DNA from: Naegleria gruberi
Taxonomy: Eukaryota
Strand: one strand, 5' to 3'
Assembly: GCA_000004985.1 (NCBI GenBank)
Contig: GG739612.1
DNA length: 1,022 nucleotides
Part shown: positions 1 to 1,022 of the stretch, piece by piece
Numbering within the stretch: the first letter of the stretch is position 1
Layout of the letters: each line of letters begins with the position of its first letter
Notes under the pieces: generated by a model
What the model was told of the DNA's origin: nothing
Database searches by the model: none
What the model saw: only the letters and a program-made list of their open reading frames with translations
Position numbers and translations under genes: made by a program

Positions 1-236
1 ACTGATCAACAAGGTTACTCCATTAGAATATTTAAATAGATATTCCAATTTATTGCACCAGTTTCTTTATGGGGATTAGAAACCCAAATATTAAATTCTA
101 TTCACAATAACTGCTAGTTTTTCTTATCAATTTTGCTTTATAGCTCCCATTCTTTCCTTTATTCCAAATAGCTTTGTTGAATTCAATCACTAATTACACT
201 ACTCCATCCCAAATCATGATTAATTAAGATTCACTA

Positions 237-263
237 CTTGTTCAATATCAATATTTGAACAAG
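237..263. repeat. Perfect 9-bp inverted repeat CTTGTTCAA / TTGAACAAG separated by a 9-nt spacer (TATCAATAT); it lies about 80-105 bp upstream of the U2 start.
   Basis: Read directly: cttgttcaa-tatcaatat-ttgaacaag. The arms are exact reverse complements. A dyad symmetry of this kind is typical of a dimeric DNA-binding-protein site or a hairpin, but function is unknown. Confidence 0.6.
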
Positions 264-305
264 GCATCATAAACATTTTGTCATTCTTCACTCCACAACA
301 AACAG

Positions 306-313
306 AATAAATA
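306..313 (+). promoter_or_regulatory. A/T-rich TATA-like element (AATAAATA) at -36 to -29 relative to the U2 start
   Basis: This is the only A/T block at the position expected for a TATA element of a snRNA promoter in lineages where snRNA genes carry TATA boxes (plants and many protists). It could equally be chance in AT-rich DNA. No convincing PSE/USE could be called; CACTCCACAAC at 289-299 (-53 to -43) is only loosely USE-like. Confidence 0.3.
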
Positions 314-341
314 CTCTGTTCATTATGTAATTCTGAAAACC

Positions 342-529
342 ATCTTTCTCGGCCAATTGGCTTTGATCGAGTGTAGAATCTGTTCTTTTCAGTTTAATTG
401 CTGAAAGCAGCCCACGGGTTGCAATTACTATTAACTCAATTTTTTGTAGGGATCAGGGTTTGAGCTTAATTGCTCACTTTGGTTTGGTTTCAATCAGACC
501 TTGCACAAACAGTCAGATTAGGAGCCACC
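342..529 (+). ncRNA. U2: U2 spliceosomal snRNA gene, ~188 nt; the 3' end is approximate.
   Basis: Direct comparison with the canonical U2 5' domain recalled from memory (AUCGCUUCUCGGCCUUUUGGCUAAGAUCAAGUGUAGUAUCUGUUCUUAUCAGUUUAAUAUCUGAUA). The window reads ATCTTTCTCGGCCAATTGGCTTTGATCGAGTGTAGAATCTGTTCTTTTCAGTTTAATTGCTGAAA at 342-407, roughly 55 of 66 positions identical. Stem-loop I is GGCC-AATT-GGCU at 351-362. Stem-loop IIa is UUCAG...CUGAA at 389-406. Stem-loop IIb is GCAGCC-CACG-GGUUGC at 407-422. The Sm site AAUUUUUUG lies at 438-446 and is followed by GUAGGGAUCAGGG (human: GGAGCAGGGAG). Stem-loop III is UGAGC-UUAAUU-GCUCA at 461-476. A stem-loop IV-like CAGACC-UUGCACAAACA-GUCAG region at 495-516 carries a UUGCA loop similar to the U2B'' binding motif AUUGCAGUACC. 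The terminal GGAGCCACC at 521-529 resembles the human 3' end GGUGCACCC. The length matches human U2 (187 nt). Confidence 0.85.
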
Positions 530-674
530 TAACTCTTTAAGTTAATTGAAAATCATTGCTCAAAGCTATAATCAGACCAAGATTGAGATGTGGAACAGAT
601 TTCTCTCCCAAAGGAATTATTTGATTGTCTGAAGGTGAATTGTGGAAAATTCAATAAGCAGTCTTAAATAACGA

Positions 675-681
675 TATATAA
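675..681 (+). promoter_or_regulatory. TATA-like element (TATATAA) at -29 to -23 relative to the 5S start
   Basis: TATATAA sits about 23 bp upstream of G704. Upstream TATA-like elements at about -25 to -30 are known for 5S genes in several eukaryotes, for example Arabidopsis, Neurospora and Drosophila. AT-rich context raises the chance-occurrence rate. Confidence 0.4.
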
Positions 682-703
682 ACTTTAATTTAAAGAAATG
701 AAT

Positions 704-823
704 GGCTACGGCCATATCACGATGAATGCACCTCATCCCGTCCGATTTGAGAAGTTAAGCATCGTCGAGCCACATCAGTACTGAGGTTGGAGACAACTTG
801 GGAACCTGTGGTGCTGTAGTCTT
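704..823 (+). rRNA. 5S: 5S ribosomal RNA gene (~120 nt)
   Basis: GGCTACGGCCATATCACGATGAATGCACCTCATCCCGTCCGATTTGAGAAGTTAAGCATCGTCGAGCC...GTACTGAGGTTGGAGACAACTTGGGAACCTGTGGTGCTGTAGTCTT matches the universal 5S architecture. The 5' GGCUACGGC (704-712) pairs with the 3' GCUGUAGUC (813-821) to form helix I: 9 bp with two G-U wobbles, the same pattern as in human 5S. A box-A-like GAAGTTAAGC lies at about +48 and a box-C-like GGTTGGAGACAAC at about +80. The CCCGTCCGAT and GTGCTGTAG blocks are conserved. The length is about 120 nt. Confidence 0.92.
751..797 (+). promoter_or_regulatory. 5S internal control region: box A-like (751-765), intermediate element and box C-like (782-797); candidate TFIIIA/TFIIIC recognition region.
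   Basis: By position and sequence it is analogous to the Xenopus 5S ICR (+50 to +97). GAAGTTAAGCATCGTC lies at +48 to +62 and TGAGGTTGGAGACAAC at +79 to +94. Functional assignment rests on established knowledge of 5S genes and is not demonstrable from sequence alone. Confidence 0.45.
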
Positions 824-826
824 TTT
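822..826 (+). terminator. RNA polymerase III oligo-T terminator (T5) at the 5S 3' end
   Basis: A TTTTT run immediately follows the helix-I 3' strand (GCTGTAGTC-TTTTT-ACC). This is the canonical Pol III termination signal. Confidence 0.65.
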
Positions 827-877
827 ACCTTAATGCTCTAATTTATTGTTAAATGTTCATTTGGACTGGCTATTGTT

Positions 878-895
878 AAGGATAATAAGGATAAT
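878..895. repeat. Tandem direct repeat, 2 x AAGGATAAT. A nearby 9-bp direct repeat TATTGTTAA occurs at 844-852 and 871-879.
   Basis: Read directly in the 5S downstream flank as gttAAGGATAATAAGGATAATtt. It is short and low-complexity, with no known function. Confidence 0.55.
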
Positions 896-943
896 TTAAT
901 TTGATTATTTACAATATATATGATAGATTTGGGTCAACTTGGT

Positions 944-1022
944 TTAGAAACACTTTCTATGAACGATGGCACATCCAGCATCTTCATACTCCTCTGCTGT
1001 GATCCACATAGATGAAAGGTGA
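944..1022 (-). CDS. Possible C-terminal end of a minus-strand protein-coding gene running in from beyond the window edge. The peptide is ...HLSSMWITAEEYEDAGCAIVHRKCF and the stop codon is TAA at 946-944.
   Basis: A 25-codon open frame reaches the window edge and has a mixed, non-low-complexity amino-acid composition. The other two minus frames contain stops. On the minus strand an AATAAA hexamer (complement of 843-848) lies about 100 nt downstream of the stop. This is very short and could be chance; there is no homology I can recognise. Confidence 0.15.
   Translation of the reverse strand, partial: HLSSMWITAEEYEDAGCAIVHRKCF

Follow-up and report, generated by a model that had tools for sequence, protein, structure and literature searches.

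Does a U2 spliceosomal snRNA gene lying just upstream of a 5S rRNA gene, on the same strand, belong to a unit that was amplified in tandem, or are the two independent neighbors? The question is raised by a stretch of 1022 nt, here called the window, in which a preliminary description had pointed to linked U2 and 5S genes of the same orientation. Both strands of the window were searched with cmscan against all Rfam 15 families, taking the curated gathering scores as thresholds. The linkage was borne out, as both genes are full length and co-oriented, with E-values far beyond chance. The U2 model (RF00004) matched positions 340-533 of the plus strand over its whole length (model positions 1-192 of 192); its 110 bits exceed the gathering score of 46 (E = 4e-23). 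The 5S model (RF00001) matched positions 704-822 of the same strand with 105.4 bits against 38 (E = 7e-24), again from end to end (model positions 1-120 of 120). The span of 306-826 assigned earlier to the pair corresponds to the distance from the TATA-like box of U2 to the T-run that terminates the 5S gene, and the spacing, claimed to be about 175 bp, was measured as 170 nt. Coordinates are collected in Table 1.

Table 1. Features of the window and of the metagenome U2 genes compared with it.
Feature	Position	Strand	Remarks
TCCACAA, candidate upstream/proximal sequence element of U2	292..298	+	-50 to -44 from A342; seen in the sequence
Putative TATA-like box AATAAATA	306..313	+	-36 to -29, counted from the inferred U2 5' end at 342
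U2 spliceosomal snRNA gene, full length	342..533	+	cmscan match 340-533, RF00004
Branch-point recognition hexamer GTAGAA, not GTAGTA	373..378	+	aligned to Rfam consensus AGUGUAGUAUCUGUUCUU; A377 replaces T
U2 Sm site AATTTTTTG (RNA AAUUUUUUG)	438..446	+	aligned to consensus AUUUUUG; between stem-loops IIb and III
Spacer between U2 and 5S	534..703	+	170 nt, AT-rich, 28% G+C; no Rfam family at E <= 1
TATA box TATATAAA upstream of 5S	675..682	+	-29 to -22; read from the sequence
5S ribosomal RNA gene, full length	704..822	+	RF00001
T5 run, Pol III terminator of 5S	822..826	+	starts on the gene's final base
TCCACA copies	292-297, 589-594, 641-646, 1003-1008	+, -, -, +	motif count; the two minus-strand copies belong to repeat family D4
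Actin, last 25 codons and TAA (HLSSMWITAEEYEDAGCAIVHRKCF, then stop)	944..1021	-	converges on 5S; gene continues beyond the window
Metagenome U2 genes carrying GUAGAA	L001:5623-5816, L003:6799-6992, L004:11034-11227, L002:716-908, L005:11957-12149

The upstream gene has the score, full-model coverage, five stem-loops, Sm site and helix I residues of RF00004, and it lacks the GUAGUA hexamer. We file the locus as a U2 gene, with a variant sequence at a functional site, despite its GUAGAA because membership rests on model score and architecture. The mature 5' end is most likely at A342 (ATCTTTCTCGGCC...), in line with the earlier assumption. Of the 45 pairs in the family model, 42 are standard, the exceptions being one deleted pair, a U-U mismatch in the lower stem of stem-loop I and an A-A mismatch in stem-loop IV. 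Stem-loops I, IIa, IIb, III and IV are all seen in the centroid fold of the isolated RNA (z = -2.8). The sole internal T6 run of the gene (440-445) falls within the Sm site. Among the residues of U2/U6 helix I, GCUUUGAUC at 360-368 retains GCU and GAUC and differs in the bulged bases alone (UU for AA), and alignment to the Rfam consensus places an intact UUGCAC loop on stem-loop IV. The sequence of the 3' half is far from the consensus and from plant-type U2 genes, and its helices are nonetheless kept, which points to compensatory change under structural selection and not to decay. Judged from the sequence, this U2 copy looks functional.

A 17-nt family of TTSAGYTTAATTGCTSA-like sequences has three copies in this region (388-404, 460-476 and 546-562). 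The first two form the hairpins of stem-loops IIa and III in U2. The third is weaker, with 76% identity to the reference copy, and is located 13 nt beyond the 3' end of U2. A 3'-end formation signal would be expected at about this place, and the copy may be due to chance.

The downstream gene combines the score of a 5S rRNA with the three-helix junction and the gene anatomy of a Pol III unit. All 34 pairs of the 5S family model are standard, and the minimum-free-energy fold of the isolated RNA takes the three-helix-junction shape (-41.5 kcal/mol, z = -2.6 against shuffles). Published 5S genes of several animals and fungi have a TATA-like box near -28 and a T-stretch downstream, with TATA-like motifs near -28 in bivalves, Bombyx, Neurospora and Drosophila (PMC6204057). 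The T5 run at the 3' end of the present gene is meaningful because such runs are scarce in the window. Runs of at least five T are depleted for DNA this rich in AT, with 4 overlapping matches against 11.4 expected and none on the minus strand, and they are confined to 118-122, the U2 Sm site and the 5S terminator. The 5S gene is probably an ordinary Pol III gene and, going by these features, an active one. The 5S loop CCCGUCCGAU and U2 stem IIa (UUUCAG/CUGAAA) may have a fungal or amoebozoan look.

Full-length matches of this kind also bear on whether the two RNAs are genes at all. SINEs with 5S-derived and snRNA-derived heads are described (PMC4494074), and one or both RNAs could in principle be heads of such retroposons. 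This is very hard to reconcile with the locus, since both matches span the entire model, the 5S sequence is preceded by a TATA box and followed at once by a terminator, and neither RNA runs on into a tail or an A-rich end or is flanked by direct repeats. We regard a retroposon origin as extremely improbable.

Two sequences upstream of the U2 gene, the TATA-like box and TCCACAA, are placed as its promoter elements might be. In the window the TCCACA core was counted 4 times, where 0.6 would be expected, and 1 of 200 shuffles reached this count. TCCACAA resembles the core of the snRNA promoter element DUSE, [AT]CCCA[AT]AA (PMC3188802), of which two-C forms exist (PMC7919456), and also the TCCCACAT element upstream of four plant-type U2 genes from metagenomes (L001-L004; see below). 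The TCCACA copies may act as snRNA-type promoter elements, bearing in mind that the motif was chosen after inspection of the sequence. The two inverted copies in the spacer fall within the two members of a 12-nt direct repeat (584-595 and 636-647); the one at 641-646 lies about 60 nt upstream of the 5S start. The fourth copy is within the actin coding sequence.

T runs also suggest a division of labor between polymerases. The T6 run of the U2 Sm site would halt any polymerase for which T5 is a terminator, which makes Pol III improbable for U2 and Pol II the most likely enzyme. The T5 end of 5S and the internal T6 of U2 are in this way consistent with the earlier assignment of the snRNA to Pol II and of 5S to Pol III.

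Taken together, we picture the window as gene-dense, AT-rich eukaryotic nuclear DNA in which two independent small-RNA genes would stand head to tail. U2 would be expressed by RNA polymerase II from a TCCACAA-type element and a TATA-like box. The 5S gene, 170 nt downstream, would be expressed by RNA polymerase III through an internal control region aided by the TATA box at -29, and transcription would end at the T5 run. On the opposite strand, the stop codon of an actin gene lies 121 nt past the 5S terminator. The spacer between the two RNA genes would have to hold any 3'-end signal of U2 and the upstream region of 5S, in addition to its two inverted TCCACA motifs.

Composition follows this layout. 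Overall G+C content is 34%, with 28-32% in the non-genic stretches, 41% in the U2 gene and 51% in the 5S gene. The preliminary description held that a cluster interpretation would be weakened if the region were single-copy and without neighboring small-RNA genes. Besides U2 and 5S, no small-RNA gene was found in the window by cmscan with Rfam 15 on both strands, nor was any tRNA gene. A third RNA, SNORA43, was considered and dismissed as noise (17.5 bits against a threshold of 80; cmscan, Rfam 15). Positions 1-339 contain neither a tRNA nor an ORF exceeding 30 codons, and an Rfam scan of positions 1-345 at E up to 10 gave chance-level matches only. Five spurious ORFs (30-39 aa) had no entry in the records consulted. 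The U2 and 5S strings of the window did not turn up in exact-pattern scans of contigs from viruses, from prokaryotic genomes and from JGI metagenomes.

The coding tail downstream of 5S is short and is that of an actin. In a phmmer search against the PDB, its residues 4-25 align to the last 22 residues of actins, with 8ccn Actin-2 as the best match (E = 5e-7) and dozens more PDB actins at about 1e-5. The Pfam Actin model is matched at its very end (positions 387-410 of 410, E = 3e-5), a score under the whole-protein cut-off as only 25 residues are present. The C-terminus ends at the terminal KCF of the family, with TAA directly after. From TAA following the conserved C-terminal F we infer that this triplet is a stop codon in the organism, which argues against ciliates in which TAA encodes glutamine. 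AATAAA at 842-847 on the minus strand was considered as the actin poly(A) signal and is not claimed, since the hexamer occurs at chance frequency (4 against 2.5 expected).

Use of the doubled actin tail as a protein-search query gave no candidates. A chimeric query that joined a conserved stretch of actin to the 25-aa tail of the window returned 120 actin fragments. The tail, which ends in SSMWITAEEYEDAGCAIVHRKCF before the stop, is divergent, being identical to these fragments at no more than 18 of its 25 residues, the value of the best one. Two of the 120 fragments were traced, and both came from contigs roughly 1 kb long, with the actin gene at the contig end.

How do these surroundings bear on amplification? 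One possibility is a co-amplified tandem U2-5S array of the oyster and sole kind, with actin at its edge, of which the window would hold the last unit or a single long one. Such an array would agree with the literature, where tandem arrays are the typical setting of 5S-snRNA linkage (PMC3464664, PMC6204057), with the common orientation of U2 and 5S, which is that of array units, and with the spacer-like character of positions 1-339, which hold neither a long ORF nor an Rfam family; what the array requires and the window does not offer is repetition. No part of a U2-5S unit recurs within the 1022 nt, where the longest direct repeats are 11-18 nt, and positions 1-339 have no similarity to the sequence 3' of the 5S gene. 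In addition, a protein gene of single-copy type lies 121 nt from 5S. We consider it improbable that the window belongs to such an array.

Several earlier statements can be weighed on the same evidence. That one copy of each gene lies in the window is correct. That 5S-snRNA linkage is known elsewhere is documented (PMC3464664, PMC6204057). That it is usually tandemly repeated and implies co-amplification finds no backing here, with nothing repeated and actin 121 nt away. Two options had been left, a repeat unit exceeding 0.9 kb or a dispersed pair. As actin ends so close to 5S, any repeat unit would have to contain the actin gene, unlike the 5S-snRNA arrays of Crassostrea, Solea and Asellus (PMC3464664, PMC6204057), and the dispersed pair is the option that fits better.

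We therefore favor, with reasonable though not strong confidence, a dispersed or at most locally clustered neighborhood of U2 and 5S over membership in a short, homogeneous array of tandem units. Both genes would then be of low copy number. Intergenic gaps as short as 170 and 121 nt suggest a gene-dense genome, in which independent neighboring transcription units are normal. Five unrelated metagenome U2 loci (L001-L005) have no 5S in their flanks, so the adjacency is no general property of U2 genes. Against a dispersed pair it can be said that two specific small-RNA genes within 170 nt of each other are improbable by pure chance in most genomes, and some non-random clustering or co-duplication is therefore possible. 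The pair may also be duplicated elsewhere as a block, or an array may reach upstream of position 1.

The remaining peculiarity of the locus is the branch-point recognition hexamer of its U2. GUAGUA is near-universal in U2 RNAs, and GUAGAA matches it at 5 of 6 bases, the change being equivalent to U37 to A in human numbering. In the standard pairing scheme, the partner of the U2 base at the position of A377 is the second nucleotide of a UACUAAC-type branch site. No paper joining GUAGAA with U2 snRNA came up when a library of publications was searched in full text. When the branchpoint-interacting stem-loop region is folded in isolation, GUAGAA and GUAGUA give 0 and -1.5 kcal/mol, both marginal.

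A single scan of 241 million metagenome records, with a U2 string carrying GUAGAA as query, returned five loci (L001-L005). Their U2 genes are all full length and plant-type, score 150-168 bits, and represent two lineages set apart by compensatory changes in stem-loop IIb. Each of them has a plant-type TCCCACAT or ATCCCATAG element near -70 and a TATA near -30. The presence of GUAGAA in promoter-bearing U2 genes of two other lineages hints that the hexamer recurs in nature. The same contigs also encode F-box and DEAD-box proteins.

It could be argued that the U2 copy of the window is non-functional or a minor variant, either a disabled paralogue or a specialized form, so that a working 5S gene would be clustered with a U2 relic. 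This is also an objection to the explanation we favor, as a U2 with GUAGAA could be a minor variant or could have been disabled not long ago. The unusual hexamer would then be one sign of decay, the mismatches in stem-loops I and IV another, and the score of 110 bits, below the 150-168 bits of the other U2 genes compared, a third. However, the gene is full length and keeps 42 of 45 pairs despite its diverged 3' half, as expected from compensatory change; its Sm site, the GCU and GAUC of helix I and the UUGCAC loop are intact, and candidate promoter elements lie upstream. Moreover, since GUAGAA is also found in intact U2 genes of two other lineages that have plant-type promoters, the change alone is no mark of decay. 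We think it unlikely that this U2 is a relic or a minor variant.

Equally doubtful in our opinion, and put forward tentatively, is the proposal that GUAGAA is the working branch-point recognition sequence of the organism's main U2 and not the defect of a single copy. If it were true, base-pairing logic says that introns would favor UUCUAAC-like branch sites, with U at the second position of the UACUAAC type, and the RNA-RNA contact that is conserved most strongly in splicing would have been retuned naturally throughout a lineage. If GUAGAA were the only U2 type of the organism, it would provide a natural test of how far the branch-site helix constrains the sequence of U2. A working branch-site reader of this kind would be of moderate interest for splicing specialists.

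Compared with the canonical U2 of RF00004, the gene is alike in length, its five stem-loops, the Sm site, the U2/U6 helix I residues and the loop of stem-loop IV, and unlike it in having GUAGAA in place of GUAGUA. This one-base change in the branch-point site is the sole unusual detail of the locus.

The closest precedent for the linkage is that of the oysters Crassostrea gigas and C. angulata, with linked tandem units of 5S rDNA and U2 (Cross and Rebordinos 2005, cited in PMC3464664 and PMC6204057). As in Crassostrea, U2 and 5S share one short DNA stretch, and a Pol II-type small-RNA gene is linked to a Pol III-type one. Unlike it, the window has no visible repetition, actin adjoins the pair and the genome is AT-rich and gene-dense; the oyster units form large tandem arrays. 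The same papers (PMC3464664, PMC6204057) cite 5S rDNA linked to U1, U2 and U5 in Solea senegalensis and a 5S-U1 linkage in the isopod Asellus aquaticus. These cases resemble ours in that 5S and a spliceosomal snRNA share a unit, and they indicate that such linkages arise repeatedly in evolution. They differ in that their units comprise several or different snRNA genes and are tandemly repeated, and U2 and 5S occur once each here. Measured against a tandem 5S-snRNA unit, the window has the short shared stretch (170 nt, same strand) and, because of actin, is not made up of small-RNA genes only.

A different comparison, meant as a lead, is offered by Dictyostelium, in whose compact genome closely paired snRNA genes have an upstream DUSE (PMC7919456, PMC3188802), a CCA-rich element that accompanies genes of the Pol II as well as the Pol III class. 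As there, the small-RNA genes of the window are intergenic and a few hundred bases apart, with a short CCA-rich element 45-65 nt upstream. The likeness is limited, since TCCACAA at -50 is merely similar to the DUSE [AT]CCCA[AT]AA at about -63, and the Dictyostelium pairs consist of related snRNA genes and not of U2 with 5S. The intergenic DNA of D. discoideum is also more AT-rich than the non-coding DNA of the window (28% G+C). U2-5S linkage is thus already a known kind, of value mainly as a marker, and the present locus is one more example of a repeatedly evolving arrangement. In this aspect, what it would add to the oyster, fish and isopod cases is that the linkage is not confined to amplified arrays and can also take the form of a simple neighborhood next to an ordinary protein gene of a compact genome.

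Follow-up and report, generated by a model that had tools for sequence, protein, structure and literature searches.

U2 small nuclear RNA (snRNA) recognizes the intron branch site through the hexamer GUAGUA. Few short RNA motifs are so strongly conserved across eukaryotes, and altering even one neighbouring base is lethal in yeast or pathogenic in humans. Within this hexamer the residues 5'-G33, U34, A35, G36, U37 and A38-3' pair with the branch-site sequence 5'-UACUA(A)C-3', which places U37 opposite the A at intron position -4. Slightly upstream, positions 23 and 24 form a bulge between U2/U6 helices Ib and Ia, and the first of these two positions is a U in yeasts. In the genomes of flowering plants U2 genes are present in multiple copies and are canonical.

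Two described systems are informative regarding how far a U2 RNA can depart from this norm. First, the functional U2 of the trypanosomatid Leishmania major has the recognition sequence UUAUAA (PMC4950102); this RNA is highly divergent, has an atypical Sm site and is transcribed by RNA polymerase (Pol) III from a tRNA-linked promoter. Second, human variant U2 genes (RNU2-2 and others) express non-identical U2 RNAs that are incorporated into spliceosomes, with strong constraint upon the 5' 40 nucleotides (PMC12165851; bioRxiv 10.1101/2020.01.24.917260); these expressed variants keep GUAGUA, and r.35 changes cause disease. More generally, changes at positions 35 and 36 are strongly deleterious both in yeast and in humans (PMC12165851).

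Here a U2 gene is described in which the recognition hexamer is GUAGAA. It lies within a stretch of AT-rich DNA of 1022 nt (termed here the window), whose GC content outside of the RNA genes is about 28-31%, and in which three genes--the U2 gene, a 5S rRNA gene and the tail of an actin gene--occur within 700 nt of one another. The features of the window, together with those of the metagenome contigs with which it is compared below, are listed in Table 1.

Table 1. Positions of RNA genes, U2 elements and the actin tail in the window, and of GUAGAA-bearing U2 genes in metagenome contigs (L numbers).
Sequence	Feature	Position	Strand	Remarks
Window	TATA-like AATAAATA	306-313	+	-36 to -29 of the U2 start; read from sequence, putative promoter element
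Window	U2 snRNA gene	342-533	+	Rfam match 340-533; probable 5' end A342 (AUCUUUCUCGG...), 3' end at about 529-533
Window	Stem-loop I	347-366	+	loop AAUU; single non-pair U349.U364
Window	TT for the usual AA (human A23, A24)	363-364	+	bulge between U2/U6 helices Ib and Ia
Window	GAUCGAG	365-371	+	G369 for human A29; part of the Ia strand of U2/U6 helix I and of the 5' side of the branchpoint-interacting stem-loop
Window	Branch-point recognition sequence GUAGAA	373-378	+	A377 for U (human U37, yeast U38)
Window	Stem-loop IIa	387-406	+	with IIb, 13/13 pairs standard, 4 with both bases differing from the consensus
Window	Stem-loop IIb	407-422	+	see IIa
Window	Sm site AATTTTTTG / AAUUUUUUG	438-446	+	between stem-loops IIb and III; fits RAU3-6GR
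Window	Stem-loop III	452-483	+	12 standard pairs; one consensus pair deleted
Window	Stem-loop IV	486-526	+	loop CCUUGCACAAAC, U2A'/U2B''-type UUGCAC; one non-pair A496.A515
Window	5S rRNA (RF00001)	704-822	+	105.4 bits against a threshold of 38; model 1-120, full match
Window	Actin C-terminus	944-1021	-	last 25 codons HLSSMWITAEEYEDAGCAIVHRKCF, then TAA
L001	GUAGAA U2	5623-5816		
L004	GUAGAA U2	6799-6992		
L005	GUAGAA U2	11034-11227		
L002	GUAGAA U2	716-908		
L007	GUAGAA U2	11957-12149		
L006	U2	1143-1319	-	
L006	U5	839-947	-	
L006	U6	174-275	-	
L006	5S	1-69	-	

When both strands are compared with every Rfam family, RF00004 is matched from the first to the last of its 192 model positions at 110 bits (gathering threshold 46; E = 4e-23), which bears out the U2 gene proposed in a preliminary description of this DNA. 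U2 is also the top match inside clan CL00006, which includes U12; an identity as U12 or as a hybrid was rejected, inasmuch as U2 prevails in clan competition and its recognition sequence is unlike that of U12 (AAGGAAUGA). Projecting the Rfam consensus structure onto the sequence yields 44 standard pairs, in 14 of which both sides differ from the consensus with pairing retained; the modelled pairs that are non-standard are two, U349.U364 and A496.A515, the former being due to the A24-to-U change described below. The centroid fold gives stem-loops I, IIa, IIb, III and IV unaided (z = -2.8 relative to shuffled sequences). Thus the structural hallmarks listed in the preliminary description--the Sm site, stem-loops I, IIa, IIb, III and IV and an upstream TATA-like element--could all be located, and its impression of a gene without the look of decay agrees with the 44 standard pairs, 14 of them arising through two-sided changes.

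The strand elements of U2/U6 helix I are likewise present (GCU at 360-362 and GAUC at 365-368). The segment that links stem-loops I and IIa is unpaired and contains GUGUAGAAUCUGUUCU; five of the six hexamer bases, including those pairing with branch-site positions -3 to +1, are canonical. Among the U2 hallmarks examined, only the exact GUAGUA hexamer is absent; this hexamer is not strictly defining of U2, however, because trypanosomatid U2 has UUAUAA (PMC4950102). By every structural criterion tested the RNA belongs to the U2 family. A 17-nt near-repeat (388-404 and 460-476; TTCAGTTTAATTGCTGA and TTGAGCTTAATTGCTCA; 82% identical), which may be coincidental, occurs in the loop regions of both stem-loop IIa and stem-loop III.

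When A342 is taken as nucleotide 1, the 5' end is one base shorter than that of human U2, so that position 369 corresponds to human A29 (yeast A30) and position 377 to human U37 (yeast U38). Direct reading agrees with the two base changes noted earlier, namely GUAGUA to GUAGAA (GTAGAA in the DNA, the variant base being A377) and GAUCAAG to GAUCGAG (GATCGAG for GATCAAG, the variant base being G369); the motif string AGTGTAGAATCTG, which had been placed at 369-381, actually occupies 370-382, one base higher. Alignment with 36 U2 sequences reveals two further departures: T363 for human A23, a position that is A in 36 of the 36 comparison sequences, and T364 for human A24, where a U is also found in metagenome contig L006 and in GTDB stretches L022 and L053. 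In other words, the 5' functional block of the window U2 has four unusual bases, and not two.

With canonical U2 (RF00004; animals, plants and fungi) the gene shares a length of about 190 nt, stem-loop I, the branch-recognition stretch, stem-loops IIa and IIb, the Sm site, stem-loop III and a stem-loop IV with a UUGCAC loop, as well as the GAUC strand of helix Ia and UCUGUUCU. It differs in having GUAGAA for GUAGUA, G for A29, UU for A23/A24 and a stem-loop I loop of AAUU for UUUU, and it scores 110 bits as compared with 150-168 for the plant-type copies considered below. With trypanosomatid U2 it shares a departure from GUAGUA, which in Leishmania is found in a working U2 (PMC4950102) and here in a putatively working one; unlike that far more divergent RNA, it keeps five of the six hexamer bases and a canonical Sm site, the T6 run of which would terminate Pol III.

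As for any U2, the stretch between stem-loops I and IIa would pair with the intron branch site, leaving the branch adenosine bulged; GAUC and its neighbours would pair with U6 in helix I; and the Sm site and stem-loops III and IV would bear the snRNP proteins. All four unusual bases of the 5' block--UU for AA, G for A29 and A for U37--appear to fall where this mechanism tolerates change. The A29-to-G substitution would convert a presumed A29-U41 pair of the branchpoint-interacting stem-loop into a G-U wobble. In the free U2 snRNP the 5' strand of this stem-loop consists of G25, C28, A29, G31 and U32, and A29U is among the milder stem-loop mutations in human cells (PMC13019295). Disruption of the stem-loop by the two substitutions was considered and rejected, because its computed energy is essentially unchanged (+2.2 kcal/mol for the canonical sequence versus +1.7 kcal/mol for the window). 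Two further pairs, G369 with C344 and A370 with U343, are also possible and would lengthen an alternative extended stem I.

The U37-to-A substitution would fall in the loop of the branchpoint-interacting stem-loop and, within the branch helix, opposite intron position -4. That the changed base pairs with -4 had been claimed at the outset, and this matches the established register of U2 and UACUAAC (drawn in the extended data legend of PMC12165851; see also PMC6049509). Position -4 lies outside of the CURAY/yUnAy core and makes little contact with SF3B1: in humans the branch-site consensus is YNYUNAY, in which -4 is N (PMC12165851); the CURAY core begins at -3; and in yeast, substitutions at -4 and -5 had no effect with any Hsh155/SF3B1 mutant tested, a result consistent with few protein contacts there (PMC6049509). 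Being outside the core and little contacted, -4 is a position at which the U37-to-A change may be nearly neutral with degenerate branch sites or else confer a mild preference for U. Against a strict UACUAAC the predicted cost of A37 is a single A.A mismatch; with degenerate, U-rich branch sites A37 would have no effect, or would give an advantage to UUCUAAC-type sites, which have U at -4. Because -4 is unconstrained where branch sites are degenerate, co-evolution of the branch sites would not be required, and a co-evolved branch-site preference is speculation.

The rarity of the two variant bases is real. A scan of a 241-million-record metagenome set for GATCNAGTGTAGAATCTGTTCT, with N at position 29, found GUAGAA in only seven contigs (L001-L007), seven of seven of which are U2 by Rfam; all have A rather than G at position 29, and none of the seven is a close relative of the window. 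In GTDB genome contigs, a pattern in which neither position was fixed (GATCNAGTGTAGNATCTGTTCT) retrieved 46 stretches; these contain about 90 eukaryotic U2 copies, which represent 33 distinct sequences and which all have A29 and U37. The U2 string of the window was found neither in the metagenome nor in the GTDB collection, and a viral contig collection gave no U2-like match. A literature search for GUAGAA and U2 snRNA together found no paper, and searches for the variant sequence strings found these only as unrelated primers.

The GTDB stretches (L008-L053; e.g., CAWUFA030000004.1, CBDAUV010000070.1 and CBDHHR010000240.1) carry eukaryotic U2 genes, often in tandem arrays whose repeat lengths are about 1.37-1.43 kb and 2.08 kb, on contigs that are filed as bacterial metagenome-assembled genomes (Hormoscilla, Anaerolineae, Metamycoplasmataceae, Dehalococcoidia, Poribacteria and others); the occurrence of such arrays there points to contamination of those bins by host or other eukaryotic DNA.

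The seven GUAGAA contigs are of several kinds. L001, L004 and L005, which come from three different samples, carry one identical U2 gene (149.8 bits) with a plant-type 5' end (AUACCUUUCUCGG) and, upstream, a TATA box near -33 that is preceded by a USE-like element (GTCCCACATTG) near -75; in L005 it adjoins an F-box gene that is 75% identical to legume proteins, which identifies this as a flowering-plant locus. The U2 genes of L002 and L007 are also plant-type (168 bits), with a TATA box at about -33. At least three of the seven contigs are flowering-plant copies with promoter-like elements and, judging from their sequences, the plant-type genes appear to be transcribable variant copies in flowering-plant genomes; since U2 is there multicopy and canonical, GUAGAA copies in such genomes must be minor paralogs. 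These plant variants share with the window the U37-to-A change, an intact U2 and upstream promoter-like elements. Unlike the window U2, however, they are otherwise of consensus sequence (A23, A24 and A29 are kept) and reside in genomes with multicopy canonical U2, and their kinship with it is at the family level only. They illustrate that an intact appearance and a promoter are no proof that a gene encodes the main U2.

A different arrangement is seen in L006, a GC-rich (52%), protist-like metagenome contig in which, on the minus strand of 1-1456, U2, U5, U6 and 5S genes lie head-to-tail within 1.4 kb, and whose U2 has GUAGAA and a U at human position 24. Thus L006 shares with the window GUAGAA, the A24-to-U change and a U2 gene upstream of a 5S gene on the same strand; it differs in its GC content, in the U5 and U6 genes between U2 and 5S, in keeping A29 and in a poorly paired 3' domain, and the two show no sequence relatedness beyond the conserved core. 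L003 bears a degenerate, GUAGAA-containing U2 relic (58 bits). The U37-to-A change has, in short, arisen several times independently, and it can persist in intact-looking genes.

The window gene is interpreted here as a functional, lineage-diverged U2 under structural constraint in an AT-rich, gene-dense eukaryote, an interpretation in which there is about as much confidence as doubt; its transcription, its function and its tolerance of the substitutions are read from the DNA and would accompany that interpretation. Its stems have diverged from the consensus yet remain paired, and the A-to-G change at 369 opposes the AT-rich background, both of which favour a constrained, working gene. Further support for a lineage-specific working gene comes from the four tolerable 5'-block changes and from the compact single-locus setting; such a compact, non-tandem setting is typical of small genomes with few snRNA genes. 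Against this interpretation, the roughly 90 U2 copies retrieved elsewhere are all canonical, and two hits in the most conserved 22 nt would also be expected of a recently disabled copy. Leishmania provides a precedent for a functional U2 with non-GUAGUA recognition; on the other side, GUAGUA is kept even where evolution is fast and introns are tiny, namely in Stentor, which has 15-nt introns (PMC9505925), and in myxozoans (PMC13644364). An appeal to tiny-intron lineages as an account of the variant was set aside because these same papers report conserved branch-binding sequences.

If this is a working U2 with GUAGAA and G29 in a normal cis-splicing organism, then it would show which bases of the branch helix and the branchpoint-interacting stem-loop can truly be dispensed with, and it would offer a natural orthogonal U2/branch-site pair for study. 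A more ambitious version, improbable on balance, takes it to be the sole or principal U2 of a cis-splicing lineage in which GUAGAA, G29 and the UU helix I bulge are fixed, introns prefer U at -4, and U6 is changed opposite G29. If true, this would constitute natural co-evolution of U2 with introns and of U2 with U6, at positions that are otherwise frozen, outside of the kinetoplastids.

Of the competing explanations, the one that survives best--possible, though on balance improbable--is that canonical GUAGUA genes (GAUCAAGUGUAGUA) supply most of the U2 and that this copy is a minor variant paralog, with low or no expression and either little role in splicing or a role confined to a subset of introns. 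The plant contigs lend it substance, inasmuch as they place U37-to-A in otherwise perfect U2 genes (150-168 bits) with plant USE-like and TATA elements, one of them next to the legume-like F-box gene of L005, and in humans the expression of variant U2 genes has been documented (bioRxiv 10.1101/2020.01.24.917260; PMC12165851). Yet the window copy is off the norm at four positions of the 5' block rather than at one, and its stems have diverged with compensation, which together suggest long independent evolution under constraint; moreover, it is a lone U2 among unrelated genes in a dense region rather than part of an array. The preliminary description had offered both a lineage-specific U2 and a variant paralog: its U2 identity, base changes, -4 pairing and undecayed appearance stand, while on the choice between the two the evidence points both ways. 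If a side copy, this is an ordinary variant snRNA gene, whose main value is as a warning: several genomes contain U2 copies that look intact and bear promoters and yet have altered recognition sequences.

It is unlikely that the gene is instead a young pseudogene--that is, a dead duplicate with few substitutions so far, two of which happened to strike essential sequence. Such a history would accommodate two substitutions at positions invariant in about 90 other copies as well as two non-pairs in the stems, and degenerate GUAGAA-bearing relics do occur (L003). Under a uniform neutral decay model, however, when the rate is taken from the 2 to 4 hits that fall within the 22-27-nt invariant block, 5 to 9.5 broken pairs are expected as opposed to the two seen (P between 0.11 and 0.002, according to the assumption made). 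The direction of the A369G change in AT-rich surroundings likewise speaks against decay, as does retention of the TATA-like box at about -30, and the truncation, A-tail and target-site duplication of a retro-pseudogene are all absent. That either or both of the variant bases reflect a sequencing or assembly error is very improbable, for although the window is a single sequence, nothing specific favours an error, the two substitutions are separate (8 nt apart) and accompanied by two more at 363-364, none is in a homopolymer, and the adjoining 5S gene and the remainder of U2 read cleanly.

The 5S gene begins 170 nt downstream of the U2 gene on the same strand, and the actin stop codon is located 121 nt further on. 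The 5S gene is preceded by TATATAAA at 675-682 (-29 to -22) and has a T5 run at its 3' end (822-826) as terminator; it is 64-77% identical to 5S sequences of other organisms, with a nematode type highest, a comparison too weak to be of use. Oysters, sole and crustaceans likewise have 5S genes linked to snRNA genes, among them U2 (PMC3464664 and references therein), so that the arrangement is not new as a kind; unlike the oyster and sole examples, the window contains a single unit beside a protein gene and no tandem array. The upstream regions of U2 and 5S share no promoter motif, and there are neither tandem repeats nor tRNA genes in the window.

The actin C-terminus, ending as it does in TAA, indicates nuclear eukaryotic DNA in which TAA is used as a stop codon. 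It is a divergent tail, with HLSS for TFQQ and TAEEYEDAGCA for SKQEYDESGPS, and fits a fast-evolving lineage. No protein in a 5.8-billion-sequence collection carries the ending ...AGCAIVHRKCF, a padded actin query having returned ordinary actins only; exact look-ups of the open reading frame and peptide, and a query built from a duplicated fragment, likewise gave no match. The contigs that encode the three nearest actin tails contain no U2 or 5S gene. A minus-strand match to SNORA43 was dismissed as chance (17.5 bits against a threshold of 80; E = 0.94). The region upstream of the U2 gene (101-341, plus strand), which contains no open reading frame, Rfam match or repeat, is strongly depleted in G, having 18 G in 241 nt and a GC skew that reaches -0.59.
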